Shown here: in pieces, positions 1 through 64,000 of the stretch
Position numbering within the stretch: position 1 is the stretch's first letter
Layout of the letters: each line of letters opens with the position of its first letter
From: an uncultured Candidatus Bathyarchaeia archaeon
GTDB taxonomy: Archaea > Thermoproteota > Bathyarchaeia > Bathyarchaeales > Bathycorpusculaceae
NCBI GenBank assembly: GCA_964347245.1
Contig: CAYFXZ010000002.1
Span: 11,529-75,528, forward strand
Length of the DNA stretch: 64,000 nucleotides
Direction of reading: 5' to 3'
Position numbers and translations under genes: made by a program
Notes under the pieces: generated by a model
The model's database searches: none
Seen by the model: only the letters and a program-made list of their open reading frames with translations
Told to the model about the DNA's origin: nothing

Positions 1-791
1 TTATTCTTACGTTAGTGAGCTTGGCTGCTTTGCTGTTTGATGCATTTCAACAGGGGCTCCCATGGCTAGATATTCAGTTTCTTACTAGTTTTACGTCGCG
101 GCATCCAGAAAAAGCAGGTATATTAGTGGCACTCTTTGGTAGCATTTGGGTTGTAGGGCTAACCGCGCTTATTTCTTTTCCCCTTGGAGTTGGAGCCGCT
201 TTATACCTTGAAGAATATGCGCCTCAGAACCGGTTTACTTCTTTCATACAATTAAACATAGCTAACTTGTCTGGAGTGCCATCTATTGTCTATGGCATCT
301 TGGGTTTGGGATTATTTGTAGAAGCATTAGCTCTGGGGCGAAGCATTTTGGCTGGAGCCTTAACATTATCTTTGCTAATTTTACCTGTTATTATAATTGT
401 GTCTCAGGAAGCTATAAGAAGTGTTCCCAAAGCCGACCGGGATGGAGCTTATGCCCTTGGAGCAACGCGTTGGCAGGTCACCCGAGAAGTTGTTTTGCCT
501 CAAGCCTTACCTAGCATGCTTACTGGAACAATTCTGGCTTTGTCTAGGGCGATAGGTGAAGCAGCGCCAATGATTGCCATTGCTGCTTTAGTTTATGTAC
601 CATTTACTCCAACTGGACCTTTGGACCGTTTCACAGTTATGCCCATCCAAATATTCAATTGGGTGAATCAGCCTCAATCAGAATTCCGAGGTTTAGCAGC
701 GGCTGGGATACTTGTTCTCTTAGCTGTTCTTTTGGGCATGAATTCTTTAGCAATTTTCATTCGTAATCGATATCAAATTAGAGGACGATAA
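1..791 (+). CDS. pstA: Phosphate ABC transporter permease PstA (5' end probably runs off the window)
   Basis: The frame is open from the window edge. Multi-TM permease with an EAA-type loop ([11 protein letters not shown]). Directly followed by pstB and phoU. Confidence 0.85.
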
Positions 792-792
792 A

Positions 793-1557
793 ATGGTGAA
801 AAATGAAGTAAAAATTGATATTCAAGATTTGAACGTGTGGTTTGGAAGTAAACATGTTATAAAAGACTTAGATATGGAGATCAAAACTAACGCCGTAACG
901 GCTGTCATGGGTCCTTCTGGATGTGGAAAGACAACCCTAATCAGAGCAATAAACAGACTTAACGAATTAATTCGGGAAAGCAAAACAACTGGAGAGATAT
1001 ACATAGACAAGGAAAATATCTATGGCAAAGACATTGATGTTTTTGAACTTCGAAGAAGTGTGGGTATGGTATTTCAAAAACCTAATCCTTTCCCAAAATC
1101 AATCTATGAGAACGTTGCTTTTGGACCTAAACTTCACAAGATGGCTGATGGTGAGGAACTCGATGCCATCGTGGAGAAAAGTTTGAAAGGTGGTGCTTTA
1201 TGGGATGAAGTCAAAGGTCGATTAAATGACAATGCTTTAAGCCTTTCAGGCGGACAACAACAACGATTATGCATCGCAAGGGCTTTGGCTGTGGAACCTG
1301 ATATTATACTCATGGATGAACCTTGTAGCGCTCTTGACCCTGCATCAACGGCTAAGATAGAACTACTTATTCGCGAACTTGGAGAAAAGTACACAGTTAT
1401 AATCGTAACTCATAATTTGCAACAGGCTGCCCGAGTTTCTGACTTCACTGCTTTTATGTATGTTGGGGAACTAGTAGAATACGGCTCCACAAAGCGCTTG
1501 TTTGAGAAGCCAGAAAGTGAATTAGCGGAGGAATATATAACAGGGAAATTTGGTTAG
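793..1557 (+). CDS. pstB: Phosphate ABC transporter ATP-binding protein PstB
   Basis: Walker [13 protein letters not shown] signature LSGGQQQRL, Walker B ILMDEP. Starts 2 nt after the pstA stop. Confidence 0.95.
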
Positions 1558-1566
1558 GTGAAAGTT

Positions 1567-2205
1567 ATGGCTAGACTCTTAGACACAGGTTTAGAGCAAT
1601 TAATCATGATGGTCTATAAAAGCGGTGAGGTAGCCAAAAACGCCATAAACATGTCCATCAGAGCCTTCATGAACGGCAAAGATGTCAGGGGAGAGGTACG
1701 CGCTCTTTCAGACGTCATCAACTCAATGACCGTGGAAATTGAAAACAAAGCTTTCGAGCTGATAGTGAAATATCAGCCGGTAGCCTCCGACCTGAGGATA
1801 ATAAACTCTTACATGAAAGTAGCATATGACTTTGAAAGATATGGTAGGTACGCATGGGACATCTCTTTTGCCCACAAGAAACTAGGGGCTTTGGGCCAAT
1901 GTGATTTTGCTTCGGATTTGATGTCGAAGCTGGTTGAAAAAGTCTCTGAAATGGTGGGCAAAAGCGTAATAGCTTTGAAGGAACATGATGCACAACTGGC
2001 TAAAACTTTGGCTGTCACTGAAAATGAGGTGGATGCTCTCTACTTTGAGTATATGGATCAACTTTCCAAGACGCGTGCAAAAAACCTAAGCGTCATGTGC
2101 AACTTTCTGGTTTCGCGATATCTCGAAAGAATAGCTGACCACACCACATACGTCGGCGAAGCAATAGTTTACATAGCCACCGGCGAAAAAATAAGCTTAA
2201 GATAG
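1567..2205 (+). CDS. phoU: Phosphate uptake regulator PhoU
   Basis: PhoU-like helical repeats (ERIADHTTYVGE). The ATG at 1567 is preceded by AGGTGA-N5. The ORF track starts at the in-frame GTG at 1558, which is itself part of that SD. Confidence 0.85.
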   Translation: MARLLDTGLEQLIMMVYKSGEVAKNAINMSIRAFMNGKDVRGEVRALSDVINSMTVEIENKAFELIVKYQPVASDLRIINSYMKVAYDFERYGRYAWDISFAHKKLGALGQCDFASDLMSKLVEKVSEMVGKSVIALKEHDAQLAKTLAVTENEVDALYFEYMDQLSKTRAKNLSVMCNFLVSRYLERIADHTTYVGEAIVYIATGEKISLR

Positions 2206-2288
2206 CTTAAAAGTTTAAACATGTTTAAACAATCAATACGGAAGCCTTATTTCTCTCCACTTATACTACGAACGAGCGTGATATAAAA

Positions 2289-3083
2289 ATGCGGATGTTG
2301 AAATCTATTGACGTAACATTGATAGCTATGAACGCTGCATTGTATGCTGCTATTGGTCTTGCAGTTTACTTTGTATTTCCAGTAGTTGCTCCCACTGTTG
2401 GTGGCGTTAGATTCTGGCCTGTTGTGATAATTCCAGCAACTTTTGCATTACTTTTTGGTGCTACGGTAGGTGGTATTGGAGCCGCTATCGGCATTTTCAT
2501 CAGTGACACACTAATTCACGGCGACCCTTTACTTAGCCTAGTTGTAGGCGTACCGGCAAATCTTGTTGCCTTCGGGGTTATTGGATATCTATCGCGCAAG
2601 CCTTTAGATTGGAAGAAGACTTTCTTAAGTCTGGGTGTTGGTGTTACAATACTTGCCACCTTAGCATATCTCGTGATAACACCTGAAAACGTGGTGAACT
2701 ACTTCGGCGTTACCCTCGATGAAGCAATCTTGAACATCACCGTTGTGCTTGCAATATTCATCATAAGCTACATAATAATAATTGCAGTAGGTTATGCGAG
2801 ACCTAAATGGCGAAGCTTTGGTGCTGCTTCTATTATTGGCACCATATTAGGAAGCGCCATAATAGGCGTTGGCGTATGGGCATACACACAGCTTTTCGCT
2901 TTGCCAGCAGCCATCGGAGGTGCAGCTAACTTGCCGTATTATGCTGGTCTAATACTTTTCACTTGGACTTTCGCAACTGAAATCCCCTTTATGGTCATTT
3001 TGGTGCCGCCAATAGCTGAAGCTTGTTACAGAGCTTTTCCTTCCCTTAAAAACTCGCAGAAAACTGAAGAAAAGGCGAAATAA
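2289..3083 (+). CDS. Polytopic membrane protein, ECF S-component/QueT-like
   Basis: About 6-7 hydrophobic helices. The N-terminus (DVTLIAMNAALYAAIGL) resembles vitamin-transporter S components. It abuts the pantoate kinase gene with no gap. Confidence 0.5.
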   Translation: MRMLKSIDVTLIAMNAALYAAIGLAVYFVFPVVAPTVGGVRFWPVVIIPATFALLFGATVGGIGAAIGIFISDTLIHGDPLLSLVVGVPANLVAFGVIGYLSRKPLDWKKTFLSLGVGVTILATLAYLVITPENVVNYFGVTLDEAILNITVVLAIFIISYIIIIAVGYARPKWRSFGAASIIGTILGSAIIGVGVWAYTQLFALPAAIGGAANLPYYAGLILFTWTFATEIPFMVILVPPIAEACYRAFPSLKNSQKTEEKAK

Positions 3084-4031
3084 TTGCCAAAGACAGTTGC
3101 AAAAGCTTTTTCACCCGCGGGAATTTCAAGTTTTTTTGAAATCTGTGACAGCGCAGCCGACGGAACGCCAATCAGTGATTTAGAGCGGGTTGGTTCCAGA
3201 GGCGGAGGCTTCGGAATCCAAAAAGGTGTTTTTACCCAAGTTTCTGTTACTGAAGCGAAAACAAGTTGCATCCGCGTTTTCATTAATGGAAAACTTGCGC
3301 CAGAAGCTACAACTACAAAAACCATATCTCAAATGCTGCTGGATAGGACTGCCAAGCAATTAGACGTGGTAGTCAAGCACAAAGTCGATATTCCAATTGG
3401 CGCGGGATTCGGTTCCAGCGCTGGTGGAGCCCTAACAACTGGATTGGCACTCTCGAAAGTTTTAGACTTGCCTTTAACATACAACCAGATTGGCAGAATC
3501 GCCCATGTTGCCGAAGTGCAGTGTAAAACTGGTTTAGGAACTGTTGCTCCATTGATGATTGGTGGTTGTGTACTCGTGGTTGAGCCGGGCGCGCCAGGTA
3601 TAGGCGTCATCGACCGCATACCAATAAACGACAAATACGTGATAGTGGCAGGAGTTTTCGATGCCACGCTCACAAAGCAAGTGCTGAACTCAGTTGAAAA
3701 ACGACGCGAGGTTAACCGTTGGGGTGCGAAGACTTTAGAGATGATTCTAGCTGAGCCTTCCGTTGAAAATTTCATGGAATGCTGTTTGAATTTCGCCGAT
3801 AAAGCCGGGTTCATGACGCCGCGTGTTAGGCGACTTGTGAAGTTGGCTATAAAGGCTGGTGCTGTCGGAGCAGCGCAGAACATGGTGGGTGAAGCGGTTC
3901 ACGCTCTTGCGTTTGAGGAAAACGTGGAAGACATAAAAGAAGCTTTTAAGCAAGTTTTACCTAACGAGAAAATCCTTACTGCCAAAATTGACTTTCAAGG
4001 AGCTAGGCTGGTAAGAAATGAAGAAGTTTAG
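3084..4031 (+). CDS. Pantoate kinase (archaeal CoA pathway, GHMP kinase fold)
   Basis: GHMP motif PIGAGFGSSAGGALTTGLA. N-terminus AFSPAGISSFFEI is typical of archaeal pantoate kinase. TTG start with GGCGA-N5. Confidence 0.75.
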   Translation: MPKTVAKAFSPAGISSFFEICDSAADGTPISDLERVGSRGGGFGIQKGVFTQVSVTEAKTSCIRVFINGKLAPEATTTKTISQMLLDRTAKQLDVVVKHKVDIPIGAGFGSSAGGALTTGLALSKVLDLPLTYNQIGRIAHVAEVQCKTGLGTVAPLMIGGCVLVVEPGAPGIGVIDRIPINDKYVIVAGVFDATLTKQVLNSVEKRREVNRWGAKTLEMILAEPSVENFMECCLNFADKAGFMTPRVRRLVKLAIKAGAVGAAQNMVGEAVHALAFEENVEDIKEAFKQVLPNEKILTAKIDFQGARLVRNEEV

Positions 4032-4494
4032 AAAGGTAGCGGTTGGCGGAACCTTCGACGAACTGCACAAGGGACACAGGCGTCTACTTGACAAAGCCTT
4101 TGAGATTGGCGAAATCGTTTTAATCGGATTGTGCACTGACGAGTTCGCTAAAAGAATGAGTAAACCCCATATAACCGCACCGTACGATGTGAGGCTCAAA
4201 GAGTTGCAAGCCTACATAAAAAAGTCAAGCCAAAATGACAAAACAGAAATTATTCCAATAAACGATGCTTACGGCCCCACTCTTACAGACAAGTGCATAG
4301 AAGCTTTAGTCGTAAGCGAAGAAACTGAGAGAATCGCTTTAGAAATTAACCAAAAACGAAGCGAAGTGCAACTACCCCCGCTCGAAATAGTAACAATACG
4401 CATGGTACCTGCGGAAAACTATAAACCAATTTCAACAACGAGAATCCGTAAAGGCGAAATAGACCGCGAAGGACACCTGCTGAAGCGTCATTAA
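4018..4494 (+). CDS. coaD: Phosphopantetheine adenylyltransferase, archaeal type
   Basis: Cytidylyltransferase motif VGGTFDELHKGHRRLL. About 158 aa. Overlaps the upstream gene by 14 nt. Confidence 0.8.
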   Translation: MKKFRKVAVGGTFDELHKGHRRLLDKAFEIGEIVLIGLCTDEFAKRMSKPHITAPYDVRLKELQAYIKKSSQNDKTEIIPINDAYGPTLTDKCIEALVVSEETERIALEINQKRSEVQLPPLEIVTIRMVPAENYKPISTTRIRKGEIDREGHLLKRH

Positions 4495-4543
4495 AGTTGG
4501 CACTCTCCGTGTAAATTTGTGTAAAATGCTTAATGAAAAAAGT

Positions 4544-5092
4544 TTACCGCTGCAAACCTTGAGGTCTTTTATAAATTTCTTCTCGCCACTTTCGTTCCCA
4601 ACTTGCCCACCCAGTTTTCACTAAGCCTTCTCTCAGGTTAGGTATTTCAGCAACCCACTCAAGCAGCGTCCAGAAGCGCCTCTTGGTTTTAAGGAGTTCT
4701 GCGGGTACACCCACTTCTACACACCATCTGACGTAGCCCCTTTCAACCATTGCTTGAAGCTCGCCCGTAAAATCGACCTTTTCAACTCTATATCCGCGGT
4801 TTTGCAGGTACCTGCGCACGCTGGATAGAACGTAGCTTGAGCTAACCTTGAAGGAGGTCTCCGCGTCTGGCTGCATAACATCGAAAATTTCTTCGGCGAT
4901 TTTCACTGAGTCGTCCAAGTACTTTTTTTTCTTGAAATTAGGCGGCTGAAAGGATGCCGTGGGGACCCTCCGCTCCATGTAACGCGGGTCCGGAGGTTTG
5001 ATTGCGCCTATCACAATACCTAGTAAGAGGTCGCTCCATCCGGCACTGTCAATAATAATCTCTCTTGGGTAAGTAAAGTGGTTCAGCGTCAC
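4544..5092 (-). CDS. Hypothetical protein
   Basis: 182-aa ORF with no overlapping better frame and no motif I recognise. Confidence 0.5.
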   Translation of the reverse strand: MTLNHFTYPREIIIDSAGWSDLLLGIVIGAIKPPDPRYMERRVPTASFQPPNFKKKKYLDDSVKIAEEIFDVMQPDAETSFKVSSSYVLSSVRRYLQNRGYRVEKVDFTGELQAMVERGYVRWCVEVGVPAELLKTKRRFWTLLEWVAEIPNLREGLVKTGWASWERKWREEIYKRPQGLQR

Positions 5093-5335
5093 AATTCGTC
5101 ACCAGATGCTTAGATACAATATATGCCGGGTTTGTTTTTCTGTGTTTTTGTTTATGCTCACTTTGAACTTGTCCAATCATGATTCACGCAATAAGAGAAA
5201 AACTGGTGATTTTTCTATGGCCTTTGTCATTAATCGTAGTCTAATTTCCATGGATAGCATTCATTTGCGGCAATTGGCATAAAAGCGTCGACAAGGTTAA
5301 TAAACTCTTGAGAAAACTTTTCAGGGTGAATTATA

Positions 5336-6334
5336 ATGCCTTGCACGGTTATTGTAGGTGCCTTCTGGGGTGACGAAGGCAAAGGAAAAATAATTTCGTA
5401 TCTCGCTCTCAACGATAAACTTGATTTTTGCGTAAGAACAGGCTCAGTTAACGCTGCTCACACGGTTTGGCTAGATGGCAACAAATACGCGTTGCACATG
5501 GTTCCAGCCTCGTTTATTTTTGAAAAATGCCGTTTATTGATTGCTGCTGGAGCAAACGTTCATGTCGCTCAATTCTTTAAGGAAATGGAACTAACAAAAA
5601 TCGATGGTCGACGCATAGGTATTGACCAGATGGCTTCAATTATTGAGGAGAAGCATTCTATTCAAGACAAGGCAAGCGCTTTCAACAAGGGTATTGGTAC
5701 CACAGGTTGGGGTGTTGGACCTGCTGTTGAAGAACGTGCAAGAAGAACTGCCAAGCTCGCCAAAGATATCCCCGAGTTGAAACCGTACCTCACGGATGTG
5801 GCAACAGAAATTAACGATGGAATCGACGCGGGCAAAAAGGTTTTGCTTGAGGGAACACAGGGTTTCATGCTTTCGCTTTTCCACGGAACATATCCATACG
5901 TGACTTCAAGAGACACGGGTGCCGCGGCTATATGCTCCGAAGCAGGAGTAGGCCCCACAAGAGTTGATGAAGTTCTAATAGTGTACAAAGCCTTCATCAC
6001 CCGTGTTGGCGCTGGGCCTCTACCAGGAGAAATCACAATTGAAGAAGCTAAGAAAAGAGGATGGTTTGAAACAGCCGCTGGAACAGGTCGAATAAGGCGT
6101 TCTGCCATATTCAATTTTGACTTAGCTCAAAAAAATGCAAAAACAAACGGCGCTACACAAGCCGCGATGACGAAACTCGACTGTATGTTTCCCGATTGCC
6201 GGAGCGCCAGAAAATTCGAGGACCTCTCTGAAGACGCTAGAAAGTTTATCAAAGAAGTTGAAAAAAGAACAGAGGTTCCAGTGGTCTTAATAGGAACAGG
6301 ACCTGAAGCTTTAGACATTATCGATAGAAGATAG
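5336..6334 (+). CDS. purA: Adenylosuccinate synthetase (short archaeal form)
   Basis: P-loop GAFWGDEGKGKI and GTTGWGVGP. GGGTGA-N6-ATG. Confidence 0.92.
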   Translation: MPCTVIVGAFWGDEGKGKIISYLALNDKLDFCVRTGSVNAAHTVWLDGNKYALHMVPASFIFEKCRLLIAAGANVHVAQFFKEMELTKIDGRRIGIDQMASIIEEKHSIQDKASAFNKGIGTTGWGVGPAVEERARRTAKLAKDIPELKPYLTDVATEINDGIDAGKKVLLEGTQGFMLSLFHGTYPYVTSRDTGAAAICSEAGVGPTRVDEVLIVYKAFITRVGAGPLPGEITIEEAKKRGWFETAAGTGRIRRSAIFNFDLAQKNAKTNGATQAAMTKLDCMFPDCRSARKFEDLSEDARKFIKEVEKRTEVPVVLIGTGPEALDIIDRR

Positions 6335-6383
6335 CAAATGTTTATTTTCTGAAGTCGCCAATTCCCATTTAGAGGCTAATGAA

Positions 6384-7523
6384 ATGCATGAAACTAATGC
6401 CAAAAATAAGGCTTCAACTAGCTTTTTTGCGCTCTTGTTTGTGGCAGGATTGCTTGTTGGTGCAATAGTGATTTTTTACATAACCTTTCAAGAAGTGACC
6501 GAACTCCGCGATGAAGTTGCTGCTCTCCAAAGTCAACTGTCAAATATTACTGGTATCCAGAATACGACTTACCAAAACATTACGATTTACCAGAACAACA
6601 CTGTCCTAGCCGACATCTACGAGAGCGTAAGGGAATCAGTTGTTTTAGTTCAAGGAACAACCAGCGACGGAGGCGTCCAAGGATCGGGTTTCGCCTACGA
6701 ATCTATGGACATGATGGTGATCATTACCAATTACCACGTTGTACATGATACTTCAGCTCTAAGCGTGACCTTCTCAAACGGGAACGGCTTCTCAGCTGAA
6801 GTGCTAGGAACTGACCCCTATGTTGACTTAGCAGTTCTTTCGGTTGATGCTCCCGCAAGCGAGTTTAAACCTGTCGATATCGTTAGCTCATCTACGCTTC
6901 GTGTGGGCGACCCAGCCATTGCAATAGGAAATCCGTATGGTCTAGTTGGTTCACTGACGACGGGTGTTGTTAGTGCTCTGGGTAGAAGCATCACGGAAGA
7001 AGACTTCGCGGGTGGCTATTCAATTGCCAACATCATACAAACTAGCACGCCCATAAACCCTGGAAACTCTGGAGGTCCATTGCTTAACGCTATTGGAAAA
7101 GTTGTTGGCGTCACAACCGCTATAGTCTCTGAGTCCCAGGGTTTAGGTTTCGCTGTTCCGTCAAACACTATTCTCAGAGAGATATCCTCATTAATAACGA
7201 CTGGGACCTACGAAGGGCACTCTTACTTGGGTGTTTCAGGACAAGATATGAGTTACAACTTAGCCCAAGAAATTGGTGCCAGCGTTACTTACGGATGGAG
7301 AATAGCTACAGTCACAGTTGGCGGCCCCTCAGACGGCAGATTAAACATTGACGATATCATAATTGCCTTAGACGATACTCCGATTAGAAACAATGATGAC
7401 TTAGCAAGCTACCTCGAAGAAAAAACTTTGCCAAATCAGAGTCTTGTTCTTACTGTTGTGAGAGGTAGTTCAACAATTGACGTGAGCGTTATTCTGGGGA
7501 CAAGACCTCCACCCCCAATATAA
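6384..7523 (+). CDS. HtrA/DegP-family serine protease with N-terminal TM anchor and C-terminal PDZ
   Basis: Catalytic triad contexts NYHVV, DLAVL and GNSGGPLLN. N-terminal hydrophobic helix. Confidence 0.88.
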   Translation: MHETNAKNKASTSFFALLFVAGLLVGAIVIFYITFQEVTELRDEVAALQSQLSNITGIQNTTYQNITIYQNNTVLADIYESVRESVVLVQGTTSDGGVQGSGFAYESMDMMVIITNYHVVHDTSALSVTFSNGNGFSAEVLGTDPYVDLAVLSVDAPASEFKPVDIVSSSTLRVGDPAIAIGNPYGLVGSLTTGVVSALGRSITEEDFAGGYSIANIIQTSTPINPGNSGGPLLNAIGKVVGVTTAIVSESQGLGFAVPSNTILREISSLITTGTYEGHSYLGVSGQDMSYNLAQEIGASVTYGWRIATVTVGGPSDGRLNIDDIIIALDDTPIRNNDDLASYLEEKTLPNQSLVLTVVRGSSTIDVSVILGTRPPPPI

Positions 7524-7590
7524 GCTTTAACTAACCGAACGCGTTCTTCACTAGAAACTGATTTACACAAAACAATTGAAGGGTTAATCA

Positions 7591-8229
7591 ATGACAGATG
7601 TATGGCGCAGACCCTACCATGTTGTTATCGAAGTGGAAAACAGACAGTGTAGAATCATGAAAAAGTTTGCTTCCATTGGAATCAAGCACCTGAAAGTAGC
7701 GGACATAAGAAGCTCAAGTAGCGGTTCAGTCAAACATTTGATAGAGCTTGACCGAGAACAGCTTAGAAAAATCCCGAAGGACTTCAAAATCGTTGTGCCT
7801 CGAGGAAAAACTGAAAGTAAACATTCCATATGGTTCGAAAGTGAAGGCTGCGAGGTTTGCAACAGCATTCTCTCTTGTGACGCGTTTTTAATTTCAGGAA
7901 AAAGCATGGAAACGCATACAATAAAATACAGTTGCATAGTACCCACTCTAAAGGCATACAAGAGCATTATATCTGCTCTGGAACGCTCAGGGCACAAGGT
8001 GAACGTTCTCAAAATGGGAAGCTTCGAACCAAGAATGGGAGTCTTGACGGAGAAGCAGGAAAGAATATTCTGGTTAGCGCTAAAGGGGGGCTTCTTTGAC
8101 TACCCGAGGAAAATTGGGACACAGGAGCTCTCTGCTAAGCTGGGAATAACTGTTTCAACGCTTTCGGAGATACTTAGAAGAGGAACCCGGAGATTGCTAC
8201 AGCATTACTTTGAAAAAGAAACCACTTGA
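7591..8229 (+). CDS. Bat-type (HTH_10) transcriptional regulator
   Basis: C-terminal GFFDYPRKIGTQELSAKLGITVSTLSEILRRGTRRLL is the bacterio-opsin-activator-like HTH. SD GAAGGGT-N7-ATG. Confidence 0.75.
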   Translation: MTDVWRRPYHVVIEVENRQCRIMKKFASIGIKHLKVADIRSSSSGSVKHLIELDREQLRKIPKDFKIVVPRGKTESKHSIWFESEGCEVCNSILSCDAFLISGKSMETHTIKYSCIVPTLKAYKSIISALERSGHKVNVLKMGSFEPRMGVLTEKQERIFWLALKGGFFDYPRKIGTQELSAKLGITVSTLSEILRRGTRRLLQHYFEKETT

Positions 8230-8326
8230 ATTTTTCGCAGAAAAACAAAAACTCACAAACAACCCCTTAAATTTTCGGGACAAAGTCTATTTAGATACGC
8301 GACTACCCTATATGGAAGGAATACAA

Positions 8327-9970
8327 ATGAGTCAAGAAAAAATGTTTTGTTACCAATGTGAACAAACGGCCAAAGGACAAGGTTGCACGCTTGTAGGGGT
8401 TTGCGGGAAAACCCCTGATGTAGCCACGCTCCAAGACTTGCTGGTTTATATGCTAAGAGGGCTTTCGCAAGTAACGCTTGAATCAACAAAAGTTGGCGTT
8501 TTAACTGAAGAGGTCAACGTGTTCACTTGCGAAGCATTATTCGCTACACTAACAAACGTAAACTTCGATCCAGACGCCATCGTAGCTTATATCAGGAAAA
8601 CAGCAGAGCTACGCGATCAACTGCGAAAAGAAACGCAAGCAGCTGGAGGACACCTTGTCACGAGTAGAGGACCAACCAATTTAGCTTTGGAAAAAACCAA
8701 GGAAGGGCTCATAGCGCAAGGCAAACTTGTTGGAATAAGATCAGACCCTGCAACAGACCCTGATCTTCACTCGCTTCAATGGCTGTTAACTTATGGCTTG
8801 AAAGGAGCAGCAGCTTACACTTACCATGCTTATATTCTAGGAAAGAAAGACAACAAAGTCTTCGAATTTATACATAAAGGTCTCGCGTCTACGCTGGACA
8901 AATCGTTAGGAGTAAACGACTTCATAGGTTTGGTAATGAAATGCGGCGAAATCAACATCAGAGCTATGGAACTGCTTGACGCGGGAAACACTGAGACGTA
9001 CGGTCACCCAACTCCTACAAAGGTTCCTTTAGGCGCCAAAAAGGGTCATGCGATCCTCGTATCCGGACACGACCTCAAAGACTTAGAGGAACTTCTAAAG
9101 CAAACTGAAGGAACAGGAATCTACGTTTATACTCACGGAGAAATGTTGCCAGCCCATGGATATCCCAAGCTGAAGAAGTATGCTCACTTCTACGGTCACT
9201 ATGGAACAGCATGGCAAAATCAACAGAAAGAATTCGCAGCGTTCCCAGGCGCCATACTGATGACAACAAACTGCATACAAAAACCAATGGAAATCTACAA
9301 AGACAACATTTTCACATCAGGTCCAGTCGGAATGCCCGGAACGCAGCATGTAACAACTGCTGACTTTTCTCCGGTAACAAACCGAGCATTGGAAATGCCG
9401 GGATTTCAAGCCGACATAGAAGGCAAGCACGTTACTGTTGGATTCGGCAGAAATGCTGTTCTAAGCATAGCAGATAAGCTTATAGAAGCAGTGAAAAAAG
9501 GTCACATCAAACGTTTTCTGTTGGTTGGCGGATGTGACGGCGCGAAGCCAGGAAGAAGCTACTACACAGAATTCGTTGAGAAAGCGCCTAAAAACACTAT
9601 TGTTCTGACTCTTGCATGCGGAAAGTTCAGGTTCTTTGATAAAGACCTAGGCATCGTCGATGAAATTCCAAGACTCTTGGACATTGGACAATGCAATGAC
9701 GCTTATTCAGCCGTTAAAATTGCTCAAGCTTTGGCTGAAGCCTTCAACGTAGAAATCAACGATTTACCATTGTCGATTGTATGCTCGTGGTATGAACAGA
9801 AAGCAGTAGCAATATTGCTGTCGCTACTATCTTTGGGCATAAAAAACATAAAGCTCGGACCAAGCCTACCAGCGTTTATAACACCCAACATCCTGAAAGT
9901 GCTCGTTGAAAAGTTCAAAATTAAGCCGATAGCAACTCCTGAAGAAGACTTGAAGGCAATAATGAAGTAG
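8327..9970 (+). CDS. hcp: Hybrid-cluster protein / hydroxylamine reductase
   Basis: N-terminal MFCYQCEQTAKGQGCT cysteine motif and an Hcp-like body. I prefer the ATG at 8327 (GGAAGGA-N6) over the track start at 8210, which overlaps the upstream gene. Confidence 0.92.
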   Translation: MSQEKMFCYQCEQTAKGQGCTLVGVCGKTPDVATLQDLLVYMLRGLSQVTLESTKVGVLTEEVNVFTCEALFATLTNVNFDPDAIVAYIRKTAELRDQLRKETQAAGGHLVTSRGPTNLALEKTKEGLIAQGKLVGIRSDPATDPDLHSLQWLLTYGLKGAAAYTYHAYILGKKDNKVFEFIHKGLASTLDKSLGVNDFIGLVMKCGEINIRAMELLDAGNTETYGHPTPTKVPLGAKKGHAILVSGHDLKDLEELLKQTEGTGIYVYTHGEMLPAHGYPKLKKYAHFYGHYGTAWQNQQKEFAAFPGAILMTTNCIQKPMEIYKDNIFTSGPVGMPGTQHVTTADFSPVTNRALEMPGFQADIEGKHVTVGFGRNAVLSIADKLIEAVKKGHIKRFLLVGGCDGAKPGRSYYTEFVEKAPKNTIVLTLACGKFRFFDKDLGIVDEIPRLLDIGQCNDAYSAVKIAQALAEAFNVEINDLPLSIVCSWYEQKAVAILLSLLSLGIKNIKLGPSLPAFITPNILKVLVEKFKIKPIATPEEDLKAIMK

Positions 9971-10220
9971 CGGCACTATGATACCTGCTTCAGCATTTTT
10001 TGGATGTCCTAATTTCTCCACAATTTTTCCTCGTATTAATGCTACGTACTATCTTTTTCGATAGGGATCAAAGGCAATCTATATTCTTCAATCACAATTG
10101 GCTTCTTAGACTGAAGAAGCCCATTCTTGGACATTAAGGTCGCAACTCTTTTAAATCATGTTTTCCTGTATTATAAACGCCAGTAGAAGATCAAAATTCA
10201 CAGGTTTTCGTCGAGTCTAA

Positions 10221-11369
10221 GTGGCTTACTTAAAGGGTGGAAAACAGCGAGATATGCCAGAACATTCGAAATTAGAGGACGTTATCAACTCTATAGAACA
10301 ACTTGCAGATTATTTGAAATTATCTTCTGATGAAAAGGAACAGCTGAAGCAAGTTGTCAAAATTCACCCCATGCGCGTTAGTCCCTATTACTTGTCTCTG
10401 ATAAACTGGAACGATCCCAATGATCCAATAAAGAAGATGGTAATACCATGTTTGGATGAGTTACACCTCGAAGGGTTTTACGATACAAGCGGTGAAGCTG
10501 AAAACACTAAAATGCCTGGTCTTCAACACAAGTACGCTGAAACAGCATTAATATTGGCTACAAACAGGTGTGCAACCTACTGCAGGCACTGCTTCAGAAA
10601 ACGCCTTGTTGGGTTGCCAACTGAAGAGATTGTTAAACGTTTTGAAGACGCAGCAGAATACATTTCAAACCATGAGGAAATAAACAATGTTCTAATTAGT
10701 GGTGGAGACCCACTTGTTCTTCCCAATGAAGTTATCAAGAAATTCTTGGAAGTGCTAACCAAAATTGATCATCTTAACTACATAAGATTTGGCAGCAGAA
10801 CTCCAGTTTCTCTTCCAAGCAGGCTCAGCGACCCAGAGCTTCTGGATCTTTTCAAGAAATATTCGCAGATGGATAGGCGACTATATGTCGTGATCCAGTT
10901 TAATCATCCCCGAGAAATAACTCCGCAGTCTATAAGCGCAGTAAACAAGCTAATCAACGCAGGTGTTTTGCTGAGCAATCAAACAGTTTTGCTTAAAGGG
11001 GTTAACGATGATCCTGAAACGCTTGCAACTCTAATGAATAGACTAGTGAGTATCGGCGTTACACCTTACTATGTTTTTCAATGCCGCCCAGTCAAAAGAG
11101 TAAAAACCCATTTCCAAGTTCCGATATGCGAAGGGGTAAGAATAATTGAGAAAGCCAAGGCAAAATGCGATGGGCATAGTAAACGCTTCAAATACGTCAT
11201 GTCACACACAACTGGCAAAATAGAAATTCTTGGAATACTGAATGACAATGTATATTTCAAGTATCATGAAGCAAAAAACAGGAAAAACTTGGGCGTCATG
11301 TTCAAACGCCGAGTAGATGAGAAAGCAGGATGGCTTGATGATTTCAACACGACTAATGGATTAGATTAA
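10221..11369 (+). CDS. KamA-family radical SAM aminomutase-like protein
   Basis: CATYCRHCFRKR (CxxxCxxC) and KamA-like flanks (SGGDPL). The start could instead be the ATG at 10254. Confidence 0.8.
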   Translation: MAYLKGGKQRDMPEHSKLEDVINSIEQLADYLKLSSDEKEQLKQVVKIHPMRVSPYYLSLINWNDPNDPIKKMVIPCLDELHLEGFYDTSGEAENTKMPGLQHKYAETALILATNRCATYCRHCFRKRLVGLPTEEIVKRFEDAAEYISNHEEINNVLISGGDPLVLPNEVIKKFLEVLTKIDHLNYIRFGSRTPVSLPSRLSDPELLDLFKKYSQMDRRLYVVIQFNHPREITPQSISAVNKLINAGVLLSNQTVLLKGVNDDPETLATLMNRLVSIGVTPYYVFQCRPVKRVKTHFQVPICEGVRIIEKAKAKCDGHSKRFKYVMSHTTGKIEILGILNDNVYFKYHEAKNRKNLGVMFKRRVDEKAGWLDDFNTTNGLD

Positions 11370-11415
11370 TAAGGAACAAAAATTTAGAGTTTTTAAAGTC
11401 CCAAAGTGAAGTGCC

Positions 11416-12504
11416 ATGTTTAATGTAACGCTAACGCTATCAGATTTATTACAACAATACGTCGGTTTGAATCAAATAATTAGTGAAATATTTGCTTTCA
11501 CGATAGTCTTCTCTTTGTCAATCATCATTGCTTGGATAGGGCACTCTCTTTTTAAGAGGTACCTAGTAAGATGGGCTTCAAGAACCCATACAAATTTGGA
11601 TGATGAGCTACTCCGAAACATACGGGCGCCCATCTTCCTTCTTGCGATTTTATTTGGTTTATACTACGGTTTAGTGGGTATTGCTTCGCTTCAAGCATAC
11701 TCCACAGAATTTACTCTCGCGTTTACAGTTGCCCAAATCTTAGTTGTAACTTTCGTAATAACCCGCATAATTAATGTTCTTATAAGCTGGTATGCTCAAG
11801 ACAGCGTAAAACGTGGAAGAAAAGTAAGCAACCACGTATTATTCATTCTTAAAAAAGTTTTGCAGGTTGCCGTTTACGTTTTTGCTTTATTCATAATTCT
11901 TGGAGTTTTGGGACAAGACCTCTCAGGCATCGTCATTGGTCTTGGAGTGGGCGGAATCGCCATCGCATTAGCTTTGCAGAACATTCTCAGCGACGCTTTC
12001 AGCGCCTTGACTATATATTTCGATCGCCCATTTGAGATTGGTGATTTCATTATCGTCGGCGATTATGCTGGAACTGTTAAGAAGATAGGCATAAAGTCCA
12101 CGAGAATTCAACTTTTGCAGGGGGAAGAACTGGTACTTTCGAACCAAGATTTAACCACCGCGTCTGTGAGGAACTTCAAAAAGCTGAAAAAAAGAAGAAT
12201 CACTTTCACGGTTCAGGTGAGTTGTGATACACCTATTGAAAAACTCAAGAAAATTCCAGAAATCATAGCCGAGGTCATAAACAAAATAAAAATGACGCAG
12301 TTAGATACAGTTCATTTTAGACAATTCGGCGCATTCAGCTTTGATTTCAATGTAGTGTATTATGTTAAAACGGGAGATTACACTAAGTACTTAAATATAC
12401 AACAGGAAATTAACTTCAGAATCTTGGAAGAATTCGAGAAAGAAAAAATCGAAATGCCTTATCCGACTCAAAACATCTTTGTCAATAAAAGAGAAACAGC
12501 GTAA
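11416..12504 (+). CDS. Small-conductance mechanosensitive channel (MscS family)
   Basis: N-terminal TM helices followed by an MscS beta-domain signature (GDFIIVGDYAGTVKKIGIKSTRIQ). Confidence 0.88.
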   Translation: MFNVTLTLSDLLQQYVGLNQIISEIFAFTIVFSLSIIIAWIGHSLFKRYLVRWASRTHTNLDDELLRNIRAPIFLLAILFGLYYGLVGIASLQAYSTEFTLAFTVAQILVVTFVITRIINVLISWYAQDSVKRGRKVSNHVLFILKKVLQVAVYVFALFIILGVLGQDLSGIVIGLGVGGIAIALALQNILSDAFSALTIYFDRPFEIGDFIIVGDYAGTVKKIGIKSTRIQLLQGEELVLSNQDLTTASVRNFKKLKKRRITFTVQVSCDTPIEKLKKIPEIIAEVINKIKMTQLDTVHFRQFGAFSFDFNVVYYVKTGDYTKYLNIQQEINFRILEEFEKEKIEMPYPTQNIFVNKRETA

Positions 12505-12599
12505 ACCTTCACGTAATTAATCTGGAGTATATTCTCAAATAGTAACGGTAATCTTTTTTGGGTGTGAAACTCAAAATCGCACTTGCTTATTGTAAAATA

Positions 12600-12918
12600 G
12601 CGGTGGATCACTGTGGTTTGACGCCTAGACTCCGCCTGAAGCCCTCAAGTCCTACGCTCTTACCCGCGACCCCTTGAGCGCTGAACGCCCAGACTTAGGT
12701 TGCTCTCTCCCGAGCCTGGCCGGGTTCGCCTGGTGAACTATGAAATCAGCTTCCCTACGGAAGCTCCTCATCGACCGCCAACCTCAAGGGACGGATAGTC
12801 AATGTTTCGGAAAGGAAGGTCCAAGCGGCCTTTGACGCCTCAGCCTCAGCTGTTAGCCCGTCATATAGAGGGTTTACGGTGCAAGGGACCCCTACCCCCC
12901 CGCCTAAGACCCACCGCC
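12600..12918 (-). ncRNA. ffs: Signal recognition particle RNA (archaeal 7S/SRP RNA)
   Basis: On the minus strand it reads 5'-GGCGGTGGGTC...GATCCACCGC-3', and the termini pair. Helix-8 core is CCAGGCGAACCCGGCCAGGCTCGGGAGAGAGCAAC with a GNRA loop. Helix-6-like hairpin is AGCTTCC-GTAG-GGAAGCT. The GC-rich ~319-nt island has no ORF, has a TATA box upstream, and is followed by an oligo-T stretch (CTATTTTAC). Confidence 0.9.
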
Positions 12919-12940
12919 AAGGAATAGAGCTAGTATAAAA

Positions 12941-12947
12941 CTATAAA
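12941..12947 (-). promoter_or_regulatory. TATA box (TTTATAG) for the SRP RNA gene
   Basis: TTTATA lies at -29..-24 relative to the inferred 5' G at 12918 and is preceded by a purine-rich BRE-like AGAAAAG. A second TTTATAC sits 8 nt closer. Confidence 0.55.
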
Positions 12948-13220
12948 ACTTTTCTAAGAGACGTTTATTAAACATTAGGGATTAACTGATTTTTACATGG
13001 AAGTTTTATTAGATTCTGAATTCACAGCTCTTTATATACACGTTATATGATTTTATGAATCAGCAACTAAATTAGGGAACTTCAATATAAAGACCGAGAA
13101 AGCACTTGGAACCTTGATTATCAGAATAATCATAATTTTCGTCGCAGTCGGCACGGGTATTGCAGTTTACGTAGCCAGAAGAAAAACTTAAGTCTTTCAA
13201 AAACAACTTTTTCTATTTTT

Positions 13221-14036
13221 CTAAGCATTCCTTTTTATCGCTTCTTTAAGCCTACCAGCCAGCGCCTCCAACTCCTCAAGCATCTTACGAATGTTACTTT
13301 GATATTTATATACAATATTTACAAAAGCGCTTCCTACGATAACACCGTCAGCCCCAGCCTCGACAATTCTCCTTGCATGCTCAGGTTTTGAAATCCCGAA
13401 ACCCACAGCCAACGGAACTCGTCCAGAAGTGTAGGGCACAAAACGCCGAATTAACTGCACAGTAGAACCATTCAAAGACTCGCGTGTTCCTGTAACCCCA
13501 AAATGAGAAACAACATAGAGAAAACCCGACGTGCACCTCACAATTTTGTCCAGGCGTTCGTTTGAAGTCGAGGGTGTTGCAAGAAAGACAGTGTCCACCC
13601 CACAACTTTTCGCGGCTTCACTATGCGCTTTCGCCTCCTCTACTGGAAGGTCAGGAACCACGACGCCGTCAACACCGAAGCTTTTCGCCAGCCTAAAAAA
13701 CCGCTCCAAACCCATACGGAAAACAGGATTAAAATACGTAAAAATCACAACTGGTACGCCAAACTTCTTTTTAATTTCCCCAGCTATGCCCAAAACCATT
13801 TGCGGCGTTGTTCCCTCCTCCAATGCACGAACGCTAGCAGCTTGAATCGTAGGTCCATCTGCTATCGGATCAGAAAACGGAATTCCCAGCTCAAGGATGT
13901 CTACGCCTCCTTTGATCAGCGATTCAGCAATCCTAGGAGTAAATTCGGGTTTAGGGTCACCTCCAGTAATGTAGCCTATAAGTGTGCCTTCACCTTGCGC
14001 CTTCAGCTTCTGGAAAACCTCTGCTATATCGCTCAT
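13221..14036 (-). CDS. trpA: Tryptophan synthase alpha chain
   Basis: [20 protein letters not shown] motif. Its ATG overlaps the trpB stop (ATATGA). Confidence 0.95.
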
Positions 14037-15232
14037 ATTTTCACTCCCATGAAGTCAGCCACAACCTCAACATCCTTATCTCCGCGACCAGACAACGTAA
14101 CAACAACCGTTTCCTCTTGTTTCATTTTCGGAGCCAACTTCATCGCAAACGCTACAGCATGCGCAGACTCCAACGCGGGGATTATGCCTTCTTCCTTTGA
14201 TAATGCACAAAAAGCCTCCACTGTTTCCTCATCCGTGACTGAAAAATACTTAGCTCTCTTTAATGTTTTCAGAAAAGAATGCTCTGGTCCAACACCAGGA
14301 TAATCCAAACCCGCAGAAATACTATGGGTTGTTTGTATCTGCCCTTCAGTGTCTTGAAGAACATATGTTAGCATCCCGTGGAAGACGCCTTCCGATCCCG
14401 CGCCTAAGGAAGCCGCGTGTTTGTTCGATTCAATGCCTTCCCCTGCTGCTTCAACCCCGTACAGCTTCACTTCTGGGTGGTCTTCAAAAGGGTAGAACGT
14501 GCCTATCGCATTGCTTCCTCCACCGACGCAAGCAACAAGTGCATTCGGAAAACGTTTCTCTTTCCTCATGAACTGCTCTTTCAGCTCATTGCCGATGACG
14601 CTTTGGAAATTCCTGACGAGCATTGGGTACGGATGGGGACCCACAACCGAGCCTATCAAGTAGTAGGTGTTCTCAATATTGGTAACCCAGTCCCTGAACG
14701 CCTCGTTTATAGAGTCCTTTAAAGTTTTAGAGCCAGATTTCACTGGGTGAACCTCAGCGCCCAACAATTTCATCCTGAAAACGTTAAGCCGTTGCCGTTT
14801 CATGTCCTCAGAGCCCATGTACACTTCAGCCTTCAAGCCCAAAGCAGCGCAAGCAATAGCCGTGGCAACTCCGTGCTGACCTGCACCTGTCTCAGCTATT
14901 ACGCGCTTCTTCCCCATCTTCTTAGCCAATAACGCTTGCCCAAGCGTATTGTTAATTTTGTGAGCGCCTCCATGTGCTAGGTCTTCCCGTTTCAAGTAGA
15001 TTTTTGCTCCGCCGATATTTTTAGTTAGATTCTCAGCGTAATAAAGCGGCGTGGGTCTTCCGGCGTACTCTGAAAGGTAATACTGCAGTTCCTTTTTGAA
15101 GGTCTGGTCTTGTTTAACCTGTGAATATGCTTCTTCTAACTCGCCAATCGCCGCCATCAGCACCTCTGGAACGAAGCGACCGCCGTATTTTCCATATTTT
15201 CCGTCAATCGGGTAGCTACATAGTTTTTTCAT
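14033..15232 (-). CDS. trpB: Tryptophan synthase beta chain
   Basis: PLP-lysine region HGGAHKINN and GGGSNAIG. 399 aa. Confidence 0.96.
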
Positions 15233-15879
15233 TTTCTAACATCCTTCGCATTTTTTATGAACTCAACCATTTTTTTGTAACTCTTAAGTCCAGGTGATTG
15301 CTCAACGCCGCTGGACACATCCACTGCATAAGGTTCAACAGTGCGCACCGCCTCAGCAACATTTGCAGAATTCAGTCCTCCAGCCAGAATCAACGGTTTT
15401 GGCTGAATAACTTGTCTAACATGTTTGCTCAATCCCCAGTCATGGACCACACTTGTTCCGCCATGTCGACCATCAACGAAGGAGTCGAGAAGAACTGCGT
15501 CAAACTGTTTTGCCACTCCTAAGATAGCGGCAAGGTCACTAGCGACATGCGCGTTGACAGCCCCTATCAACATGGTGTTTAGCAGTTTCATACGAACGGA
15601 AGAGAGGGCCTGCAGGTTTTCTCCGTGAATTTGAATGACATCTGGATTCAGCTTTTCATATTCTGAAAAGTCTTTGATGCTTCTCAAAACCGTGACTAGA
15701 ACGCTTTTCACAAAGGGTGAAACTTGCCTAATTAGTCTTTCAGCTTCATTTAGCGAAAGGTTTCTCGGGGAAGATTCTACACCTACCACGAACCCAACCG
15801 CGTCGGCTCCAGCTTCGGTGGCACCATCCAAATCTTCTTTTCGGGTTATTCCGCAGATTTTCACCTTAACCCCAGTCAT
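15229..15879 (-). CDS. trpF: Phosphoribosylanthranilate isomerase
   Basis: KICGITR N-terminus, TIM-barrel PRAI pattern, and position within the operon. Confidence 0.9.
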
Positions 15880-16676
15880 AACGCTGACACAAACTCCTTA
15901 ACTTTTCCTTCAACATCATCGGCTAACATCACGGCTGACCCAACGAGAAAAGCTTGAGCGCCACATTCATGCAGAAAACGCAGGTCAGCAGGCGTGCTAA
16001 TTCCACTCTCACTCACAATGACCTTGCCTTCTGCCCTATTCCTATCTAGAATTCTCTTGGTTACACCCAAATCTACCTTCAAAGTTCCCAAATTCCGGTT
16101 GTTGATGCCTACCAAGTCAGCTTGGGTTCTTAGGGCCGCGCGAAACTCCACCTCAGTATGTGTTTCCAGCAGAACCTCAAGATATTTAGAGTGCGCAGTT
16201 GCTATCATATCGCTTAAGTTACATTCACAGTAGCCTCTGTCAAAAAGAGCCTTTACCAGCAACACAACGTTAGCACCTAATTTAGAAGCCGCTTCCAACT
16301 GAAGAGATCTGAGGATAAAATCCTTCATAAGAATAGGCAGCTTCACTGTCTTCCTCACCTCAACGAGCGAACGCAGAGACCCATTGAAGTTTTTGGGTTC
16401 AGTTAAAACGGAAATACCAATAGCTCCGCCTTTCTCCATTCTTTCCGCTATGCTGCTTGCCTCAACGTTTTCTCTGATTGCACCCGCAGATGGAGAGGCT
16501 GCTTTGATTTCAGTGATGACAGGTGCATGTTTGGCTTCAAGAATTGCCTTTTTCAAGCTGATGCAAGAAAATACCTCCTTAGTTACCACTTCATAATACC
16601 CACTATCTATGGTGGCCTTTGCGCTCTGCGCTAGAGTGTCAAGAAAATCAGCCATATTTGGACTCCAACTCCTCAA
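15876..16676 (-). CDS. trpC: Indole-3-glycerol-phosphate synthase
   Basis: ITEIKAASPS motif and INNRNL. Position within the operon. Confidence 0.9.
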   Translation of the reverse strand: MRSWSPNMADFLDTLAQSAKATIDSGYYEVVTKEVFSCISLKKAILEAKHAPVITEIKAASPSAGAIRENVEASSIAERMEKGGAIGISVLTEPKNFNGSLRSLVEVRKTVKLPILMKDFILRSLQLEAASKLGANVVLLVKALFDRGYCECNLSDMIATAHSKYLEVLLETHTEVEFRAALRTQADLVGINNRNLGTLKVDLGVTKRILDRNRAEGKVIVSESGISTPADLRFLHECGAQAFLVGSAVMLADDVEGKVKEFVSAL

Positions 16677-17709
16677 GTTTTAATAGATTTCCACCAGAAG
16701 CCTTGATTAACGCTTTGAGTTTTTTATAAGCAACCCCGCTTTCAATTGATTTGCGAGCTATGGTCATGCCATAACTGAAATCTTCTGCTTTTCCACCTAC
16801 CATTATTCCCGCGGCACTGTTGACAAGCACTATCTCAGTTTTCGGGTCATCAATAGCATAATCACCGTTCAAAATCTTGAATAGAATTTCTGCGCTTTCT
16901 TCCGGTGTTGTTCCTTTAATATCTGCTATTCGCGCCTGTTTGACACCAAAGTCCCTTGGCGCAACCTCCATTGCTGCAACTTCGCCTTCCCTTAGCCATG
17001 CAATAGCTGTTTTGCCTAACGTAGAAATTTCATCCAACCCGTCCAATCCGTGAACAACCATTGCTTCTTCGCAATCAAGCCTCTTCAATACATAAGCCAT
17101 TGGAATCGTTAGTTTAGCGTCGTAAACACCGAGCAACTGCGCGTTGGCAGAGGCGGGGTTCGTCATTGGACCAAGAATATTGAACACGGTGCGTATGCCT
17201 ATCTCTCTTCTTGGCTGAACCGCGTACTTCATAGCAGGGTGGAAGGTAGGTGCAAACATGAAGCCCACTCCCACCTGTTCGATTATTTTTTGAACCTCCG
17301 CAGGTGTAATTTTAAGGTTCAAACCAAGCTTCTCCAGAACATCGGCGCTACCACTCTTACTAGTAACCGACCTGTTCCCGTGCTTCGCTATGGCAACACC
17401 AGCGCCAGCAACCAGAAAAGCTGCGGCTGTGCTTATGTTAAAAGTTTTTATTTTGTCACCTCCTGTTCCACACGTGTCGACAAGACGCCTCTTTACGCGG
17501 GGGTGAATTCTGTGGCAACATTCACGCATGACTTTAGCGAAAGCTATTAGTTCGTCAACTGTTTCACACTTCATTCGCAGGGCTGTCAAAAACGAGCCAA
17601 TTTGCGCGTTTGTTGCGTTTCCTGACATTACTTCTCTCATAATTTCCTGTGATTCCTCAAAAGTCAGGTTTTTTCCTTCAATCAGTTTCTGTATGCCTTC
17701 TCTGATCAT
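16648..17709 (-). CDS. trpD: Anthranilate phosphoribosyltransferase
   Basis: DTCGTGGDK and HGNRSVTSKSGSADVLE motifs. Confidence 0.95.
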   Translation of the reverse strand: MIREGIQKLIEGKNLTFEESQEIMREVMSGNATNAQIGSFLTALRMKCETVDELIAFAKVMRECCHRIHPRVKRRLVDTCGTGGDKIKTFNISTAAAFLVAGAGVAIAKHGNRSVTSKSGSADVLEKLGLNLKITPAEVQKIIEQVGVGFMFAPTFHPAMKYAVQPRREIGIRTVFNILGPMTNPASANAQLLGVYDAKLTIPMAYVLKRLDCEEAMVVHGLDGLDEISTLGKTAIAWLREGEVAAMEVAPRDFGVKQARIADIKGTTPEESAEILFKILNGDYAIDDPKTEIVLVNSAAGIMVGGKAEDFSYGMTIARKSIESGVAYKKLKALIKASGGNLLKLEELESKYG

Positions 17710-17712
17710 TCT

Positions 17713-18294
17713 TCATCTGCCTTCCAGAAAGTTTTTCATAACGAGTTTCCCATCCTCACACAGTATGGATTCAGGGTGAAACTGCACGCCGTCAATAGGA
17801 TATTTAGCGTGGCGGACGCCCATTATCTCTCCGTCATTAATAGCCACAGCGGTCACAATTAGACATGAAGGAATCGAGTATTTGTCACCTGCGAGCGAGT
17901 GGTACCGGGTTGCTTTGAATGGGTTGCGGACGCCAATGAAAATACCTTTTTCGTCATGTTTTATTGTGCAGGTTTTTCCATGCATTAGCTTTTTTGCAGA
18001 GACTATTTTTCCACCGAAAGCATGGATTATCCCTTGGTGACCGAGACAGACTCCGAGAGTTGGAACCTTGCGGCTAACGTCTTGAAGTATGGCTGTGCAA
18101 ACGCCGAAGTACCGCTTATCTTCAGGAGTGCCAGGTCCTGGCGAAATGACTATTCTGTCGGGTTTAAGCTTCTTAACTTGCTCTAGGTCTATTTGATCGT
18201 TTCTATAGACGATAACCTCTGCTCCGAGCTCTCCGATGTATTGGACAAGGTTGTAAACGAAAGAATCGTAATTGTCTATGACCAAGACTTTCAA
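17713..18294 (-). CDS. trpG: Anthranilate synthase component II (glutamine amidotransferase)
   Basis: Triad context GVCLGHQ and FHPES. Confidence 0.95.
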   Translation of the reverse strand: MKVLVIDNYDSFVYNLVQYIGELGAEVIVYRNDQIDLEQVKKLKPDRIVISPGPGTPEDKRYFGVCTAILQDVSRKVPTLGVCLGHQGIIHAFGGKIVSAKKLMHGKTCTIKHDEKGIFIGVRNPFKATRYHSLAGDKYSIPSCLIVTAVAINDGEIMGVRHAKYPIDGVQFHPESILCEDGKLVMKNFLEGR

Positions 18295-19706
18295 GTTGTT
18301 TCGCCCCCAGCTTTTTTAAGCGCCTTCATAAGAGCCTCAGCTTTATGGTCAGTTTCAACCCACTCACGTTCTGGAATGGAGTCAGCTACTATTCCTGCTC
18401 CTACCTGAACATAGGCTTTGTCTTCATCTGCAAATAGGGTTCGGATGGTTATGGCGAAATCGGCGTTACCATTATAAGAAAAGTAGCCGACAGCGCCCGC
18501 ATAAGGTCCTCTTTTGGTGGGTTCGAGTTCTTCGATGATTTCCATAGCGCGGACTTTGGGTGCTCCTGAAACAGTGCCTGCTGGAAAAACCGCTCTTAAA
18601 GCGTCATAACATTCTCTATCGTCTCTCAGATCTCCCACAACTTGAGAAACTATATGTTGTACATGACTGTATTTGTGAACTTTCATGAATTCTGGAACGT
18701 GTACGCTTCCGAATTTAGCAATTTTTCCTACGTCGTTTCTAGCCAAGTCAACAAGCATTACGTGCTCAGCCCGTTCTTTAGGATCTGCAAGCAACTCTTT
18801 GGCTAATCTTATGTTTTCGCTGTGGTTTTCCACGCAGGGTCTTGTTCCAGCTATGGGGAAAGTTTCAACCACTCGATTGTCAACTCTGACGAGCATTTCG
18901 GGGCTTGAGCCGACAATTCGACTGCCGCCTGCCTTAAAGAAGTACATATATGGTGACGGGTTTATCTCGCGTAGAGAACGGTAAAAAGCCATCAAGTCGC
19001 CTTCAATCCGGAATTCGTAACGCTTAGAAAGGACAACTTGGAATATATCACCGGCGATTATGTATTCTTTGGCTTTTTCTACTGATTCCTCGAACCGTTC
19101 TTTCGTAGTATTAGCTTTTGGCTGGCCATACTCTAAAGTCTCTGGAGTGCAGGTTTGAGTAGTTAGCGTCTCAACATCGGCAAAGCGGTTATCACTTGAG
19201 TAATAGTAGAATGCACGTTTTTGCCTGTGGTCAAACACGATTCCATCGTCGAAAAATCCCAGCTGGGTATCTGGAAAGTTTAGGTCATCACGAGTTTTTT
19301 GTGGAAGTTTCTCCCAGTAGCGAATTGCATCGTAAGAAATGTAGCCGACTGCGCCTCCGACAAATCTGAATTTGCTATTGAGAACAGTTTTACCTTTAAC
19401 GAGGTTTGCGATGGCGTGCAGGGGGTCGCTTGTTTTATCTCTGGTGGTTTCGCCTGTTTTCTCGTTGCGGATTTCTATGTCTCCGTTCTTTATTTTGATG
19501 GTTAATCTGGGGGCGAAGCCTATGAACGAGTATTGTGCTAGTTTTTTTGGACCCTCGATGGATTCGAGGAGGTAGGCTATTTCATGAAGTTTTTGAAGCT
19601 TAGAAAAGATTTCGAGGGGTGATTGGTTAAAAGGTAGCTTCTTGAAGATTAGTTTATGAGATTTGAGTAGAGCCTGTATTTGTTCGGAGCCAAATACGAT
19701 ACCCCA
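18291..19706 (-). CDS. trpE: Anthranilate synthase component I (start codon unresolved)
   Basis: Chorismate-binding signature (GAGIVADS, RGPYAGAVGY). The TrpE frame is open for 471 codons up to the TAA at 19707-19709. The first ATG/GTG/TTG in frame is the GTG at 19238, which would remove the conserved LLES...YSFIG N-domain. An ATG at 19707 is +1 out of frame (see finding). Confidence 0.9.
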   Translation of the reverse strand, partial: WGIVFGSEQIQALLKSHKLIFKKLPFNQSPLEIFSKLQKLHEIAYLLESIEGPKKLAQYSFIGFAPRLTIKIKNGDIEIRNEKTGETTRDKTSDPLHAIANLVKGKTVLNSKFRFVGGAVGYISYDAIRYWEKLPQKTRDDLNFPDTQLGFFDDGIVFDHRQKRAFYYYSSDNRFADVETLTTQTCTPETLEYGQPKANTTKERFEESVEKAKEYIIAGDIFQVVLSKRYEFRIEGDLMAFYRSLREINPSPYMYFFKAGGSRIVGSSPEMLVRVDNRVVETFPIAGTRPCVENHSENIRLAKELLADPKERAEHVMLVDLARNDVGKIAKFGSVHVPEFMKVHKYSHVQHIVSQVVGDLRDDRECYDALRAVFPAGTVSGAPKVRAMEIIEELEPTKRGPYAGAVGYFSYNGNADFAITIRTLFADEDKAYVQVGAGIVADSIPEREWVETDHKAEALMKALKKAGGETT

Positions 19707-19778
19707 TTATAGCAACCTTCTAAGTTCTAAATCCTACCGTAGTGTCTTATTTAAGGCTTTTGTGAACAAAAACATACA

Positions 19779-20123
19779 TTAACCTTTTTTTGACCCTGCC
19801 AAACAACTATCAAGCCAACCCAAATATGCCTTTGAACCTTCAACAATTGAAAGCGCAATTATTTCTGGCACTTCATAACTATGCAAAGCCTTCACCCTTT
19901 CAGATAGCTTCTCAAACAAGTCTTTGCGTGACTTCATGAAAACCAAGTATTCTTCTGCGCGCTCAATTTTTCCAGACCAGCGGAAAAGCGACCAAACTGG
20001 ACCCATTATGTTGGCACAGGCAATAATTCGTTCTTTGACAAGATGCTGCACAATATTTTCTGCTTCATGCTTGCTACTGGTAGTAACCAGTACGATAATA
20101 AATGCTTCCTGCAAATATCTCAC
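19779..20123 (-). CDS. cutA: Divalent-cation tolerance protein CutA
   Basis: CutA1 pattern (ACANI...W.GKIE...HSYEVPEIIAL). 114 aa. Confidence 0.85.
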   Translation of the reverse strand: MRYLQEAFIIVLVTTSSKHEAENIVQHLVKERIIACANIMGPVWSLFRWSGKIERAEEYLVFMKSRKDLFEKLSERVKALHSYEVPEIIALSIVEGSKAYLGWLDSCLAGSKKG

Positions 20124-20236
20124 CTAACTTAACGCTAATCACCCTTTTCTAAAAACTTTTGGTGAATCTCGTGTTTTAGTTTAAGTCACATCAACACATT
20201 TAAGGCTCAGTTAGATTATAGAAAGGCGTAGCGGAG

Positions 20237-20737
20237 GTGAACTTCTGCTTGATGGAGGAGAAACTGAAAGTCTTGAAGTTTATGAGCGAGATTACAAGCC
20301 GTATAGACATGAATACTTTCTCTCAAATGATCGGCTTGAATACAAACCAGACAGTAGAACGATTACAAGACCTAGTTGACTCAGGCTTCATCAAGAAAAT
20401 GGGTGGGGGTTACGGCATAACAAAGAAAGGCCAAATAATCCTCAAAGCAATTAAACCAGTTCCAAAAAACACCGAGTTTCACTTTTACACGGGATTTGGC
20501 CAACCCTGTGGATTTTCAGCAAAAAGTATCAAAGACTTCTACGAAATAGTCAAACGCGTAGATGTGGGAGCATTGGATTTTCACCTTTACCGCGGGGATT
20601 TTGAAAAGTGGATTAAGTCCACATTGAAAGACACGATGTTAGGCGATGAGTTCGCCAACTTGAAAAAAACAACTTTGAAGGGAGAAGAGCTTAGGCAAAG
20701 TATGCTTAAAGCAATAGCAGCAATATACTGTTTTTAA
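20237..20737 (+). CDS. Hypothetical protein with N-terminal winged-helix domain
   Basis: The wHTH-like N-terminal half (RLQDLVDSGFIKKMGGGYGITKKG) is followed by a conserved-looking C-terminal domain (FHLYRGDFEKWI). The real start is probably the TTG/ATG a few codons in, because the GTG at 20237 lies inside GGAGGTGA. Confidence 0.6.
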   Translation: MNFCLMEEKLKVLKFMSEITSRIDMNTFSQMIGLNTNQTVERLQDLVDSGFIKKMGGGYGITKKGQIILKAIKPVPKNTEFHFYTGFGQPCGFSAKSIKDFYEIVKRVDVGALDFHLYRGDFEKWIKSTLKDTMLGDEFANLKKTTLKGEELRQSMLKAIAAIYCF

Positions 20738-20742
20738 CAAAG

Positions 20743-21243
20743 CTAAGAAAAATTTTGGGGCTGGCTTTTTTTCATTTTTTCTTTTTTTAGTTGGGTCCAC
20801 CATTCGGGCACTTTTGCTGTCTCAGCGTTATCCCAAGAGTCAAAGGGTTTTATATCAAGAACTGGAGTTCCTTCAAATGCATCAAGCCCCCGAACCGTTA
20901 AAACGTTGCCTTCCACTTTGACAAGCTCAACTAGAGTTAATCCGACAGGATTAGGGCGAAACATGGTTCGCGTAGCAAATACACCTAGGAGCGGCATGTC
21001 TTTTCTGCCTCGCGGGTGAACCTTCAAGATTTTCCTTTGATTTTCCGGAATTTCATGCAACAGAAACAGCACAAACAAGTGCGAGAACCCGTCAATACCA
21101 TCTAAGGCTTCAGATAACTCATTGCAGATAACAATCTTTGCGGTTCGAGTCTTATCTCTAACTTCATCGCCAACGGCGGTTGTCTTGACTACGCCAATTG
21201 GTTTCAAAATAATCTCTTCTTGGTAAAACATTGCATAATCCAC
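20743..21243 (-). CDS. trmO: tRNA (t6A37-N6)-methyltransferase TrmO / YaeB-TsaA family
   Basis: LKPIGVVKT start, FSHLFVLF and RPNPVGLT...LDGTPVLDIKP-type motifs. Confidence 0.8.
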   Translation of the reverse strand: MDYAMFYQEEIILKPIGVVKTTAVGDEVRDKTRTAKIVICNELSEALDGIDGFSHLFVLFLLHEIPENQRKILKVHPRGRKDMPLLGVFATRTMFRPNPVGLTLVELVKVEGNVLTVRGLDAFEGTPVLDIKPFDSWDNAETAKVPEWWTQLKKEKMKKSQPQNFS

Positions 21244-21620
21244 TTAGCGTTTGAAAATACATGAGACTATATAAGCATTAGAGCGTTCTGATTTTATTAC
21301 ATTTTTTTGATTGACGCGGATGTTGATAGCTTTTATACTGAAGATTCTTTTTTCATTGTCTGTAGTGCTACAACACTGTTATCGCAATTAATGCCATTCC
21401 GCTGATTGCTAACTTGGATTTCTATTGCGATTTTTGCGGAGACCAAGAAAAATCAAAGCATAAAAGGGACGAAAGGTTCTTAAGCAATTAGACATTCTTC
21501 TAAACGGCAAGAAAAATACCGTAGTCAATGCCTAGGTTTAAGTATTAGCTTGTTTCCTTTAAGAGGAAAGGACCGTATCAACTAAAAAAGTTAAAATAGT
21601 TGGATGAAGAGGTGAGAAAT

Positions 21621-21938
21621 ATGGAAAACGTTTACGCCGCGATGCTCCTTCACAAGGCAGGAAAAGAAATAAACGAAGAAAACGTGACAAACGTTTTGAC
21701 AGCTGCAGGAATAAATGTTGATGCAATACAAGTAAGAGCTCTAGTGGCGTCTCTGAGCGAAGTCAATATTGACGAGGCAATCAAAGCTGCTCCAACGATG
21801 ATGGCCGCCGCACCAGCACCAGCAACAGATACACCAACTAAAGAGGAAAAACCAGAAGAAGACAAGAAGAAGAAAGCTGAAGAAGAAAAAGCCAAAGAAG
21901 AGGCAGCGCTAGAAGGTTTAGGCGCCCTGTTTGGGTAA
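21621..21938 (+). CDS. rpl12: Ribosomal stalk protein P1 (aL12)
   Basis: MENVYAAMLLH N-terminus, Ala/Pro hinge, acidic/lysine tail ending EGLGALFG. AGGTGA-N5-ATG. Confidence 0.92.
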   Translation: MENVYAAMLLHKAGKEINEENVTNVLTAAGINVDAIQVRALVASLSEVNIDEAIKAAPTMMAAAPAPATDTPTKEEKPEEDKKKKAEEEKAKEEAALEGLGALFG

Positions 21939-23078
21939 AACATCATTTACTATTTTTTGATCTATTTCACTATCATGAGTATCTTGTTCTCTATGACCTA
22001 GTATATACCACGCCACGACAGGTAACCATCCCAAGATAATCATCAAAGTACCTGGAAAACCCCCTATTTCTCGTTGAAGCAACAGCCCAAGCAAAGCCAA
22101 AACTTCAGGTAGAAACGCTTCAAAAATAGCGAAAGAAATTGTTATGCCTATCACTGCCGTGTAGGCTGCCCTTTTTCCAAACTTCTTAAACGTCTGAAGA
22201 ACGAGAATTCCAGCGAAGAAGAAGTCTCCCAGCCCAAGACCTCTAGGAGCAAAGCCGAAGAAACTTGCACGGCCTTCTTGTGCAGCAATAAGTGGAACAT
22301 TTGGCAGGTAAACAAGTACTGGAAGTCCTAACCCAGTGAATTGTTGTGCTGCTGTAACCATTGCGCCTGTTCCCAACACAAGAATTATGTCCACAATTGT
22401 TAGGAGAACCGCAAAAATTAGCGTGGCTTTCCAAGTAAACAAAGACCCCAGATAAAGAATTATCAACACAGCAAAGGTCAAAGCAAAACCGTCCAGTAAA
22501 ATTGGGTACCATACAGGTGTTCCATCATATACAACATTAAAAAACACAAACAGCAAAACGAATAGAGTCGGCGGTTGAACGGCAATGTACCATCTTTCCT
22601 GCACCTCCGCTTTTTTCATATCGAGTACTATTGAAGCAAAAGCGAACAATGCCAAACTATAAAACACCAAGGCCCTGTAAAACACTAATCCATCAGCAAA
22701 AGGCTCAAGCAATCCAATTGTTCCAGCAAGTAAACTAGTGACAACAATCACCAATGAGAAAAGTTGTGATGTTCTTTGTTTCATACCTGAAAAAAGGTAT
22801 GAAAATATGAAAAGTAGCATCGAATACGAGAAAAGAAACACCAACAGTATTATGTTTTGAAAAATTTTTCCGGGGTCTATGAGTGAAACGTAGCCGATAA
22901 CGGAAATAACCACGAAAATCATTACCACAAGCAGGAAGACATGGCGCGTGCGAAGTTCTCTCTCTTCAAAAGTTATTTTTAGTTTTCTTTCGGTCCGTTC
23001 GTTTAAAAGCAAGGCAATAGTTGAGACAGCTAATAACGCCAGTGGCATTGCAATGTCAAGAGTCGCCATGAACAGCAC
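21918..23078 (-). CDS. Polytopic membrane protein, presenilin/signal-peptide-peptidase-like (A22) candidate
   Basis: About 9 TM helices. GLGLGDFFFAGIL (GxGD) and an upstream TIVDIILVLGTGAM helix resemble the two catalytic-Asp helices. FPGTL sits where the PAL motif would be. Confidence 0.5.
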   Translation of the reverse strand: MLFMATLDIAMPLALLAVSTIALLLNERTERKLKITFEERELRTRHVFLLVVMIFVVISVIGYVSLIDPGKIFQNIILLVFLFSYSMLLFIFSYLFSGMKQRTSQLFSLVIVVTSLLAGTIGLLEPFADGLVFYRALVFYSLALFAFASIVLDMKKAEVQERWYIAVQPPTLFVLLFVFFNVVYDGTPVWYPILLDGFALTFAVLIILYLGSLFTWKATLIFAVLLTIVDIILVLGTGAMVTAAQQFTGLGLPVLVYLPNVPLIAAQEGRASFFGFAPRGLGLGDFFFAGILVLQTFKKFGKRAAYTAVIGITISFAIFEAFLPEVLALLGLLLQREIGGFPGTLMIILGWLPVVAWYILGHREQDTHDSEIDQKIVNDVLPKQGA

Positions 23079-23142
23079 ATAGCTAAACGGTCATTTATTT
23101 CTTTGTCCCAATATCACGTTTAAATAATCAAATCAGCAAGTA

Positions 23143-24000
23143 CTACCAACCAAACTGCATGTTAAACACAGCTAACGAGGCAATGAGCGCTTCTTCAGTT
23201 CTAACAGTCTCTGTTCCTTGCTCAGGAACCATGTTCACCACGAAATCTGCAACTACGTTAAGATCAGCTCCTTCATTATCCATGATCTCGTGCAATCCAC
23301 GTGATGGCGCGCCAAACGCCACAAGCTTGTAGTCTGCCTTTTGCCATTTCTCAGTTATTTTTTTAGCTACGTTCACGAATCCAATGCCAATCTTGGATGT
23401 TGCAATAACTAAATCGAACGTTCCATTTTCCACGAGTTTACCAAAAGAACTGGTTTCCACTGTAACCTTGTATCCCCAGTAACTTGGAACTTCGTCTTTA
23501 CTTATCACTTGAGCTTCAATGTGTTCACCCACCTTCACTATTTGCAGCGTTAATCGTTTACCCAAAGCCCACTGAGTTTCTCGTACAAGCGCAGAGCGCT
23601 CAACGCCTATGTCTATGAGCACGCCTTCCTTAGTTTTGCCAGTGGTCACGCCTTCACGGTACTCGCCAGGCTTCAGTTTCTTGGCTTTCCTATTCAACGG
23701 GTGATGTGGAGTTCTGAGCGGCGGCAAAATTCCGGCGTACTTCAACCGCGGGTCCAGTTTGAAAAAGCGTTTTCGAAGATACTGAGGCGTCTCTAAATAA
23801 GACAACAAAAGTCTAATTAAGTCAGCTTCGTTCTTTTGCTTGCTTTTTCGGACATTGTCAGGGTAAACTATGATTTCATCCACTCTAAAAATCGCAGCCG
23901 TTCTTCCTATAAAGCCTATTTTTGAGGTTTTCTCACGCAAATGCGGAGTATCTGAAATAACTGAAGTTGGTATCGCTATTGCAAGCTTCTTTCTACTCAT
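23143..24000 (-). CDS. SPOUT-superfamily RNA methyltransferase-like protein (DUF171/COG2106 type)
   Basis: N-terminus LAIAIPTSVISDTPHLREKT...AAIFRVDEIIVY is characteristic of this family. Confidence 0.65.
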   Translation of the reverse strand: MSRKKLAIAIPTSVISDTPHLREKTSKIGFIGRTAAIFRVDEIIVYPDNVRKSKQKNEADLIRLLLSYLETPQYLRKRFFKLDPRLKYAGILPPLRTPHHPLNRKAKKLKPGEYREGVTTGKTKEGVLIDIGVERSALVRETQWALGKRLTLQIVKVGEHIEAQVISKDEVPSYWGYKVTVETSSFGKLVENGTFDLVIATSKIGIGFVNVAKKITEKWQKADYKLVAFGAPSRGLHEIMDNEGADLNVVADFVVNMVPEQGTETVRTEEALIASLAVFNMQFGW

Positions 24001-24097
24001 TCCTCCGTGCCCCTTCCACCTAAAAATCTGTTCGTGTCTACGCTCAGCTTAAAAGTTAAAAACTGAATATAAAAGTGCGGGTACATGGTGAAGCAAA

Positions 24098-25204
24098 GTG
24101 GCAGCGTCAGTTTTGGATGATATCAGCAAAATAGGAGAAGTCGATAAGAGCAATATGCTTGCGTTCTGCATGCACGCTGCAAAGCATTACCGAGAAGCCA
24201 TAAATATAGCAGAAAAAGTCTCTCTTCATATTGCCAATCCTGAGAACATTATTGTTGCGGGCATGGGCGGCTCAGCAATTGGAGGCGAACTGCTGAAAGA
24301 CTGGGCTCGCGACAAGGCACAGGTTCCAATAGAAGTCAGCAGAGCTTATTCGTTGCCAGCTTACGCAAAAGACCGTAGCCTCGTGTTAGTCATGAGTTAT
24401 TCTGGAGAGACAGAGGAGTCTCTCAGCACTTTCCTTGACGCCCTTAAGAGGCGTTGTATGATTTTCTGCGTAAGCTCAGGAGGCAGTTTGCTGGAATTTG
24501 CTGAGAAGCTGAATGTGCCCTATCTTCGTGTTCCTTCAGGTATGCCGCCGCGGGCAGCTCTTCCCTACATGATAGTGCCTCTGCTTAAGTCGCTGGAGGA
24601 AGTGGGTGCTGTTTCAGATATTTCTGAGGAACTTGAGGAGGCGACCCAGCTATTGGAGCGTATAGCTGATGAGAACGCGCCTGAAAAACCTGTGAAAGAT
24701 AATTTTGCCAAGATGTTGGCTTCGAAAATCAACGGAAGTGCTCCTGTGATTTACGGTTTTGGAGTTTACCGCAGCGTGGCTCAACGTTTTAAGCAGCAAT
24801 TCAATGAGAACAGCAAAGTGCCTTCGAAATGGGAGTTTTTCTCCGAGCTTAATCATAACGAGATTGTAGGTTGGGAAAATACAAAGCTTGCAAAATGCTT
24901 CTCTACGATATTCATCAGGGACAAAGCGGAGTCCGATGAGATTCGTAACAGAATCGAAATGACAAAAACACTTCTGCCTTCTGGCTCGAAGATATTCGAA
25001 GTATGGAGTCAAGGCAATTATCCGCTTGCGAGGATGCTGTCAACTATTTGTATAGGAGATTTCACAAGTGTCTACTTGGCAGTTCTCTGTGGTGTTGACC
25101 CTACTCCTGTGAAGAAAATCAGCTTGTTAAAAGAGAAAATGAAGCAGGGTGGAACGAAAGAAAAGGTGAAGCGTGAACTGGCAATGTTGGCTAAATCACG
25201 CTGA
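24098..25204 (+). CDS. Bifunctional phosphoglucose/phosphomannose isomerase (SIS domain)
   Basis: GMGGSAIGGELLKDW, SYSGETEE and the archaeal PGI/PMI length. Confidence 0.8.
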   Translation: MAASVLDDISKIGEVDKSNMLAFCMHAAKHYREAINIAEKVSLHIANPENIIVAGMGGSAIGGELLKDWARDKAQVPIEVSRAYSLPAYAKDRSLVLVMSYSGETEESLSTFLDALKRRCMIFCVSSGGSLLEFAEKLNVPYLRVPSGMPPRAALPYMIVPLLKSLEEVGAVSDISEELEEATQLLERIADENAPEKPVKDNFAKMLASKINGSAPVIYGFGVYRSVAQRFKQQFNENSKVPSKWEFFSELNHNEIVGWENTKLAKCFSTIFIRDKAESDEIRNRIEMTKTLLPSGSKIFEVWSQGNYPLARMLSTICIGDFTSVYLAVLCGVDPTPVKKISLLKEKMKQGGTKEKVKRELAMLAKSR

Positions 25205-26257
25205 AGTGTTTTCCTTTATGAATGTGTTGAAGGTCTTTTCTGCGGTTTCAAACGGCATCATTTGTGGCGGTCGTTTGAAGGCGTAGGCGCAGAGTGGAAC
25301 TAATGCTCCAGCCTGCTTTCTATTTAATGCAATTTTTATTGCTCTTATCGCGTCGAAGAGCACACTACCTGCGTTCGGCGCGTCAATAGTGCTGAACTTC
25401 AAGTCTATATGCATTGGAGCATTGCCGAAGTAAGTGCCGCTTATCCAGAAGTAGCTGTCGCGTTTGTTTTGCAGAAAGTCTACGTAGTCGGTTGAGCCCG
25501 CTACGATTTCCGCTTTGTATGGTAGCGCGGATGCTACGGATTGAGTTTTAATTGCACGTTTGGTTTCCCGAGTTCGATCCAGCGTTTCAAGTGATTCTGT
25601 TCCTCCGCCAACATCTAGCTGGTAGGTCTCTGTGATTCTTACACCGCTATTTGAGAGAAGTTTGAGCAGGGTCTTGTGCAACGCAGTTGATCCAACTTGA
25701 TCAACTAAGTCGTCACCTGCGATTGGTAGTTGCAAGGTTTCAAATTTTTTTACCCACGTCTCATCGCTTGCTATGTAGGTTGGCGTGGCGTTAATAAAGG
25801 CGCATTTAGCGGCTAAAGCTTGTTCAGCGTAATAGAGTGACGCATTTGTTGCTCCGCTTGGAAGCAGGTTCAAGAGGATTTCAGCGTTTGCTGCGCGGAG
25901 TGTTTGCGCCACGTTTACGTCAGGTTGGTTGCTAGGTTGGATGATTTCTTCGGCGCTTTTGCCTATGCCATCCAACGTAGGGGCTTTCTGAACTTTTACA
26001 CCTGCTACTGGAACGTCAATGATTCGTGGGGCATTGTTTGGCGCTGCGAATATAGCCTCAGCTAAGTCTTTTCCGACTTTCCGGTTATCTAAATCAAAAG
26101 CGGCTACAACTTGGATATCGCTTGATTCATATCCGCCCAATATTGGGTTGCGTAATCCAACCGGGTTTTTCGCAAACACACTATAGTATCGCAATCCTTG
26201 AACAAATGCTGAAGCGCAATTTCCAACGCCTGCCAATGCAACTTTAATTTTGGGCAT
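25196..26257 (-). CDS. myo-Inositol-1-phosphate synthase
   Basis: KVALAGVGNCASAFVQG NAD-binding N-terminus. I prefer the ATG at 26257 (AGGTGA-N5) to the track start at 26365. Confidence 0.85.
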   Translation of the reverse strand: MPKIKVALAGVGNCASAFVQGLRYYSVFAKNPVGLRNPILGGYESSDIQVVAAFDLDNRKVGKDLAEAIFAAPNNAPRIIDVPVAGVKVQKAPTLDGIGKSAEEIIQPSNQPDVNVAQTLRAANAEILLNLLPSGATNASLYYAEQALAAKCAFINATPTYIASDETWVKKFETLQLPIAGDDLVDQVGSTALHKTLLKLLSNSGVRITETYQLDVGGGTESLETLDRTRETKRAIKTQSVASALPYKAEIVAGSTDYVDFLQNKRDSYFWISGTYFGNAPMHIDLKFSTIDAPNAGSVLFDAIRAIKIALNRKQAGALVPLCAYAFKRPPQMMPFETAEKTFNTFIKENTSA

Positions 26258-26422
26258 CTTTGTCACCTTGTTTGGGCATTTGTTATCTGCTTTATCCTTA
26301 TAAAAACCATCGCTACCCATCTTCTGAATCCAGGATAAAACGATTTTGTTCTCAGACAAAATCAAATAAATGAACTTAACAAGAAGCCATGAGCAACATT
26401 CGTGCCCTTTCTAAGATAATTT

Positions 26423-27007
26423 CTACGCTTTTTTTGCTTCGCCAAATATGCGCTTCAATTCTCTTTTCATAGTTGCCGTATCATGGGTTAATCCGAAATA
26501 ATCAGCAAAATAGTCAGTTGTCCTCAGAATCATGGAACGCCCAGCGTGTTCAGTGGCAACTAACCCCATATCCCTTAGAAGCTTCACGTGGCTGTAAGCA
26601 TGTTGACCTCTCGCTTGTATTACTCTTTTCTGCTGTACAGGTTGCCGATAAGAAATGTAAGAAAGTGTTTTTAATGGTCCAGAGGAAAGAAGAGGTCTAT
26701 TGACAAATTTCTTAACCAGTGGAGTGAAATCTGCTTTTAACTGTAAAACGTAACGCTCATCCTTCAGCTCTAAAATTTCAAGTGCAGTGTTTCTAGCTGA
26801 ATACTCTTGCATTAGCAATTTGGTGTACTTTTTAGTTTTGTTTTTCGACCGAGTACTCAGAACCGAGCATAATTCGTTGACTGTTAACGGGCGACCAGCA
26901 ACATATAAAGCTGCTTCTAAGAGTCTCAGACGAAGCTGCATTTTCTCTTCTTGAGCCTTCCCAGCCTCAGCCTGCGAGTTATCTGATTGTTCGTTCGTCT
27001 TTTGCAA
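26423..27007 (-). CDS. scpB: Segregation and condensation protein B
   Basis: Tandem wHTH pattern (LEAALYVAGRPLTVNEL...). Last gene of the smc-scpA-scpB operon. Confidence 0.8.
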   Translation of the reverse strand: MQKTNEQSDNSQAEAGKAQEEKMQLRLRLLEAALYVAGRPLTVNELCSVLSTRSKNKTKKYTKLLMQEYSARNTALEILELKDERYVLQLKADFTPLVKKFVNRPLLSSGPLKTLSYISYRQPVQQKRVIQARGQHAYSHVKLLRDMGLVATEHAGRSMILRTTDYFADYFGLTHDTATMKRELKRIFGEAKKA

Positions 27008-27677
27008 TATTTAAATTCCCCAAAGCTATGTATAATTTTTCGGTTCCCTCATCTTGCCATAAACCAATTTTACCCTCTTGCGCTAGAAACAGGAGCAAAA
27101 TAAATGTGCGAATCGCATCCATTCGTTTGACCCCTTTTATGAGAGTTGAAAACTCTATTAATCCAGTGCCTTTTACTTTCTCGCAGAGAAGCTCATAAAG
27201 CGTCTGCAAACTCGACTCAAGTTCGGCCAAGAACGCGTCAAACTGAGGCAAAAGGTCAGTGACCGCTGGAAGAACAGGATGCGAAACAACCTTATCAAGG
27301 CGATGCAGCTTTTCCCCCTTCAGCACCTCATCTAATACATCCAACAAATTCCGTATAGTTGTCGAAGTTAGCTCATGTCTCAGAGGCAGAAACAGCGGCG
27401 GCGGAATAAAGTCTGGAGGAGGCTTGGGTGGTGCTGGAGGCTCCTGAAGAGTTAACAAAAGCTTTGACTTCATCAAATAGATAAGCGCCGAAGAGTCCAA
27501 AGCAACGCCAGAAGCTCTGAAGTCCACCTTTCCTGTGCTCTCCATTTCCGAAAGAAAAGACCTGAGCAGGTAAGAGATGTTCACATTCCAGGGTTTAAGC
27601 TTTTCAAGCTTGTTTAACTCAAAGAGAATATTCCATGGAGGTCTAAGATAAAAAGGCTTTCTTACTGCTGTTGACAC
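26979..27677 (-). CDS. scpA: Segregation and condensation protein A (kleisin)
   Basis: Kleisin-like N-terminus (PWNVNISYLLRSFL). The start abuts/overlaps the smc stop. Contains a proline-rich linker. Confidence 0.78.
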   Translation of the reverse strand: MSTAVRKPFYLRPPWNILFELNKLEKLKPWNVNISYLLRSFLSEMESTGKVDFRASGVALDSSALIYLMKSKLLLTLQEPPAPPKPPPDFIPPPLFLPLRHELTSTTIRNLLDVLDEVLKGEKLHRLDKVVSHPVLPAVTDLLPQFDAFLAELESSLQTLYELLCEKVKGTGLIEFSTLIKGVKRMDAIRTFILLLFLAQEGKIGLWQDEGTEKLYIALGNLNIAKDERTIR

Positions 27678-30600
27678 TAATTGGTCGCCTCCAAAAACTT
27701 AGTTGATACTACGTTGGAAACTCCATTCCGCTCGTAAACGCCATAAATCTTCTGGGCTTTATTTACCATCTCAGGCTTCAAAGTGATAACTATGAACTGG
27801 ATTTTCCCAGATTCTTCAGCCAACAGATCAGCAAGTTTGGCAGTGTGAAAGGCATCTAAATGGGCATCAATCTCATCGAGAATATAAAACGCCGAAGGCG
27901 TGAAATCTTTCAAGGCAAATATGAATGCCACAGCTGAAACTGAACGTTCACCACCGCTTGCACCGCTGACAACTATGAAGGGCTTGTTCGGGAACTGAAC
28001 CATCATGTCTATGCCGCCGTGGAAAGGTGCGTCAGGATTCTCAAGCTGCAATACCGCGGAGCCCCCCGCAGTTAGCTTCGAAAAGTAAGTCTGAAGGTTA
28101 ATGTTGATTTTTTCAAACGCGTTCATGAAAACCTTCCGTTTCTTAGCTTCAATTTCATCCATAAACTGCACTATGGCCTGTTTTTCCCTTTCCAGCTCAT
28201 TTAAACGCAGAGATAGCTCGCGATACCTTGAACTCTGCTCTTGGTAATGCGATAATGCAAGCTGATTCACCCCGCCTATCCTTTCCAGCTCAAATCGCAT
28301 CATCCTTATAGAGGTCTCAGCTGCTTCAACCTGCTTCTGCGTCGTTTTCAAAGGTGTCTCATAACCGAACTGCATAAGGTGGTTCTGATACTGCTGAAGC
28401 TGCAGTTGGTAAGTCTGAACACTCAACTGAAGCTGGTTCAAAAGCATTTCAGACTGCTCATATTCTGTGTCAAGCACACGAAGCTCATCATCAATTGTAT
28501 CTATCTGTGAAGTGAACTTTTTAGCTTCTTCCCTAGCTGAAAAAATCGCCTTAGAAAGCTCAACCCGGCTTTTTTCCAAATTAGAAATTTCTTGCTTAAG
28601 GGATTCACGCTCCTGAATCGCTTCAGTCACTTCCTTTTCAAGTTTGCCATGCTGTTGCTTTACTTTCGAAAGCTGAATCCTAGCGTTTTTATATCCAACC
28701 CGAAGAACATTGTCAAACTGGGATTGACGCGTGAACATATCAGTTTGAACAGTGCCGAGCTTCTGTCTAAGAGAAATTATTTCTTCCGCAAGCTTTTCCC
28801 GTTTGACCTCCAGCTCCTGAATGTGCCCAACATCGGTTTTCTTTCGCAATTCGCCTAATTCAGCTTGTAGCTTCTGAATTTCCTTCTTAATTGCGCTTCT
28901 TTCAGTCTTATATAATCCAATATGCTCTCTGGCAGTCTTGATTTCCTTTTCACTTTTCGCACAGTTTCGTTCCACGCGATGCATGTTAACTTCAGTTCGC
29001 CTGACGTTCCGCTTAACCCGGATCATTTCCCTGTCAAGGGTAATTATAGAATCAGAAAGACGTGCAATTTCAATTTTGGTACGCTCAATTTCCTCCTCAA
29101 AAACTGATATGTCAGTATCCCTCTGAGAAAGATGCTGCTGAAGAGCTTTCACCGCTTCATCAAGCCTTTTGATGGCGTTTTCGCTGGGAATTAGTTTTGA
29201 AAAATCTATTGGAGATCTATAGTATCCGCTTTCAAAGCCGCCTCCAGCCTCGTAAAGGTTTCCATTAAAAGTCACAGTACGGTAGCCTTCACTTGAAAGT
29301 GCAAACGCAGTCTTATCATTAGGCACAATCAGTGTGTCTCCAAAAACATAATTAACCGCTGGCTCGTAAATCCGTGCACACGCAATAAAATCGGAAGCAA
29401 CTCCACTAACGCCACGCGTTGAAGGCGCCTCCAAAGAATTAGGATTCGAAGCACCTTGCAGCGGGATAATCTTTATTCTTCCCAACTTCATATTCTTCAA
29501 AGTTTGAGTGCACATGAAAGCAGCATCAATGTCCCTTACAACTAAAGCGTTAAGCCACCCAGCCGCAGCCGCTGCGATTGCTTTCCTGTAGGTTTTCTCA
29601 ACTTTGATCAACCTACGCAATCGCCCATAAATGCCCGGGATCGCACCTAATTCGCCAAGTTCCTCTATGCTTCGCAAAGCTTTTTCTTCAGCTGCAACAG
29701 TCTCCGCGAGTTCACGCTGCGTAACGAATTCTATCACCGCTTCTTTAGCCGAACTCGCAATTTTTCCCGCTTCAGAAATTTCTCTTTCAACTGTCTCTCT
29801 TTGAGAGATTCTCCGCTCCAGAGTGTTCTCAAGGCTTTTGAGCTGTGATTTCTGCTCTTTTTGAACTTTCTCAAGCTGGCTGAGTGAGTTCTTAATTTCC
29901 TTAAGAGTTTCAGTGAATCTTGCTTTGCGGTCGTTCAGTTCCCTAAGCCGTCTGGAGCTAAGGTTTATAGCATTTTGATGCTTCAAGTACTCAGACCGCA
30001 AAAACGCAAGCTTCCTATAGTGTGAGTCAATTTGAGTTTCGAGCTGGCGGATACTCTTGCTGTTTTCTCCCAGTCCGCTCCAAAGTTGCTCGGTCTCCTG
30101 CACAAGAGCTTCATGCTCACCCTCTCTTTCTCTAATATCGGATTGAAGTCTCTCGTTTTCTCTGCGTAGTTTTCTTATATGTGTTCGGTTTTCGTGGATT
30201 TCTTTTCTTATAGACTGGTACTGCTCTATGTTGTTGTCTCTCACCCGCTTCAGGCTTTCAAGACTTGTTTGCCCCGCACTTATTTTAGTCGTGATCTCGG
30301 CTAGCCGCGATTTTAATTCTCCTATCTTTATTTGCACTTTCAGCACCTGAGAGCCACTTTCCTCAACCATTTCTGAGCTGAGTTTTCGCCACTCACCCTC
30401 TATTACTCTTCTTTTTGCTCTGCGATTGTTACGTGACTCGCGGAACTTTTCAACTTTGCTTCGCGCTTTTTCAGCCTGCGTTGAGACTTCCTCAACCCTC
30501 TTGTTTAGCTGATCAATTTCATGGGAAGTCTTGACCGCTTCGAACTTTTTCACTTCGTTCTGTATGAAGTTGTGTCGAAGAAGTTCGTTGCGTTCCCGTT

Positions 30601-31228
30601 CAAGGTCGTCAAGCCGCTTTTGCACTTCGTCTATTCTCCCCATAGCTGTGCGGATTGAGATGTCTGCTGTCCGCAGTTTGTCTTCTGCATCAGCTTTTTC
30701 AGCATCATATTGAGCGATTCCAACGAGATCTTCAATTATTTTCCTGCGTTCCGATGGATTAATGTCTGTTAGCCGTGTTATGGTACCCTGGGGGATTATG
30801 TTTTGGCTAACACTACTTATAGCGGCCATAGATAGAATTTCAAGTATATGCGTTCTGGAGATTCGTCTACCATTCAACCTATAAACGCTTTGGCCGTTTC
30901 TGCGAACCTCACGCGAAACCGTAACTGTGAGCGTGTCAACAGGCATTACACCGTCTGAATTGTCAAATTGAATGATTACCTTAGCACGCCTAGCTCTTTC
31001 TAGACCGGCTTTTTCAGAGCCGTGGAAAATCAATTTAGCAGCATTTTCAGCACGCATCCTTCTCGTGCTTAGTTCGCCGAGAGCAAACAAGCAAGCGTCC
31101 ATAATGTTAGTTTTTCCACTTCCATTAGGACCAGTTATAACAGTGAAACCCTTATCTAAAGTTACCCTAATCGTTTGCGGTCCGAAAGACTTGAATCCTT
31201 TAAGCTCAATTTTCTTGATGTGTGGCAT
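27677..31228 (-). CDS. smc: Chromosome segregation ATPase SMC
   Basis: Walker A GPNGSGKTN, long coiled coils, hinge, signature SGGERSV, Walker B YILDEIDAHLD. 1183 aa. Confidence 0.96.
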   Translation of the reverse strand: MPHIKKIELKGFKSFGPQTIRVTLDKGFTVITGPNGSGKTNIMDACLFALGELSTRRMRAENAAKLIFHGSEKAGLERARRAKVIIQFDNSDGVMPVDTLTVTVSREVRRNGQSVYRLNGRRISRTHILEILSMAAISSVSQNIIPQGTITRLTDINPSERRKIIEDLVGIAQYDAEKADAEDKLRTADISIRTAMGRIDEVQKRLDDLERERNELLRHNFIQNEVKKFEAVKTSHEIDQLNKRVEEVSTQAEKARSKVEKFRESRNNRRAKRRVIEGEWRKLSSEMVEESGSQVLKVQIKIGELKSRLAEITTKISAGQTSLESLKRVRDNNIEQYQSIRKEIHENRTHIRKLRRENERLQSDIREREGEHEALVQETEQLWSGLGENSKSIRQLETQIDSHYRKLAFLRSEYLKHQNAINLSSRRLRELNDRKARFTETLKEIKNSLSQLEKVQKEQKSQLKSLENTLERRISQRETVEREISEAGKIASSAKEAVIEFVTQRELAETVAAEEKALRSIEELGELGAIPGIYGRLRRLIKVEKTYRKAIAAAAAGWLNALVVRDIDAAFMCTQTLKNMKLGRIKIIPLQGASNPNSLEAPSTRGVSGVASDFIACARIYEPAVNYVFGDTLIVPNDKTAFALSSEGYRTVTFNGNLYEAGGGFESGYYRSPIDFSKLIPSENAIKRLDEAVKALQQHLSQRDTDISVFEEEIERTKIEIARLSDSIITLDREMIRVKRNVRRTEVNMHRVERNCAKSEKEIKTAREHIGLYKTERSAIKKEIQKLQAELGELRKKTDVGHIQELEVKREKLAEEIISLRQKLGTVQTDMFTRQSQFDNVLRVGYKNARIQLSKVKQQHGKLEKEVTEAIQERESLKQEISNLEKSRVELSKAIFSAREEAKKFTSQIDTIDDELRVLDTEYEQSEMLLNQLQLSVQTYQLQLQQYQNHLMQFGYETPLKTTQKQVEAAETSIRMMRFELERIGGVNQLALSHYQEQSSRYRELSLRLNELEREKQAIVQFMDEIEAKKRKVFMNAFEKININLQTYFSKLTAGGSAVLQLENPDAPFHGGIDMMVQFPNKPFIVVSGASGGERSVSAVAFIFALKDFTPSAFYILDEIDAHLDAFHTAKLADLLAEESGKIQFIVITLKPEMVNKAQKIYGVYERNGVSNVVSTKFLEATN

Positions 31229-31653
31229 TCAGTCTACGTCCTCTATTTTGTAAGCGGTGCATTGCCGCATAAACATCTCCTAAACATTCTTATAAAAGCT
31301 TATTGAACTTAAAGTGGCGATTTCTCACGCGATGCGCTTTCCCTTCTTTTTTGCAGCGTTTTTCTTTTGGTGAACATGGAACGTGTTGAACTTAAGCTCC
31401 CTTTTTGTTCTGCGATGGCGAAACTGGCGAAAGGAAAAACAATAATGCATTTATGCGGAAACGTTACAGGCTTCAACAATTTATGAAGCAAAAACCAGAA
31501 ACATTCAATGCTTTGGCTAATGAGCTTTTTCTGTTCTTTTGAGAAAATCGATAACGAACTAGCTTTGTAGTTAAAACGCATATAGAGTGAGACGACTCGG
31601 TTCGTTTTGGGCTTTCATTTAACTAAAACCTCAGCCTCTTCCCCTTTTTTCTT

Positions 31654-32277
31654 TTAATATTTGCTATCAAAAGCCGGGCTTGCCAACAGGAATAGCCCAA
31701 TTTCTGCAAATAAATTTGGGGAAAAGTGAACTTTCTTGTTTCCTGCAATAAAAGCTGAATCAACAATTTGAATTGTTCTTTTTATGCAATATTCTTTAAA
31801 GTCTGCAATGCTCAAGAAATGTAGGTTCGGAGTATCATACCACTGGTAAGGTAGTGAAGGTGTGACAGGAACTTTTCCTCTAAAGACCATCTGCAGCCTT
31901 GCTGAAATGCAAAGAAAGTTTGGAAATCCAACAATGGTTTTCTTGCCAACTCTGAGTGCTTCTTTTAAAACAAAATCAGGTTTCTTAACTTGCTGGAAAG
32001 TCTGGTTCAATACTAAATAATCGAAGGACTTATCACCATATTCAGACAAGCCCGTGTCAATGTCTTCTTGAACCACACTTAAGCCTCGAGCAACACATCG
32101 GTGAATTGCTGTATTGCTGATTTCGATACCCTGGGCAAGCACCTGCTTTTCATCTATGAGCCACTCCAAGAGTTCTCCGTCGCCGCAGCCAAGGTCCAGC
32201 ACGGACGCGCCTTGTTCAATCCAATCCATAATGATTTGATGTTCAATTTTGGCTAGGGGCTGTCTCAGATTTGTCAC
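31654..32277 (-). CDS. metW: Methionine biosynthesis protein MetW
   Basis: SAM-MTase-like [11 protein letters not shown]. Overlaps the metX stop by 4 nt. Confidence 0.85.
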
Positions 32278-33419
32278 GCTCCGTTCTTAGTTTCGTTTGA
32301 AACTGCGTTCAGGAAATGCTTTATGAGATGTGCTTCTTCCTCAATTTCCAAGAGAAAAGCGTCGTGACCGTATGTGGAGTTTATCTCGCAGTAAGTAGTA
32401 TCAACCCCTGCGAGCTTGCAAGCTTTCACGATCTCTTGCGACTGGTACGCTGGATAAAGCCAATCCGACTTGAAAGCTATCACAAGCACTTTTGCCTCTA
32501 GACCTTGAAATATGTCAGCTAAGCGTTCTCCATTAAGAAGATTGAAGTAATCTATGGCTTTCGTTATGTACAGGTAAGAGTTGGCGTCGAATCTCTTCAC
32601 AAAGTTGTCTCCGCGATACCGCAAGTATCCTTCAACCTCAAATTCTGCTCCAAACTTGTACGGTTCTCGGGCTGCTCTGAAGCGCCTGCCAAACTTCTTC
32701 GCCATCGAAACATCGCTCATGTAGGTTATGTGACCTATCATTCTTGCCACAGCTAAGCCTTTGGCTGGGATAGCGGAGCCGTAGTAGTTGCCTTTTTTCC
32801 AGTTAGGATCTGCTATTATAGCTTGCCTTCCCACCTCGTTGAAGGCTATTTGCTGAGGTGTATGTTTCATTGTTGTTGCGATGGGAATGGCTGACCGTAT
32901 TCTGTCTGGATAACCGACCATCCACTGAAGCGCTTCCATTCCACCCATCGAGCCGCCAATAACCGTCAAAAGTTTTTCTATTCCTAGATTGTCAATCAAG
33001 CGCTTTTGCGCGTTTACCATGTCCCCTATGGTTATTATTGGAAAATCAAGGCCGTAAGGTTGCCCAGTCTTCGGGTTTATTGAAGAGGGCCCTGTTGAAC
33101 CCTTGCAACCTCCGATTACGTTGGAACAAATTACGAAGTACTTGTCTGTATCTAAACCCTTTCCGGCACCGATTAGGTTGTCCCACCATCCAACCGCAGC
33201 TTCTCCTTTAGGGAATCCTGCAGCGTGCGCATCACCAGAAAGTGCATGGAGAACGAGGACTGCGTTTGATTTCTGTCTGTTGAGTTCTCCGTATGTTTCG
33301 TAAGCTAGTGTCACTGGACCAAGTTTCTCGCCAGACTCAAGAGTTAATTCGTCAGGTGGATGTGCAAAGTTGAAATACTTTGTTTCAGTGTTTTGTAATG
33401 AATAATTTTGGATTGTAAT
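32274..33419 (-). CDS. metX: Homoserine O-acetyltransferase (start unresolved: ATT at 33419, or ATG at 33475 plus a frameshift)
   Basis: Alpha/beta-hydrolase with GGSMGGM nucleophile elbow and [10 protein letters not shown]. The frame is open to 33476, but its first canonical start is the GTG at 33314, inside conserved N-terminal sequence. Confidence 0.9.
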
Positions 33420-33476
33420 TTTTTTCGCCGCCCTAAAGATTTGGTGATGTGCGACTGCCTTGAAGCTCTTTTCATT

Positions 33477-34802
<1,326 letters not shown>

Positions 34803-34813
34803 TTAGGCAACAT

Positions 34814-34828
34814 CATTGTATAACAATG
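34814..34828. promoter_or_regulatory. Perfect palindrome CATTGT-ATA-ACAATG in the metY / HTH-CBS divergent intergenic region
   Basis: Read directly from the sequence. 6-3-6 inverted repeat. Confidence 0.4.
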
Positions 34829-34849
34829 TTATATGTGTTTTTGTGCTTT

Positions 34850-34867
34850 TTATTCCAAAAGGAATAA
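34850..34867. promoter_or_regulatory. Perfect inverted repeat TTATTCC-AAAA-GGAATAA upstream of the HTH-CBS gene
   Basis: Read directly from the sequence. 7-4-7 inverted repeat, 27 nt upstream of the ATG at 34894. Confidence 0.4.
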
Positions 34868-34893
34868 TAGTCCTTATAATTTGTTACTAAAGC

Positions 34894-35448
34894 ATGTTTC
34901 CACAGGTTGAAGAGATCGCCCAGAAAAGGCGTTTGCTGGGCTTAAAACAGGCTGAACTTGCTAGATTAGCTGGCGTAAGCCAATCTCTAATCGCAAAACT
35001 AGAATCTGGAAAAATTGACTCTTCCTACACAAAAGTAAAGAAAATTTTTGAAACATTAGAACGACTTGAAGTGCAAACGAAAATTCAAGCAGGAAAAGTG
35101 CTTCAAAAAGGCGTTGTCGGCATCAAGAAAAGTGAATTGGTCTCAGAAGCTGTGCTGTTAATGAAGCGACATGGCTACTCCCAACTTCCTGTTTTTGATG
35201 GAAAACACCCAGTCGGTAGTATTTCGGAAAAAGCTATCTTGAATCAAATTTTGGCTGGAAAAGATTTAGCACAAATATCTCGATTACCTGTCGAGGAAGT
35301 AATGGAAGAAGCATTTCCTCAAGTAGATGAAGACGCTCCATTAGCCATAATCTCAAATCTTCTCCAAAATTATTTCGCTGTGTTGGTAATGAAAAAAGGT
35401 ATAGTTGTCGGTATAGTTACGAAGGCTGATCTACTAAGGATCCTATAG
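34894..35448 (+). CDS. Transcriptional regulator, XRE-type HTH fused to a CBS pair (COG3620-like)
   Basis: HTH LKQAELARLAGVSQSLIAKLESGK followed by two CBS repeats (HGYSQLPVFDG..., YFAVLVMKKGIVVGIVTKADLL). Confidence 0.8.
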   Translation: MFPQVEEIAQKRRLLGLKQAELARLAGVSQSLIAKLESGKIDSSYTKVKKIFETLERLEVQTKIQAGKVLQKGVVGIKKSELVSEAVLLMKRHGYSQLPVFDGKHPVGSISEKAILNQILAGKDLAQISRLPVEEVMEEAFPQVDEDAPLAIISNLLQNYFAVLVMKKGIVVGIVTKADLLRIL

Positions 35449-35606
35449 CGTTCTTTTGTATCACCTGAAAAACCACAATCACTTTTTTGCTTTTACGTGA
35501 CTAGTGAAACGTTTTTCGTTAGTTGTTTCTTCATCCAAGACCCAACATCTTATTTTTCAGATTTTTCAGAGATGTATAAATATTAGGATTCATTAGATAT
35601 ATCCGA

Positions 35607-35852
35607 TTGAAAATGTCAAGTAAAAAGGAATGTTGCAGGATTGAAGCTGTTGTAACAATGGATGCCAAAGGGCAAATAGTGTTGCCCAAGGATTTAAGAG
35701 AAAGAGCAAGATTGAGCCCAGGAGCAAAATTGGCGATTGCTGCTCTTGAGCGCAAAGACACAATATGCTGTTTTGTAATGGTAAAGGTCGAGGCTCTAGG
35801 CGACACGGTAAAAAATATGGTAGGAGAAATCTTTGAAGAGAGGACTGTGTGA
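35607..35852 (+). CDS. SpoVT/AbrB-fold small DNA-binding protein with two vicinal Cys pairs
   Basis: AbrB-like KGQIVLPKDLRERARLSPGAKL. CC at residues 9-10 and CC in TICCFV. 15 nt upstream of arsM. Confidence 0.7.
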   Translation: MKMSSKKECCRIEAVVTMDAKGQIVLPKDLRERARLSPGAKLAIAALERKDTICCFVMVKVEALGDTVKNMVGEIFEERTV

Positions 35853-35867
35853 CCAGCAGGTGATGTC

Positions 35868-36665
35868 ATGAAAGAAGATGAAGTTAAGAAAGTGGTTCGC
35901 AAAAGTTATGGAAAAATAGCTGTGGCAGAGAATTGTGGCTGTGGGTGCAGCTCAGAAGTGAGCAAGAACATAGGGTACAGCCAAACTGAATTAGATTCGG
36001 TGCCTGCTGGTGCAAATCTAAATCTGGGTTGTGGAAATCCAGTAGCGTTGGCTTCTTTGAAGGAAGGCGAAACGGTTATAGACCTAGGTTCAGGAGGAGG
36101 GTTGGATTGTTTCCTTGCCGCAAACAAAGTAGGTTTAGAAGGACGGGTTATTGGAGTAGATATGACTCCCGAGATGCTTGATAAAGCACGTGAAAATTGC
36201 CGAAAAGGTTCCTACAAAAATGTTGAATTCCGTTTGGGTGAGATTGAAAATCTGCCAGTTGCAGACAACACTGCCGATGTGATAATTTCAAATTGTGTGA
36301 TTAACTTATCAACTGAGAAACAACGAGTATTTAATGAGGCTTTTCGTGTCCTAAAGCCTGGTGGTCGATTAATGATTTCTGATATTGTGCTTCTAAGAGA
36401 CATCCCTGAAGCTCTTAAAAGGAGTATTCTTGCATATATAGGTTGCATTTCTGGTGCAGAAATGAAATTCGCTTACACTCAACTAATAGAAAATGCCGGT
36501 TTTAGGAGAATAAAAATTGTTGAAGAATTACAACTTGAGCCTGAACAGATTCTAAGCAACGCTACAGCCAAAGCGTTCATGGACGAACTCAATCTAAGCT
36601 TTAACCTAGCAAAAAAAATTGTTGGTTCAGTTGCAAGCATAAAAATCTCAGCAATAAAACCTTGA
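35868..36665 (+). CDS. arsM: Arsenite S-adenosylmethionine methyltransferase
   Basis: SAM motif VIDLGSGGGLDCF, N-terminal CGCGCS, and conserved Cys contexts ISNCVINLS and YIGCISGA. Confidence 0.85.
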   Translation: MKEDEVKKVVRKSYGKIAVAENCGCGCSSEVSKNIGYSQTELDSVPAGANLNLGCGNPVALASLKEGETVIDLGSGGGLDCFLAANKVGLEGRVIGVDMTPEMLDKARENCRKGSYKNVEFRLGEIENLPVADNTADVIISNCVINLSTEKQRVFNEAFRVLKPGGRLMISDIVLLRDIPEALKRSILAYIGCISGAEMKFAYTQLIENAGFRRIKIVEELQLEPEQILSNATAKAFMDELNLSFNLAKKIVGSVASIKISAIKP

Positions 36666-36794
36666 ACCGCAAAGCACGCCTGAAATTCCTGCTGTAAGCC
36701 AAAATATTTCCCCATAGCTGAATCGTTTGATCCTAATGTTTGGATAGAAAAGCTAAAAAGCAAATAACGCTGTTATAATACTAGTTTTTCAAAA

Positions 36795-37049
36795 GTGAAA
36801 GGGAGGCGTTTAAGAATATCACGTGCCTTAGTTTTGATAAACGTTGAAGCAGGTTCAGAAAACCATGTTTTGAAAGATGTGAAAGAAGTTGAGGGTGTTG
36901 AAGAGGCGTATATTTCCTATGGTGTATATGATATTGTTGCAAAAGTCTTTGTAATATCCATGGATGCTCTAAAAGAGATTATCACTAATAAACTCAGACA
37001 AATCAACAAAGTTAGAGCAACACTAACGCTTATGCTCATTGAAGAATAG
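36795..37049 (+). CDS. Stand-alone Lrp/AsnC ligand-binding (RAM) domain protein
   Basis: ALVLINVEAGSENHVLKDVKEVEGVEEAYISYGVYDIVAKV matches the RAM-domain pattern. 84 aa. Confidence 0.7.
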   Translation: MKGRRLRISRALVLINVEAGSENHVLKDVKEVEGVEEAYISYGVYDIVAKVFVISMDALKEIITNKLRQINKVRATLTLMLIEE

Positions 37050-37216
37050 CCTTCTAAGCTGTTTTTACATCATTTGTCAATTCTAGAAAAAGTGAAAGTT
37101 TTTGCTCCAGATCTCCAATCAATAGATTGCTTGGAAAGAGAAATCTTGCTAAAGTCAGCTCTAGATAAATCACTAGATTTAATAATTATAACGCAGTTAT
37201 ATTCAGCTGACTATAT

Positions 37217-37543
37217 ATGGACCCTCCATGCAAGGTTGTAATATTTCAGATATTGCCAACTTTCAGGCTTCTCATGGCAAAAAAGCTTGTTAACAAGCAT
37301 GGTTATACACAAAGGGAAGCAGCGCGCAAAATAGGTATAACTCAAGCCGCAATTAGTCAATATTTAAATGAAAAAAGAGCTGCAAGAGGGGTAAGAGATC
37401 TGCGAATAAACTATCCTTTGGTAGAATCAATGGCTTGCGAAGCCGCAGAAAAGATTGCGAATAATGAAATGAATCCCGATGAAATAATTGCTTATTTTTG
37501 TAAACTTTGTACGACGATGAGGGAAAGCAACTACTGTATCTGA
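37217..37543 (+). CDS. XRE-like HTH transcriptional regulator (COG2522-like)
   Basis: HGYTQREAARKIGITQAAISQYLNEKRA. Confidence 0.65.
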   Translation: MDPPCKVVIFQILPTFRLLMAKKLVNKHGYTQREAARKIGITQAAISQYLNEKRAARGVRDLRINYPLVESMACEAAEKIANNEMNPDEIIAYFCKLCTTMRESNYCI

Positions 37544-37737
37544 ATGGTTTTCCCAAACATTTTGAATATATTTAAAAAACGGAAATGTAATTTGACTGAC
37601 AAACTAAAAGCATTTAAGTGTATCCGAAAAAGTTAGGAATTGGTTTTGAAGCGATTAACCTAGCACCAAGACTCACTTTTTCCTTTATTTTCGTCTCGAT
37701 TGAGAAGCTTGCGAATTGAAGAAACCACAATCGCAAA

Positions 37738-37881
37738 TCAAACCCAAACCGCCATTGTCGTCCAAAACGGAAACTCCAAGAGCCATAACCCAACCTCTGT
37801 GCCAAGCCATGTCAAAGCCTCAACGAGGACAATAACGCCGATAACACCCCAGAAGACCGCATCATCTCTTTCCTTAGTCAT
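37738..37881 (-). CDS. Small hydrophobic protein (47 aa)
   Basis: GGAGGTGA-N7-ATG. MTKERDDAVFWGVIGVIVLVEALTWLGTEVGLWLLEFPFWTTMAVWV has two predicted TM segments. Below the ORF-track size cutoff. Confidence 0.4.
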   Translation of the reverse strand: MTKERDDAVFWGVIGVIVLVEALTWLGTEVGLWLLEFPFWTTMAVWV

Positions 37882-37884
37882 TGC

Positions 37885-37959
37885 TTAATCACCTCCTCTC
37901 CTTCCTTTTGAGCAAAGTACTCGAAAATTCCAATCATTTAGATTGTTTTTCTTATTCAT
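37885..37959 (-). CDS. Micro-ORF (24 aa, basic)
   Basis: AGGTGG-N6-ATG. Sequence MNKKNNLNDWNFRVLCSKGRRGGD. Its 3' end encodes the SD for the next micro-ORF. Below the ORF-track size cutoff. Confidence 0.3.
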   Translation of the reverse strand: MNKKNNLNDWNFRVLCSKGRRGGD

Positions 37960-38075
37960 TTCCATCCACCTGAGGCAAAATAACGGGAAAAACTTAGTTA
38001 AACGATCCGCAAGATCAATTATGAATATTAAAACTCAAATATGAAAAATAACACTGGGATACCGAGGCAAATGAA

Positions 38076-38285
38076 TTGGAGGAATTGTATAATCTCTTGT
38101 TTGAACTCTCAAACGAGGATCGCCTAAGAATTCTTCTCAGGTTAAATGAGAAACCGGCAAAAATTGCTCATATTTCAAAAAAGCTTGAATTCCCGGTTCA
38201 AGAAACGTCGAGGAATATTTCGCGTCTCAACGAGGCAAATTTGGTTCAAAGAAGGAGCGGTGGATCCTTTCAGCTTACCTCATAA
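38076..38285 (+). CDS. ArsR-like winged-helix module (N-terminal half of a COG4742/DUF1724-type regulator)
   Basis: RLRILLRLNEKPAKIAHISKKLEFPVQETSRNISRLNEANLV. Ends at the TAA at 38283. Confidence 0.7.
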   Translation: MEELYNLLFELSNEDRLRILLRLNEKPAKIAHISKKLEFPVQETSRNISRLNEANLVQRRSGGSFQLTS

Positions 38286-38297
38286 GGAGAAAACGCA

Positions 38298-38765
38298 TTG
38301 GCTCTTCTTCCTGGGTTTGAGTTTTTATCCAAGCACACTAAATACTTCATGACACATACTTTATCGCATCTTCCTCACGCGTTCTTCTGCAGAATTGGTG
38401 ACTTAGTCAGCTGCACCTATACTGACGATGTAATGCTGACTTTCTATGAGGCTGAGAAGATGATGGATGAAGCAGAGAAATTCTTATGGCTTCTTTCTGA
38501 TCAGCATCTTGTTAGCGCGGTGCCTCATATGAAGAATACGCTTGAGAAGGGTGCCAGTTTGCGGGTCTTACTTCCTGCTGATTTGACTTATCCGGAGGGG
38601 TACTTTGAGCAAAAAGCTGTGAAAGACTACATTGTTGTGGAGACGCAGGCTAAGAGGGAGGGGAGGCTTGAGGAGCGGTGGATTGATCGAGTTGACACGG
38701 CAATAGGGGTTTCTGACACGGTGAGCGGCAGGATTTTCTTTCCTATGCTAGAGGGGGGATTTTGA
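38298..38765 (+). CDS. C-terminal (DUF1724-like) half of the same regulator, in the same frame
   Basis: LLPGFEFLSKHTKYFMTHTLSHLPHAFFCRIGDL resembles the sensor half of COG4742 proteins. TTG preceded by AAGGAGA-N7. Confidence 0.65.
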   Translation: MALLPGFEFLSKHTKYFMTHTLSHLPHAFFCRIGDLVSCTYTDDVMLTFYEAEKMMDEAEKFLWLLSDQHLVSAVPHMKNTLEKGASLRVLLPADLTYPEGYFEQKAVKDYIVVETQAKREGRLEERWIDRVDTAIGVSDTVSGRIFFPMLEGGF

Positions 38766-39022
38766 TTATAAGGGCTTCACCGTAACTGATGTGCTTTCTC
38801 ATGAATATTGCAAAGACTTGTTCGAATATTACTGGAATAAAGCTTCGGCAAAAGTTCCAAACCAATTTTTTGACTCGGCTAATCACTAATGCATTTTCTC
38901 CTGAATAAAATTAGCTCGCGCTAAATTTGCTTCTGAAATCAAAGTTTGTTAGCTAATTTTTAAATATAACATTATTGTAAAGAGGGCGCTAGACATGCCA
39001 TTTTAAAAAGCGAGGACAATCT

Positions 39023-39766
39023 ATGGAGCAAAACCGCAGACAAAAAGCAAGAAAAAGGTTACTTCTAATAATGTTCTTTTTATTTCCAGTTGTGTATTAT
39101 TACCTTTCCCCATATCTCATCATTGCTGGTGGTTTAGAAGGCATCATAACCGGTAGTTTCATCAGCTTTCTTGGCATGTTCATAGGTTCACTTTTTCTTG
39201 GGAGACTTTTTTGCGGGTGGCTTTGTCCTGGTGGAGCTGTACAAGAATTAAGCCTAAAAATCAATAGTAAAAGTTACAACGGCAAAAAACGAAATCTAAT
39301 TAAGTATTTCATTTGGATTCCATGGATTTCAATAGTAGTAATTGTTTTCATTCAATCAGGAATAAGAGCTATTGACCCATTCTACCAAACTTATTATGGA
39401 ATCTCAATCTCCGATGTTTATTCAGCTATAACATTCCTTTTTTTCGCAATTCTAATTGGTGGAATTGCACTTGCAGCGGGCAAGAGAGCGTTTTGCCATT
39501 CTGGATGCTGGATGGCACCTTTCATGATTATGGGAAGAAAAATTCGAAACGTAGGAAACTGGCCATCACTACAACTCGTTGGAGATAGAAGTAAATGCAC
39601 TAATTGCTACACATGTACTAAGAACTGCTCTATGAGTTTGGATGTAAATTCAATGGTTCAGAATGAATCTTTGGAAGATTCCGAATGCATACTCTGCGGA
39701 AGTTGCGTAGATAACTGTCCTATGAATGCTATCACATTTTCTTTCGGCAAAAGAAAATCAAACTAA
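39023..39766 (+). CDS. NapH/MauN-like membrane 4Fe-4S protein
   Basis: TM helices with a CGWLCPGG motif and a C-terminal CTNCYTCTKNC ... CILCGSCVDNCP. Confidence 0.75.
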   Translation: MEQNRRQKARKRLLLIMFFLFPVVYYYLSPYLIIAGGLEGIITGSFISFLGMFIGSLFLGRLFCGWLCPGGAVQELSLKINSKSYNGKKRNLIKYFIWIPWISIVVIVFIQSGIRAIDPFYQTYYGISISDVYSAITFLFFAILIGGIALAAGKRAFCHSGCWMAPFMIMGRKIRNVGNWPSLQLVGDRSKCTNCYTCTKNCSMSLDVNSMVQNESLEDSECILCGSCVDNCPMNAITFSFGKRKSN

Positions 39767-39782
39767 CGAGGTTGCAAGAAGA

Positions 39783-40043
39783 ATGAAAATTTTGGAAATA
39801 ATGGGTGTTATCTTTTTTGGATTTGTCGGACAAATGGGTTGTTGGAGTTTGATGATGGGAGGTCAAGCGGTTACCACCTTGGAGAATGCCCTAATTATTC
39901 ATGCAACTGGGGCACCTTTTGTTTTTGCCCTTTTATCTTTTATCTATTTCAAAAAACTCAATTACACTAAACCTTTAACTACAGCGGCTATTTTTGTTGC
40001 TACAAAGTCCTTATGGATTTCTTCATCGTTTCCCTTTTTATAA
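39783..40043 (+). CDS. Small membrane protein, probably continued in another frame to 40147
   Basis: Hydrophobic ORF. The adjacent frame (39971-40147) continues the TM pattern (VLMDFFIVSLFI...IGTWIPFALIF). Confidence 0.45.
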   Translation: MKILEIMGVIFFGFVGQMGCWSLMMGGQAVTTLENALIIHATGAPFVFALLSFIYFKKLNYTKPLTTAAIFVATKSLWISSSFPFL

Positions 40044-40497
40044 ACCAAAATTTTGATATGTTTCTAAGTCCAATCGGAACGTGGATTCCTTTTGCCTTAA
40101 TTTTCACATCAACTTATCTTACAGGTACGTATGTAAGAAGAGAATAAATGGACAAAAATTAGTACACGCAACTCAAGGCTAAACTGCCAGTTTATAGAAT
40201 CACCGCAGCTGACTGGAAAAACTTTACCGAAGCTCTATAACAGTGTTATAATTAGAAAATTGACACTGAATCATAAATGGAAGAAAAAGAAGAATCGAAA
40301 GCCTCTTCTTAGCTGCTTAAAAAGAGGAAATGAAGCAATGAAACAGCTAGTACTTACAAACGTAATTCATCGACTTTTTTCATTCTTATGAAAGCTTATT
40401 CGATTCAACAAGTTTTAACAGTTATTTAAAAGAAGCAGACAAAAGAGAAAACTAATAAGTGACCCTGAGAAAAAACCCGCAAAGGTGAACAGCTGAT

Positions 40498-40701
40498 ATG
40501 AGCCTTAGATTGGGCTTGGGCAATATGAGCGCCGTACAAGAAGTCTTCATATTAGCCCTGATGCTGGTTTCAATTTTTGCATTTTTCTTTACGGATCTAG
40601 AACTTGCTTATAAGATAGGCATAGCAGCATTGGTTTTCAGCTTGATATTCTTAACAAGTTTGGCTACCCAATTGTTAAAAGAAGAAAAAGAAAACAAGTA
40701 A
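40498..40701 (+). CDS. Small two-TM membrane protein
   Basis: 67-aa ORF with two hydrophobic helices and a lysine/glutamate tail. Confidence 0.4.
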   Translation: MSLRLGLGNMSAVQEVFILALMLVSIFAFFFTDLELAYKIGIAALVFSLIFLTSLATQLLKEEKENK

Positions 40702-40880
40702 CTTTAGAAAAACGGTTTTAATGATCAAATTTGTGTGCAGGCTGTTTTAATTTTTGTAAGATAAAAAATGTGCTGTAGCATAAAATGCACGATATAGAGT
40801 TTGTAAAAATTAAATAATAAATTATGCAAAAGAGTTAATTGGTCATAATCAAAATTAGTTTTCAAAAAGGGAGATATATA

Positions 40881-41423
40881 ATGAATAAGAAAGGAGTATC
40901 ATGGGTTATTATCGCAGTAGTTATCATTGCGGTAGTTGTAGTGGGCGGAGTAGCCTACTGGGCTATGACTAGTACTGGCGATGGAAATGGTGGTAACGGC
41001 GGAAACGGTGGAAATGGTGGCGGAGATGTTTATACTGCGGAAAACGCTACAAGTCTAGAGTTTAAGGTAAGCGCCACTATAGGAGAAATGGAAGAGGAAT
41101 ACGTGTTTATGGCGAAAAACTTGGGAACCTCTGAGGTAATGCTCAGAGTGGAACAGGTATCAGGCGGTCAAGAATTCATCTATATCATGAATCAAGCAGA
41201 GCAAACAGTATGGGCTGCTTTTGACGGACAATGGATGGAGGTTTCTGCAGATTGGTCGACTTATTGGGACCTATGGGAACCAGCATTGGAGGACTACCAA
41301 ACTCAACTTGCAGATTGGGCAGGCACTGGAGATTGGGAATATAATGTTGGAGGCGACTCATTCATAGTCTATGACATCGTTTTGAATCCTGATCTTGAGG
41401 ATTCACTCTTTACACACGGATAA
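40881..41423 (+). CDS. Membrane-anchored/secreted acidic protein with a Gly-Asn repeat linker
   Basis: GGGAGA-N6-ATG. Signal-anchor VSWVIIAVVIIAVVVVGGVAYWAM, then GDGNGGNGGNGGNGGGD, then a Trp/Asp/Glu-rich domain. Confidence 0.65.
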   Translation: MNKKGVSWVIIAVVIIAVVVVGGVAYWAMTSTGDGNGGNGGNGGNGGGDVYTAENATSLEFKVSATIGEMEEEYVFMAKNLGTSEVMLRVEQVSGGQEFIYIMNQAEQTVWAAFDGQWMEVSADWSTYWDLWEPALEDYQTQLADWAGTGDWEYNVGGDSFIVYDIVLNPDLEDSLFTHG

Positions 41424-41723
41424 GCCTTTAAACCATCAAAACCATCAAAACATTGACAAAAAATTTCCCTTTCCCTTCTTTTTAAGCTTGAAACTCTTAT
41501 TTTCTAAGTTGCATATACTTTATTCCACATTTTTGCTGTCAAAAAGGCCAAGTTGAAAAAATTTTTGAATTTTGGCTCTAAGGAAGTTGGCTGGATTGAA
41601 AGAAGATCCAATAACTAGCACGAAGATTTTTGAACTAACTTGTGTCTACTTAGGCAATTGATAAATGATAAATATAACTAGCAATTTACACTTCTCTGAC
41701 TTACTACATAGAGGAATGTAACT

Positions 41724-42818
41724 TTGCAGGGAAAATCTGTTTGGATATCTACTTTCTTTTCTTTTCTTTCAGGGTTAGGTGCTATACACGCAATATTGAT
41801 GACCGTTAATCTGGGATTGGAAGGTACATTCGAGCCTCCCTTGATTGGCGGCCTAATTAGCAATATCCCAGTCTATTTTTACCTGATTATCTCTGTGATT
41901 GCAGCGTTTCTTTTCCTTGGAGCCACTTGTGTCACTTTGGTAACCGAATTGTCAAACAAGGATCTTCTTAACGAAATAAACTCTAAAGTTAACACGTTGG
42001 AAAGTGGTCAAAAGCTCCAACAAAAGGTTCTGGAAACCTTGCAGGCGAGAGTTTTTCTAGTCGATGAAAGCCTAAATAGCCTGAGAAAGGAAGTCGGAAA
42101 GGCATTTGCTAAGCAGGGAGAAGAGCTAAAACAAGTTCAAGCGAATTTAACTAAAAAGATTAGCGTTGAATTAGTTGCCCTAAAAAAGGAAACGGATAGC
42201 CAGTTTAATAGTCAACGTGATGAAATCAAGAAGATTAAAGGTAACTTGGTAGACGTCAAAGATGAACTATCGGGACAGCTCGTGAGAATGGCAGGCAGTA
42301 TTGAGAGTCAAGAACGGAGTAACAAAAAGAGCCGAAAAGCCATTTTGAAGCAGGCGGAAGAAATTGAAGAAATAAAAATGAAGATGGAACGGCTGGAAGA
42401 GGAGTTTGTCCCGCCAAAGCCGCTGTTGACGAGTCAATGCAAAGTGGAAGATGTCAGGGGAATAGGAGAGAATACTGGGAATGAGCTGAGAGAAATGGGA
42501 ATAACAGACGTAGGCGCTCTAGTTTTAACTGACCCTATGTTAATCGCAGAAAAAATCGACATGTCCGAGAAAACTGTCGAAAAGTTGCAGGGAAGAGCCC
42601 AGCTCGCCATGATTCCGGGCATACAAGAGAAAGATCTAGTCTTACTAGAGGAAGCAGGCGTCATGAACAGGAAGGAGCTTGCTGAGCAAGACCCACTTGA
42701 ATTTGGTATGCAAATAAGTGGAATTAGCAAGGTCTACGTTGAAGAAGGAAAAATCACGGAAGCTGAAAAGCCAACAATTGAAGAAATATATGCTTGGATT
42801 AAAGCTGCAAAAACCTAA
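41724..42818 (+). CDS. Membrane protein with coiled coil and C-terminal tandem helix-hairpin-helix (DUF4332-like) modules
   Basis: Two N-terminal TM helices and a long heptad-rich segment. HhH-like VEDVRGIGENTGNELREMGITDVGAL and IPGIQEKDLVLLEEAGVMNRKELA. Confidence 0.6.
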   Translation: MQGKSVWISTFFSFLSGLGAIHAILMTVNLGLEGTFEPPLIGGLISNIPVYFYLIISVIAAFLFLGATCVTLVTELSNKDLLNEINSKVNTLESGQKLQQKVLETLQARVFLVDESLNSLRKEVGKAFAKQGEELKQVQANLTKKISVELVALKKETDSQFNSQRDEIKKIKGNLVDVKDELSGQLVRMAGSIESQERSNKKSRKAILKQAEEIEEIKMKMERLEEEFVPPKPLLTSQCKVEDVRGIGENTGNELREMGITDVGALVLTDPMLIAEKIDMSEKTVEKLQGRAQLAMIPGIQEKDLVLLEEAGVMNRKELAEQDPLEFGMQISGISKVYVEEGKITEAEKPTIEEIYAWIKAAKT

Positions 42819-43120
42819 TTGTCAAGAAAAGAAAAGCCCATTTCCTTTTCATTTTTTCCCTTTTTCATATAGATAGTGAAGCAACAAGACTTTGCGAATC
42901 TAATGAATTCTAGATTTTTATGAAGAAGTCGGTGTTACTGATGAAGTGGAAAAGAAATCTGAGGAAAATTCAACCTATGTTATCTAAAATGGGTTGCGTC
43001 TCCACGGGATTAATCAAAACGGCAAGCGTTAAAGAACTAAAAGAAAACCAAGAAGCCGTAAAAAAAGAAAACGAAAAACGTAGGACCTAAGTGCCTTCTC
43101 AAAAAATTAAATATCCAAAT

Positions 43121-43378
43121 TTAGCTTTTAAATCTGGTTTGGCGGTGTTTCTGCTTTCGTTTTGTCTTTGTTATTAACATTACTGCTGTCACATGAGAAC
43201 ACTTTGCCTTTTGAAGGAAACCTGGGCAACTGCAGCTTAGCTTGCCTGTATAGTCCTGAACCACCGTGTAAGTTCCGTGATCCCCTATTACATTATAAAG
43301 ACCTCCACCCAAAGACTCAACCCTGCCGCTTGCCACTAACCGTTCAGCCTTTTCAAGCAACCTTCCCAACCCCATCAC
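43121..43378 (-). CDS. Stand-alone SWIM zinc-finger protein
   Basis: CSCPGFLQKAKCSH matches CxCxnCxH. 85 aa with a basic tail. Confidence 0.65.
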   Translation of the reverse strand: MMGLGRLLEKAERLVASGRVESLGGGLYNVIGDHGTYTVVQDYTGKLSCSCPGFLQKAKCSHVTAVMLITKTKRKQKHRQTRFKS

Positions 43379-43484
43379 AACTCAACCTCAGTTTAGCAGA
43401 GGCAGTGCACATTACTAGTATTAAAACTTCCTAATTAATCCTCAAGACCTAACCCCAAGAAAAGGAACCAAAGAGGAACTGCGC

Positions 43485-44033
43485 TTATTCCAGTTTGAAA
43501 ACTATGGCGCATTTTTTTCTGCTAAGGTTTTCGACGATTTGAATCCATGCTTCAGGTATTTCTCTCTTTTCATCTTCAGTTAATTTTCTCACTGTCAGGT
43601 CCTTATTGACGTAAAAGGCTTTTTTACAAGAATTACAGTTTTGAAAAGGAAAGAACCCTTCGAGCGGCGTTGTTACTTTCTGCTTCACGCCGCAACTAGG
43701 GCATGGATTGACCTTGAACCTATCTTCTCTATTTGTTTCAACTTCCACGTGCTGCTCTAACTCTTCCCATGAAGAATAAATTCTGTGCAAAGGCGAATCT
43801 GGTTTCCGCCACATCTCCCGGAAAATACTCAACACTTCTCTTTTTTCATGCTTCCCACACTTTGGACAATCATCAAGATCGCCCATACAAACCCCACACC
43901 CGTTCAAAACAGTAAGATATTCCACGCTAATAATTCTTTTCCGCTTTACCATTATCCCGCATTTCTTATTTCTTGATAGACTGAGCAAGTTAGATTCGGC
44001 TGCAGAAGCCTTTTCAGGACAAAAACGTTTCAA
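43485..44033 (-). CDS. Zinc-ribbon-rich hypothetical protein
   Basis: CPKCGKHE, CPSCGVKQK and CNSCKK pairs. The start may be the internal MVKRKR. Confidence 0.5.
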   Translation of the reverse strand: MKRFCPEKASAAESNLLSLSRNKKCGIMVKRKRIISVEYLTVLNGCGVCMGDLDDCPKCGKHEKREVLSIFREMWRKPDSPLHRIYSSWEELEQHVEVETNREDRFKVNPCPSCGVKQKVTTPLEGFFPFQNCNSCKKAFYVNKDLTVRKLTEDEKREIPEAWIQIVENLSRKKCAIVFKLE

Positions 44034-44308
44034 GTACTAATTTTTTTTATGTCTTCTAACGTCTGTCCCAATAATTCAGAAAAACAAAATCAGGTTCGCC
44101 CAAAAGAGTCTCTAACATGTTTAGAAAAAGCAATATCGCTTTAATTAGGCATTTACAATCAAGATAATTTTATAGATAAAAGGCAGACTTTGCGGGGCTT
44201 AACATCCATCATCCATCATTATTTCTTTTTTGAAAACAAAGCTTCAAATTGTTTTAGAATATAGAATAAGTTAGGCGTAGGACGCCTTAGGATTGAGGAG
44301 TTTACCAT

Positions 44309-44656
44309 ATGGCTTATTTGCGGAAAGAGAACGAAACCGTTGAAATCGACTACTCTTTAGACAAGGTGTGGACAGCTGTCCTAAAGGCGCTTGCCAGCCT
44401 AGAATGGTTTATAGAAGAAGCTGATAACACTGAACATCACATTAAAGCCAAAACGAAAGGTGGCTTCATATCATATCCCTCGGTGCTAATAATTGATGCG
44501 GTAGCAGTGGACGAGAAAACTGCGAGATGCAAAGTCACGGCAGAAACACCCGTCACAACAATCACCTCTATTGCGGATTTTGGGCGAACGAGAGAACGCA
44601 TTGAAATGTTTTTAAAGGCGCTCGCAAAGCAATTAAGCAAAAACCCCACTCTATAA
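44309..44656 (+). CDS. Hypothetical protein
   Basis: GAGGAG-N8-ATG. 115 aa with no motif I recognise. Confidence 0.55.
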   Translation: MAYLRKENETVEIDYSLDKVWTAVLKALASLEWFIEEADNTEHHIKAKTKGGFISYPSVLIIDAVAVDEKTARCKVTAETPVTTITSIADFGRTRERIEMFLKALAKQLSKNPTL

Positions 44657-44678
44657 CACGTCTATCCCCTCTTATCTG

Positions 44679-45437
44679 ATGGGATTAATAAGGAAACGAA
44701 TTAGAATGAAACCACAAAAAGAGAACGCAAAAAAGAAGCTAAAAAACGTGGCTAAGATTAAAGTGAGCAAAAACGGTCCTTACATTATTTCAGGCAAAAT
44801 TCGTATACAAGAAAAGATAATTGTCGCCGATTCCGAGGGAACCGCCACAGAATGGAAGCCAAGTACCAAGTACACGCAACAAGAAAAATACGCCCTTTGC
44901 CGATGCGGACACACAAAGAAAAAACCTTTCTGCGATGGAACCCATATTGAAATCAATTTTGATGGTGCCGAAACTGCAAACGACGAAACTTACCTTGGCC
45001 AGCCAAAAAAGATTGATGGCCCAACTTTGAAACTGTCGGATATTGAAGACCTCTGCGCTTCAGCACGCTTCTGTCATAGGTCAGGCGGAATCTGGAAACT
45101 TGTCCCAGAATCAGACGACCCAGAAAAAAAGCAGATAGCCATCGAAGAAACGTGCGACTGCCCATCAGGTCGCCTTATCCTTTTCAACAAAAAAACTGGA
45201 AATAAGATTGAGCCTAAATTCACCAAGTCAATTGGTTTGATCTCAGATCCTGAGATGGGCGTGAGCGGACCAATTTGGGTACGTGGAGGTATACCAGTTG
45301 AATCTGCCAACGGTAAAACCTATCAGGTGCGCAACAGGGTTACTCTTTGTCGCTGTGGAAAATCCGAGAATAAGCCTTTCTGTGATAGTAGTCACTATCC
45401 TGAAGCAGAGACAGTAGAAAAGGTGCATAATAAATAA
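44679..45437 (+). CDS. CDGSH iron-sulfur domain protein (two CDGSH motifs)
   Basis: CRCGHTKKKPFCDGTH and CRCGKSENKPFCDSSH. Extra Cys-rich middle segment (CASARFCHRSGG...CDCPSG). Confidence 0.85.
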   Translation: MGLIRKRIRMKPQKENAKKKLKNVAKIKVSKNGPYIISGKIRIQEKIIVADSEGTATEWKPSTKYTQQEKYALCRCGHTKKKPFCDGTHIEINFDGAETANDETYLGQPKKIDGPTLKLSDIEDLCASARFCHRSGGIWKLVPESDDPEKKQIAIEETCDCPSGRLILFNKKTGNKIEPKFTKSIGLISDPEMGVSGPIWVRGGIPVESANGKTYQVRNRVTLCRCGKSENKPFCDSSHYPEAETVEKVHNK

Positions 45438-45471
45438 GGAAAAACAGCGCAATTGGCAGATAGCACTTTTT

Positions 45472-45681
45472 CTATCTGGAAACCACGAAAGCAACGTTGA
45501 CGACAGCGCGGTACTCTACAATCTTGTTGTCTTTCACTTTTGCAGTGCAACGTTTTACATGCACACTCTTGATGTTTTTGACTGTTTTAGCTGCTTCATC
45601 AATAGCATTCTGAGTTGCCTCTTGCCAGCCCTCTTTAGAATTTCCAATTAATTGGATTATTTTCACAACCATCAATTCCAC
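45472..45681 (-). CDS. Dodecin (flavin-binding) family protein
   Basis: VVKIIQLIGNSKEGWQEATQNAIDEAAKTVKNIKSVHV...KIVEYRAVVNVAF is the typical dodecin pattern. 69 aa. Confidence 0.8.
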   Translation of the reverse strand: MELMVVKIIQLIGNSKEGWQEATQNAIDEAAKTVKNIKSVHVKRCTAKVKDNKIVEYRAVVNVAFVVSR

Positions 45682-46299
45682 ACCTCCACAAAAATATAAT
45701 TTTCACAACACTTCAGTCTTTCGGCAAGAGCAATAATTAAAATGACAAACTCTATCTTTGACAATTTCTCTCAGCATTTATTTGCACTTCAAGATAGTAC
45801 AAGCGTTAAGAATAGTCTATAAAGGGAAAACGTAGAGAAGAGCAAAAGATTGACTAAAAATAGATCAGACGGTTTAATCTATTTACTAGGGATGTATAGT
45901 GCGCGTCAAGCCGCGTCTCTAGTCATACTTGTTGATTCTAATCATTTTTCTGTAGTTTCTCAGATCTTTTGAGGCACGTTTGAGGAGGTGCAGTTCTTGC
46001 AATGTTTTTTCGAATTTAGTCATTTGTTCGTTGACTTGGTGGTGGAGCGTTTGTTCTTGTGTCACGGTTTTTCAGCTTTTAGTCAGTAATTTTATGTGTG
46101 GAGGGCGTTGTCATTGTTTGTTGGCGGCCCAACAGCCAACCCGTCATCGAGGAGAAAGGAGAAGGCTTCGAGAACGGAAAAATTCTGTTGGCTGGTTGGA
46201 TTCCACCTTCAACCTCAATTACCCTCCTATCACATCATAAGACTTAAGACACAATAAATTTATAAGGATTATGAATCTCAAATAAAAAATAAGCAGCAC

Positions 46300-46848
46300 T
46301 TAACCGATAGCTAAAACGCCTTCTAATATCTTCTTTTCAGGAACCTCAAGTTGCTTTGACAACCAAATCTTCAAAAGTGCCGTTAACTTTGGAAGTTCAC
46401 CACTATACGTTATAATCTGATTGCCCTTTAGTGCATCAACCTGAAAAGTCTTTTCATCATCCTTGTACATGAAGGACAACGTTTGAGCTTGTCTAGCCAG
46501 AGTCTGAAAATCTTCCCACTGTTTGCATCGTAGAATCACCGGTGGACCATGCGTAACGCTGGCTGTAGCAACTTCGGTTTTCTTTTCAAGAGTCGGAGCA
46601 TTGGGAGCTTCTCGAGGCGAACTGGAAAGGTAATTAACCAATCCGGTTATATCGTTTTGTAAACCGCTTATTCTTTCCTCTACTTTCTCTACTTTACTAC
46701 TTAATTCGCCTGTTTCACCAAGTGCGTCGGCAACTGTTCCTAACTCGTTTATTAGTCTGTCTAAGTCCTTCTCGTGTTCCTTTAGAACATTAACTATGAA
46801 GTCCAACGCCTCTAATGCTTCATCTTTTGACTGCGGTTTTTTCGCCAT
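46300..46848 (-). CDS. Hypothetical coiled-coil protein
   Basis: 182-aa ORF with an N-terminal heptad-rich helix. Family unknown. Confidence 0.55.
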   Translation of the reverse strand: MAKKPQSKDEALEALDFIVNVLKEHEKDLDRLINELGTVADALGETGELSSKVEKVEERISGLQNDITGLVNYLSSSPREAPNAPTLEKKTEVATASVTHGPPVILRCKQWEDFQTLARQAQTLSFMYKDDEKTFQVDALKGNQIITYSGELPKLTALLKIWLSKQLEVPEKKILEGVLAIG

Positions 46849-47233
46849 CGTTGAATCCCTTGGTTTTCAGAATATCCAATACAGCCTACTATAAATAAAC
46901 GTAGCGAATTCTCAAATCATATCTTAGTGAATATACAACTATACGTATTAGAAATAAGGGCTACAAATGGAGATTTTAGCCACATAAACAATTTGCTTAT
47001 TTATTTTCAAATTTTAACCATTTTCTTGCCTTTTTGTTCAACACAAAAACAGAACAAGAAACACAAAAAACGAAAAAACGCCATAAAAACACGGACTAAA
47101 TTCCTTGTTTATTTTTAAGAATCAAGCGAATTGTGGTCAATTGACACGCATTTTGTCTTTGACTTTTGCACAAAGGAGATATAAATAGCCCTAAAGAAAA
47201 ACTGAAATGAAGAATTAAAACAATAGAATGGTT

Positions 47234-47521
47234 TCAGCTTGGGTTCCAGATGCACCAAATAGCTTTTTGTTTACAAGCCAGCACGCAAGGTGCTTTTCCA
47301 CTTTCAGGTTTGCATGGCGAACATATGTATTTGATGTTTTTGCGCTGTTTCTCCGTTACCGCTGCAACCGTCTTGTCGTCCAAATCAATAAACATGCTCA
47401 CCAGTTCGAGGGAGGATGATGGACATTTCTTCACGCATTCACCACAACCATTGCATTTCTCCGCGTTAATGACAATGTAGTATTCTCCTGACCCGTTGCT
47501 ATATCCATAATGCGTGATTAT
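47234..47521 (-). CDS. Ferredoxin (4Fe-4S type), candidate ATA start
   Basis: CNGCGECVKKCP plus CSPCKPESGKAPCVLAC. The first cluster motif lies upstream of the only canonical start (GTG at 47434). AGGTGA-N6-ATA is at 47521. Confidence 0.75.
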   Translation of the reverse strand: MITHYGYSNGSGEYYIVINAEKCNGCGECVKKCPSSSLELVSMFIDLDDKTVAAVTEKQRKNIKYICSPCKPESGKAPCVLACKQKAIWCIWNPS

Positions 47522-47546
47522 TACATGTCACCTCTTTCAAATATTC

Positions 47547-48455
47547 TTAGCTTTTCTGTTGTTTCTCATATAACGCTCTAGCGAAAAGTGCCGCGCCAAT
47601 CGCGCCAGCTATAATGGGGTCTAACCCGTTTTCCCGCCAATCAGGCATAGGAAGGCATTTAATGCCAAGCGCTTTTTCTATCCTTGAGACGATGCCGATG
47701 TTTTTTGATTGTCCGCCAGTAATTGCGAATTCTTTTTCTAATCCCACTCTCTTAACTAGGTTGCCCATACGGATAGCCATCGCGTGAGTATATGCAGCTA
47801 AAACTTTTTCTTTAGACCAGCCTTTACGAAGCAACCCCATGGCTTCAGTTTTTGCGAAAGCCACGCAGGTGCAGCTAACTGGTGGAGGCTCCTCCTCAAC
47901 TTTCAATGAGACTTCACCGATTTTCTCGATCGGAATTTTAAGCAGATCAGCGAAAACTTCCATACCTCTGCCAGTTCCCGCTGCGCATTTATCATTCATT
48001 AAAAACGATGTAACTCGACCTGTTTCGTCGCAATGTATGGCTTTTATGTCTTGACCGCCAACATCGAGCACGGTTCTGACGCTGGGACCCCAAATATAGT
48101 TCGCGCCTTTTGCGTGACAAGCAATTTCTGTGATTGCCTTGTTAGCCATTGGAACGTTCACACGCCCATATCCTGTTCCAACAATGTACTTGAGGTCTTC
48201 AACTCTAAGCCCTGTTCCCTCTATTGCCCAGTCTAAAGCTTTCTTGGCGCTGTCAGGACTGTTTGACCCAGTCCGCATCACGCCCCAAGAATAAACATCT
48301 CCGTCAAGCATTGTTACAGCTTTCGAGCCAACCGAGCCAACGTCAACGCCCGCGGTGATTATGTCCTTGTTTTTCCACTTTTTCTCTGAGAAAACCCTGT
48401 GGTACTCTTGCCAGCGCCAATATTCTATATCTTCTTTCTTCGGGGTTTCACTGAT
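47547..48455 (-). CDS. BcrA/BcrD/HgdC-family electron-activating ATPase, subunit 2 (candidate ATC start)
   Basis: ASKHA phosphate-1 motif GVDVGSVGSKAV, NDKCAAGTG cluster ligand, and the second Cys in CTCVAFAKTE. The phosphate-1 motif lies upstream of the first canonical start (ATG at 48311). Confidence 0.85.
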   Translation of the reverse strand: MSETPKKEDIEYWRWQEYHRVFSEKKWKNKDIITAGVDVGSVGSKAVTMLDGDVYSWGVMRTGSNSPDSAKKALDWAIEGTGLRVEDLKYIVGTGYGRVNVPMANKAITEIACHAKGANYIWGPSVRTVLDVGGQDIKAIHCDETGRVTSFLMNDKCAAGTGRGMEVFADLLKIPIEKIGEVSLKVEEEPPPVSCTCVAFAKTEAMGLLRKGWSKEKVLAAYTHAMAIRMGNLVKRVGLEKEFAITGGQSKNIGIVSRIEKALGIKCLPMPDWRENGLDPIIAGAIGAALFARALYEKQQKS

Positions 48456-49248
48456 TTTCTTTCACCTTCACAACTCGTTTGATGGCGACAAGAGCCGCAC
48501 CCAATGCGCCAACATACTCTGGGTACTCGGGTATTAAAACTTCAACACCCAATTTTCTCTTTAAAGACGTTGCGAAGCCAACGTCTTTTGCGACGCCACC
48601 CACCAGCACAACATCAGGATTTACGCCTAGCCTATGCACCATTGACGAGACTCGATCAGCCATAGCTTCAAATATTGCCCGGGCAATCTCAGGTTTTGAT
48701 TCTTGCTTGTGTATCAGAGACACAACATCTGACTCGCCAAATATTACGCAGCTGGCGTTTATTGAACTTGCACGTTCAGCCTTAAGTGAAAGCGGACCCA
48801 TATCCTCTAGCTTAACCTCTAAAGCTCGCGCCATAGCTTCAATGAATGCGCCGGCACCAGCAGCACACCGCTCGTTAACAACGAAATCCATCATAATCCC
48901 GTTTTCGTCGCATTTTACTGCCCTCGCCTCTTCCGCGCCCACGTCAATAATTGTTCGAGCGTTTGGAAACAAGTGAATCCCTGCTTTTGCGTCTGCCCCC
49001 ATCATACTTACCGTGCTGTTGGAGTTAGCAGCCATATCCATGCCGGAACCTGTAGCCGTAATATGATCTACATTAGATGTTGACAGGTTGACTTCTTTTA
49101 ACGCATCACCAAGAGCCTTTTCAGCAGCCATCGCAGGATCAAACCCAGAAAAAGCTTTACTGCGGGAGACCACCTTACCATCTTTTAATACGACTGCCTT
49201 CACGCTTTGAGTGCCTAAATCTAGTCCAATGGTTATCAACAACTGCAC
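48448..49248 (-). CDS. BcrA/BcrD/HgdC-family electron-activating ATPase, subunit 1
   Basis: IGLDLGTQSVKAV, NERCAAGAG, SCVIFGES. The likely start is the second TTG (49239), because the GTG at 49248 is part of AGAGGTG. Confidence 0.88.
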   Translation of the reverse strand: MQLLITIGLDLGTQSVKAVVLKDGKVVSRSKAFSGFDPAMAAEKALGDALKEVNLSTSNVDHITATGSGMDMAANSNSTVSMMGADAKAGIHLFPNARTIIDVGAEEARAVKCDENGIMMDFVVNERCAAGAGAFIEAMARALEVKLEDMGPLSLKAERASSINASCVIFGESDVVSLIHKQESKPEIARAIFEAMADRVSSMVHRLGVNPDVVLVGGVAKDVGFATSLKRKLGVEVLIPEYPEYVGALGAALVAIKRVVKVKENQ

Positions 49249-49250
49249 CT

Positions 49251-50579
49251 CTATAAGTCAATCCTTGCCGAAAGCATCTCCAAGAACGCTTCAACCCTAG
49301 TCTTCATTTGACCCACGTCTTCCCGAGTGTACTCAGTATCCAAGTAGTAAACAGGAACGCTCTTGTGGTCCAAGACTTTTTTGATCCGCATGTATTCCAT
49401 TGCGTAGAGCATACAACCACGAACTACGTAGTAAATCACGCCTTGTATGTTCCATTCCTTAATTTTGTTTAACATCCAGTTGATGCGGTCTTCGTTACCG
49501 TCTTCAGAAGTGAAGCAGGGACACGTGGACGCCATCAAATACCTTTCAGCTACAGCGTTAAGCATATCTCTCATCGACCACTCGTCCACACCCACAGGGT
49601 CATACAGAAGCCTCTCACTTGAACAAAGCTCGTCAGCCACAAGTAACCCTCTAGGGTTAGCCTCCTCAACCAGCGTGGGAATCTTCCAGTTGTCAGGCCA
49701 AATCATTGGCGTGCCAGTAACCATTACCCGTGGAGTATCCGGAGGGCAAACCCAGTTTTTTTGGTTCGCTCTTTTTTCAAGCTCGTCACATAAGGCTTCA
49801 GTATTCTGCGTCCACCTCTTAATATCATCCCACATGTATGTCTGATTAACAAGCATAGCATCTCTACCCATAATGACTGGAGATCCCTTCCTCAATTCCT
49901 GCAATCTCCTGAAAGCCTTTGTCGCCTTCTGAGTAAGCTCTATGGCAGATTTCAACTGCTTCCCTTTAATCTTGTTTCCAGTTAACGCTTCAATTTGCCC
50001 TTTCACGGCCTTAATTTCCTCGCCCCACAAATGTATGGATTGCTCGGAATCCTTAACTCTTGGAATAGTCATCGCCCAAATAGGCTTATAATCACTAAGA
50101 ATTTCCCCGAGCTTAGTCATCCCATCACACGTTAGCACGCTTATCAAAGCGTCACTCAACTCGAGATAAGGAGACAAAGCAATCATTTGGGCGCCTATAG
50201 TTGAACGGACCATAGGGCAGACTTCAACAGGCACAACCCGGTCTCCAATCTTCGAAGCATCATACCAACCCGAGTTTACACGAACCGGAATAGCATCCGC
50301 AGCCAAAATTAATTCTGTCGGTGCAAACAGGCACATGTAGCCGATAACCTTCTTGCCTTCCCTTTTTGCAACGCTAATTTCTTTTTCCCGCTTGGTAAAA
50401 TCAGCTATTCCATCAAAGTACTTCATAGCTTTAGGACGGTTTGGATCTGCCTTCTTCATTTTCTCAATGTTTTCAGCGACTATCCTCTGGGAAGTAGCTT
50501 TGATTGTTTTTCTCAGTTCTTCAACTTCTTTCTGAGAGAGTTCAGGCATGTATTTCTTTTCTTCACTTTGGCTTATCAT
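49251..50579 (-). CDS. 2-hydroxyacyl-CoA dehydratase / BcrB-C / double-cubane-cluster-protein family Fe-S subunit
   Basis: 442 aa. Family-like Cys contexts GYMCLFAP, VEVCPM, LTCDG, STCPCF, RGCMLY. GAGTGA-N6-ATG. Confidence 0.7.
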   Translation of the reverse strand: MISQSEEKKYMPELSQKEVEELRKTIKATSQRIVAENIEKMKKADPNRPKAMKYFDGIADFTKREKEISVAKREGKKVIGYMCLFAPTELILAADAIPVRVNSGWYDASKIGDRVVPVEVCPMVRSTIGAQMIALSPYLELSDALISVLTCDGMTKLGEILSDYKPIWAMTIPRVKDSEQSIHLWGEEIKAVKGQIEALTGNKIKGKQLKSAIELTQKATKAFRRLQELRKGSPVIMGRDAMLVNQTYMWDDIKRWTQNTEALCDELEKRANQKNWVCPPDTPRVMVTGTPMIWPDNWKIPTLVEEANPRGLLVADELCSSERLLYDPVGVDEWSMRDMLNAVAERYLMASTCPCFTSEDGNEDRINWMLNKIKEWNIQGVIYYVVRGCMLYAMEYMRIKKVLDHKSVPVYYLDTEYTREDVGQMKTRVEAFLEMLSARIDL

Positions 50580-50585
50580 TATTAA

Positions 50586-51575
50586 TCACTCAATTGTTGA
50601 AGGTTCTAACCAGTTTCGAGACTTGAAAACGGTTTTTCTTCCCATCTTTACTTTCAAACAGTCTTCATATGGACACATTTCAACACACCTCGTGCACAGC
50701 ATGCACATTGAGGTGCTAATTTTTTCCCCTTTCTGTTCGTACACTTCGGTGACCTGCACTGGACAAACTCGCTTGCAAATTCCGCATTTAGTGCATTTCT
50801 GCTCATCCTTATCTATATGAAGCATAGGAGCCCATTTAAAACCTTTAAACCTATTCACGACAGCAATCGATACCCCTGTCGGACAAAACCGGCACCATAC
50901 GCGCCTCACAAAGAATGAACCAATAAACGTTAACCCCACGAAGATCCACGAGATAATATTAACAAAAAGTTGGTTGAAAACCACTTCAGAGTAAAGTATA
51001 ACTTCTTGAACGTACGGATAGCTGAAGTAAACTCCACTAATTGCAAGCGGCCCCTCCCAAGGGACAATCAATGGTATGATAGGACCAACCAGAATTCTCA
51101 AGGGCTCAAAAGGACCAGATAAAAGCAAAGCCAGAAGAACAGATAAGTCAAACGACGATGGAGGATCAAGCAGGAATAACACAAAAGGTATGATCAAAAA
51201 GATAAGAAACAACACGTATCGGAAGTTATGCAGGAATTTGTTGAGTTTATCGGATAAAAGGCGGTAGCGCACTTTGACGGTTTTTCTGATTAGAGTAATC
51301 GCATCCATGTATAAAGCAAAGGGACAAATCCAACCGCAAAAGAACCTTCCGAGAAAAAGAGGGAGAATAAGAATTACTGTTAACACTATAAGCTGCCATA
51401 CAGGGTAAGTGAACAAATAGAAAACCGCAACCATGGAAACTACCTGAACAAGGAAACGAAGATAGGTCACTTTTGTCGCCAGACCTTTTTTCCATATAAG
51501 AATAACAAGTATCCCCGCTAACGCTAACCCCGAGAGAACCGTTAACTTCAGTAACTCACCAATGATTTCCATCAT
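50586..51575 (-). CDS. NapH-like membrane polyferredoxin
   Basis: TM helices with CGWICPF. C-terminal CTKCGICKRVCP and CMLCTRCVEMCP. I prefer the ATG at 51575 (GGCGA-N7) to the track start at 51665. Confidence 0.78.
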   Translation of the reverse strand: MMEIIGELLKLTVLSGLALAGILVILIWKKGLATKVTYLRFLVQVVSMVAVFYLFTYPVWQLIVLTVILILPLFLGRFFCGWICPFALYMDAITLIRKTVKVRYRLLSDKLNKFLHNFRYVLFLIFLIIPFVLFLLDPPSSFDLSVLLALLLSGPFEPLRILVGPIIPLIVPWEGPLAISGVYFSYPYVQEVILYSEVVFNQLFVNIISWIFVGLTFIGSFFVRRVWCRFCPTGVSIAVVNRFKGFKWAPMLHIDKDEQKCTKCGICKRVCPVQVTEVYEQKGEKISTSMCMLCTRCVEMCPYEDCLKVKMGRKTVFKSRNWLEPSTIE

Positions 51576-51827
51576 GTTTATTTCGCCTTCGCAAAGTCTG
51601 GCAGCCAAATTAAGGTACAGAGCACTAATCCGAATAAGAAAACTTTGGCGGACACACCAAAACACTTTGAAAGCTCAAGCACCATTAACATTTTTAAAAT
51701 CTCGGGGTTTTTAGAGATCAAATAGAACCTGTTGCATTTAAAGCTTACACAAATAATAGGTTAAATGAGTTATTAGTTCAACATGGGAGTAGGCAGCGCA
51801 GTTCTTGCCTGAGACGCACAATGAACC

Positions 51828-54170
51828 CTATTGTTTACGCTTTTTTAAATAAACGAGAACACCCAAGTCAACAACAGCTATTATCATCATTACTATAGCC
51901 ATCCAAGTCATTAAGGAAGACTCTAGAGTTAGTAGTTGGTTCGGAGCATCCACTGCCCTAGTATTATATTCTCGGAGATATTGCAAGTGTGTGTCATCAG
52001 ATGGATAGCTTTCTGTTTCAGGATATGGGAAGCCGCTCATGCTTCGGAAAGGTAGTGGGTCTACTGTGAAGTCAAAACCGTAACCCCAGTTTCCTGGCGG
52101 ATCCTTGAACCAGCAAGCCACAAACATGAAAAAGTCCCGTTCTATGCCATCTTCAAGAGGTGGTAAATTTTCAACAGGAAATTGAAGAGACACTTGGTCA
52201 CCTTGTCTTCCGATTGCGTACATGTCGTCTCCTTCGAGCACTATTTGTGTTACGTCACCGTATCTTGTGAAGTCTCCTGTGGAAGATGAAGGAGTTTTAA
52301 ACGCTTGATGAAGGGTAGCGTCACCGTTGATCCGCTGAACAGTTATGTCTGCTTGCGGCGTTGTGTCTATTCCGATGTAATCGAAGGTTACGTTGAAGAA
52401 GTTTGTAATTCTAATCTTGTACTCCCTTACATCCTCTGGGAAAAGCCCGGTTAAGTCTACAACAAAGCCTCTGGGGACATAGTCGGAGGGCGTTGGCATC
52501 TGCCTGTCATTAGACACACGTACCCAATTTCCATTCGAATCTAAAACCTCCATATAAGGTGCAGGATAAATCTGTGTGCCGCTTGGCACAAATCCTTCGG
52601 TAAAAGCTTCTTTGAAGCCCTCAATCCACGTATAATAATGCTCAGGTGAACCCCAATCAATCATGCCCTTTAATACAAGTTTAATCTCTTCTGCATCAGC
52701 CAAATCACCTAGGTTCAGTGTCAATTGATTCAAATCAATATCGTCCCAAGATGAACTCGCCAGTCCATTACTTCCAGAGGTAAAGAGACCGTCCATCTCA
52801 GCAATTCGAGGCAAAACATCTTCTCCATTTTCGTTTACAGCGGAAACTGGGGACACCAATCCGTCCTTACTTACTGTGTAAATCTCACCCGGAAAAGCTT
52901 GATTGACATAGTTTACCATGGTTGAATAGACATCCACATCTGCCGGGTGATCAACGACCATCATGTAGGCGGCATCCAAATAGAAGATTTCATCCCACTT
53001 CTGAAGAAGGATAACATCATAAAAATCACCGCTCTCTGTACTTCTAAGTGTTAACTCACTTGAATCTAATTTTATGGTGTCCCATGGGTTTCCTCCGCCG
53101 AAAATAATCTCGCCGTTCTCATCAATATAATCGATATAACCTAACCAGCCAGCATTAGAAACTTCCGTTACATAAACATAATCGCTTCCGTTCCAATAGA
53201 ATAAGGAAGGACAGGAAGCATAACCACTTATCAGGTCATACGTTGCAACTAAAATCAGACTGTTTTCTAAGGTGAACTTCGTTGTTGTGCTTGTGTCTCC
53301 GTTGCTCCAGTACGCAAACTCGAAAACCGCCGTTTCAGAAATGAAGGGATCCGTTGTCGTAATTGTGTATTCACCTACAGGCAAGAGTCCAAAATAGGGC
53401 ATGTCAAGGTTTTCACCGTTAAGCGTGATAGGCACTAGGTCAGAACCGCCACCGGAATACCTGATAAGGGCTGTATGGTATCCTTCTGGAACGACCGTAA
53501 ACGTTCCAGATAAAGAGTTCACTTTAACAGTGTGTTTTCCTTCAGTCGTAGCATTATAAATGAATTCTACAGTCGTTGTTTCTTTCGCAGCTAGATTAAT
53601 TACTTTCCTCTCAACCAAAAAATCATCGACCATAAGTCTCACTGAAAGAACATCTGCCTCTTCTCCTTGGTTTGTGGCCGTAACTGTGGTTTTCATTATT
53701 TCATTGGGCCAAGCTTCACGTGGCTGAGTAGAAAGCTTAGATAGGATTATTTTGCTGGCTGACGGTGGTGGAAGGTTGAATGTCATTGATCCTGACAAAC
53801 CACAGGCTTCAATGCTATAGTCGCCCTCAACTTCTTTGATTACCATGAACTCAACCAGGGCGGATTCTCCAGCTAGAAGAAGAACCGTCTGGTTTTCCTC
53901 TAACACACCGTTTATTGTAAGATTGGCTATGTATTCTCCTTGTTCGCTTCCTATGTTAGTTAGGTTGACTGTTATCAAAACTGGTTCAAATACTTCAGCC
54001 TCCAGCGGGCTGATTGTGAGGTCAATTGCAGAAAACTCCGCTTGTTTAGGCCCAGCATCAATCAATCCTTCAGCCTGAAGGTAGAAGTAAACCCCAGCCG
54101 CTACAGCCACTATTAAAATGTCAATTACCAAAACTGCCTTTAATTTGGTTAATGCTGAGCGAGATTTCAT
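51828..54170 (-). CDS. Large cell-surface protein with CARDB-like domains and N- and C-terminal TM anchors
   Basis: N-terminal anchor. Two CARDB-like repeats (VNLTNIGSEQGEY..., VTATNQGEEADVLS...). A large beta-rich C-terminal region. Terminal TM plus a KKRKQ tail. Confidence 0.75.
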   Translation of the reverse strand: MKSRSALTKLKAVLVIDILIVAVAAGVYFYLQAEGLIDAGPKQAEFSAIDLTISPLEAEVFEPVLITVNLTNIGSEQGEYIANLTINGVLEENQTVLLLAGESALVEFMVIKEVEGDYSIEACGLSGSMTFNLPPPSASKIILSKLSTQPREAWPNEIMKTTVTATNQGEEADVLSVRLMVDDFLVERKVINLAAKETTTVEFIYNATTEGKHTVKVNSLSGTFTVVPEGYHTALIRYSGGGSDLVPITLNGENLDMPYFGLLPVGEYTITTTDPFISETAVFEFAYWSNGDTSTTTKFTLENSLILVATYDLISGYASCPSLFYWNGSDYVYVTEVSNAGWLGYIDYIDENGEIIFGGGNPWDTIKLDSSELTLRSTESGDFYDVILLQKWDEIFYLDAAYMMVVDHPADVDVYSTMVNYVNQAFPGEIYTVSKDGLVSPVSAVNENGEDVLPRIAEMDGLFTSGSNGLASSSWDDIDLNQLTLNLGDLADAEEIKLVLKGMIDWGSPEHYYTWIEGFKEAFTEGFVPSGTQIYPAPYMEVLDSNGNWVRVSNDRQMPTPSDYVPRGFVVDLTGLFPEDVREYKIRITNFFNVTFDYIGIDTTPQADITVQRINGDATLHQAFKTPSSSTGDFTRYGDVTQIVLEGDDMYAIGRQGDQVSLQFPVENLPPLEDGIERDFFMFVACWFKDPPGNWGYGFDFTVDPLPFRSMSGFPYPETESYPSDDTHLQYLREYNTRAVDAPNQLLTLESSLMTWMAIVMMIIAVVDLGVLVYLKKRKQ

Positions 54171-54572
54171 GTTGCTCCACCTAAATTCATTCGAATATAT
54201 AACTCTAGTCTATTTGGTTTAAACAAATTATCGAGTTATATTGGAAGTTTGCTACGGCTTTTTTCTGAAAAACCGTGTCAATTCTAATGCAAATTCGCAA
54301 CCTTCGTTGAATGTCCGTGAGAAAATAGTAAATTTTGAAAAGCTTTTGTTTTTTTCTCAACAATGGGTAACTGATTCATATTGAGGACATGGCAACATGC
54401 CGTTTTTTTGGTTCTCGCTTTTTTAAATTGTAAAATAAATAAAGGTCGGGTAGTTTATAGATGCAAGTTTTCCCTCCTTGTTTTCTGTATGCTATTTCGA
54501 TACTTATCCAAATATGACGGTGTGCTCAAATGGGTTTATTGTCTGATTAACTGAAGTATTATGCATTGAAGG

Positions 54573-55109
54573 TTAGTTAGTTCGTTTCTTTGTTTGCCAG
54601 ATTGCTGAACCTGCGAGTAATGTCGTGATTGTTGCTATAATAAGTGCGATCCAAGGTGTATACGTCGCCTGGTAAAAGCTGATTGTCGGTTGATATGGAT
54701 CGGGAGTTATGGTGAAACTCCACGAGATTGGAGTGTCTTTGATTGTTATTGATATTGTGTAAAAAATTGGCTGGTTTTAGCAGTTGAGTTGGATAGGAGG
54801 TTTGCTTGTATGATAGTGGACCGAAAACTTCAGTGGCTATACTACCGATTTGTAGTTTTGGAGTTGTTTGTAAGTCGCCCCATGCTGCAGAAGAAAGCGC
54901 ATCAATTGAAATTGTGGTGTCGAGAGAGATATCGGTGGAGTTGGGTTTTGGTCAATCGTTATTGTTATGTCTTCAACCTGCAAAACATTATTATCAGGTG
55001 TCGAATAAGCAGACTGAGTGCTGGAAAATATCAAGATTGCGATGAAAAACGTGGACACAAAAACAACTACAAGAATTAAGGCTAACCGCATCTTTGGCGC
55101 GAGATTCAT
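54573..55109 (-). pseudogene. Small surface-protein gene broken by two frameshifts at simple repeats
   Basis: A signal-anchor ORF (54837-55109) continues coherently in two other frames and ends in a TM anchor plus basic tail (PWIALIIATITTLLAGSAIWQTKKRTN, stop at 54573). The frame switches are at the (TC)4 repeat 54922-54929 and the T6 run 54761-54766 (minus-strand sense). Confidence 0.55.
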
Positions 55110-55210
55110 AAATTTTCACTTCCCTTATTTGCCCTTTTCCTAGTCGTGAATATTTTAATATTTAATTCTTAACTCTCAGGCAAAGCGGTGTCTTTGTTTT
55201 TAGTTATGCT

Positions 55211-55975
55211 TTGAGCTTTTTCATTTTGTTGAGTTTTGATGGAGATCGTATTTATAGCATGGTTGATTCAGTAGATAGCATCTTCAGGGAGGGCGACGGT
55301 ACCGTGAAAGATAGGCGAGCAGCAAAAGTCTTGCATATTCTGCGTCAAGAATTCATAATGCCCAAGTGGACCAAAGAGAAGCGCGACCCATTTGAAACAT
55401 TAATTGTTACAATTATTTCGCAGAACACAGCGGACAGAAACACCAGAAGAGCTTTTGCCTGCCTCTCGAAACGATTTAAAATCAAGCCCGAAGTTCTAGC
55501 GAACGCGGAAACAAGCGATATTGAACAAGCCCTCAAGGTAGCTGGTCTCTACAGAAGCAAAACCAAAACAATAAAAAATGTTTCTACAATAATCGTAGAA
55601 AAATTTCAGGGTTCAATTCAGACAATATTTTCATTGCCACTTGAAGAAGCAAGAAAACTCTTAATACAAATGCCCGGAGTAGGGCCGAAAACTGCTGATG
55701 TTGTATTGCTCTTCTCTGTAGCACAACCTACAATTCCCGTGGATACACACGTGAACCGCGTTTCAAAAAGGTTGGGGTTCGCAAATGCAAACGGAGACTA
55801 CGAAGCCGTGCGCGCAAGTCTTCAGTCACGTTACGACCGAAGCGATTATTTGGCTGTACACGTGTTGCTAATTGCGCATGGTAGAAAATATTGCAGGGCT
55901 CGACGACCTTTGTGCGAACAGTGCCCCGTGAATATACACTGCCCTTCAAGAGGAATATGGGATGACCGTACTTAA
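55211..55975 (+). CDS. nth: Endonuclease III / HhH-GPD DNA glycosylase with 4Fe-4S cluster
   Basis: HhH PGVGPKTADVVL, catalytic-region VDTHV, and CRARRPLCEQCPVNIHC. The true start is possibly the ATG at 55259. Confidence 0.88.
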   Translation: MSFFILLSFDGDRIYSMVDSVDSIFREGDGTVKDRRAAKVLHILRQEFIMPKWTKEKRDPFETLIVTIISQNTADRNTRRAFACLSKRFKIKPEVLANAETSDIEQALKVAGLYRSKTKTIKNVSTIIVEKFQGSIQTIFSLPLEEARKLLIQMPGVGPKTADVVLLFSVAQPTIPVDTHVNRVSKRLGFANANGDYEAVRASLQSRYDRSDYLAVHVLLIAHGRKYCRARRPLCEQCPVNIHCPSRGIWDDRT

Positions 55976-57896
55976 TCTACCTTTAGAAGTAGCAGAATAC
56001 TTCCCCTACGAAAACGTGCGCCCTTACCAAGCGCAATTCATAAAAACTATTTTCGATGCTGTTCGGAAAAGGCATTCAGTTCTAATTGAAGGTAGTAACG
56101 GGTTGGGAAAGACAATTTCGGCAATTTCTGCTTGTCTCCCAACCGCGGTTGAAAAAAATTTTAAGATACTGTACGTGGCTCGGACTCACCGTCAACACGA
56201 ACGCGTAATAGAAGAGTTAAGCGCAATTTTCAAGAAAAATCATGTTTCAGGCATTTCGCTTCGAGGTCGCAACCACATGTGTCTAAACAATTTGGCGGTT
56301 AAGAATGCTTTTGACGCCAAATCACTAATGGAAGCTTGTGAACTGCTAAAAGCTAAAGGCAAGTGCCCATACCACAAGGTTTCAGAGGAGCAAACATATG
56401 ATTACCTTTTGCTTAAACAGCAGATAGCGAGTCGCCCTTACAAAGCTTCCGAAATCCAGAAAGTCTGCCGAAGAAAGGGCTTCTGTCCTCATGAACTTGT
56501 AAAAGCTGCTCTTTCAGACATTAAAGTTATTGCATTAAGCTACCTTTACGTCTTTGATCCCGTGATTCGAGCTGCATTTCTTAAGAATCTTGAGACCAAA
56601 CTGCAGAAGATTATACTGATCGTTGATGAAGCGCACAATTTGCCGGATACAGCTATCGACATCGCAAGTAGTAGCCTGTCACTTTTCGGAATAAAACAAG
56701 CCGAAATCGAAGCTAAGAAGTACGAAAACAAGGAAATTGAGGATTTCACACACTTTTTCAGAACAGAAATCGAAAAACTAACAAAGGATATTCACAGAGA
56801 GCAAATAATTCCTGCAGAATCCATGATAGAGATCCTCCAAAAACATGGGAACATTTCGAATCCGCGCTACCTTTTTGAAAAGCTACATGAAGTTGGCAGT
56901 TCAATTAGGCGTAATCTGCTTGCGAATGGAAAATATCCGCGCTCGTACATTCATGGCTTGAGCGAGTTCATGCTCCAATGGCTTGAAAAGCTGGGTGACG
57001 ACTCCTTCATAAATGTTGCAAGCAGCTACTTAACTAGGGACAAAACGAAAACGGCAAAGCTGGAAATAGTTGCATTAGACCCGTCAAAAGTCACTTCTCC
57101 AGTTTTCTTATCCACCTATTCCAACATAGTAATGTCAGGTACTCTTCAGCCGCTACAAGCATACGCTAAAATAACGCAACTTCCTAAAAACACCGTGCAA
57201 TGCGTTGTACCCTCACCATTTCCGAAAAAACATATACTCTCAATTGTCTGTTGCGGCGTATCCACCGCGATGGAAAAAAGAACCCCTGCCATGTATCAGG
57301 TGTTGATTGAACGAATCAACGAAGTTGTCCAGAACACTCCACTAAACACTGGAATCTTCGCCGCCTCCTTCGAAGTACTAAACGCTTTACTAGCTGAAGG
57401 GTTGGAAGCTGCGTTGGATAAACCTCTGTTCCATGAGTATAAAGGCATGAGTTCAAAGACGAATGAAGAAATTGTGGCTGGGTTCAAGGCTTGCGGTGAA
57501 GGCGACGGTGCCGTTTTTCTCGGGGTCCAAGGTGGAAGAACTTCGGAAGGCGTGGATTTTCCGGGCAACCAAATGAATTCCGTTGTAATAGTGGGAGTTC
57601 CCTATGCGGAACCAACGCCAAGAGTGAAAGCGCAAATAAGTTACTACAATGAATGCTTCCCAAAACTGGGACGTGAATACGGTTACATTCTCCCAGCTAT
57701 GAAAAAAGCTTCCCAAGCCGCTGGAAGACCTGTTAGATCACTGGATGATTGGGGAGCCATAGTATTTTTAGACTACAGATTTTCCACAAGTTACTGCCGT
57801 AGCTTCCTACCCTCATGGGTGAGCAATCACATGAAAGTCCTGAGACCTGGTGACCACATTTTAGCTCGAGAAATTCAAAGATTCTTCAAAACATAA
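55962..57896 (+). CDS. xpd: XPD/Rad3-family Fe-S DNA helicase
   Basis: GSNGLGKT, DEAHNL, four Cys in the Fe-S domain (MCLNN...CELLKAKGKCPYH...GFCPHE), and the C-terminal helicase motif GVDFPG. Overlaps nth by 14 nt. Confidence 0.9.
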   Translation: MTVLNLPLEVAEYFPYENVRPYQAQFIKTIFDAVRKRHSVLIEGSNGLGKTISAISACLPTAVEKNFKILYVARTHRQHERVIEELSAIFKKNHVSGISLRGRNHMCLNNLAVKNAFDAKSLMEACELLKAKGKCPYHKVSEEQTYDYLLLKQQIASRPYKASEIQKVCRRKGFCPHELVKAALSDIKVIALSYLYVFDPVIRAAFLKNLETKLQKIILIVDEAHNLPDTAIDIASSSLSLFGIKQAEIEAKKYENKEIEDFTHFFRTEIEKLTKDIHREQIIPAESMIEILQKHGNISNPRYLFEKLHEVGSSIRRNLLANGKYPRSYIHGLSEFMLQWLEKLGDDSFINVASSYLTRDKTKTAKLEIVALDPSKVTSPVFLSTYSNIVMSGTLQPLQAYAKITQLPKNTVQCVVPSPFPKKHILSIVCCGVSTAMEKRTPAMYQVLIERINEVVQNTPLNTGIFAASFEVLNALLAEGLEAALDKPLFHEYKGMSSKTNEEIVAGFKACGEGDGAVFLGVQGGRTSEGVDFPGNQMNSVVIVGVPYAEPTPRVKAQISYYNECFPKLGREYGYILPAMKKASQAAGRPVRSLDDWGAIVFLDYRFSTSYCRSFLPSWVSNHMKVLRPGDHILAREIQRFFKT

Positions 57897-57897
57897 C

Positions 57898-58554
57898 TTA
57901 CCGAAATAGATCTTTGGTTTCATGTGGTTTTCTTCGCGGATAAATGTGACCAGCCCGTCCAGCTATACATATGGCTGAAGCTATGTCTATTAGGCCGCGT
58001 CTGTGCTTATTATGGTTTAAAGGATGGCTTGTTCCTGCCTCACTCACAACTTTAAATACCACCTCAGGAGGTAAAGCAAGGTCAAACTCTTGTACTAATT
58101 CCTTGTATGTTGGGACTCCATTGCCAATTTTTATAGTGACCGAGGTTGAGGCGAAATCAACATCTTGTATGACACTAGTGACTCTGTTAAGAGTTTCTTG
58201 AATGCTGAAGCAGTTTTTTGTTTCGTTGACTTTGCCATCGGCTATAATGGCTAAACCAAATACTTCGCCCGGATCTATGCCTATAACAATCCTTTCATAG
58301 CTTTTTTTTCCTTCGAGTATTTTCCTAATGTCATTAACTGCGTTGTTGGGTTCGGTTTCACCATTGTAAACTAGTACCCTTTCATGGTTTATAAGGTGCT
58401 TTTCTTTCTGGGTAGTTATGACAACTTTGACTTCTGTGGGTACTGTTTCACCAGGAATCAGACTCAAGAAGGGAATATTTCTCTCTTTCAACTTCTGCAC
58501 TATTAAAAAGTAAGCTTTCCCCTGAATTGTGGCAACTCCAACTTCCGCTTTCAT
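57898..58554 (-). CDS. RNase H-fold (RuvC/YqgF-like, COG2433-type) putative nuclease
   Basis: IGIDPGEVFGLAIIADGKV resembles the first acidic strand of RuvC-like folds. 218 aa. Confidence 0.5.
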   Translation of the reverse strand: MKAEVGVATIQGKAYFLIVQKLKERNIPFLSLIPGETVPTEVKVVITTQKEKHLINHERVLVYNGETEPNNAVNDIRKILEGKKSYERIVIGIDPGEVFGLAIIADGKVNETKNCFSIQETLNRVTSVIQDVDFASTSVTIKIGNGVPTYKELVQEFDLALPPEVVFKVVSEAGTSHPLNHNKHRRGLIDIASAICIAGRAGHIYPRRKPHETKDLFR

Positions 58555-58620
58555 ACAAGTTTCCTATATACGTATATGTTTAAGCGCAAAACAGATTATT
58601 GGTTTCGCAGTTTATAATCC

Positions 58621-59337
58621 TTGATGTGTGTTAATGTGATAAGGAAGGTATTAACCGGTTGCGATTGCATAGACAACAACTTGGGTGGCGGTTTATTTCC
58701 TGGAAGCGTTACTCTGATTTACGGAGAGCCAGAGACTGGAAAATCAACTCTGGCGATACAGTGTGCCGTAAACTGCGGAATGCAAGGTTATAAGACTCTC
58801 TTCGTAGATTGCGATAATACGTTCTCAGCTAAACGACTCTCGCAGGTAACCTTCGGAAAACTTGAAGGAATAGCCGACCTCATAATTCTCGTAAAACCAG
58901 TTGACTTCAAAGAACAGACGGTTCTCATAGACAGAATTGGAGAATACGCAGCTAAAAACTTCGGGTTAATAGTGGTTGACACTTTTAACTCCTTGTACAG
59001 GGCTAAACTCGCGGAGTCTTCTGGAAGAGGGTTTGGAATAAACCGTGAGCTGAACAGGCAACTGGCCATTCTAGCGCAAACCGCTAAAACACAAAAATTA
59101 GCCGTAGTGTTGACAAGTCAAGTGCGTGGCGTTTTTAACGAACCTTACGACAGCGTAACTCCCGTGGCCACCAGAGTCTTAAAATTCTGGGCTGACTCAA
59201 TAATATCCATGAAACCAACGGAAAACCCGCAGACGATTAAAGCTGTACTTGAGGAAAAAGGCCAAAAAAATCAAGCAGCACCCTGCTACCTAAGAATAGA
59301 CGAAACTGGAATACATGATTGCCAGTTCAGTCAGTGA
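58621..59337 (+). CDS. radB: DNA repair and recombination protein RadB (RecA-superfamily ATPase)
   Basis: LGGGLFPGSVTLIYGEPETGKST Walker A, Walker B-like LIVVD, RadB-like length. Confidence 0.82.
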   Translation: MMCVNVIRKVLTGCDCIDNNLGGGLFPGSVTLIYGEPETGKSTLAIQCAVNCGMQGYKTLFVDCDNTFSAKRLSQVTFGKLEGIADLIILVKPVDFKEQTVLIDRIGEYAAKNFGLIVVDTFNSLYRAKLAESSGRGFGINRELNRQLAILAQTAKTQKLAVVLTSQVRGVFNEPYDSVTPVATRVLKFWADSIISMKPTENPQTIKAVLEEKGQKNQAAPCYLRIDETGIHDCQFSQ

Positions 59338-59348
59338 TGGTTGATTAA

Positions 59349-59843
59349 ATGGATATTGCCTTTTTAATCGTTAAAGCAATAACGTTCATATTCCCTGCTT
59401 ATTGCGCAAACGCCGTGCCGGTTCTAGCTGGAGGCGGGCTTGAGATGGATTTGGGAAAAAATTTTGTAGATGGGAAGCGAGTTTTCGGGAACAATAAAAC
59501 TTTCAGAGGATTTTTTTTCGGCTTAGCAGTCGGTGTAGGAGTTGGTCTAGTTGAGTGGATTCTTTTCGAATATCCTTTTCTGTTCAGTTTACTTACACCA
59601 TTGGGCGCTCTTCTAGGAGATTTAGCCGCAGCATTTCTGAAAAGGCGATTAGGAATTGCGCCTGGCGGTCTGTTCCCTATCGTAGATCAAGTTGACTTCG
59701 TGGTAGGTGCCATCGTTTTCGCTTTGCCCTTAGCGATGGTATACTGGGAGCTAGTGGTTGCGACTCTCCTAATTACGCCGCCTATTCACCTACTCACGAA
59801 TTTTGGAGCGTACAAGTTAAAATTGAAAAAAAATCCTTGGTGA
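59349..59843 (+). CDS. carS: CDP-archaeol synthase
   Basis: PAYCANAVPVLAGGG...GKNFVDGKRVFGNNKTFRG and PIVDQVDF motifs of the DUF46/CarS family. Confidence 0.85.
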   Translation: MDIAFLIVKAITFIFPAYCANAVPVLAGGGLEMDLGKNFVDGKRVFGNNKTFRGFFFGLAVGVGVGLVEWILFEYPFLFSLLTPLGALLGDLAAAFLKRRLGIAPGGLFPIVDQVDFVVGAIVFALPLAMVYWELVVATLLITPPIHLLTNFGAYKLKLKKNPW

Positions 59844-59848
59844 GTGGA

Positions 59849-60286
59849 TCATGTGCCCAATTTAATTAGGATTGCTTCTTCTAGGAATATGTAGGCTAAT
59901 AGCAAAAGAGCGACGCCTATAACTAGCCACATGTACGCTTGTCTCGGTTTAAAGGCATATTTTGTGCTTTGGTAAATAGCAAATAAGCCAGCGAATCCGA
60001 TTGCGTAGAGCATGACTGAGATCACGGTGTCGGCAACGAATTGTTGTCCAAGTTCAGGGTAAAGAAAAAGGAAACCTCGACCCTCTATGTAGAACGAGGG
60101 TAGAGGCGATGAAATAATAGTGTATAAACCCCCACCGAAGAGGAAAATTGCGTATCCAATAGCAACTATCGAAATAACGAGAGACGACGGTTTTGTACTT
60201 GAGAGTTTATCAAACCAACGGCTAAGCGAAAAAGACATCGATGATGTTTGCTTCTTAAATTTCTTCGCCATTGCTTCTTTCCTCAT
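59849..60286 (-). CDS. Membrane protein (3-4 TM), unknown function
   Basis: Basic N-terminus followed by hydrophobic helices. Overlaps the upstream small gene. Confidence 0.55.
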   Translation of the reverse strand: MRKEAMAKKFKKQTSSMSFSLSRWFDKLSSTKPSSLVISIVAIGYAIFLFGGGLYTIISSPLPSFYIEGRGFLFLYPELGQQFVADTVISVMLYAIGFAGLFAIYQSTKYAFKPRQAYMWLVIGVALLLLAYIFLEEAILIKLGT

Positions 60287-60488
60287 TTTTAATTAGGTAG
60301 TTAGCTACTTCTTTAGCCCATTCTCCTGTTACAGGATTGTGCTCAATCTCACTTAAATATTCTCTCCAAGAAATAGCTAAAGCCATTGTCCAGCAACCAT
60401 ACTTTTCAACTATGTTCTCATAAGCTTTCAAGTGTCTCTCGCAAAAATTATCTTCAAAAACCTCACGATCACACGCTTTACATTTCAC
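60255..60488 (-). CDS. Small Cys-containing (putative zinc-binding) protein
   Basis: MKCKACDREVFEDNFCERH (CxxC...CxxH). Overlaps the topA stop by 11 nt. Confidence 0.5.
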   Translation of the reverse strand: MKCKACDREVFEDNFCERHLKAYENIVEKYGCWTMALAISWREYLSEIEHNPVTGEWAKEVANYLIKNEERSNGEEI

Positions 60489-62565
60489 TTTTTTTCCTCC
60501 GCTCTTCTTTCGAAGGACATTCAGGATTGAAACAAAAATTCCAAGAACGATTTCCCCTAATCAAGATTCGGACAGTTACCCAGCCACAGCTTTTGCAAAT
60601 AATTCCCATCGACTTCGTTTCGCCTTTCTGCGGAAGAGGAAATGATGTTTTGCATTTGCCTTCGAAGTAGTTTGTGCAGCCAATGAAACGTTTTCTCGTT
60701 TTTTTCGAGTGCAAAATCAATAGCTTTCCATTTTTACACACGGGACACATGCCGATTAGCCGATCTTTGAAAAGCGCTTTCATTAAGGCTTGGCTTAAAC
60801 GTGCGCCAATTATATGTTCTTTTTCTTTCAGTTGCTTAGTCACTGGCTTCAGGATTTCAATTGTGTCATGCAAGACTTCTTCCCCTGTTTCGTTTCCTTG
60901 TTGAATCTCGTTCAATCTTTTCTCAAGCTTTCGGGTCAAATCTAGAGTTACAATGATTGGACAGTATTTTTTAAGAACATCAATAACTTCGAACCCAAGG
61001 TCAGTAACCACCATTCTTTCCCCGCGAATGTACTTGCGGCTGTTTAAGGTTTGGATGACTCCCGCGCGGGTTGTTTTGGTGCCGATTTCTTCCTTTTCCA
61101 TTCGCTTCAGAAGACTGCTTGGATTGTATCTAGATGGTGGAGTAGTAAAATTGTTTTCCAACATTATTTGTTCGACACTGACTTCCTCTCCTTGCTCCAT
61201 CAAAGGCAATGGATCATACTCCGACTTGGCATAGGGTGAGTAGAAGCGCAACCAGCCTTCTTTTAATATTCGCTTTCCTTTCAGCTGAAATCTGTTGTCG
61301 TTTATATTGATAACTGCTTCAGTAATCTGCATTTGAGCAGGTTCGACAAAAACCGACATAAACCTTCTGATTACGAGTTCCCAAATTTTTCTTTCAACAC
61401 TGCTTAGCCTACTTTCAGGCTGGTTTCCAGTTGGGTAAATGGCGGGGTGAGCAGGATCCATCTTTTTTCCTTCTATGGGCTTCAACGCTGATTTAGCGAG
61501 AAGCTCCTGAGTTTCTTGTTTATATTTTGGGATTCTGCTAATATTCTTCAATATTGCTTTGTAGTCGATTGTGGGCGGTAGTTTTTGACTACTAGTTCTT
61601 GGATACGAGATTAACGCCGCCAAGTACAAGCTTTGAGCAATTTTTAAAGTACGTATTGGTGTATACCTAAAAAGGCGGTAGGCTTCACTTTGTAGCGAAC
61701 CCAAATCAAAAGGCAAAGGCGGCTGTTCTTGAAACTTTTTAATCGATACTTTTTCTATTATAGCGTCTTTTTTTCGGCAGTTATTAGTTATTGTTTCGGC
61801 TTCTGTCTTAGCTACTACTGGATTTTTTTCGTATTTCGCTATGAAAGATGCACGATCAAGTATAACTTTGGCTTTTATGCTCCAATAGGGGGTTGGAACA
61901 AAACATTTTATGCTTCTTTCCCTTGCTTCAAGGAACTTGAGCGTTGGACCCTGAACTCTGCCAGTGCTAAGGGTAACATATTTTCCACTATAGTTTTTAG
62001 CTGCCCTCGTCAAAGCTCTTGACAGGTTTATGCCATACAACCAATCCACTTCATGCCGTGTAAGTCCGGCCTCTACTAGTGCAAAATCCAAACTAGGTAA
62101 CATTTCAGTGTAGGATTTTTCAATCTCCTCTTTTGTAAGAGTCGAGTACTTCATTCTTTGCGCAGTGTTTTCCTTGCCGTTGCAAGCATACTTTAGGATT
62201 GAATGGCCAATTATACTTCCTTCAATGTCGTAGTCGCATGCATCAACAAATTTGTCTGCGGTTTCTGCTAGTTTAGAAATAACCTTAAGCCAAGTATGAG
62301 TCCGTGATGCACCACGTTCAGCCAAATACCGTGGAATCCACCGAAAATCGAAAACTGGATAGCCCTTTTGGCCTCTTTTTTTTCCTGCAACCGTATAAAG
62401 GTGACCTAAACCTGGAACTACAACTATGCACTTGTTTCTTTTTGCTACATAATAGGGAACGCCGTTCTCCTCTTTCTTTTTGGTTTTTCCTTTCAAGTCT
62501 AAAGCCAAGGCTATCCTTCTAGCCGCATCAGGCTTCTCAGTTATTATCAGCGTGTACCTTCTCAA
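60478..62565 (-). CDS. topA: Type IA DNA topoisomerase (TopA/Topo III-like) with C-terminal zinc ribbons
   Basis: Toprim LIITEKPDAA, active-site Tyr context ISYPRTSSQ, C-terminal CPVCKNG...C and CKSCG zinc ribbons. Confidence 0.92.
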   Translation of the reverse strand: MRRYTLIITEKPDAARRIALALDLKGKTKKKEENGVPYYVAKRNKCIVVVPGLGHLYTVAGKKRGQKGYPVFDFRWIPRYLAERGASRTHTWLKVISKLAETADKFVDACDYDIEGSIIGHSILKYACNGKENTAQRMKYSTLTKEEIEKSYTEMLPSLDFALVEAGLTRHEVDWLYGINLSRALTRAAKNYSGKYVTLSTGRVQGPTLKFLEARERSIKCFVPTPYWSIKAKVILDRASFIAKYEKNPVVAKTEAETITNNCRKKDAIIEKVSIKKFQEQPPLPFDLGSLQSEAYRLFRYTPIRTLKIAQSLYLAALISYPRTSSQKLPPTIDYKAILKNISRIPKYKQETQELLAKSALKPIEGKKMDPAHPAIYPTGNQPESRLSSVERKIWELVIRRFMSVFVEPAQMQITEAVININDNRFQLKGKRILKEGWLRFYSPYAKSEYDPLPLMEQGEEVSVEQIMLENNFTTPPSRYNPSSLLKRMEKEEIGTKTTRAGVIQTLNSRKYIRGERMVVTDLGFEVIDVLKKYCPIIVTLDLTRKLEKRLNEIQQGNETGEEVLHDTIEILKPVTKQLKEKEHIIGARLSQALMKALFKDRLIGMCPVCKNGKLLILHSKKTRKRFIGCTNYFEGKCKTSFPLPQKGETKSMGIICKSCGWVTVRILIRGNRSWNFCFNPECPSKEERRKKSEM

Positions 62566-62726
62566 CTAGAACCACACCTGAGCATTGAAAGCCTTTCCTC
62601 AAAAAAATACCGCTTGGCATTGCTAAATACGTTGCGAGGAGAAAATATCGTTCTGATTATCGTTTAACAGAAAGTCTTAACTTCTATTCGTACAAGAATA
62701 GACGGTTAAAAACGGATGGTTTCAGT

Positions 62727-63935
62727 TTGGATCCAGCTGTAATGGCTTTCCTTGTTGCGGCAGTGATTATCGTTCTCGGCTTTTTAGGTGAAGAGTTTTT
62801 CAAACGTACAAGTATTCCTGATTCGATCCTTTTGCTGCTGTTCGGAGTGTTGTTGGGACCGATTTTTCAACTTTTCGCTCACGAAGAACTACTTGCGATT
62901 ACACCCTATTTCGCTGCTTTAGCACTTATCATCATTCTGTTTGATGGCGGCTTAAACATGGATATACGCGAAGCTTTCAGGAACAGTCCAAGAGCGTTGG
63001 TGTTGGGAATTACTGGATTTACATTAAACGTGTTAGTAACGGCTGCTGTCTGCAAATACTTTCTCGGTTGGCGTCTTCTTAATGGTTTGCTTTTGGGCAG
63101 TATCGTAGGCGGTGGCAGCTCAATAATAGTGATAGCTTTAATTAGAAAACTGAAAGTTACTGAAAAAATTGAAACAGTGCTCAGTCTTGAATCCATTTTG
63201 ACTGACGTTCTATGTACAGTAGGCGCTTTTACAGCGATGAATATTTTGCTCCAAGAAATGACCGCGGAAGGTGTCTCTGGTGGTATTGATATGTACGCCG
63301 CTTTAGGTTCTGTTGGAACAGCATTCGGAGTAGGCATACTTGTAGGTTTAGGTTTTGGCGTCGCATGGCTTGTTTTATTGGAAAGAATTAAGGGAAAACC
63401 CAACGCTTACATGTTAACCTTAGCTATGCTATTTCTGACTTTCGTTGTAGCTACAAACCTAGGAGGAAATGGCGCACTTTCAGCTTTGTTTTTTGGCTTG
63501 ATGATTGGCAATTCTCGTCACATTGCAAGATTGCTGAAATTCAGGACTACAATCTCTATCGACGACAATGTGCGCGACTTTCATTGTCAGATAAGCTTTC
63601 TAATTCGTTCCTTCTTCTTTGTTTTTACAGGTCTCCTGTTCAGCTTAGAAGAATTTACATCAGTCCTTATAGGCCTAGTCTTGTCCTTCACCTTTCTGGG
63701 AATCCGCTTTGTAGTTATTAAAATGGCCACTGTCAAATCCGAGTTGAAAGCCTACGAAACTTTAATGACGGTGATGTTTCCCCGTGGTTTAGCCGCAGCG
63801 GTATTAGCTTCAATACCTCTCACATCCGGTGTGCCTGGCTCTGAGATTTTTCCAGAAATCGCGTTTATAGTAATCCTAACTACAATAATAGTCTGCACAA
63901 TCGGGGTTGCTGTGCTCAAGAAACGCCAATCTTGA
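62727..63935 (+). CDS. Na+/H+ (CPA1, NhaP-type) cation:proton antiporter
   Basis: About 11-12 TM helices and an IIILFDGGLNMD motif typical of CPA1 exchangers. Confidence 0.82.
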   Translation: MDPAVMAFLVAAVIIVLGFLGEEFFKRTSIPDSILLLLFGVLLGPIFQLFAHEELLAITPYFAALALIIILFDGGLNMDIREAFRNSPRALVLGITGFTLNVLVTAAVCKYFLGWRLLNGLLLGSIVGGGSSIIVIALIRKLKVTEKIETVLSLESILTDVLCTVGAFTAMNILLQEMTAEGVSGGIDMYAALGSVGTAFGVGILVGLGFGVAWLVLLERIKGKPNAYMLTLAMLFLTFVVATNLGGNGALSALFFGLMIGNSRHIARLLKFRTTISIDDNVRDFHCQISFLIRSFFFVFTGLLFSLEEFTSVLIGLVLSFTFLGIRFVVIKMATVKSELKAYETLMTVMFPRGLAAAVLASIPLTSGVPGSEIFPEIAFIVILTTIIVCTIGVAVLKKRQS

Positions 63936-64000
63936 TTTCAAGAAGCTAAATTGACCTAAAGGCTGATTACTTCAACTGGAAGTTAGTAACCAATAAATAT

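Follow-up and report, generated by a model that had tools for sequence, protein, structure and literature searches.

The double-cubane cluster protein (DCCP) of Carboxydothermus hydrogenoformans and its reductase DCCP-R (CHY_0487/0488; PDB 6ENO, 7YYL and 7YZM) associate an [8Fe-9S] protein with a single homodimeric ASKHA-type ATPase, each subunit of which contributes two Cys to the binding of a [4Fe-4S] cluster. The mechanism of this system and the [8Fe-9S] cluster of the benzoyl-CoA reductase subunit BzdN have been described (PMC9351452, PMC11971306), and the six ligands of the DCCP cluster are contained in a published seven-Cys motif (PMC7317905). Class I benzoyl-CoA reductases of the Bzd type (BzdNOPQ from Aromatoleum/Azoarcus, 8S02; MbdONPQ, 9GAI) are heterotetramers with two different HGD-D subunits and two different ATPases. 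In BzdN, the double-cubane cluster is a relay and not the active site, and in BzdO, the benzoyl ring sits in the space freed by the loss of one sub-cluster (PMC11971306); the low-potential ferredoxin BzdM is the electron donor encoded in bzdNOPQM (PMC5658619). 2-Hydroxyacyl-CoA dehydratases (HadBC/HadI, HgdAB/HgdC) belong to the same two protein superfamilies but are heterodimers carrying a [4Fe-4S] and a [4Fe-5S] cluster, served by a homodimeric activator. Membrane proteins of the NapH/MauN/NosR-C-terminal/CcoG family are polytopic and combine two CX3CP-type motifs with a C-terminal 2x[4Fe-4S] domain; pairing of such a protein with a cytoplasmic ATP-driven reductase has not been described for this family.

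Organization of the operon

The window (the whole 64,000-nt stretch of Bathyarchaeia DNA analyzed here) carries five co-directional genes on the minus strand (47234-51575), whose families were confirmed by HMMs. In gene order, they encode: (i) a NapH-like membrane polyferredoxin of the COG0348 type (50586-51575, 329 aa from the ATG at 51575) with PF12801 Fer4_5 and Fer4 dicluster domains, (ii) a DCCP homologue of the HGD-D family (49251-50579, 442 aa; PF06050, E = 8e-91), (iii) ATPase 1, an archerase-type, P/delta-like ASKHA protein (48448-49239, 263 aa from the TTG at 49239; PF01869 BcrAD_BadFG, E = 1e-43), (iv) ATPase 2, a BzdQ-like archerase (47547-48455, 302 aa from an ATC; BcrAD_BadFG, E = 6e-49), and (v) a 2x[4Fe-4S] ferredoxin of about 95 aa (47234-47521; PF00037/Fer4 matches). 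In the literature, this operon is annotated as "BcrACD". From its sequence, its product is probably a DCCP-type reductase with several components, which would be driven by ATP, operate at very low potential, be activated by a heterodimer and be linked to the membrane.

The preliminary description of this locus reported genes that overlap or lie 25 nt or less apart. The spacings are 6, 11, -8 (an overlap) and 25 nt in gene order, the last two being valid only with an ATC start (48455) for ATPase 2 and an ATA start (47521) for the ferredoxin. No ATG, GTG or TTG was found upstream of the conserved N-termini of these two proteins, and therefore their mechanical ORFs are shortened to 254 aa and 66 aa, respectively. 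In ATPase 2, the phosphate-1 motif GVDVGS lies upstream of the first ATG (48311), and a Shine-Dalgarno-like AGGTGA motif (48467-48462) lies 6 nt 5′ of the ATC, where relatives have an ATG. Gene finders overlook the ferredoxin gene, in which the first canonical start (GTG, 47434) comes only after the first cluster motif; the probable start is the ATA at 47521 or the ATC at 47518, and a Shine-Dalgarno-like GAGGTGA read from the sequence (47528-47534, minus strand) is found 6 nt 5′ of the ATA. A start-codon census found ATT, ATA or ATC at this position in half of the species, and a Shine-Dalgarno-like motif was found in 50 of the 72 orthologous loci. Two genes are devoid of canonical starts, and since ATPase 2 has an ATC in place of the ATG of relatives, expression may be lowered, or decay may be setting in, in this MAG. 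For the polyferredoxin and ATPase 1, the mechanical ORFs begin upstream of the starts given here: that of the polyferredoxin reaches a GTG at 51665, with alignments of relatives beginning near residue 26-33, and that of ATPase 1 begins at a GTG (49248), with a GAGGTG motif 6 nt 5′ of the TTG at 49239.

Upstream, with a 252-nt gap, the gene of a 780-aa CARDB-domain protein (51828-54170, minus strand; PF07705, 46 bits) is probably a separate transcription unit. This protein has membrane anchors at both termini (TM segments 13-31 and 757-775), and its gene lies upstream of the operon in 47 of the 66 loci that have enough flank. A gene encoding a 182-aa coiled-coil protein without significant Pfam family (46300-46848, minus strand), located 385 nt past the ferredoxin gene, is found downstream in many loci at a distance that varies and is probably not part of the operon.

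A single subunit of the DCCP branch

The 442-aa protein is the sole HGD-D family member of the cluster; JGI names it BcrC/BadD/HgdB, and its orthologues are named "2-hydroxyacyl-CoA dehydratase" by NCBI. It belongs to the DCCP branch of this family. Its score against the double_cubane model NF040772 is 333 bits, slightly below the NCBI cutoff of 350, compared to 91 for BzdN, 59 for BcrC, 25 for BzdO, 97 for HadC and 23 for HadB. It matches the DCCP structures 6ENO/7YYL over its full length (E = 1e-77). With the AF2 model (pLDDT 95.4), Foldseek placed 6ENO at the top (TM 0.88/0.92, E = 1e-31; 34% identity in the structural alignment), before BzdN, HadC and MbdN (E from 1e-17 to 2e-20) and then the catalytic BzdO, HadB and MbdO (about 1e-13). 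Cys83, 121, 151, 319, 353 and 389, which are all six [8Fe-9S] ligands of DCCP, are invariant in 80 species and also present in 37 of 38 distant representatives, the exception (P0163) differing at two ligand positions. The protein differs from its C. hydrogenoformans homologue by its archaeal host and by an Asn in place of the seventh, non-ligand Cys of the motif (Cys94). The DCCP match and the six ligands argue strongly against a benzoyl-CoA reductase or dehydratase subunit.

Two different ATPases and a ferredoxin

Unlike DCCP-R, the activating module of this operon comprises two paralogous ATPases, one of them degenerate in its motifs, and a dedicated ferredoxin. Both ATPases carry the bridging-cluster ligand motifs noticed initially (NERCAAGAG/SCVIFGES in ATPase 1, NDKCAAGTG/CTCVAFAK in ATPase 2), which are invariant in 71-73 species, and with only 32% identity they are indeed clearly different proteins that would form a heterodimer. 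ATPase 1 scores 204 bits against TIGR00241 and has the HadI activator as its best PDB match. Three of its motifs are degenerate (DVGAEE for DxGGQD, MGADAKAG for SCHAKGA and GAGAF for GTGRF), at the same three sites as in MbdP and in the fused ATPase of locus L092. Because the phosphate-2 and neighbouring motifs are altered, ATPase 1 may not hydrolyse ATP. ATPase 2 matches the BzdQ model TIGR03192 over residues 9-301 with 385 bits (equivalog cutoff 380), shares the N-terminal extension (EYWRWQEY) and scores 194 bits against MbdQ (9GAI_D). Both ATPases score 160-180 bits against HadI and HgdC. In a simple NJ tree, each is orthologous to one ATPase of the unrelated locus L088 (bootstrap 99% and 64%), and orthology of the pair with BzdP/Q is left without resolution. 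The ferredoxin carries CxxCxxCxxxCP and CxxCx8CxxxC motifs, whose eight Cys do not vary among 72 species.

Membrane partners

The first gene had been assigned to the NapH type on the basis of a CGWICP motif and two CxxCxxCxxxCP motifs. These motifs are present (CGWICP at residue 110, the two others at 291 and 321), together with CRFCP at 258, at least five hydrophobic segments and a Fer4_5 match of 43 bits, and none of the 12 Cys varies among 53 species. However, the NapH label stands only as a family-level resemblance: the protein scores 70.9 bits against NapH/MauN TIGR02163 (cutoff 213), is far under the NapH family cutoffs overall (66-71 bits versus 213-234) and, unlike members of that family, has no NapG, NosZ or oxidase partner, being associated instead with a cytoplasmic ATP-driven reductase. 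The NapH-like paralogue at 39023-39766, also a Fer4_5 protein, is without such companions, as described initially: neither an HGD-D protein nor an ATPase is paired with it in the whole window. It shares 22% identity with the operon polyferredoxin and is therefore more distant from it than the polyferredoxins adjoining DCCP genes in L083, L085, L092 and L094 (29-32%, E from 1e-25 to 1e-31).

Of 77 loci, 66 have the polyferredoxin and 11 lack it, so that the membrane link that it would provide is not obligatory. A DsbD/CcdA-like (DsbD_2) membrane gene (PF13386, 83.5 bits), absent from the window, is found in 49 of the 77 Bathyarchaeia loci.

Conservation in Bathyarchaeia and other lineages

Synteny of the operon genes extends to about 80 Bathyarchaeia species, and in 71 of 72 species loci the DCCP gene is accompanied by those of both ATPases and the ferredoxin. 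No second HGD-D or catalytic gene, including the BzdO/BcrB type, was found within 6 kb in 82 loci. DCCP systems with two ATPases also exist in at least four other lineages, some of them as DCCP-ATPase fusions; in L092 and L095, such a Rosetta-stone fusion is followed by a second ATPase. Taken together, the family match, this synteny and the lack of a second catalytic subunit support the early proposal of a membrane-linked, ATP-boosted reductase unlike the characterized systems.

Proposed mechanism and alternatives

In the proposed system, the small ferredoxin would reduce the [4Fe-4S] cluster bridging ATPases 1 and 2. ATP binding and hydrolysis by the heterodimer would then lower the potential of the electron and inject it into the [8Fe-9S] cluster of the 442-aa protein, probably a homodimer, where a small substrate that is hard to reduce would be reduced. 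The polyferredoxin would anchor these soluble components to the membrane and would most likely be where electrons from a membrane donor enter; the DsbD/CcdA-like protein may provide the membrane tie in many relatives, in addition to it or in its place. We infer here the heterodimer, the homodimeric stoichiometry of the DCCP homologue, the actual cluster content, the way in which electrons flow through the membrane protein and the nature of the substrate. In evolutionary terms, the system resembles a DCCP that relies on a Bzd-type activating module and ferredoxin, an architecture that looks intermediate between the homodimeric DCCP/DCCP-R and the heterotetrameric class I benzoyl-CoA reductases.

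Since the same type of cluster is a relay in BzdN, where it serves as an electron transfer and storage cofactor (PMC11971306), that of the 442-aa protein could also be one. This protein would then be an ATP-charged electron store or relay rather than the terminal catalyst, passing electrons of very low potential to the polyferredoxin, the DsbD/CcdA-like protein or both. These would in turn reduce a substrate in the membrane or outside the cytoplasm, perhaps a metal, metalloid or organometallic species that the cell imports or exports. We regard this alternative as unlikely but worth weighing. Membrane partners adjoin DCCP genes in unrelated lineages (the polyferredoxins of the four loci cited above; DsbD_2 in L085 and L094), besides the many Bathyarchaeia loci with DsbD_2. 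The L085 pair is set between a TonB-dependent receptor, DUF4198 and TonB, and in several lineages the flanking genes encode surface or secreted proteins: the window has CARDB, L083 and L092 have beta-propellers and Kelch, and L096 has a NosD-like beta-helix. DCCPs have moreover been associated, statistically and positionally, with a putative organometallic transport locus, the selenocysteine-assisted organometallic (SAO) locus, where they likewise adjoin membrane transport or redox components (Haft preprint, 10.1101/2022.07.06.499078). As a lead only, this likeness suggests small metal-containing substrates that are imported or exported. However, no SAO genes or selenoproteins were seen here, the partners being the polyferredoxin and, in relatives, the DsbD_2-like protein. 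Furthermore, in the characterized DCCP the cluster itself is the site where small molecules are reduced, the invariant core includes no metal-binding or transport gene, the membrane partners are not constant (no DsbD_2 gene in the window, no polyferredoxin in some loci), and the neighbours vary by lineage and could be coincidental.

In genome papers on Bathyarchaeota, the operon is annotated as an ATP-dependent (class I) benzoyl-CoA reductase or what is left of one, and anaerobic aromatic degradation has been deduced from its genes (PMC9241837, PMC12694404). The succession of two different ATPases and a ferredoxin, as in bzdPQM, the ATPase 2 score above the BzdQ equivalog cutoff and the JGI name of the 442-aa protein agree with this reading, which we nevertheless consider very improbable. 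The operon order parallels bzdNOPQM with one gene standing for N and O, and a membrane polyferredoxin is added. The single HGD-D subunit, much closer to DCCP than to any Bzd or Bcr subunit (25-91 bits), retains the ligands of both sub-clusters. A subunit of the BzdO type, with its 3-Cys [4Fe-4S]-OH2 active site, is absent, and with it any recognisable benzoyl-CoA pocket. Neither a benzoate-CoA ligase nor downstream pathway genes were found near the operon. The complete genome of Bathyarchaeum tardum encodes BcrACD, with BcrB not found; benzoate inhibited the culture, in which the ligases and the enzymes further down the pathway are missing (PMC10477458).

An ATP-driven reduction of a membrane lipid or membrane-embedded molecule, by analogy with the plasmalogen synthase PlsA/PlsR of the BCR/HAD family, which acts on membrane lipids (PMC12838417), is hardly credible. 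The first operon gene does encode a polytopic membrane protein, and the closest DCCP homologue outside Bathyarchaeia (47% identity) adjoins a UbiA prenyltransferase, but this neighbourhood hint is single and weak, and genes for lipid biosynthesis are not among the conserved neighbours of the operon. It also counts against this reading that PlsA/PlsR are large fusions falling in another sequence cluster. Finally, a 2-hydroxyacyl-CoA dehydratase with its activator(s), acting in amino-acid fermentation, fits the Pfam name HGD-D, the NCBI name of the orthologues and the HadI match of ATPase 1, but can practically be set aside, since such enzymes need two different subunits, one with a 3-Cys [4Fe-4S] site and one with a [4Fe-5S] site, in place of the single six-Cys subunit found here, which scores far lower against HadC and HadB than against DCCP, and their activators are homodimers required only catalytically and not paired paralogues.

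The reading that we retain as probable is a DCCP-type reductase that would be activated by a heterodimer. Bathyarchaeia are abundant sediment archaea across which this operon is conserved, and its genes are routinely read in papers as a benzoate-ring reductase, and hence as aromatic degradation, an interpretation that the sequence does not support.

Organization and start codons of the operon

The five genes lie on the minus strand (47234-51575) and encode, in order, a membrane polyferredoxin (50586-51575, 329 aa, ATG start at 51575), an HGD-D family protein (49251-50579, 442 aa, ATG start at 50579), a first ATPase (ATPase 1; 48448-49239, 263 aa, TTG start at 49239), a second ATPase (ATPase 2; 47547-48455, 302 aa, ATC start at 48455) and a ferredoxin (47234-47521, about 95 aa, ATA start at 47521), all coordinates being those of mechanical ORFs after refinement. 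The polyferredoxin and HGD-D genes are 6 nt apart, that of ATPase 1 follows after 11 nt, that of ATPase 2 overlaps the latter by 8 nt and the ferredoxin gene comes 25 nt further on, in agreement with the preliminary description of genes that overlap or are separated by 25 nt or less. An AT-rich gap of 252 nt with TTTAAA-type boxes precedes the polyferredoxin gene and a T-rich stretch is located 3′ of the ferredoxin stop codon, a layout compatible with a single transcription unit.

No ATG, GTG or TTG precedes the conserved N-terminal motifs of the last two proteins (GVDVGS, phosphate-1, in ATPase 2; the first CxxCxxCxxxCP in the ferredoxin). Because of this lack of canonical starts, ATPase 2 is cut to 254 aa and the ferredoxin is omitted in mechanical ORFs and public gene calls. 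A frameshift or homopolymer sequencing error is a poor explanation: (i) the NCBI contig to which the window belongs (JABAOC010000056.1 of the Bathyarchaeota MAG GCA_012975005.1) agrees with a Logan assembly, although the two may derive from one set of reads, (ii) the relatives carry an in-frame ATG exactly at the position of the ATC of ATPase 2, and (iii) the codon at the ferredoxin start is canonical in some of 72 species and ATT, ATA or ATC in others. The aligned first codon of the ferredoxin is TTG, ATG or GTG in 32 of these species, ATT, ATA or ATC in 32 others and GTT, GTC or TTT in eight, and is often just one or two codons from the preceding stop. Furthermore, an SD-like GGTGA motif is found upstream of the ferredoxin gene in 50 of the 72 loci, usually at 6 nt from the start. 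In the window, GAGGTGA lies 6 nt ahead of the ferredoxin ATA (47516-47534, minus strand) and AGGTGA lies 6 nt ahead of the ATPase 2 ATC (48453-48467, minus strand). Both codons are probably real non-canonical initiation codons.

A single subunit of the double-cubane type

The 442-aa protein matches Pfam HGD-D (E = 8e-91), as anticipated in the preliminary description, and its best NCBIfam model is that of double-cubane anaerobic reductases (NF040772), with 333.3 bits, a near miss of the equivalog cutoff of 350. The next-best family reaches only 97 bits (HadC), followed by BzdN (91 bits), BcrC (59 bits), BzdO (25 bits) and HadB (23 bits), for cutoffs of about 450 bits for BzdO and BzdN and of 700-750 bits for HadC and HadB. 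Among PDB entries, the double-cubane cluster protein (DCCP) of Carboxydothermus hydrogenoformans (6ENO/7YYL) matches over the full length (E = 1e-77; residues 45-436 on residues 36-421 of the chain), compared to E = 1e-24 for BzdN. The structure was predicted from 86 diverse aligned sequences, with a pLDDT of 95.4; 23 sequences with 81-93% identity had been too shallow an alignment for a usable model (pLDDT 43.6). DCCP heads the Foldseek ranking (TM 0.88/0.92); next come the relay-type BzdN, HadC and MbdN, with the catalytic BzdO, HadB and MbdO behind them. Both in full-length homology and in predicted fold, the 442-aa protein is closest to DCCP and not to the subunits of benzoyl-CoA reductases or 2-hydroxyacyl-CoA dehydratases.

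The six cysteines that bind the [8Fe-9S] cluster of DCCP belong to a published 7-Cys motif (PMC7317905). In the alignment, they correspond to Cys83, 121, 151, 319, 353 and 389 of the 442-aa protein, which are invariant in 80 species of Bathyarchaeia and kept in all but one of 38 distant representatives of the family, the exception (P0163) having two altered ligand positions. The seventh, non-ligand cysteine (Cys94 of the C. hydrogenoformans protein) is replaced by Asn at aligned position 102, which is occupied by C, N, S, D or Q across family representatives. The C. hydrogenoformans DCCP is homodimeric, binds [8Fe-9S] and reduces acetylene and hydrazine with ATP.

The window carries no further HGD-D or ATPase homologue, and no second HGD-D gene was found within 6 kb in any of 82 loci, in line with the single catalytic-family subunit noticed earlier. 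Benzoyl-CoA reductases of the Bzd type combine BzdO, with a 3-Cys [4Fe-4S]-OH2 active site, and BzdN, with an [8Fe-9S] cluster, whereas the operon has a single HGD-D gene, whose product scores poorly with both. Besides, neither benzoate-CoA ligase nor dienoyl-CoA pathway genes are found in the 64-kb window or in the compared loci. Independently, Bathyarchaeum tardum is reported to have three adjacent "BcrACD" genes but no BcrB, no ligases and no dienoyl-CoA pathway genes, and to be inhibited by benzoate (PMC10477458). A 2-hydroxyacyl-CoA dehydratase would need an alpha/beta pair of HGD-D subunits and is also rejected given the single gene and the low HadC and HadB scores. Both readings fail on their defining feature, two different catalytic subunits, since no second one is encoded in the window or within 6 kb in the 82 loci.

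Two dissimilar ATPases

ATPase 1 and ATPase 2 both belong to the BcrAD_BadFG/TIGR00241 family and share 32% identity. Each carries, invariant across species, the two cysteines by which HgdC, HadI and DCCP-R (the ATPase partner of the C. hydrogenoformans DCCP) hold their bridging [4Fe-4S] cluster. However, DCCP-R is a homodimeric reductase encoded by one adjacent gene, whereas two paralogous ATPase genes accompany the DCCP gene here (71 of 72 loci). ATPase 2 exceeds the cutoff of the BzdQ equivalog of NCBIfam (TIGR03192; 385 bits for a cutoff of 380), has an N-terminal extension (EYWRWQEY) and has MbdQ as best PDB match. The operon encodes two different ATPases including one of the BzdQ type, as Bzd systems do, and the two would share a bridging [4Fe-4S] cluster.

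The canonical motifs DxGGQD, SCHA(K/R)GA and GTGRF are replaced in ATPase 1 by DVGAEE, MGADAKAG and GAGAF, respectively. MbdP (PDB 9GAI chain C; GGQT, TATARGA and GTGMF) and the first ATPase, fused to DCCP, of the distant locus L092 (GGQG, SAFARGA and GTGTF) depart from the consensus at these three otherwise conserved motifs as well, in GTGRF at the Arg. This shared degeneracy hints at a recurrent functional asymmetry, or division of labour, in heterodimeric archerases. A simple neighbour-joining tree pairs ATPase 2 with L088_B (99% bootstrap) and ATPase 1 with L088_A (64%), the ATPases of a locus from an unrelated lineage, which puts the origin of the two paralogues before the split from that lineage. 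Deep nodes toward MbdP and MbdQ have bootstrap values of 16-37%, so that orthology of ATPases 1 and 2 to these proteins is unsupported; the motif degeneracy and the BzdQ score remain.

Ferredoxin and membrane polyferredoxin

In the ferredoxin, a classical motif is accompanied by a CxxCx8CxxxC motif, and all eight cysteines are invariant. The latter spacing is typical of the low-potential ferredoxins of the Allochromatium/Thauera type that serve benzoyl-CoA reductase and nitrogenase. The protein also matches, weakly but over its full length, the nif-specific FdxN model of NCBIfam.

The polyferredoxin (Fer4_5) shows five or more hydrophobic segments, a CGWICP and a CRFCP motif and a pair of [4Fe-4S] motifs, with all motif cysteines invariant. 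The NapH type formerly attributed to it holds for the architecture and motifs (a polytopic protein with two CX3CP and two [4Fe-4S] motifs, as in NapH and MauN) but not for the family scores, which are far under the NapH cutoffs (TIGR02163, 70.9 for a cutoff of 213; PRK09477, 66 for a cutoff of 234). Judging from these scores, the protein is NapH-like in architecture without being a NapH. Quinol oxidation with a NapG-type periplasmic ferredoxin partner is a trait of the NapH/MauN family, and no NapG-like gene was seen in the operon cluster. The window encodes a second Fer4_5 membrane polyferredoxin (39023-39766, plus strand, 247 aa), with 22% identity to the operon copy; the homology search of the window found no HGD-D or ATPase gene beside it, as had been pointed out.

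Conservation in Bathyarchaeia and neighbouring genes

More than 1,400 homologues of the 442-aa protein were retrieved at E < 1e-20; the best 120 of them share 80-93% identity with it, and all those with an organism name come from Bathyarchaeota. A scan limited to one genome per species gave 108 relatives, from which 80 loci were kept (69-88% identity), essentially all of them from Bathyarchaeia and including closed chromosomes. The genes of ATPase 1, ATPase 2 and the ferredoxin follow in the same order in 71 of the 72 loci with enough downstream sequence, and the polyferredoxin gene was found in 66 of the 77 loci with enough upstream sequence. The synteny of the operon among relatives, raised as a check in the preliminary description, is therefore well supported.

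Many Bathyarchaeia carry another membrane gene, encoding a DsbD_2/CcdA-like protein of about 230 aa (PF13386, 83.5 bits) with two Cys-Pro motifs (CTATCLPY and LCPPL), located between a CARDB gene and the polyferredoxin gene, or directly before the DCCP gene where no polyferredoxin gene is present. It was detected in 49 of the 77 loci (L070:5217-5978; orthologues at about 4200-5000): 40 loci have both membrane genes, 26 only the polyferredoxin gene (as in the window), nine only the DsbD_2-like gene and two neither. No copy of the DsbD_2-like gene exists anywhere in the window. Its product also weakly matches the ArsG arsenical permease family (37 bits).

The CARDB gene (51828-54170, minus strand), directly upstream of the operon, encodes a 780-aa protein with N- and C-terminal membrane anchors and is syntenic upstream in 47 of 66 loci. 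On the other side, a 182-aa coiled-coil protein without family assignment (46300-46848, minus strand) is encoded downstream in many Bathyarchaeia loci, at variable distance; clustering of downstream ORFs revealed no other broadly recurring gene. Two genes located 2 kb downstream of the operon encode a protein in which Fer4_19 is flanked by two zf-CDGSH iron-sulfur domains (44679-45437, plus strand) and a dodecin-family protein (45472-45681, minus strand). The two loci devoid of both membrane genes have upstream a gene for a 456-aa protein that resembles, by eye, a CDF-type transporter with repeated C-terminal domains (L027:4034-5404 and L074:2740-4110). As a partner of the module, it is probably incidental, being found in only two related genomes and not adjacent in one.

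Double-cubane loci beyond Bathyarchaeia

Among 1.84 billion cluster representatives, searched exhaustively, 2,759 relatives of the 442-aa protein were found, the nearest clusters outside Bathyarchaeia sharing 43-47% identity with it. The two-ATPase design occurs in at least five lineages. Locus L088 (DCCP, two ATPases and ferredoxin) is orthologous to the four core genes of the window and adjoins a 2-oxoacid:ferredoxin oxidoreductase, while L096 carries DCCP and two ATPases. L092 (polyferredoxin, DCCP-ATPase fusion, second ATPase) and L095 (DCCP-ATPase fusion, second ATPase) encode natural fusions (L092:8001-10280, 759 aa; L095:917-3430, 837 aa), each followed by a separate second ATPase gene; these predicted fusions physically tie one ATPase to DCCP. 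One-ATPase versions were found in L090 (Omnitrophota; classical DCCP with one ATPase) and L094 (polyferredoxin, DCCP, one ATPase, DsbD_2).

The pairing of a polyferredoxin with DCCP was found in five lineages, and these polyferredoxins share 29-32% identity with that of the operon (E = 1e-25 to 1e-31), compared to only 22% for the window paralogue. DsbD_2 is associated with DCCP in three lineages, and its gene flanks that of DCCP in two unrelated ones (L085:9241-9864 and L094:9084-9704). The bacterial locus L085 is organized as TonB receptor, DUF4198, polyferredoxin, DCCP, DsbD_2 and TonB, L083 as polyferredoxin, DCCP and Kelch protein among beta-propeller proteins, and L086 as UbiA followed by DCCP alone. 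Surface-type proteins encoded beside the DCCP modules of other lineages include beta-propeller, Kelch and NosD-like beta-helix proteins and a TonB receptor.

Proposed function, evolution and significance

All the components of the operon come from known families and its chemistry would follow the known archerase principle. In the papers covered, the only activator given for DCCPs is one homodimeric reductase (PMC9351452; PMC11971306; PMC7317905), and bathyarchaeal copies appear only as incomplete or assumed benzoyl-CoA reductases (PMC10477458; PMC12694404; PMC9241837). Nor was any account found there of a DCCP served by two ATPases or by a membrane partner, or of one that combines a heterodimeric activator with its own ferredoxin and membrane partners.

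The double-cubane cluster cannot be reduced by dithionite or Ti(III) citrate (PMC9351452; PMC11971306; PMC7317905). In the working order most likely by homology, the ferredoxin would pass electrons to the bridging cluster of ATPase 1/ATPase 2, ATP would drive their injection into the double-cubane cluster and the latter would reduce an inert substrate. The polyferredoxin would connect this machinery with redox reactions of the membrane. In the main rival reading, the double-cubane cluster is a relay that feeds the membrane proteins, which act on a substrate in the membrane or outside the cytoplasm. This rival is suggested by the relay function of this cluster in BzdN (PMC11971306), by the recurrence of membrane and surface-protein neighbours beside DCCP and by a reported association of DCCP with a putative organometallic transport locus (10.1101/2022.07.06.499078).

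The operon follows the order of bzdNOPQM, in which BzdM serves as donor ferredoxin (PMC5658619), except that one gene takes the place of bzdN and bzdO. A published proposal takes DCCPs as the archetype of BzdNO, which would have arisen from them through a duplication and the loss of one sub-cluster (PMC11971306). The operon joins the activating module and the ferredoxin known from the derived enzyme to the undivided catalytic component of the archetype, and its single catalytic gene with a Bzd-like ATPase pair fits the proposed path from DCCP to benzoyl-CoA reductase.

More tentatively, and with rather low confidence, Bathyarchaeia and several other uncultured anaerobes might share an unrecognised class of membrane-coupled archerases. 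These would combine a homodimeric DCCP, a functionally asymmetric ATPase heterodimer that charges it and a membrane link through the polyferredoxin and/or the DsbD/CcdA-like protein, and would carry out, class-wide, reductions beyond the potential of ferredoxin, a metal, metalloid, organometallic or other inert small molecule at the membrane being a plausible target. If true, this would provide the first physiological context for double-cubane proteins, and the machines would be a surviving intermediate in the evolution that led to class I benzoyl-CoA reductases.

No physiological role has been established for double-cubane proteins (PMC9351452; PMC11971306; PMC7317905), and orthologues in 80 species, with a dedicated ferredoxin and membrane partners, offer a defined conserved context in which to search for the substrate. 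The putative heterodimer of ATPases with one catalytic gene would break the symmetry seen so far (homodimer with homodimer, heterodimer with heterodimer), which makes the operon a good place to ask why one of the two ATPases degenerates. Finally, several genome papers on Bathyarchaeota infer anaerobic aromatic degradation from these genes, taken as benzoyl-CoA reductase (PMC10477458; PMC12694404; PMC9241837). The sequence evidence says that the enzyme of this operon is a double-cubane reductase and that the catalytic subunit required for benzoyl-CoA chemistry is missing; therefore, the inferences of aromatic degradation made for Bathyarchaeota merit revisiting.

Follow-up and report, generated by a model that had tools for sequence, protein, structure and literature searches.

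The window analyzed here is a 64,000-nucleotide stretch of a Bathyarchaeia genome, and Bathyarchaeia are an abundant, uncultured lineage of sediments. Its minus strand carries an operon composed of a polyferredoxin, a double-cubane/HGD-D-type reductase subunit, two activator ATPases, and a ferredoxin. The genes and junction elements of this operon, together with a separate gene for homoserine O-acetyltransferase, are the following:

50586..51575, minus strand: NapH-like membrane polyferredoxin, 329 aa; real start at the ATG ATG at 51575, with GAAGGCGA-N7 upstream
49251..50579, minus strand: HGD-D/double-cubane-cluster reductase-like catalytic subunit, 442 aa; PF06050; GAGTGA-N6-ATG
48448..49239, minus strand: ATPase-1, a BzdP/BcrD-like subunit; TTG start; stop TGA at 48450-48448
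48462..48468, minus strand: Shine-Dalgarno (SD)-like AAGGTGA of ATPase-2; contains the in-frame TGA that closes the frame upstream
48453..48455, minus strand: ATC, proposed AUC start of ATPase-2, with 6 nt between it and the SD; aligns base for base with the ATG/GTG/TTG of relatives
47547..48455, minus strand: ATPase-2, a BzdQ-like ASKHA activator ATPase subunit, 302 aa from the ATC; TIGR03192 (385 bits), PF01869
47528..47534, minus strand: SD-like GAGGTGA of the ferredoxin; contains the in-frame upstream stop TGA
47519..47521, minus strand: ATA, proposed AUA start of the ferredoxin, with 6 nt between it and the SD; alternative start at the next codon, ATC at 47518-47516
47234..47521, minus strand: ferredoxin, 95 aa, two Cys clusters, last gene of the operon; Fer4 families
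32274..33419, minus strand: metX (homoserine O-acetyltransferase), without a canonical start; GGGCGGCGA (33425-33433), 5 nt, then ATT (33419-33417)

The 442-aa reductase-like subunit is a clear match to the HGD-D model PF06050 and scores 333.3 bits against NF040772, just below the cut-off of 350. ATPase-2 scores above the equivalog cut-off for BzdQ (385.1 bits against the TIGR03192 cut-off of 380.2, with residues 9-301 aligned to model positions 7-293), and it does so only when its N-terminal extension is included. A 482-aa homologue suggestive of an ATPase-1/ATPase-2 fusion (P0119) seems to be two genes merged by the gene caller on a distant contig, and has no bearing here.

The ATPase-2 frame (47547-48461) is open from 48461, below the TGA at 48464-48462, and reads KKISETPKKEDIEYWRWQEYHRVFSEKKWKNKDIITAGVDVGSVGSKAVTM; its first in-frame ATG, GTG, or TTG is the ATG at 48311, which is the 50th codon of this frame and lies after the phosphate-1 motif. 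The ferredoxin frame (47234-47527) is open from 47527, below the TGA at 47530-47528, and reads HVIITHYGYSNGSGEYYIVINAEKCNGCGEC; its first canonical start is the GTG at 47434, 29 codons after the ATA and inside the Cys motif C-V-K-K-C-P. The earlier note had claimed that no ATG, GTG, or TTG precedes the conserved motifs of either protein and that GGTGA-N6 is followed by ATC at 48455-48453 and ATA at 47521-47519, and its minus-strand coordinates proved correct throughout. The same geometry is found, as it had also proposed, at genes with canonical starts, including purA (GGGTGA-N6-ATG, 5336), the 442-aa gene (GAGTGA-N6-ATG, 50579), and several genes with GGTGA-N5-ATG.

Comparison with relatives places the upstream segments within the proteins. 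About 120 close homologues of ATPase-2 are 302 aa long and start with M, V, or L exactly at the Ile codon of the window (MSETPKKED vs ISETPKKED); in DNA alignments the ATG of the relatives (loci L001-L011 and L100-L118) falls on the ATC. The N-terminal parts of both are real protein, and the family models require them: ATPase-2 aligns to the BzdQ model (TIGR03192) from position 7, and the Fer4 match of the ferredoxin begins at residue 17-18. Outside Bathyarchaeia, 36 of 38 ferredoxin homologues have a canonical start, located at the position of the window ATA or one codon upstream. Among 44 distinct Bathyarchaeia species genomes the codon at this position is ATT in 9, ATA in 8, ATC in 2, GTT in 7, GTA in 1, TTC in 1, and canonical in 16, and 15 of the 44 ferredoxins lack any in-frame canonical start; among 50 metagenome contigs it is ATT in 20, ATA in 5, and ATC in 2, and 20 ferredoxins lack a canonical start. 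GGTGA lies 5-6 nt before the start position in relatives with canonical and non-canonical codons alike. The ferredoxin codons past the proposed start are under strong purifying selection (dN/dS 0.01-0.18 across the 28 codons preceding the internal GTG). At the same loci ATPase-1 and the reductase gene have ATG, GTG, or TTG starts (ATG in relatives for the 442-aa reductase-like gene), and the pattern is therefore gene-specific rather than noise.

The earlier note preferred non-canonical starts and offered single-base indels in the assembly as the alternative. The out-of-frame GTG at 48451 and ATG at 47526 do exist, and the arithmetic is right that one added base would bring each into frame. However, relatives share the CCCC-run context GAAACCCCG and carry an ATG at the ATC position with the 302-aa length conserved, that is, a substitution and no indel, and ferredoxin relatives (e.g., L007, L009, and L010) have no nearby ATG, GTG, or TTG in any frame. 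Two more assemblies of this species, Logan ERR2564004 (L087) and GCA_012975005.1 (L088), differ from the window by one and six SNPs, respectively, and are identical to it without gaps at both junctions, so that three assemblies agree. The non-canonical state of the ferredoxin recurs in dozens of related genomes and is therefore biology and not assembly error; the indel alternative is refuted, with a negligible residual probability, and the preference for non-canonical starts is supported by the orthologue alignments and the two further assemblies. Programmed frameshifting from the out-of-frame GTG or ATG, or a start-stop (ATG TAA) element, would draw on the overlap of GTG 48451 with the ATPase-1 stop as GTGA and on the ATG-TAA (window) or TTG-TAA (L006) ahead of the ferredoxin. 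We regard this explanation as scarcely credible, given that there is no slippery sequence, that the S-E-T-P upstream of the putative shift site is conserved in the ATC frame, and that the out-of-frame start codons are missing in most relatives.

The two junctions have different histories. ATC at the ATPase-2 start is seen only in the window species, and every close relative has ATG, GTG, or TTG at this position; ATPase-2 therefore underwent a species-specific ATG-to-ATC change. Relatives carry AAGGTGT where the window has AAGGTGA before ATPase-2, with the ATPase-1 stop next; the window lacks the TAA that directly follows GGTG in relatives, and as a result ATPase-1 reaches, with its stop, 8 nt into ATPase-2. 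Confinement of the ATC to one species could mean that the change inactivated ATPase-2, leaving a young pseudogene with a truncated product or none, and gene callers indeed give a 254-aa ATPase-2 that lacks the phosphate-1 motif. Yet no further lesion is present in the gene, its identity to intact relatives is 93%, the change is shared by all three assemblies despite the SNPs between them (those within the gene being one synonymous change and one A>V), and the SD before ATPase-2 is improved relative to that of relatives. Two more SD-AUH genes occur in the same genome and are conserved in relatives, and loss of function cannot account for the ferredoxin, on which purifying selection acts in more than 35 contigs that lack a canonical start. 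We consider loss of function improbable; the most likely reading is that ATPase-2 and ferredoxin alike are intact and translated.

The position of the ATPase-1 stop (48450-48448), 3 nt past the ATC and within the 8-nt overlap, raises the alternative that ribosomes finishing the upstream gene restart nearby, with the identity of the codon of minor importance and the SD serving only to retain the ribosome. Many Bathyarchaeia have an ATPase-2 stop that adjoins the ferredoxin SD or overlaps it (TAGGTGA, TGAGGTGA), the gap between these genes is 2-14 nt in many relatives, and one subclade has an in-frame GTG 2 nt past the stop. Such coupling requires overlaps or very short gaps (PMC10666635), but in the window the ferredoxin start lies 25 nt and the metX ATT 57 nt past the upstream stop, both too long. 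Reinitiation still requires pairing of the initiator tRNA with a start codon, and therefore coupling would complement rather than replace near-cognate initiation; as the full explanation it is quite unlikely.

We posit that SD-directed near-cognate initiation probably operates at ATPase-2 and the ferredoxin, lineage-wide for the ferredoxin and recent for ATPase-2, with AUC and AUA as the most likely initiation codons. ATPase-2 would start at AUC and the ferredoxin at either AUA or the adjacent AUC. A strong GGUGA SD would pair with the 3' end of the 16S rRNA (the anti-SD is assumed from general archaeal knowledge) and set the ribosomal P site over the codon 6 nt downstream, where the initiator Met-tRNA would tolerate a third-position mismatch and presumably insert Met. 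The predicted N-terminal peptides under the proposed starts are M/I-SETPKKEDIEYWR and M/I-ITHYGYSNGSGEYY. In Bathyarchaeia the near-cognate start of the ferredoxin would be an ancient trait, conserved and gene-specific; that of ATPase-2 would be a recent ATG-to-ATC change in the window species accompanied by a better SD (GGTGT to GGTGA), to which the 8-nt overlap with ATPase-1 may add translational coupling. Initiation would be weaker than at AUG, with a presumed effect on expression; in E. coli, initiation at AUA, AUC, and AUU is 1-2% of that at AUG (Hecht et al., 10.1101/063800). The suggestion of the earlier note that near-cognate starts tune subunit stoichiometry is a guess.

We are cautious about the exact ferredoxin codon, which is always NUN at the start position, a pattern also compatible with an ordinary hydrophobic residue. 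Of the ferredoxins that lack a canonical start, about one quarter have GTT, TTT, or TTC at this position; these codons are not near-cognate, and therefore at least those ferredoxins must start elsewhere, the candidate being the AUH at +1, which is invariant and lies 8-9 nt from the SD.

A third gene in the window, metX, also lacks a canonical start before codon 54. Its relatives have SD-N5-ATA, the non-canonical state is kept in three of them, and where gene callers choose a TTG in relatives the window has a synonymous TTA. The gene trpE is odd as well. Hydroxylamine reductase, the K+/H+ antiporter, and the polyferredoxin, whose N-termini also run long without a start codon, were considered as further cases and rejected when canonical starts were found further downstream. 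A broader reading of these genes is that start selection in Bathyarchaeia is relaxed and anchored by the SD, such that GGUGA 5-6 nt upstream permits AUU, AUA, or AUC, perhaps any NUN, and that several percent of genes start non-canonically and are systematically missed or truncated by standard annotation. In favor of this reading are the GUU, UUU, and UUC codons at the ferredoxin start position in genomes without another candidate, and three of about 55 genes in the window (four with trpE) would be affected. Among codons 5-7 nt after GGTGA at ORF 5' ends in 328 kb of Bathyarchaeia loci, compared with permuted motifs, we detected no further AUH-start genes, in a set that is small, derives mostly from the same operon, excludes ORFs of fewer than 100 codons, and is no guide to genome-wide frequency. 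We searched the window for tRNA genes in case it encoded an unusual initiator, and found none; an Rfam scan of the window returned an archaeal SRP RNA only. We consider the broader reading unlikely.

The ferredoxin is uncalled by gene finders in GCA_012975005.1, the Logan contig, and a JGI relative, ATPase-2 is called as the 254-aa fragment without its nucleotide-binding motif, and metX and trpE are called truncated. Gene finders restricted to ATG, GTG, and TTG fail here, and metabolic reconstructions of Bathyarchaeia would therefore miss the electron donor of a reductase system along with one of its activator subunits. A conserved, gene-specific near-cognate start across an archaeal class would also provide a natural case in which to ask how far an SD offsets a mismatched start codon in eukaryote-like machinery, and whether weak starts set subunit ratios. 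Our search of the literature for non-canonical starts in Bathyarchaeia or archaea found nothing specific.

The content and order of the operon (an HGD-D-type subunit, two BcrAD_BadFG ATPases, and a ferredoxin) are like those of Bzd-type systems with BzdQ/BzdP activators and of double-cubane-cluster reductases with their ATPases. In contrast to these systems, the operon has a single HGD-D-type subunit that falls just below the double-cubane cut-off (333 vs 350 bits), and unlike Bzd-type benzoyl-CoA reductase it includes no BzdN/BzdO pair; the likeness concerns gene identity and not start codons. For the start codons, the closest parallels are infC and pcnB of E. coli, which are AUU-initiated bacterial genes, and genetic code table 11 lists ATT, ATC, and ATA among rare starts. 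As in infC and pcnB, a ribosome-binding site is followed by a near-cognate AUH where homologues have their start, the non-canonical state of the ferredoxin and metX is conserved among relatives, and weak initiation is expected. Unlike infC and pcnB, initiation in archaea involves aIF1, aIF1A, and aIF2 and is not IF3-based, the genes (a ferredoxin, an ATPase subunit, and metX) have no tie to an initiation factor or to autoregulation, and the codon varies among AUU, AUA, and AUC and is sometimes GUU or UUU. Near-cognate initiation in eukaryotes is analogous insofar as the archaeal initiation core is eukaryote-like, and AUA and AUU occur among the codons of conserved non-AUG N-terminal extensions (PMC3105428). 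However, an SD at fixed spacing would pick the site here, rather than scanning with Kozak context, and the whole protein, not just an extension, would hang on the near-cognate codon. Termination-reinitiation in archaea and bacteria (PMC10666635) resembles the present case in the serial genes for subunits of one complex, the 8-nt ATPase overlap, and the stops that abut the SD in many relatives; it differs in that the ferredoxin and metX gaps are too long and a start codon is still required. A near-cognate start is a known kind of exception, similar to that of infC, and would be new as a conserved, gene-specific feature of Bathyarchaeia.

The two start sites under study lie in a minus-strand operon that belongs to a Bathyarchaeia genome; all close homologues come from Bathyarchaeia MAGs. 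The operon members, and a full-length RNA gene also found in the window, are as follows.

50586-51575, minus strand: NapH-like polyferredoxin
49251-50579, minus strand: HGD-D/double-cubane-type reductase subunit
48448-49239, minus strand: ATPase-1, a BcrAD_BadFG activator ATPase
47547-48455, minus strand: ATPase-2, a BcrAD_BadFG activator ATPase
47234-47521, minus strand: small ferredoxin, 2x[4Fe-4S]-type
12601-12916, minus strand: archaeal signal recognition particle RNA (153 bits), outside the operon

For the polyferredoxin, the mechanical ORF from GTG 51665 spans 359 aa (50586-51665, minus strand); relatives and a Shine-Dalgarno (SD) motif (GAAGGCGA-N7) favour the ATG ATG at 51575, giving 329 aa.

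An earlier note had claimed that ATPase-2 and the ferredoxin encode essential motifs before any canonical start (ATG, GTG or TTG), and reading and translating the window sequence bore out all its coordinates. The ATPase-2 frame is open from after TGA 48464-48462 and has its first in-frame ATG, GTG or TTG at 48311 (ATG), 5' of which it encodes ...EYWRWQEYH...GVDVGSVGSKAV. The frame of the ferredoxin is open from after TGA 47530-47528 and encodes ...HYGYSNGSGEYYIVINAEKCNGCGEC 5' of GTG 47434. In both genes the upstream stop is the TGA of a GGTGA motif, and exactly 6 nt separate this motif from the candidate start 3' of it, ATC (48455-48453) in ATPase-2 and ATA (47521-47519) in the ferredoxin. 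The N-terminal parts are needed: once extended, ATPase-2 aligns with positions 7 onwards of the BzdQ equivalog model and narrowly passes its cut-off (385 vs 380 bits).

The best 120 ATPase-2 homologues are nearly all 302 aa long and begin M/V/L-[KS]-E-[TNA]-P-K-K-E-D, compared with I-S-E-T-P-K-K-E-D in the window. The earlier note had offered single-base assembly indels as the alternative to AUC/AUA initiation and had proposed aligning orthologous junctions. In DNA alignments with JGI contigs, genomes of 10 close GTDB species and 19 close metagenome contigs, the homologues' ATG (sometimes GTG or TTG) falls on the window ATC and the GAAACCCCG run is equally long in window and relatives; the indel proposal is therefore wrong for ATPase-2, and the start codon differs by a G>C substitution. 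Relatives end ATPase-1 with GGTG-TAA, whereas the window (48448-48468, minus strand) has GGTGAAA and lacks that TAA. With this change the GGTGA becomes complete, ATPase-1 gains 4 codons, its stop moves to 48450-48448, 3 nt beyond the ATC, and the two genes overlap by 8 nt; the change may compensate for a weak AUC start. The ATC could instead represent a very recent loss of function, but it is fixed in three strains, the gene is intact and the SD is improved.

The ferredoxin start position, that is, the codon homologous to the orthologues' start, is more broadly unusual. Among 44 distinct Bathyarchaeia species genomes it is ATT in 9, ATA in 8, ATC in 2, GTT in 7, GTA in 1, TTC in 1 and canonical in 16, and 15 of the 44 have no in-frame ATG, GTG or TTG from the upstream stop to codon +4. 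Metagenome contigs, scanned independently, gave ATT 20, ATA 5, ATC 2, GTT 4, TTT 2, TTC 2 and canonical 15, with 20 contigs lacking an in-frame canonical start. The protein begins M-[ILK]-A-N-Y-G-Y in 38 loci of Asgard archaea, Thermoplasmata and bacteria and in two Bathyarchaeia loci that are more distant (L060, L078); its start codon there is ATG, GTG or TTG, at the window's ATA position or one codon upstream. Two Anaerolineales MAGs (L049, L072) have CTG at this position, with no nearby canonical start listed. The GGTGA-like motif lies 5-6 nt upstream of non-canonical and 4-5 nt upstream of canonical start positions. Given dN/dS values of 0.01-0.18 against relatives, the 28 codons from the ATA to the internal GTG are translated in the ATA frame. 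Of the ferredoxins that lack a canonical start, roughly one in four has GTT, TTT or TTC at the start position, and the codon after it (+1) is AUH (AUU, AUA or AUC) in every Bathyarchaeia locus; in some or all genomes the true start could therefore be codon +1, 8-9 nt from the SD.

Judging by contig names, the assemblies come from a wide range of projects and assemblers, with SPAdes, MEGAHIT, JGI and long-read assemblies represented. At the same loci the start codon of ATPase-1 is ATG (29), GTG (6) or TTG (2) and that of the reductase gene ATG (26) or TTG (3). The peculiarity is therefore one of the ferredoxin gene, not a product of sloppy assemblies; by eye, most of the few non-canonical codons counted at the other two starts look like one-codon alignment offsets. 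The exception is L038 (Ca. Bathycorpusculum acetigenerans WQVG01000053.1, ~1700), in which ATPase-1 has GGTGA-N6-CTG where relatives have ATG, with an in-frame stop two codons 5', a candidate CUG start. Two further assemblies of the window's species, L087 (Logan, run ERR2564004; 1 SNP in 5170 nt) and L088 (NCBI MAG contig JABAOC010000056.1, GCA_012975005.1; 6 SNPs in 9329 nt), show no gaps anywhere compared with the window and no SNP at either junction. Their gene calls reduce ATPase-2 to a 254-aa fragment wherever the ATC is present, and the ferredoxin is uncalled in L088, L087 and a third public contig, L006; near-cognate starts thus have practical consequences for annotation.

When every long open frame in the window was surveyed for missing canonical starts, metX (32274-33476, minus strand) was flagged. 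GTG 33314, the first canonical start of metX, falls within an 11-residue stretch, and the MetX model requires ~30 residues more. The closest orthologues are called from a TTG or ATG without an SD, where the window has the synonymous Leu codon TTA. Seven codons 5' of the called start, window and closest orthologues share a strong SD followed by AUH.

Window: GGGCGGCGA-N5-ATT (SD 33425-33433, ATT 33419-33417, minus strand)
Contigs L089 and L091: GGGAGGCGA-N5-ATA
Contig L092: GGAGGC...ATA, in frame

For the following gene, a MetW-like methyltransferase (L089/L090/L091, ~2620-2700), near-identical contigs are called with three different starts (200, 184 and 175 aa), which suggests that this start site is uncertain too; the window's metX stop shares a GTGA (32277) with an overlapping GTG. 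In trpE (18291-19706, minus strand; region to 19715) an in-frame TAA (19709-19707) directly precedes the strongly conserved WGIVFGS, and no canonical start occurs in frame until 156 codons downstream. Relatives share an invariant 30-nt block that includes an ATG (19707-19705) offset by 1 nt (A-TGG), whose frame is a 17-21-aa ORF (MGYRIWL...). The TAA is also present in four JGI contigs (90% identity), in which trpE is called in truncated form (400 aa); the explanation may be a leader peptide, a frameshift or a further non-canonical start. For hydroxylamine reductase (hybrid-cluster protein; 8150-9970, plus strand), the model match begins only at residue 65 of the frame, which makes ATG 8327 (GGAAGGA-N6-ATG) the probable start in place of TTG 8210, the one given in the ORF list.

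Orthologue starts, the ferredoxin survey, dN/dS and the reproducible junctions all support the proposal that initiation would occur at AUC and AUA, and the alternative of single-base indels is refuted. The simplest reading is near-cognate initiation directed by the SD: the 16S rRNA tail would pair with the SD, this pairing would set the P site ~6 nt downstream, and the initiator tRNA would use AUC, AUA or AUU despite the third-position mismatch. Translational coupling may contribute where stop and start adjoin, as at the ATPase-1/ATPase-2 overlap in the window and the ATPase-2/ferredoxin junction of many relatives, where the stop is close to the start; however, it cannot account for the 25-nt (ferredoxin) and 57-nt (metX) gaps in the window. 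A weak start may tune subunit stoichiometry, and there is a modest chance that start-codon choice is relaxed more broadly in the Bathyarchaeia lineage. Our literature search found no report of near-cognate starts in Bathyarchaeia, and archaeal aIF1 is reported to select against non-canonical codons (PMC6237735). In E. coli, infC and pcnB are the only confirmed AUU starts, and AUA, AUC and AUU yield 1-2% of AUG (10.1101/063800). Near-cognate start codons are thus a known exception, of which the conserved example described here is new.
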